This document shows, in pieces, positions 1 through 12,185 of a stretch of 12,185 bases of DNA. The stretch lies in IMG/VR virus record IMGVR_UViG_2541047898_000011. The stretch is one strand, 5' to 3'. Source of the stretch: a virus. Lineage: Duplodnaviria; Heunggongvirae; Uroviricota; Caudoviricetes. The position numbers were made by a program, and so were the translations under genes. The notes under the pieces were generated by a model, which ran no database searches, was not told the DNA's origin, and saw only the letters and a program-made list of their open reading frames with translations. Each line of letters opens with the position of its first letter. Within the stretch, counting starts at the first letter, position 1.

Positions 1-7071: not shown

Positions 7072-7097
7072 GTGATAAAAAGCCACCTTTCGGTGGC
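7072..7097 (-). terminator. Rho-independent terminator downstream of the repressor gene
   Basis: gccacc-tttc-ggtggc hairpin followed on the minus strand by TTTTTA, 20 bp after the cI stop. Confidence 0.5.
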
Positions 7098-7117
7098 CGA
7101 TGGATGGGATATTGAAG

Positions 7118-7810
7118 TTAATTATGTCTCTTAAGGGTTTGCGACTGACTGATTAAGACCTTTCCAAAGACCATGAATCGGTGTTCGTTTTCGCTAGTAA
7201 TTCCCCATTCACGGTAAATCTGGTTATCAGAAATCACCAGCAGTTTGTCAGGAATCATTTGAAGTCTTTTAACGTATATTTTGTCATCAAAACCAAAGAC
7301 ATATATACCATCACCATCAAACTGATTGATGCTGACATCAACGAAGATGAGATCTCCTGGCTCAATGGTTGGACACATACTGTCCCCACGAACGTTGATA
7401 ACTTTGATGTGATTGGCTGGTCGTCCGCCGAACATTGATACAGCATTATCAGTTCTGTATTCGATGGCATGAATCACATCAATGACATCACCGCCCTGGA
7501 TAAGGCCATTTCCCGCACTGGCACTGATATCCAACATTTCAATACGGAACACATCCTTCACCTGCGCAACATCCTCATCATTACTGTTTTTATATACAGT
7601 ATTACTTTTGAGGGCAGAGGTAAAGAGATCAGCAATATCAACACCTAAGCTCTTGGCAATATTACTCAGTGTTTGTTCGGTAAATTGTTTCTGCTTACCC
7701 GTTTCTAAGCGCGAGATGTTCGCCGCATCTACTCCTATTGCTTCAGCGAGATCGGCGATTTTCATGTTCTTCGCTTGGCGAAGTTGTCTGACTCGTTTTC
7801 CTATGTTCAT
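7118..7810 (-). CDS. cI-like prophage repressor (HTH XRE domain plus S24 LexA-type peptidase domain)
   Basis: 230 aa; N-terminal HTH (IADLAEAIGVDAANISRLETG), Ala-Gly site in SASAGNG, GDSM serine and a downstream lysine (VKRLQ); no SD before the ATG, consistent with a leaderless transcript. Confidence 0.85.
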   Translation of the reverse strand: MNIGKRVRQLRQAKNMKIADLAEAIGVDAANISRLETGKQKQFTEQTLSNIAKSLGVDIADLFTSALKSNTVYKNSNDEDVAQVKDVFRIEMLDISASAGNGLIQGGDVIDVIHAIEYRTDNAVSMFGGRPANHIKVINVRGDSMCPTIEPGDLIFVDVSINQFDGDGIYVFGFDDKIYVKRLQMIPDKLLVISDNQIYREWGITSENEHRFMVFGKVLISQSQTLKRHN

Positions 7811-7907
7811 GCGTTTATTACATTTCTTTATTGCGTGATAAGCAAATCAACTTGCGCAAAATACTTGCGTGAAATAACATGCATAACGCGCAATATTTGG
7901 AGGATAT
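7811..7907. promoter_or_regulatory. Divergent promoter/operator region between repressor and cro-like gene
   Basis: TTGCGTGATAAGCAA (7831-7845), palindrome TTGCGCAA (7852-7859), CGCAAaatacTTGCG (7855-7869); SD GGAGGA at 7898-7903 before the cro ATG. Confidence 0.55.
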
Positions 7908-8168
7908 ATGCAATCACCATTACGAAATGTGCGTAAGGCGCATGGTTTCACTTTGCAGCATGTTGCTGCGGGTGTTCAAGTCAATCCAGCGACGTTGAGT
8001 CGTATTGAGAGGCTGGAGCAGATTCCATCTATCGAGCTTGCAGAACGTTTAGCCAATTTTTTTAAGGGTGAAATCAGCGAAATGCAGATTCTTTATCCGG
8101 CACGTTTTCAATCTAGCCAAAACCAGAATGGGTTTAAACCACAGGAACAGGAGGTGAACCGTGGGTAA
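7908..8168 (+). CDS. Cro-like HTH (XRE family) regulator
   Basis: 86 aa; HTH FTLQHVAAGVQVNPATLSRIE; first gene divergent from the repressor. Confidence 0.7.
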   Translation: MQSPLRNVRKAHGFTLQHVAAGVQVNPATLSRIERLEQIPSIELAERLANFFKGEISEMQILYPARFQSSQNQNGFKPQEQEVNRG

Positions 8169-8712
8169 GCATCACTGGAAAATAGAAAAACAGCCTGAGT
8201 GGTACGTGAAAGCTGTCAGAAAAACTATCGCGGCGTTGCCGGGTGGTTACGCTGAAGCGGCTGATTGGCTCGATGTAACAGAAAACGCTTTATTCAACCG
8301 CCTTCGTGCAGATGGCGATCAGATTTTCCCGCTGGGATGGGCAATGGTTTTACAGCGTGCTGGTGGCACTCACTTCATTGCTGATGCTGTGGCGCAGTCT
8401 GCAAATGGCGTATTTGTGTCTCTTCCTGACATCGAGGATGTGGACAACGCCGATATCAACCAACGCCTGCTGGAGGTCATTGAACAGATCGGCAGTTATT
8501 CAAAACAGATTCGTTCAGCAATTGAAGACGGTGTAGTGGAACCGCATGAGAAGACAGCAATTAACGATGAGCTGTACCTCTCAATTTCGAAGCTGCAGGA
8601 GCATGCAGCACTGGTCTACAAAATCTTTTGCGTTTCAGAAAGTAGTGACGCCCGCGAGTGTGCAGCTCCGGGCGCCGTGGCGTGTCGTGACTGTGGAGAA
8701 ACTAACGCATGA
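8161..8712 (+). CDS. CII-like lysogeny regulator (phage 186 CII / CP76-type, YdaT-like)
   Basis: 183 aa; GTG start with AGGAGG at 6 nt; position after cro; architecture resembles 186-type CII as I recall it. Confidence 0.5.
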
Positions 8713-9047
8713 ACAGTTTAACAACACACTACCGTCGCTCGCAACTGATTGCGCTTCCTGTACCGGGTGGAAAAGCGAAGGTGGAGTATTGCTATGCAGT
8801 GAATGTACCAGGTGACAGGGAAATTGTAACCCACAGCTTTGCAGAGTGGGCTGTGGGTGATTTCAACCGGCAGAAGGAGACAGTCCTTTGCGACAAGTTA
8901 ACCGCTGGTTCAAAGATCACTACGGAGTGCCCGTCAGAGTCATTCGTTGGGAACCGGAAACACAACGGGTTATCTACCTCCGCGAAGGCTATGAGCATGA
9001 GTGCTTCAGCCCGCTCGAACAGTTTCGTCGTAAATTCAGGGAAATAG
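8709..9047 (+). CDS. Hypothetical ORF translationally coupled to the CII-like gene; C-terminal half doubtful
   Basis: ATGA overlap with the upstream stop; N-terminal 55 aa protein-like, C-terminal part Ser/Ala-rich and low-complexity; a different frame looks more protein-like from 8861. Confidence 0.3.
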
Positions 9048-9067
9048 AGGTCGGTCATGAGCACTAA
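8888..9067 (+). CDS. Candidate small protein in an alternative frame (TTG start), coupled to the replication gene
   Basis: AAGGAG at 8874-8879, 8 nt spacer, TTG at 8888; reads [40 protein letters not shown]...; stop at 9065-9067 overlaps the replication gene ATG at 9057. Confidence 0.3.
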
Positions 9068-9998
9068 ATTAACCGGCTATGTATGGGATGGTTGCGCAGC
9101 GTCAGGCATGAAATTATCCAGCGTGGCAATTATGGCCCGCCTGGCTGATTTCAGTAATGACGAAGGTGTGTGCTGGCCATCAATTGAAACCATTGCCCGC
9201 CAGATTGGCGCGGGGATGAGTACCGTCAGAACGGCTATCGCACGGCTGGAAGCAGAAGGCTGGTTAACGCGTAAGGCGCGTCGCCAGGGTAACCGCAATG
9301 CGTCGAATGTTTATCAGCTTAACGTTGCGAAGCTTCAGGCAGCGGCATTTTCTCAACTGTCAGATTCTGACCCGTCAAAATCTGACGCATCAAAATCTGA
9401 CCCGTCAAAATTTGATGCGTCGAAATCTGGCAAAAAAGCGGGTTTTCACCCGTCAGAATCTGGCGGGGATCCGTCAGTAAAATCAAAACATGATCCGTCA
9501 GATAAAAAACCTTCTCGTCCGGACGCTTCGCAACCGGACACGCAGACGGCTGAACAGGATTTTTTAACTCGCCATCCTGATGCGGTTGTATTCAGCCCTA
9601 AAAAACGCCAGTGGGGGACGCAGGATGATTTGACCTGCGCACAGTGGCTCTGGAAAAAAATCATCGCCCTGTACGAGCAGGCAGCCGAATGTGACGGCGA
9701 GGTGGTTCGTCCCAAAGAACCGAACTGGACAGCCTGGGCAAACGAAATTCGCCTGATGTGTGTGCAGGATGGTCGTACTCACAAACAAATCTGCGAGATG
9801 TACAGCCGCGTCAGCCGCGATCCGTTCTGGTGCCGTAACGTGCTCAGCCCGTCGAAGCTGCGGGAAAAATGGGATGAGCTTTCCCTGCGCTTATCGCCGT
9901 CCGTCAGCACATACACAGAAAAACGTGAAGATCCGTACTTCAAATCCAGTTACGACAACGTGGACTACAGCCAGATCCCGGCAGGATTCAGGGGGTGA
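9057..9998 (+). CDS. Replication initiator, lambda O-like (N-terminal winged HTH, iteron-encoded linker, C-terminal domain)
   Basis: 313 aa; N-terminal HTH; internal SDPSKSDASKSDPSKFDASKS linker encoded by tandem 15 bp DNA repeats; position after cII. Confidence 0.65.
   Translation: MSTKLTGYVWDGCAASGMKLSSVAIMARLADFSNDEGVCWPSIETIARQIGAGMSTVRTAIARLEAEGWLTRKARRQGNRNASNVYQLNVAKLQAAAFSQLSDSDPSKSDASKSDPSKFDASKSGKKAGFHPSESGGDPSVKSKHDPSDKKPSRPDASQPDTQTAEQDFLTRHPDAVVFSPKKRQWGTQDDLTCAQWLWKKIIALYEQAAECDGEVVRPKEPNWTAWANEIRLMCVQDGRTHKQICEMYSRVSRDPFWCRNVLSPSKLREKWDELSLRLSPSVSTYTEKREDPYFKSSYDNVDYSQIPAGFRG
9361..9510. repeat. Putative origin of replication: four 15 bp iterons plus CCGTCAG-containing repeats inside the initiator gene
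   Basis: TCTGACCCGTCAAAA (9366-9380), TCTGACGCATCAAAA (9381-9395), TCTGACCCGTCAAAA (9396-9410), TTTGATGCGTCGAAA (9411-9425); cagattctga at 9361-9370 recurs inverted at 9454-9463. Confidence 0.55.
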
Positions 9999-10489
9999 TC
10001 ATGAGTCTTTTGAATGAAGTTCAGAAATTCATTGAAGCCCATCCGGGGTGTACTTCCGGAGACATTGCGGATGCTTTTGCAGGTTACTCACGGCAGCGCG
10101 TTCTGCAGTCAGCAAGCAAGTTACGTCAGAGTGGGCGTGTGGCTCACCGTTGTGAAGGAGATACACGCAGACATTTCCCGCGCCTGACTGAGAGAGCGCA
10201 GGAACCGGAACCACAACCAGTTCGTGAAACCAGACCTGTGCGCAATTTCTATGTCGGCACTAACGACCCCCGGGTGATTTTGTGCCTGACCCGCCAGGCT
10301 GAAGAACTGGAGTCCAGGGGCTTATACCGTCGTGCTGCAACGGTGTGGATGGCGGCATTCCGTGAAAGCCACTCCCAGCCAGAACGAAACAATTTTCTGG
10401 CGCGTCGTGAACGGTGTTTACGGAAAAGCAGTAAGCGGGCTGCATCAGGTGAAGAGTGGTATCTCTCAGGGAATTACGTGGGGGCTTAA
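9995..10489 (+). CDS. Phage protein with N-terminal winged-helix-like region and C-terminal PerC-like motif
   Basis: 164 aa; C-terminal LE..G.YRRAA..W...R......RR..CL pattern resembles PerC/Pch regulators as I recall them; ATGA coupling with the replication gene. Confidence 0.4.
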   Translation: MIMSLLNEVQKFIEAHPGCTSGDIADAFAGYSRQRVLQSASKLRQSGRVAHRCEGDTRRHFPRLTERAQEPEPQPVRETRPVRNFYVGTNDPRVILCLTRQAEELESRGLYRRAATVWMAAFRESHSQPERNNFLARRERCLRKSSKRAASGEEWYLSGNYVGA

Positions 10490-11142
10490 TGAGTAATAAA
10501 TATTGCCAGGCGCTGGCGGAACTGCGGAACAAACCAGCCCATGAACTGAAGGAAGTGGGCGATCAGTGGCGCACGCCGGACAACATTTTCTGGGGAATTA
10601 ACACCCTGTTTGGCCCGTTTGTTCTGGATCTGTTCACTGACGGTGATAACGCCAAATGTGCTGCGTATTACACGGCGGAAGACAACGCGCTGGCGCATGA
10701 CTGGTCAGAACGCCTTGCGGAGCTTAAAGGTGCTGCCTTTGGTAATCCCCCATACAGCCGCGCCAGTCAGCATGAGGGGCAATACATCACCGGCATGCGT
10801 TACATCATGAAGCATGCCAGTGCCATGCGTGATAAAGGCGGGCGCTATGTTTTCCTGATCAAAGCTGCCACCAGCGAAGTGTGGTGGCCGGAAGATGCAG
10901 ATCATATTGCTTTTATTCGCGGGCGTATTGGTTTTGAACTGCCTGCCTGGTTTATCCCGAAGGATGAGAAGCAGGTGCCGACAGGCGCTTTCTTCGCTGG
11001 TGCTATTGCTGTTTTCGACAAGACCTGGAAGGGACCGGCAATCAGCTACATCGGGCGCGATGAACTTGAGTCATGTGGTGAGGCCTTTCTGGCGCAGGTT
11101 CGCCAGCAGGCAGAAAAACTGGTCAGGGAGATGGCGGCATGA
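10489..11142 (+). CDS. Phage Dam-type DNA N6-adenine methyltransferase
   Basis: Motif IV NPPY (GAAFGNPPYSR); preferred start ATG at 10489 (MSNKY) overlapping the upstream stop as TAATG; ORF track gives 10456-11142. Confidence 0.7.
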   Translation: MSNKYCQALAELRNKPAHELKEVGDQWRTPDNIFWGINTLFGPFVLDLFTDGDNAKCAAYYTAEDNALAHDWSERLAELKGAAFGNPPYSRASQHEGQYITGMRYIMKHASAMRDKGGRYVFLIKAATSEVWWPEDADHIAFIRGRIGFELPAWFIPKDEKQVPTGAFFAGAIAVFDKTWKGPAISYIGRDELESCGEAFLAQVRQQAEKLVREMAA

Positions 11143-11465
11143 CGACGTTAACTCAATGCCAGCAGCAGGTGCTGGATATGCTGATTTCTTATCAGAAAGA
11201 ACGTGGCTTCCCGCCAACCAATCAGGAGGTGGCAACCATGCTGGGATACCGTTCAGTGAATGCAGCGGTGGAGCATCTTCGCGCACTGGAGAAAAAAGGC
11301 GTCATCACGATAAAGCGTGGCGTGGCCCGGGGCATCACGCTTCATACCGCGGTGAAGGACGACGACAGCGAGGCGGTCGGGATTATCCGCGCACTGCTTG
11401 CCGGTGAGGCAAACGCCAGGCTGCGTGCAGCCCACTGGTTACATGAGAGGGGCCTGAAAGTATGA
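11139..11465 (+). CDS. LexA DNA-binding-domain-only protein (no peptidase domain)
   Basis: 108 aa; LTQCQQQVLDMLISYQKERGFPPTNQEVATMLGYRSVNAAVEHLRALEKKGVI closely parallels the LexA N-terminus (LTARQQEVFDLI...[34 protein letters not shown]); ATGA coupling. Confidence 0.55.
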   Translation: MTTLTQCQQQVLDMLISYQKERGFPPTNQEVATMLGYRSVNAAVEHLRALEKKGVITIKRGVARGITLHTAVKDDDSEAVGIIRALLAGEANARLRAAHWLHERGLKV

Positions 11466-11851
11466 AGCTAATACTGCCTTTTCCGCCCAGCGTGAACACG
11501 TACTGGCGACACCCCAACAAAGGGGCGCTTGCAGGTAAGAGCCTGATAAGCGCGGCGGGGCGAAAATTCCAGAGCGCAGCGTGTGCAGCCATCATTGAGC
11601 AGTTACGTCGTCTGCCGAAACCAACGTCGGCACCAGCTTCAGTGGAGATCGTGTTGTTTCCTCCGGATAACCGGCTTCGCGATCTGGACAACTATAACAA
11701 GGCGCTGTTTGACGCCCTGACCCACGCGGGTGTGTGGGTGGACGACAGCCAGGTGAAAAGAATGCTGGTGGAGTGGGGGCCGGTTATCCCGGAAGGGAAG
11801 GTCGAAATCACTATCAGTAAGTACGAGAAAACGGCGGGTGCAGCCGCCTGA
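11462..11851 (+). CDS. rusA: RusA Holliday-junction resolvase
   Basis: 129 aa; LPFPPSVNTYWRH and RDLDNYNKALFDALT...VWVDDSQV match RusA motifs; usual position in the ninR region. Confidence 0.8.
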   Translation: MKLILPFPPSVNTYWRHPNKGALAGKSLISAAGRKFQSAACAAIIEQLRRLPKPTSAPASVEIVLFPPDNRLRDLDNYNKALFDALTHAGVWVDDSQVKRMLVEWGPVIPEGKVEITISKYEKTAGAAA

Positions 11852-11870
11852 TTAAGAGGAGAAACGAAGT

Positions 11871-12185
11871 ATGAATAATCTGATGGTTATTGATGGTATT
11901 GAAGTTCGTCGTGATGCTTATGGGCGTTACAGCCTGAACGATCTGCATCGCGCAGCAGTAGCATCTGGTGCAAATGCCAGAACCAAGGAGCCAGGAAAGT
12001 TTCTTTCCAGCCAACAAACTGTTGAGCTTGTTCATGAATTAACCAACACCCAGAATTTGGGTGTTGACCCGGTGAGTGTGATTCATGGGGGAAATGAACG
12101 GGGAACGTATGTCTGTAAGGAACTGGTGTATGCCTATGCAATGTGGATCAGCCCGTCATTCCATCTGAAGGTGATCCGTACTTTC
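11871..12185 (+). CDS. KilA-N domain protein (Roi/antirepressor-like), 3'-truncated by the window end
   Basis: ATG at 11871 with AAGAGGAG upstream; reading frame open to the end of the window; pattern GRYSLNDLHRAA...GTYVCKELVYAYAMWISPSFHLKV typical of KilA-N. Confidence 0.6.
   Translation, partial: MNNLMVIDGIEVRRDAYGRYSLNDLHRAAVASGANARTKEPGKFLSSQQTVELVHELTNTQNLGVDPVSVIHGGNERGTYVCKELVYAYAMWISPSFHLKVIRTF

Follow-up and report, generated by a model that had tools for sequence, protein, structure and literature searches.

The region between ymfL and the replication gene of an e14/SfII-type lambdoid prophage most likely contains two overlapping genes, ymfM and a DUF4222 gene nested out of frame in its 3' half, with the overlapping tail of ymfM kept open by selection (probability about 0.85). 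As we read the locus, ymfM would start by ATGA coupling to ymfL and encode a conserved core of ~53 residues (hereafter N-core), and DUF4222 would start inside ymfM at its own AAGGAG and TTG. We infer the translation of both frames from how they evolve. To explain the discontinuity in reading frame at this position, the first-pass annotation had offered either a frameshifted gene or an overlap of two genes, and the overlap stood. In contrast, frameshift mutation, sequencing error, and programmed shift were all rejected because the two-frame arrangement is conserved, its parts occur as separate genes elsewhere, and there is no slippery site.

The window, i.e., the whole 12,185-nucleotide stretch of viral DNA that was analysed (IMGVR_UViG_2541047898_000011), is the immunity/replication (early-right) region of this type of prophage. 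Its relevant features are, in order:

7118-7810, minus strand: cI-like repressor
7908-8168: cro-like gene
8161-8712, plus strand: ymfL, CII/CP76-like regulator (Pfam Phage_CP76, E = 3e-13)
8695-8698, plus strand: GGAG, Shine-Dalgarno of ymfM, 10 nt before ATG 8709
8709-9047, plus strand: ymfM ORF, 112 aa (from the ORF list, a phrog_1170 match, and the K-12 annotation)
8709-8867, plus strand: YmfM N-core, residues 1 to ~53, ending ...EWAVGDF, under protein-level purifying selection
8874-8879, plus strand: AAGGAG, Shine-Dalgarno of the DUF4222 gene, embedded in ymfM codons
8888-9067, plus strand: DUF4222 gene, 59 aa, TTG start (PF13973)
8889-9044, plus strand: ymfM tail, 52 codons, in the +1 frame of DUF4222, with stop avoidance
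9045-9050, plus strand: TAGAGG, the ymfM stop TAG fused to the GAGG Shine-Dalgarno of the replication gene, 9 nt before ATG 9057
9057-9998, plus strand: O-like replication initiator gene (Pfam HTH_36, E = 4e-11)
3' of the replication gene: PerC-family gene, then Dam methylase

Assignment of the flanking genes was supported by profile scores and by related records. The ymfL product scored 169.6 bits against NCBIfam phage_reg_YmfL (cutoff 90), and the counterpart of 9057-9998 is named 'DNA replication protein O' in phage records. The ymfM gene is the same gene as K-12 e14 ymfM (b1148, SfiC+), having 112 aa, DNA 98.9% identical to K-12 e14 strains, and the same neighbours in the order ymfL-ymfM-replication gene. 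Shigella phages SfII and SfIV, as well as several induced E. coli phages, matched positions 8600-9200 at 97-99% identity. The 8709-9067 stretch was present in 2,009 of 5,426 complete E. coli genomes (~37%), K-12 e14 included. An identical two-frame arrangement was found in 2,005 of the 5,426 and in independent phage isolates, and the arrangement also occurs in diverged Enterobacteriaceae phage lineages.

The start of ymfM at 8709 shares ATGA (8709-8712) with the TGA stop of ymfL, a junction already read directly in the sequence by the first-pass annotation, and alignment of diverged loci revealed that the GGAGAAA...GCATGA block is kept. The family phrog_1170 covers residues 1-112 of 112 (E = 4e-70). 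The low-complexity second half that had been described for this ORF is present as a serine-rich stretch, with 11 Ser among the last 52 residues. The N-core is a true family with Q12, P17, G20, and Y29 invariant in the family alignment, and its homologues occur as stand-alone genes of 59-78 aa. Divergent homologues fell into two length classes, ~60-78 aa versus 111-117 aa, the latter having Ser/Thr-rich tails that were highly dissimilar to one another. A contig scan with a narrowed N-core alignment returned only 8 loci. A structure model of the N-core (pLDDT 75.7) had three strands and one helix, and this model had no significant match. Separately, N-core residues 19-50 gave multi-stretch phmmer matches to giant repeat-domain proteins, whose repeats were Listeria-Bacteroides (Flg_new, PF09479) in P0167 and P0184 and DUF7507 in P0185 and P0192. 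These matches probably reflect weak similarity amplified by repeats.

Relative to ymfM, in whose 3' half it is nested, the DUF4222 gene occupies the -1 frame. Its frame is open from 8861, directly after TGA 8858-8860, and its TAA stop at 9065-9067 lies within the start of the replication gene, giving an 11-nt overlap with ATG 9057. The AAGGAG and the TTG at 8888, the frame open from about 8861, and the end overlapping the replication gene had all been noted before, and each was found again. That the second frame reads as a convincing protein was borne out by a match to PF13973 well outside the range of chance (67.3 bits vs. a Pfam gathering threshold of 27, E = 8.6e-19), and searching the 59-aa product on its own recovered the full-length domain (residues 2-53 aligned to profile positions 3-52 of 53). 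AAGGAG at 8874-8879 was invariant in 97 close homologues, and all diverged lineages had a purine-rich Shine-Dalgarno-like motif 7-12 nt 5' of the DUF4222 start. Across Enterobacteriaceae, DUF4222 proteins are stand-alone, 59-70 aa long, and have N-termini aligned on the same Met. The aligned position of the window's TTG is usually ATG elsewhere, with GTG also seen. Taken from these comparisons, the DUF4222 gene is expected to initiate independently of ymfM.

Two further observations concern the sequence around this start. The frame-2 TGA at 8858-8860 is polymorphic, with its T replaced by G, C, or A in 19 of 103 close sequences. At 8873-8889, the Shine-Dalgarno region (GAAGGA) can pair with a UCCUUU that overlaps the TTG, forming a 6-bp hairpin. 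We considered this hairpin as a conserved coupling device that sequesters the Shine-Dalgarno and rejected it, as only e14-type sequences have the hairpin.

To locate where each frame is constrained, we drew on IMG/VR and the annotated records for 102 distinct close homologues and analysed 97 of them, leaving out five that were truncated or mosaic. There was no indel in 8709-9047 across the 102 unique sequences. At 8709-8887, third positions of the ymfM frame took 18 of 26 variant codon changes, and the variants in this frame were 19 synonymous versus 7 nonsynonymous. At 8888-9044, it was third positions of the DUF4222 frame that took most changes (16 of 20), with 15 synonymous versus 5 nonsynonymous in that frame. 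The same changes fell on second positions of the ymfM frame, were 3 synonymous versus 18 nonsynonymous there, and included common radical ones (C>Y, G>E/V). Constraint therefore switches frame between 8882 and 8892, i.e., at the TTG. By this pattern the N-core reads clearly as coding, and the DUF4222 protein is under strong purifying selection. The first-pass annotation had named conservation confined to the frame of 8709-9047 as the case in which the second frame would be an artefact; from 8888 onward we found the DUF4222 frame constrained instead.

DUF4222 shows no drop in synonymous variation within the overlap, with 16 variable third positions in 52 overlap codons compared with 18 in 59 N-core codons. 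Because of this, the amino acid sequence of the ymfM tail is taken to be unconstrained. The second half of ymfM had been implied to be meaningless, which holds for its amino acids and fails for its stop codons: as described below, stops are clearly selected against and the position of the terminal stop is conserved.

We retrieved DNA for divergent N-core homologues and for two further DUF4222 subfamilies. The ymfM frame was stop-free over DUF4222 codons 1-52 in 69 of 69 distinct overlapped DUF4222 genes, which form 15 clusters below 88% nucleotide identity, and the same genes had 2-6 stops in the +2 frame. Third-position identity to the window was 37-60% in 12 representative lineages. Non-overlapped DUF4222 genes, all 15 of which came from one DUF4222 subfamily, had 3-5 stops in the +1 frame in 13 of 15 cases. 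Two overlapped lineages (L178 and L180) have comparably divergent DUF4222 proteins and an open frame.

Codon choice in the overlapped genes followed the risk of creating a stop. Where the next codon starts with A, Val/Leu/Ile codons ended in a purine in 0 of 258 cases, as compared to 42 of 73 in the same context of non-overlapped genes. In the safe context (pyrimidine next), 108 of 279 Val/Leu/Ile codons of overlapped genes ended in a purine, so such codons are not avoided in every context. Codon pairs 16/17 and 19/20 covaried in a stop-avoiding manner: Val16 is GTG or GTA only with Arg17 CGN and is GTC with Arg17 AGR, and Ile19 is ATA only before CGN. Random synonymous recoding kept the frame open in 4-13% of trials per cluster (5.7% for the window alone). 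Multiplying the per-lineage probabilities gives 2e-17, a value that overstates significance because the lineages are related. Taken by itself, the e14 group gave no significant lack of new stops, as ~1.7 would be expected among 16 synonymous variants. Our first reading, based on the 5.7% of recodings and the lack of amino acid constraint, was that the tail is open by chance, and it was dropped after the comparison of diverged loci. The pattern across lineages is even so hard to explain other than by selection against stops in the tail. Both frames of the overlap are thereby under selection, DUF4222 for its amino acids and ymfM for stop avoidance and stop position.

The position of the ymfM stop was likewise regular. 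In 78 of 80 unique overlapped loci the stop (9045-9047 in the window) lies exactly 9 nt 5' of the next ATG, in the form TAGAGGnnnnnnATG or TAAAGGnnnnnnATG, and in the remaining two it overlaps the next ATG by 11 nt. The 9-nt spacing holds for DUF4222 proteins of 59, 60, 61, 68, or 70 aa, whose own stops are 11-44 nt inside the next gene, and it is independent of the type of replication gene downstream. DUF4222 codon 53 is a rare ATA, TTA, or CTA in 65 of 65 sequences whose ymfM frame stops there. Lineages without the overlap have an N-core ORF that likewise ends on the start of the next gene.

Our preferred reading of these regularities is that the open tail serves mainly as a translational relay. 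Ribosomes loaded at ymfL/ymfM would be carried through DUF4222 in the ymfM frame, reading 52 further codons and ending at the conserved TAG/TAA in the Shine-Dalgarno. Having terminated there, they would reinitiate at the replication-gene ATG. The replication gene would thereby stay translationally coupled to the operon upstream of it, with DUF4222 translated via independent internal initiation. We hold such coupling as the reason for the open tail only tentatively, at somewhat under even odds. In 59-aa variants the DUF4222 stop overlaps the replication-gene start, which provides a second coupling route and could make a relay through ymfM redundant. Moreover, the Shine-Dalgarno and the coding of DUF4222 could be enough to keep TAGAGG/TAAAGG fixed, with no need for a stop.

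The main alternative to the relay keeps the two overlapping genes and has the tail open for a C-terminal extension of YmfM, i.e., a disordered Ser/Thr-rich segment that tolerates change and acts, for example, in stability or division inhibition. Disorder is typical of viral gene regions that arose by de novo overprinting, and the tails are 52-58 residues long and rich in Ser, Thr, Ala, and Gly in all overlapped lineages. Expression of the 112-aa ORF also gave filamentation (bioRxiv 10.1101/2020.11.19.390815). However, tail composition is largely dictated by DUF4222 codons, tail length tracks the distance to the start of the next gene, and an extension with a role of its own fits poorly with the unreduced synonymous variation of DUF4222. 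In addition, the N-core family needs no long tail, since stand-alone homologues carry just 6-25 residues past the GDF motif. We consider the extension possible but rather unlikely.

It is also conceivable that only DUF4222 is functional past 8888, in which case the 112-codon length of ymfM would be due to chance and the upstream product would be a short N-core peptide or none. Under that view it is unsurprising that PGAP, the annotation pipeline of NCBI, called only DUF4222 in all 60 RefSeq genomes sampled, that the amino acids of the tail vary freely, and that the 5.7% of window recodings that stay open are not very rare. Some family members (P0016, P0018, P0021, and phrog_20047) also switch to frame 1 and terminate after 63 aa. 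Chance does not account for zero stops in 69 overlapped genes versus 3-5 in non-overlapped ones, nor for stop-avoiding codons that are specific to context (0/258 vs. 108/279) and covary. Nor does it account for a conserved stop position built from rare xTA codons, and the absence of an upstream product is at odds with an N-core that is clearly coding. We therefore judge this explanation very unlikely.

A programmed -1 ribosomal frameshift near 8861-8895, as in dnaX or lambda G/GT, would instead yield a fusion of N-core and DUF4222. The required frame change is indeed -1, frame 2 is open from 8861, and an SD-like AAGGAG is just upstream, as in those systems; SD-like elements stimulate frameshifting in dnaX. 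In contrast to dnaX and lambda G/GT, the locus has an independent start codon and lacks both a slippery heptamer and a conserved stimulator. The zero-frame junction codons (8859-8897) are GAT TTC AAC CGG CAG AAG GAG ACA GTC CTT TGC GAC AAG, and there is no X XXY YYZ heptamer in the zero frame at 8861-8900. Junction sequences are unrelated across lineages and share no common slippery motif, although all keep the Shine-Dalgarno and start codon. Local RNA folding of 8840-8930 was ordinary (z = -0.72), and neither this folding nor the cross-lineage comparison revealed a conserved downstream stimulatory RNA structure. The start codon is also exactly where the DUF4222 domain begins, and third-position variation persists in the ymfM frame to 8882. 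By its sequence the locus falls outside the programmed -1 frameshift class, and we consider such a shift highly improbable.

Homologous loci also inform whether N-core and DUF4222 were ever one protein. In Citrobacter phage phiNP (L168) and a metagenomic locus (L167), ymfL is followed by an N-core gene (65-73 aa), a rha/ANT antirepressor, and DUF4222 (59-61 aa), with downstream replication-region genes following DUF4222. In Entomohabitans (L165) and Atlantibacter (L173) prophages, the N-core gene ends on the replication-gene start without DUF4222. As a separate observation, some N-core ORFs of 77-78 aa (Entomohabitans L165 2501-2737, P0170, and P0173) resemble internal deletions of the overlap, in which the first ~17 nt after the position of the DUF4222 start and the final codons ahead of the replication ATG are retained and the DUF4222 body is missing. 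Alignment in search of a single continuous ORF, as the first-pass annotation had suggested, recovered the two-frame form in diverged lineages and one in-frame fusion, a metagenomic protein of 102 aa (P0007) in which YmfM residues 1-57 are joined to DUF4222 from about residue 15. This fusion is what would be expected if an ancestral gene had been broken by a frameshift mutation or sequencing error, but it is a single deletion variant, and the chance that the true product is an in-frame N-core-DUF4222 fusion is close to nil given that 2,005 E. coli genomes, phage isolates, and diverged lineages share the two-frame arrangement, that the 102 close homologues lack indels, that the two parts are separate in phiNP and L167, and that DUF4222 proteins stand alone at 59-70 aa with the same Met start.

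Existing annotations of this locus disagree. PGAP calls only DUF4222 and leaves 8713-8887 blank, so that 175 nt of conserved coding sequence go without annotation. Only ymfM appears in the curated K-12 record and in many phage records, and the K-12 record (b1148) describes it as 'cell division inhibitor YmfM'. The K-12 record thus omits the nested DUF4222 ORF, which is intact in K-12 at 1204001-1204180 of NC_000913.3. A locus in ~37% of complete E. coli genomes, K-12 included, therefore carries two mutually exclusive annotations, and the comparative evidence indicates that both genes are real.

The SfiC/YmfM division block has been regarded as assigned since 2021. The ymfM gene was identified as the SfiC+ division inhibitor with a cloned ORF on pBAD24 and a deletion, and Z rings fail to form when the cloned ORF is expressed (bioRxiv 10.1101/2020.11.19.390815). 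The clone from the original screen contained ymfL(142-185), ymfM, and ymfN(1-92) (PMC3614548). By coordinates, the ORF cloned in pBAD24 takes in AAGGAG, TTG, and, with DUF4222 codons 1-53, the entire Pfam domain, and a deletion of ymfM would also remove these 53 codons. No published ymfM construct is free of the DUF4222 gene and its ribosome-binding site, and the deletions take them away as well. Since clones and deletions include DUF4222 too, assignment of the phenotype to the 112-aa protein is not exclusive, and identifying the product behind SOS-linked filamentation still needs genetic separation of ymfM and DUF4222. We regard as doubtful the joint proposition that selection acts on the 3' half of ymfM for its translation and not for its coding content, as a 52-codon 'conveyor' taking ribosomes through another gene to the replication-gene start, and that the SfiC/YmfM block may be caused by or require the nested, unannotated DUF4222 or the 53-residue N-core alone, not the 112-aa protein.

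Literature searches found no paper mentioning a gene nested in ymfM, nor ribosome-profiling data on the nested gene. The DUF4222/ymfM pair, its stop-avoidance signature, and the consequence for YmfM/SfiC appear not to have been described previously; out-of-frame nested phage genes and translational coupling are already known kinds. The locus would be a clean natural case of an overlapped frame that is selected only against stop codons. This pattern bears on the detection of overlapping genes and on how translational coupling shapes phage operons.

Several known systems resemble the arrangement in part. The nested product shares its full-length domain and 59-aa stand-alone size with Pfam DUF4222 proteins of enterobacterial prophages, whose genes occupy the same place, directly 5' of and overlapping the replication gene. 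Lambda Rz/Rz1 and phiX174 D/E are out-of-frame nested phage genes in which, as here, the nested gene has its own Shine-Dalgarno and start in another frame and both frames are open in diverged relatives. Unlike in those pairs, the nested gene here appears to bear the protein constraint while the overlapped part of the host ORF shows stop avoidance only, and the nested gene ends 20 nt beyond the host ORF. The YmfM and DUF4222 products also share no known function. Termination-reinitiation coupling in phage operons occurs at ATGA and TAAnnATG junctions. Comparable junctions here are the ATGA of ymfL/ymfM, the ymfM stop 9 nt before the replication ATG and inside its Shine-Dalgarno, and the DUF4222 stop overlapping the replication-gene ATG. 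The proposed relay would differ from these cases in crossing the whole of another gene in a different frame.

Some minor features of the window were noted in passing. A 90-aa antisense ORF (8792-9064, minus strand) lies in codon register with DUF4222, and loci from Raoultella and Citrobacter have it open too (86 and 94 aa). This ORF is probably a by-product, because a stop on the antisense strand takes a TTA, CTA, or TCA codon and Leu and Ser are scarce in DUF4222. At 9345-9467, the O-like replication gene contains six direct repeats with 15-nt spacing (TCAAAATCTGACCCG-like), which are iteron-like origin candidates and also encode a DPSKSDASKSD peptide repeat. Further downstream, the PerC-family ORF at 9995-10489 and the ORF at 10456-11142 would have a 34-nt overlap in different frames if the listed GTG start of the latter is used; related phage records label the counterpart of this second ORF a DNA N-6-adenine methyltransferase.

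Follow-up and report, generated by a model that had tools for sequence, protein, structure and literature searches.

Here we report that a repeat-bearing segment inside the replication initiator gene of a lambdoid temperate phage is very probably the origin of replication of that phage, or at least the origin's array of binding sites for the cognate initiator. The segment occupies positions 9360-9515 of the window, by which we mean the whole 12,185-nucleotide stretch of DNA that was analysed (IMG/VR record IMGVR_UViG_2541047898_000011, Caudoviricetes). This reading follows from the anatomy of the repeats, selection at synonymous sites, a coupling between the repeats and the N-terminal domain of the initiator that holds when searched for in either direction, a swap of both elements in phage mEp460, and a position matching that of ori lambda. 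The arrangement is the one expected for a lambdoid phage and is well supported by comparison of sequences; both the N-terminal domain and the repeats differ from those of lambda.

The initiator gene and its repeats

The window derives from a temperate lambdoid phage of SfII/SfIV type. Pfam annotation of the window gives the lambdoid order of early genes, with a cI-type repressor gene (7118-7810, minus strand), cro (7908-8168), a cII-type gene (8161-8712), a 112-residue gene without an assigned function (8709-9047) and the initiator gene (9057-9998, plus strand). The 313-residue product of the latter is "O-like" (phrog_391, "replication initiation O-like", E=8e-136), and the gene is 98-99.9% identical to counterparts in Shigella phages (SfII, SfIV) and several E. 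coli phages, whose annotation is either replication protein O or primosomal protein. Downstream lie a PerC-like gene with a 164-residue product (9995-10489), a Dam-type adenine methylase gene (10456-11142, plus strand; Pfam Dam, E=9.7e-46) and RusA (11462-11851). A P-type or DnaC-like loader gene is absent after the initiator, where the PerC-like and Dam genes come next, and the 164-residue product shows no similarity to lambda P; among 12 relatives sharing the C-terminal domain of this initiator, a P-like gene is present in one (L078). No internal promoter was detected within 8900-10100. The minus strand has a stem resembling a terminator (9452-9439), which was dropped because relatives do not keep it.

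The initiator is predicted to consist of two folded domains joined by a disordered linker. Residues 1-99 (9057-9353, plus strand) form a winged-helix domain that we infer to be the origin-binding domain; HTH_36 (PF13730) matches residues 23-70 with 42.9 bits against a curated cut-off of 25, and precomputed annotation places the same family on most of the homologues listed. Matches to Pfam at E<=0.01 comprise HTH_36, GntR, HTH_29, PaaX, DnaD_N, RP-C and MarR; neither Phage_rep_O (PF04492) nor Rep_3 is among them. An AlphaFold2 model computed from a 47-sequence alignment has helices at residues 3-16, 20-31, 43-50 and 54-66, a wing of two strands (70-74 and 84-88) and a fifth helix at 90-99. Foldseek relates this model to winged helices of the MarR/ArsR type, and beyond these generic folds neither sequence nor fold searches returned a solved relative of the initiator.

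The DNA that codes for the predicted linker, residues 103-163 (9363-9545, plus strand), carries the entire repeat region, and pLDDT falls below 50 at residues 103-156 and 158-163. The C-terminal domain (residues 182-277; 9600-9887, plus strand), for which AlphaFold2 gives a confident helical model, is, on the evidence of BLASTP (E=7e-26), homologous to that of lambda O, residues 182-277 aligning with lambda O 186-270. The significant alignment extends over query residues 70-277 and is carried by the C-terminal domain; BLASTP found no significant similarity between the N-terminal domain and lambda O. The protein also has a conserved tail with the motif ...IPxGFRG.

The original prediction described four tandem 15-bp repeats within the O-like gene that encode an SDPSK/SDASK linker, and both the repeats and their translation are as described. 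Tandem Repeats Finder reports 9366-9429 as the sole strong tandem array in the whole window, with a period of 15, 4.3 copies, the consensus TCTGACCCGTCAAAA and a score of 86 (a second call has a period of 30 and a score of 100), and in the reading frame of 9057-9998 the array is translated as SDPSK SDASK SDPSK FDASK. The units so named begin at 9366 (TCTGACCCGTCAAAA), 9381 (TCTGACGCATCAAAA), 9396 (TCTGACCCGTCAAAA) and 9411 (TTTGATGCGTCGAAA). Allowing three mismatches or fewer, the consensus occurs five times in the window, always within 9366-9458, where 0.40 copies would be expected; none of 200 shuffled sequences reached five.

When 317 units drawn from 75 non-redundant genes are stacked, their base frequencies point to a different register, which we prefer to the 15-bp units as first named. 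In this register a conserved block of 11 bp, TCA(A/G)A(A/T)TCTGA (TCARAWTCTGA), is followed by four variable bases, and 9360-9430 (unstranded) holds five head-to-tail 15-bp units with 4-bp variable spacers between their cores. Cores 1 to 5 lie at 9360-9370 (TCAGATTCTGA), 9375-9385 and 9390-9400 (both TCAAAATCTGA), 9405-9415 (TCAAAATTTGA, one mismatch) and 9420-9430 (TCGAAATCTGG, one mismatch), and core 6 (TCAGAATCTGG, 9453-9463) is held within a 19-bp palindrome, 33 bp on from core 5. The tandem cores correspond to codons 102-125 and the palindrome to codons 131-137, placing the repeats between the winged helix (residues 1-99) and the C-terminal domain (here taken as residues 166-278).

The core TCAGA-W-TCTGA is a 5-1-5 palindrome from which TCAAAATCTGA deviates by one base, and dyad symmetry of the kind that dimer binding would predict is thus present inside each repeat. 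The pattern TCARAWTCTGR has five matches in the 12 kb (four sites, one of which is palindromic and matches on both strands), against 0.06 expected; all fall within 9360-9463 and none elsewhere in the window. We disfavour as the site an alternative 14-bp palindrome, TCTGA-N4-TCARA, since spacer symmetry lends this register no support and the conserved block is the 11-mer. With a period of 15 bp, corresponding to about 1.4 helical turns, adjacent sites would face almost opposite sides of the helix. Relatives carry from two to eight units. Among 78 near-identical phage contigs, 74 keep the four-unit spacing, three have one extra unit and one has two extra, and the point variants in this set fall mostly in the 4-bp spacers.

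Two further features named at the outset were found again. An inverted copy does flank the array, TCAGATTCTGA at 9360-9370 being mirrored by TCAGAATCTGG at 9453-9463 (arms 9361-9380 and 9443-9462, 85% complementary), and CCGTCAG motifs recur at 9450, 9471 and 9495, with 10 copies in the window against 1.0 expected. The proposal that the fourth iteron is the inverted complement of the second stands as a description of the sequence (arms 9384-9401 and 9404-9421, 89% complementary). It does not stand as a separate feature: the complementarity is a by-product of the internal symmetry of every unit, and relatives show no covariation that would preserve the pairing.

Beyond the array, a weakly conserved spacer with an A6 tract (9431-9448, unstranded; column conservation is low before 9441) leads to the palindrome CCCGTCAGAATCTGGCGGG at 9449-9467 (unstranded, one mismatch). 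This is the best-conserved element of the region. Its wobble bases are invariant or almost so across 75 genes, and it is kept even in two relatives, L084 and L086, whose N-terminal domains are only 52-53% identical and whose upstream repeats are different. Next to it, at 9468-9515 (unstranded), are two direct repeats spaced by 24 nt, each consisting of GATCCGTCAG and then an A-rich run; in phiP27 and one further relative (L077), a 24-nt unit recurs 2.4-2.5 times in the same position.

Each of these repeats brings a GATC site, at 9468-9471 and 9492-9495. The first is present in 75 of 75 relatives, where the Asp codon of a GGDP motif is GAT followed by C, and the second in 67 of 75. GATC is not enriched window-wide (42 observed, 49 expected), and it is by their conservation that these two sites, and only these, stand out. 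The least stable 40-mer of the initiator gene, 9476-9515 (70% AT; z=1.8 relative to the window), adjoins the palindrome and includes the second GATC; many less stable places exist elsewhere in the window. We suggest 9468-9515 as a candidate DNA-unwinding segment.

Coupling of the N-terminal domain to the repeats

Relatives gathered with the N-terminal 100 residues comprised 13 annotated phage records, 80 prophage loci (one genome per species, 52-100% identity in the N-terminal domain, many Enterobacterales genera) and 80 IMG/VR contigs with identical N-terminal domains. In nearly all intact relatives found in this way, repeats lie directly 3' of the N-terminal domain. The reverse search, which used the DNA of the ori core alone (CAGAATCTGGNGGGGATCCGTCAGTAAA) against IMG/VR, returned 120 loci, 114 of them testable, and the N-terminal domain was directly upstream of the core in 113 of the 114. 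At the sole exception, an inserted IS transposase cuts the array.

The C-terminal part of the protein does not follow this rule. The N-terminal domain and array are joined to at least three to four different C-terminal domains: a lambda-O type (14 loci), a type with the motif TGSRYQ...EYLRP that makes up the majority, the type of L084 and L086, and that of phiP27. Single-linkage clustering of BLAST matches merged all types through shared tails, so these classes are defined by motifs instead.

The converse exchange is seen in phage mEp460 (LR595868, "Primosomal protein I"). From window position 9499 onward its C-terminal domain is 96% identical at the nucleotide level, while its N-terminal domain is unrelated, and the array at the same spot consists of 5.4 copies of a 23/24-nt unit, GGTCAAAATGACACGATGCCATCG, followed by 3.2 copies of ACAGAGAATACA. 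The HTH_36 initiators of phages 24B and RAH1, whose N-terminal domains are 43-45% identical over residues 25-94, likewise carry 24-nt repeats of their own, unrelated in sequence, right after that domain. In L084 and L086 the upstream repeats also differ (a 33-nt unit in L084), and the presumed recognition helix reads STVYGA in place of STVRTA. These patterns argue that repeats and N-terminal domain are a co-inherited specificity pair, swapped jointly in mEp460, 24B and RAH1. The pair can be viewed as a portable specificity unit that recombines with several alternative C-terminal domains.

We propose that winged-helix dimers of the N-terminal domain would bind the 11-bp cores, five in tandem and the sixth within the palindrome. 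The resulting complex, comparable to the O-some of lambda, would be built on the gene's own linker-coding DNA and would strain the adjoining A/T-richer segment (9468-9515), with opening predicted at the least stable DNA of the gene, 9476-9515. The C-terminal domain, being like that of lambda O, could then recruit the helicase-loading machinery; as a P-type loader gene is absent, the helicase partner is presumably host DnaB with DnaC. The model is patterned on lambda, where dimers of the initiator N-terminal domain assemble on symmetric sites into a multi-protein complex (PMC3349717, PMC7466680).

Selection on the DNA and coupling to the N-terminal domain would fit any function of cognate binding sites, and the rival reading hardest to exclude is that the initiator binds here for other purposes, with opening elsewhere. 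The sites might serve in autoregulation, as a roadblock or operator, or in titration or "handcuffing" for copy control; the weakness of the A/T-rich neighbour, with many less stable stretches in the window, is consistent with such a role. We nevertheless consider it quite improbable. The 12-kb window holds no second core elsewhere, the position of the array relative to the homologous C-terminal domain matches that of ori lambda, and the conserved block extends from the cores into the GATC-led, A-rich repeats that form the gene's least stable DNA.

A role as origin may also be extended, in a form that we think rather unlikely, to a replicon type widespread in Enterobacterales whose firing is gated by GATC methylation through the phage Dam and whose host helicase is loaded without a phage loader. 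The thought of methylation gating comes from two observations, the invariant GATC pair and the frequently adjacent Dam gene: at no fewer than 35 of the 86 related loci, a Dam homologue is encoded downstream of the initiator gene at a distance of up to about 0.9 kb. The Dam gene is hypothetically a functional partner of the GATC pair.

Constraint on the DNA at synonymous sites

The in-frame unit of the array is TCA AAA TCT GAY NNN. We collected 142 units reading TCN AAN TCN GAN from the 75 non-redundant relatives, picking them by first and second codon positions only. The statistics that follow count the units as independent, although common descent, and perhaps homogenisation of the repeats, links them. 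The first Ser reads TCA in 96% (31% of the TCN background in the same genes), the Lys codon is AAA in 123 of 123 (background 61%) and the second Ser reads TCT in 89% (background 16% of TCN). In the same units the Asp wobble is free (C 76%, T 24%) and that of the fifth codon freely variable, and this contrast between core and spacer within units serves as a control for shared ancestry and homogenisation.

The palindrome and GATC segment behave similarly. Over 10 conserved codons the majority third base has a mean frequency of 0.90, and five of the 10 reach 0.95 or more; over 51 conserved codons of the N-terminal domain the mean is 0.56 and none reaches 0.95 (Mann-Whitney p=1.3e-5). Individual fractions in the ori segment are 1.00 for TTT, GAT, TCA and GTA, 0.97 for TCT and 0.96 for GAA. 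The codon at 9453 alternates between Ser and Pro, yet it ends in A in all relatives. By these codon statistics the array is constrained as DNA and not as protein.

These data bear directly on the reading that the repeats are a low-complexity (SDxSK)n protein linker produced by slippage, with DNA that has no function. Slippage would suit a segment that encodes a predicted disordered linker and whose copy number varies, from two to eight units across relatives and by one or two extra units among near-identical phages. It is contradicted by the wobble data: synonymous core positions are almost fixed while both kinds of position in the 4-bp spacer vary, and the third base at 9453 is held through the switch of amino acid. 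The inverted palindromic copy is conserved as well, and unrelated N-terminal domains have unrelated arrays before the same C-terminal domain. Together these points make the linker-only reading very improbable.

The inverted repeats could alternatively act as a hairpin in mRNA or single-stranded DNA, or as a cruciform, for instance to pause translation or to signal priming. The plus strand of 9355-9515 does fold well, at -28.4 kcal/mol compared with -14.3 for shuffled sequence (z = -5.2). Across 26 relatives with equal unit number, however, the predicted pairs score 0.042 for covariation where shuffles average 0.046, 424 of the 500 shuffles scoring as high or higher; the paired cells stem from the palindromic cores, which are invariant, and N1 and N4 of the spacer do not covary. 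The single Rfam hit, mir-5880, scored 30.7 bits where the gathering score is 97, and we take it as a chance match to palindromic repeats. A good fold without covariation led us to reject this model, which we find hardly credible.

Binding of the cores by another protein (a host factor, a PerC-like or cII-like regulator, or SeqA or Dam at the GATC sites) would accommodate the two invariant GATC sites and the Dam gene often found nearby, but it is scarcely plausible, since the neighbouring genes vary among the 86 related loci (PerC-like gene in 17, upstream 112-residue gene in 34, cII-like gene in 60) whereas the N-terminal domain accompanies the core at 113 of 114, and a host factor would leave unexplained why the array changes when the N-terminal domain does. 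SeqA or Dam may nonetheless act at the two GATC sites as well.

Taken as an origin or its initiator-binding array, the segment is an example of dual-use DNA, in which wobble positions appear to be fixed by a DNA signal and the encoded peptide is a tolerant linker.

Comparison with known origins

That lambdoid phages carry the origin within the initiator gene, with iterons to match its N-terminal domain, is textbook knowledge, and many records already name the present gene "O". We found no relevant paper containing this repeat sequence. The SfIV record has no origin annotation, a replication module is named in the SfIV genome paper but an origin is not discussed there, and the paper on Stx "Eru" replication regions does not mention iterons. 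The present analysis offers a candidate recognition sequence and origin for a replication module that prophages of Escherichia, Shigella, Klebsiella, Salmonella, Yersinia and related genera commonly carry, and whose initiator databases label merely as "helix-turn-helix protein", "primosomal protein" or "O-like". Possible uses include the annotation of prophage origins, the prediction of replicon incompatibility between co-resident prophages, and the construction of mini-replicons.

The closest parallel is ori lambda, which lies in gene O and consists of four 18-bp iterons and a 38-bp AT-rich region (PMC3349717, PMC7466680). The lambda iterons annotated in NC_001416 occupy O codons 117-145 and start 20-24 bp apart, and the lambda-like placement of the origin that had been proposed for the present gene agrees with an array in the linker between its N- and C-terminal domains. 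In both phages internally symmetric repeats lie mid-gene, between a DNA-binding N-terminal domain and a homologous C-terminal domain, within the same early-operon order; here too a stretch richer in A/T, if only modestly so, follows the sites on their right.

The differences from lambda are equally clear. The N-terminal domain is HTH_36 here and Phage_rep_O in lambda, and an 11-bp core at a tight 15-bp period takes the place of 18-bp iterons. The present segment also has the 19-bp palindrome and the invariant GATC pair as additional elements; its A/T-rich part is the weaker one (70% compared with 77.5% AT), and a P gene does not follow the initiator. The iteron sequence had been called unlike that of lambda, and direct comparison shows the difference; with an N-terminal domain outside lambda's family and different repeats, it is reasonable to suppose that the specificity of the initiator is distinct from lambda's, as was also suggested at the outset.

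Variation in number is shared with the Stx phages 933W and "P27" of the Gdansk studies, which have six lambda-type iterons (PMC7466680): there, as in our relatives, iteron number and hence linker length differ between related phages. Those phages have O proteins and iterons of lambda type, whereas the present repeats form a different sequence class. The family described here includes L17 of the sequenced phage phiP27 (NC_003356), which is not to be taken for the Gdansk "P27".

Other comparisons can be made with Dam-dependent origins and with iteron plasmids. E. coli oriC and P1 oriR are Dam-dependent origins with GATC-rich unwinding elements, and the segment described here resembles them in having conserved GATC in an A/T-richer part beside the inferred initiator-binding sites; it differs in having two GATC sites only and in lacking a DnaA box nearby (allowing one mismatch, none lies less than 650 bp from the array). 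Origins of Rep_3-type iteron plasmids combine iterons of about 17-22 bp, spaced by about 22 bp, with one or more DnaA boxes and an A/T-rich DUE. The present origin candidate departs from those of the Rep_3 (RepA, pi, RepE) plasmids in having no Rep_3 match, a 15-bp period and no DnaA box, and its period, which sets neighbouring sites on nearly opposite faces, distinguishes it from lambda and plasmid iterons alike.

Among phage initiators outside the lambda type, that of mEp460 has the same C-terminal domain and a tandem array at the same linker position, and differs in an unrelated N-terminal domain and a different array unit. The "O" proteins of Stx phage 24B and Klebsiella phage RAH1 differ in the genes that follow them, a primase-helicase or a P-type protein. 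They resemble the present initiator in their distantly related winged-helix N-terminal domain and in the repeats that come directly after it, within the gene.

Cassette boundary and initiator tail

The stretch from 9499 to 9535 of the window is a cluster of recombination joints: similarity to mEp460 begins at 9499, similarity to phiNP stops at 9535, and the overlap codes for a conserved PS(C/R)PxAxQPD motif. This motif is the junction at which a cassette of N-domain plus origin meets the exchangeable C-domains. At the 3' end of the gene, a similar tail of the form ...(D)YSxIPxGFRG, here the last 12 codons (9963-9998), ends all the initiators with differing types of C-terminal domain, and numerous Stx and other phages align, at 96-97% identity, to window 9923-9998 only (query 867-942). 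Taken together, the common tail and the tail-only matches suggest either that a mosaic joint lies here or that the initiators share a protein-interaction peptide.

Variant and disrupted loci

The farthest members, L084 (a metagenome-assembled genome, Proteobacteria) and L086 (Citrobacter braakii), have 52-53% N-domain identity and differ in their upstream repeats. L084 carries 3.4 copies of a 33-nt repeat with CTCCAGTATTTAGAG (1874-1984) in place of the 15-bp units, and the 15-nt repeat of L086, ACCTCCAGATTTTGA, is weak and runs to 2.9 copies; the GATC pair is intact in both, as is the terminal palindrome CCTCCAGA(A/T)TCTGGAGG. They may represent a specificity variant. In the viral contig L249 (IMGVR_UViG_2526164609_000016, ~640-1200), a transposase gene, called IS66-like by eye, has supplanted the N-domain and tandem units and stops directly upstream of CAAAAAAGCGGG, while the palindrome and C-domain remain. 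This locus looks like an inactivated prophage replicon. On the minus strand of the window, at 9439-9452, the stem CGGGTGAAAACCCG and the T-run after it resemble a terminator; as relatives do not conserve the stem, it is probably incidental.

Downstream genes and the GATC pair

The gene directly after the initiator (9995-10489) encodes a product with a PerC-like C-terminal part (Pfam E=7.8e-9) and an N-terminal part matching a PHROG family of unknown function. The gene is not a helicase loader, and its product has no similarity to lambda P. Among the 12 relatives with a lambda-O-type C-domain, a P-like gene is present only in L078. Within the origin segment, the GATC at 9468-9471 is kept in all 75 non-redundant relatives and that at 9492-9495 in 67 of the 75. 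A Dam-type methylase gene occupies window 10456-11142, and at least 35 of the 86 related loci have such a gene within ~0.9 kb on the downstream side of their initiator gene. We propose, as a hypothesis only, that the GATC pair and the methylase gene are tied to origin control.

Possibly related elements in lambda and mEp460

Immediately to the right of its AT-rich region, lambda (L168, ~868-880) has a palindrome, CAGAATTCTG, inside CGTCAGAGAATTCTGGCGAATCC, which is similar to CGTCAGAATCTGGCGGGGATCC at window 9454-9462, and at the corresponding position mEp460 (L293, ~1176-1213) carries 3.2 copies of ACAGAGAATACA. The likeness among lambda, mEp460 and the window may reflect a common element preceding the homologous C-domain, or chance.

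Follow-up and report, generated by a model that had tools for sequence, protein, structure and literature searches.

The stretch of DNA analysed here, a window of 12,185 nucleotides, corresponds to the early region of a lambdoid prophage of the SfV type and carries a gene, named lexN here, for a 108-residue protein that resembles the N-terminal domain of LexA and stops where the autocleavage domain would follow, raising the question of what a LexA that cannot be switched off would do for a phage. The initial annotation had supposed that it could hold SOS-box promoters, or a phage promoter, repressed regardless of RecA activation, or compete with host LexA. We consider it probable that the lexN protein is a functional, non-cleavable DNA-binding regulator of the LexA fold, made during lytic development. 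That its operators are canonical SOS boxes, which it represses, is a more doubtful proposition, though one we take to be quite possible.

The gene order in the window is that of a lambdoid early region, with CI (HTH and S24), Cro, CII, an O-like replication protein whose gene contains iterons, PerC/YfdN, Dam, lexN, RusA and the start of KilA-N (Table 1). The cI-cro DNA is 98.7% identical to that of Shigella phage SfII and 93% identical to that of mEp460, Stx2a phages and 1720a-02, and prophages near-identical to the window are located at dusA in E. coli chromosomes. The description of lexN as prophage-encoded is thereby upheld, both by its neighbours and by the 93–99% DNA identity to SfII and mEp460. 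The TGA of dam overlaps the ATG of lexN, and the TGA of lexN overlaps the ATG of rusA, in each case through a 4-nt ATGA; through these start/stop overlaps with its two neighbours, lexN is translated as part of the early-right (nin-region) operon of the phage. As this is a delayed-early lytic operon, the protein would act after induction or on infection and not in the resting lysogen, and the picture drawn in the initial annotation needs correcting in this respect.

Table 1. Features of the 12,185-nucleotide window discussed in the text, numbered from its first nucleotide.
Feature	Position	Strand	Evidence and remarks
Terminator 3' of cI	7098-7081		
cI	7118-7810	-	HTH + Peptidase_S24 (PF00717, E=6e-19)
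SOS box TACTGTTTTTATATACAGTA inside cI	7582-7601	.	Candidate operator for host LexA, possibly for the lexN protein; 27.1 bits
15-bp iterons inside O-like replication gene	9366-9429		
dam, phage N-6-adenine methyltransferase, 5' of lexN	10456..11142	+	Pfam PF05869 E=1e-45; TIGR01712 253.6 bits
Ribosome-binding site AGGGAG and dam/lexN ATGA overlap	11125..11142	+	8-nt spacer to lexN ATG; sequence
lexN CDS	11139..11465	+	108 aa, ATG start, TGA stop counted in; PF01726 E=2.9e-19, PHROG 362 E=4e-59
LexA-type winged helix-turn-helix, residues 1-69	11139..11345	+	Helices 6-22, 28-35, 40-52; wing strands 56-58, 66-68; AlphaFold2, Foldseek, family profile
Recognition helix, residues 39-48, SVNAAVEHLR	11253..11282	+	Alignment to LexA; per-column family table
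Amphipathic helical hairpin, residues 75-102 (H75-88, H93-102)	11361..11444	+	AlphaFold2 block pLDDT 86-89; proposed dimerisation or partner-binding module
lexN-stop/rusA-start ATGA overlap	11462..11465	+	Translational coupling; sequence
rusA, Holliday-junction resolvase, 3' of lexN	11462..11851	+	Pfam PF05866 E=1e-14; PHROG 34

The gene is common. It is 95–100% identical in SfV (orf42), SfII, SfIV, cdtI, mEp460, fifteen Stx2c phages and others; its carriers include Stx2a, Stx2c, cdt and Shigella serotype-converting phages. A copy that is 100% identical, in phage vB_EcoM-720R4, is annotated 'LexA-like protein'; elsewhere the label is 'LexA DNA binding domain protein', 'transcriptional repressor' or, wrongly, 'SOS-response repressor and protease LexA'. 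Among 5,426 complete E. coli genomes, 2,675 have a match to the 1,786-bp dam-lexN-rusA-kilA-N segment, and in 1,637 (∼30% of the 5,426) the match covers at least 80% of the query. Our full-text literature search returned no functional study of the PHROG 362 family, only mentions at catalogue level: a survey of Stx phages lists 'pham 237, LexA family transcriptional regulator, pfam01726' and discusses it alongside CI-type repressors, while a 'bully phage' preprint on the lexN-carrying phage 1720a-02 ascribes its effect to Cro rather than to lexN.

The homology of the head of the protein to LexA is clear, as the initial annotation had it. Pfam LexA_DNA_bind (PF01726) matches residues 1–65 over model positions 1–65 of 65 (E=2.9e-19, 69 bits against a cut-off of 23.7), PHROG 362 ('transcriptional repressor') is matched over positions 1–106 of 106 (E=4e-59), and a phmmer search of PDB sequences finds the E. 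coli LexA N-domain (1lea) with residues 2–70 (E=6e-16). An AlphaFold2 model (mean pLDDT 83.7), for which a 24-sequence family alignment served as input, has three helices and a two-strand wing (residues 6–68), a low-confidence linker and two tail helices. Foldseek superposes the modelled head on E. coli LexA (1lea and 3jso) with an rmsd of 1.1–1.3 Å over 67–70 residues, at ∼50% identity. Capture of an enterobacterial LexA N-terminal domain is the best explanation for the origin of the protein.

The likeness ends with the head. The family profile aligns to LexA at positions 1–74 only, the protein itself ends at residue 108, and Peptidase_S24 (PF00717) is absent from it by the same Pfam scan that detects this domain in the neighbouring CI. 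Its score against TIGR00498 (lexA) is 70.7 bits, below the cut-off of 110.95, and the aligned span comprises model positions 1–91 of 203. Among 240 family members, gathered in three scans of viral contigs started with different lead sequences, all are 106–143 residues long and none has an S24 domain. Remnants of the LexA linker and cleavage site can still be traced, Ala88-Gly89 aligning with LexA A84-G85, but in relatives Gly89 is replaced by Asn, Arg, Asp, Glu or Cys, and the model predicts a helix for this segment. Because the catalytic domain is missing and the residual Ala88-Gly89 is not kept across the family, the expectation that the protein is insensitive to RecA* is a sound one on sequence grounds: without the S24 peptidase and dimerisation domain there should be neither RecA*-stimulated self-cleavage nor a dimer of the LexA type. 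Non-cleavable LexA DNA-binding entities are well established in the form of lexA(Ind-) alleles and of the N-terminal cleavage fragment of LexA, and the lexN protein resembles them in that such forms could in principle keep SOS operators closed despite RecA*. Ind- LexA, however, retains the dimerising C-domain, and the natural 1–84 fragment, a weak binder, is a substrate for degradation by ClpXP, whereas the lexN protein has a different C-terminus, with a conserved tail of its own.

What the head might read is the more difficult matter. The residues of E. coli LexA in contact with DNA are Ser39, Asn41, Ala42, Glu44 and Glu45 (PMC13416735, a secondary source). Four of these five are the same in the lexN protein (S39, N41, A42 and E45), as is the wing R64-G65-I66, the change being E44V. 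With four contacts and the wing kept, it is plausible that the E. coli-type protein recognises a CTGT half-site. S39, R64, G65 and I66 do not vary within the family, N41 hardly does, and A42 and E45 are retained in most members, while no member has the Glu44 or the Arg28 of LexA (the lexN protein has Val and Asn, respectively, at these positions). The recognition helix is constant inside each branch and differs from branch to branch, reading SVNAAVEHLR in the E. coli type, SSNAVLLHLR in the Klebsiella type, and SPNAATDMLR, SGNAAFEHLR, SPNAAAEHVK or SGNTAAGHVK in others. Such differences are not expected if all members read one host operator, and the DNA specificity of the family looks as if it has diversified.

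Candidate operators were sought with an SOS matrix derived from 20 operators of E. coli. It detects both lexA operators directly upstream of host lexA in two chromosomal loci, which confirms that these two sequences are real but, both being in the training set, is not an independent validation. The search for SOS boxes in the prophage that the initial annotation had called for yielded a strong one in the window, inside cI, and others in related phages. The cI box, TACTGTTTTTATATACAGTA, is the sole zero-mismatch CTGT-N8-ACAG in the window, TACTGT-N8-ACAGTA being expected by chance ∼7e-4 times in 12 kb, and we take it to be the same 20-mer as the umuDC operator. All of the complete lexN-carrying phage genomes examined contain one or more SOS boxes that score 22 bits or higher. 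A second recurrent box, TACTGTAAAAATAAACAGTG, lies at codons 3–9 of a late-region N6/N4 DNA methylase gene in SfV, cdtI, Ayreon, 1720a-02 and two chromosomal prophages; cdtI has two boxes upstream of a dinI homologue, and in SfIV a box is situated between rusA and the KilA-N gene, a position (∼700 nt downstream of the lexN start) at which a box recurs in 15 of 80 E. coli-type loci. Most loci of the divergent branch have no SOS box within 4 kb. A special association of these boxes with lexN was rejected, as phages that do not carry the gene have the cI and methylase boxes just the same: the former in ST64B, a Klebsiella phage and Flotzy, where there is no lexN homologue within 6 kb, and the latter in the lexN-free phiP27, Stx2_EH2201, Flotzy and phiKO2. 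It follows that host LexA is the general ligand of the boxes and the lexN protein at most an optional second one.

The box inside cI merits description in its own right. It is kept at about codon 70 in seven CI lineages (window/SfII, mEp460, ST64B, Klebsiella phage 1 LV-2017, Flotzy, Citrobacter phiNP and Salmonella Fels-1) with amino acid identities down to 51%, within a CI linker that is hypervariable in protein sequence, and is missing from CI homologues at 43–49% identity. On the cI-sense strand the TACTGT arm is preceded, at a distance of exactly 17 nt, by TTTACC in four of five aligned sequences and by TTTACA in Flotzy; the spacer is free of indels in all five. The same spacing is, we believe, the geometry of the sulA promoter, and by analogy the arrangement would be a candidate LexA-controlled promoter inside cI, with a transcript for the C-terminal part only that ends at the terminator 3' of the gene. 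The late genes of Fels-1 are still induced in a lexA3 host, so the box is not essential for induction. In the literature searched we found no mention of a cI-internal box.

There is a precedent for a phage protein that consists of a LexA head and reads an operator other than the host's. Gp6 of GIL01, a tectivirus of Bacillus thuringiensis, is a truncated LexA homologue that shares 44% identity with the LexA of B. thuringiensis. It binds GaCACAnnTGTGaC, its own palindrome overlapping the −35 element of the late promoter P3, and activates P3, while host LexA together with gp7 represses (PMC6182141). Like lexN, gp6 encodes a LexA winged helix-turn-helix without S24, expressed from an early operon in an SOS-inducible temperate phage whose genome has host-LexA boxes. 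The two differ in that gp6 is 66 residues long and has no tail, whereas the lexN protein has a conserved 38-residue helical hairpin; in that the recognition helix of gp6 differs (K38), whereas the lexN protein retains four of the five E. coli LexA contacts; and in that the target and the activator role of gp6 have been shown experimentally, the lexN protein being known from its sequence and a model. Direct homology between them was rejected, BLASTP giving no alignment at E≤100 and MAFFT 35% identity over the winged helix-turn-helix only, and each is closer to the LexA of its own host. Given the lack of a significant BLAST match and of a tail in gp6, they are independent captures of different host LexA heads, and the lexN protein would be a second, independently evolved phage domestication of the LexA head after gp6. 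Many further LexA-head-only proteins are found in unrelated phages in BFVD.

Such a precedent, together with the wide occurrence of N-domain-only LexA proteins among unrelated phages, makes it conceivable that the diverged head of the lexN protein likewise reads a phage operator distinct from the host SOS box, and that the protein is a phage-specific regulator, possibly an activator. What gives this alternative its weight is mainly the branch-specific recognition helices, which vary as immunity specificities do, and the systematic loss of Glu44 and Arg28. Against it, among CTGT/ACAG inverted repeats with spacers of 0–16 nt in lexN-carrying genomes only the canonical N8 boxes are enriched, and no conserved non-canonical palindrome emerged. 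Other half-site spacings showed no enrichment, and matches to ACTGT-N14-ACAGT fall inside a baseplate gene or at the end of a genome. The lexN protein also retains four of the five LexA contacts, whereas the helix of gp6 is different, and late transcription in these lambdoid phages already has the Q antiterminator. We therefore regard a phage-specific operator as rather unlikely, while giving it a serious hearing.

The gene's position invites a different suggestion, namely that the winged helix-turn-helix and tail target or modulate the RusA resolvase, or bind some other protein partner, as an accessory of recombination or replication. The lexN-type gene ends 4 nt inside rusA in 80 of 80 E. 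coli-type loci and in 64 of 80 divergent loci (144 of 160 in all), and this overlap persists while the lexN protein diverges to 42% and RusA to 64% identity; the 47% identical homologue of mEp390 has the identical 4-nt overlap. In the Klebsiella branch, however, rusA is adjacent in none of 80 loci, a dinI neighbour under an SOS box being found instead. The conserved residues, moreover, belong to a recognition helix and wing of the kind that reads DNA sequence, and nin-region genes are commonly packed with overlaps whatever their function. A role tied to RusA is thus improbable.

The Klebsiella branch is informative beyond this point. Its loci comprise, in order, a terminator, an SOS box, a DinI-family gene (Pfam E=8e-26), orf96 (96 residues) and the LexA-head gene, and the box (22.8–30.2 bits) lies within 120 nt of dinI in 71 of 80 loci. 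The layout is that of the LexA-controlled dinI-antirepressor operon of Gifsy prophages, which consists of a terminator, a LexA box, a dinI homologue and a small ORF (PMC3121763); it differs in that the Klebsiella locus adds an N-domain-only LexA gene as a third gene, and the lexN copy in the window, for its part, is not in such an operon. We rejected orf96 as an antirepressor of the Gifsy GftA type, as it has no similarity to the Gifsy sequences and matches PHROG 1813, which has no assigned function. The arrangement links the family to SOS control and suggests a LexA-like autoregulation; the gene of this branch is predicted to be SOS-induced along with a RecA-filament modulator. A search for membership of defence systems and RNA families returned nothing meaningful.

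If the lexN protein is to bind an inverted repeat, two heads must be brought together. LexA dimerises through its C-domain, and its isolated N-domain binds operators only weakly. Dimerisation of the lexN protein must consequently come from elsewhere than the absent C-domain, a second respect in which the initial picture has to be amended, and we infer that the helical hairpin of the tail supplies this contact or one with a partner. All of 24 sequences compared, with identities as low as 40%, have hydrophobic residues at tail positions 83, 86, 87, 97, 100 and 101, giving two amphipathic helices, and the tail is retained in relatives as distant as ∼40% identity. Neither Foldseek nor a sequence profile finds a PDB relative of the tail, and the matches in BFVD align with the winged helix-turn-helix alone. 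Over 612 pairs, dN/dS has a median of 0.16 for residues 1–70 and of 0.25 for the tail; both halves of the protein are under purifying selection. The conserved hairpin probably substitutes for the missing C-domain in dimerisation. Some distant relatives carry two LexA heads in tandem instead, which fits the requirement for two heads. Two further readings, in which the protein is a captured lexA in decay or a decoy that mimics a substrate and fills the S24 active sites of LexA or CI with its Ala-Gly segment, were raised by the HMMER alignment of residues 78–90 (…IIRALLAGE) to the LexA cleavage segment (…LVGRVAAGE), but are very improbable given the selection on both halves, the constant length, the presence in thousands of genomes and the variability of Gly89 in a segment predicted to be helical and not an extended strand, decay being effectively refuted by the selection data.

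Taken together, these observations allow a more specific, tentative proposal, that the lexN protein is a RecA-proof surrogate of LexA, a hairpin dimer which closes phage and host SOS operators again after host LexA has been destroyed; in this complete form, host operators and wider consequences included, we think it rather unlikely. In the core of the proposal, which we take to be quite possible, a small DNA-binding regulator that RecA does not inactivate would be made only upon prophage derepression or infection; its amphipathic hairpin would take over dimerisation from the lost LexA C-domain, and the putative dimer would bind CTGT-type inverted repeats, that is SOS boxes. Being both uncleavable and made only at that stage, it would re-occupy the LexA operators vacated by self-cleavage of host LexA, amounting to an SOS off-switch imposed by the phage. 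Likely targets would be the cI box, the box in the 5' part of the late methylase gene and, in relatives of the SfIV type, the box before KilA-N; host SOS promoters may be further ones.

In E. coli, prophage induction, the release of Shiga toxin, mutagenesis and antibiotic tolerance are all under the control of the SOS response, and if the lexN protein does give RecA-proof repression of the LexA type, the behaviour of induced cells and of co-resident prophages would be altered. A surrogate of this kind could silence the LexA-controlled antirepressors of rival prophages. It could also keep ruvAB low, favouring at junctions the co-translated RusA, to which low ruvAB could give free access. As 30% of complete E. 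coli genomes match at least 80% of the query segment, the off-switch would be widespread. The phage-borne SOS boxes, notably that inside the gene of a cleavable CI, point to an unrecognised layer of control by host LexA in many lambdoid phages. Even if the target of the lexN protein is phage-specific, its tail would be a new dimerisation or partner-binding module on a LexA head.

The cI gene of the window, on the minus strand, contains a consensus SOS box that falls in its hypervariable linker-coding stretch. This box, at about codon 70, is kept in seven CI lineages (SfII, mEp460, ST64B, Klebsiella phage 1 LV-2017, Flotzy, phiNP and Fels-1) at amino acid identities down to 51%, and is missing from CI homologues at 43-49% amino acid identity. 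The cI sense strand reads TTTACC-N17-TACTGT, with a spacer free of indels, a pattern that suggests a LexA-controlled promoter within the gene. Induction does not depend on the cI box, since Fels-1 can still be induced when its host is lexA3.

Directly downstream of cI and its terminator lies an ORF whose product RefSeq names 'ClpX C4-type zinc finger protein'; it consists of the zinc finger only and may influence how ClpX recognises its substrates, either as a decoy or as an adaptor. The 15-bp repeats within the replication gene encode the low-complexity stretch DPSKSDASKS and, by analogy with lambdoid O genes, are probably origin iterons. A defence-system library search gave no match for either of the two ORFs at the left end.

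Features of the window and of compared loci (L handles); bits are scores on a position matrix built from 20 E. coli SOS operators
Feature	Source	Position	Details
Two ORFs, left end	window	1-991	179 aa (signal-peptide-like N-terminus) and 144 aa
ClpX C4 zinc-finger-only protein	window	6630-6851, minus	73 aa; Pfam zf-C4_ClpX, E=1.4e-10
Consensus SOS box TACTGTTTTTATATACAGTA	window	7582-7601	within cI (7118-7810); 27.1 bits
15-bp repeat TCTGACCCGTCAAAA	window	9366-9429	four and a third copies; inside replication gene 9057-9998
SOS box, rusA/KilA-N intergenic region	SfIV	L007:32639-32658	region ~170 nt; about 23 bits
SOS box, N6/N4 DNA methyltransferase gene	SfV	L005:34170-34189	20.5-23.8 bits across loci
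Same box, further loci		L006:44083, L008:41489, L009:24659, L010:27291, L011-L015	
Terminator, SOS box, dinI homologue, 96-aa ORF, LexA-head homologue	Klebsiella phage Kp4865-4	L017:10288-11402	
dinI homologue, strong upstream SOS box	cdtI	L006:26458-26767	
dinI homologue, strong upstream SOS box	mEp390	L016:20396-20725	

An SOS box also separates rusA from the KilA-N gene in SfIV and in 15 of the 80 E. coli-type loci, and the KilA-N gene is therefore predicted to be LexA-controlled there; in the window this gap spans only 20 nt and holds no SOS box. Further strong boxes overlap codons 3-9 (NTVKINS) of the methyltransferase gene, located in the late region between Q and the lysis genes. Phages have them whether or not they carry the LexA-head gene, and even the linear-plasmid prophage phiKO2 does; protein constraint may explain part of their conservation.

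Four proteins from the representative search (P0133, P0156, P0160 and P0164; 140-165 aa) are made of two tandem LexA N-domains with no S24 domain and would be covalent pseudo-dimers.

In the Klebsiella branch, the order terminator, SOS box (22.8-30.2 bits), dinI homologue, 96-aa ORF (PHROG 1813) and LexA-head homologue recurs in 71 of 80 loci. This architecture matches that of the LexA-controlled dinI-antirepressor operon of Gifsy prophages (PMC3121763), except in having the LexA-head homologue as an extra, third gene. Both cdtI and mEp390 combine a LexA-head gene with dinI homologues preceded by an SOS box, to which mEp390 adds a UmuD-like gene; such genomes thus collect cargo that modulates the SOS response.
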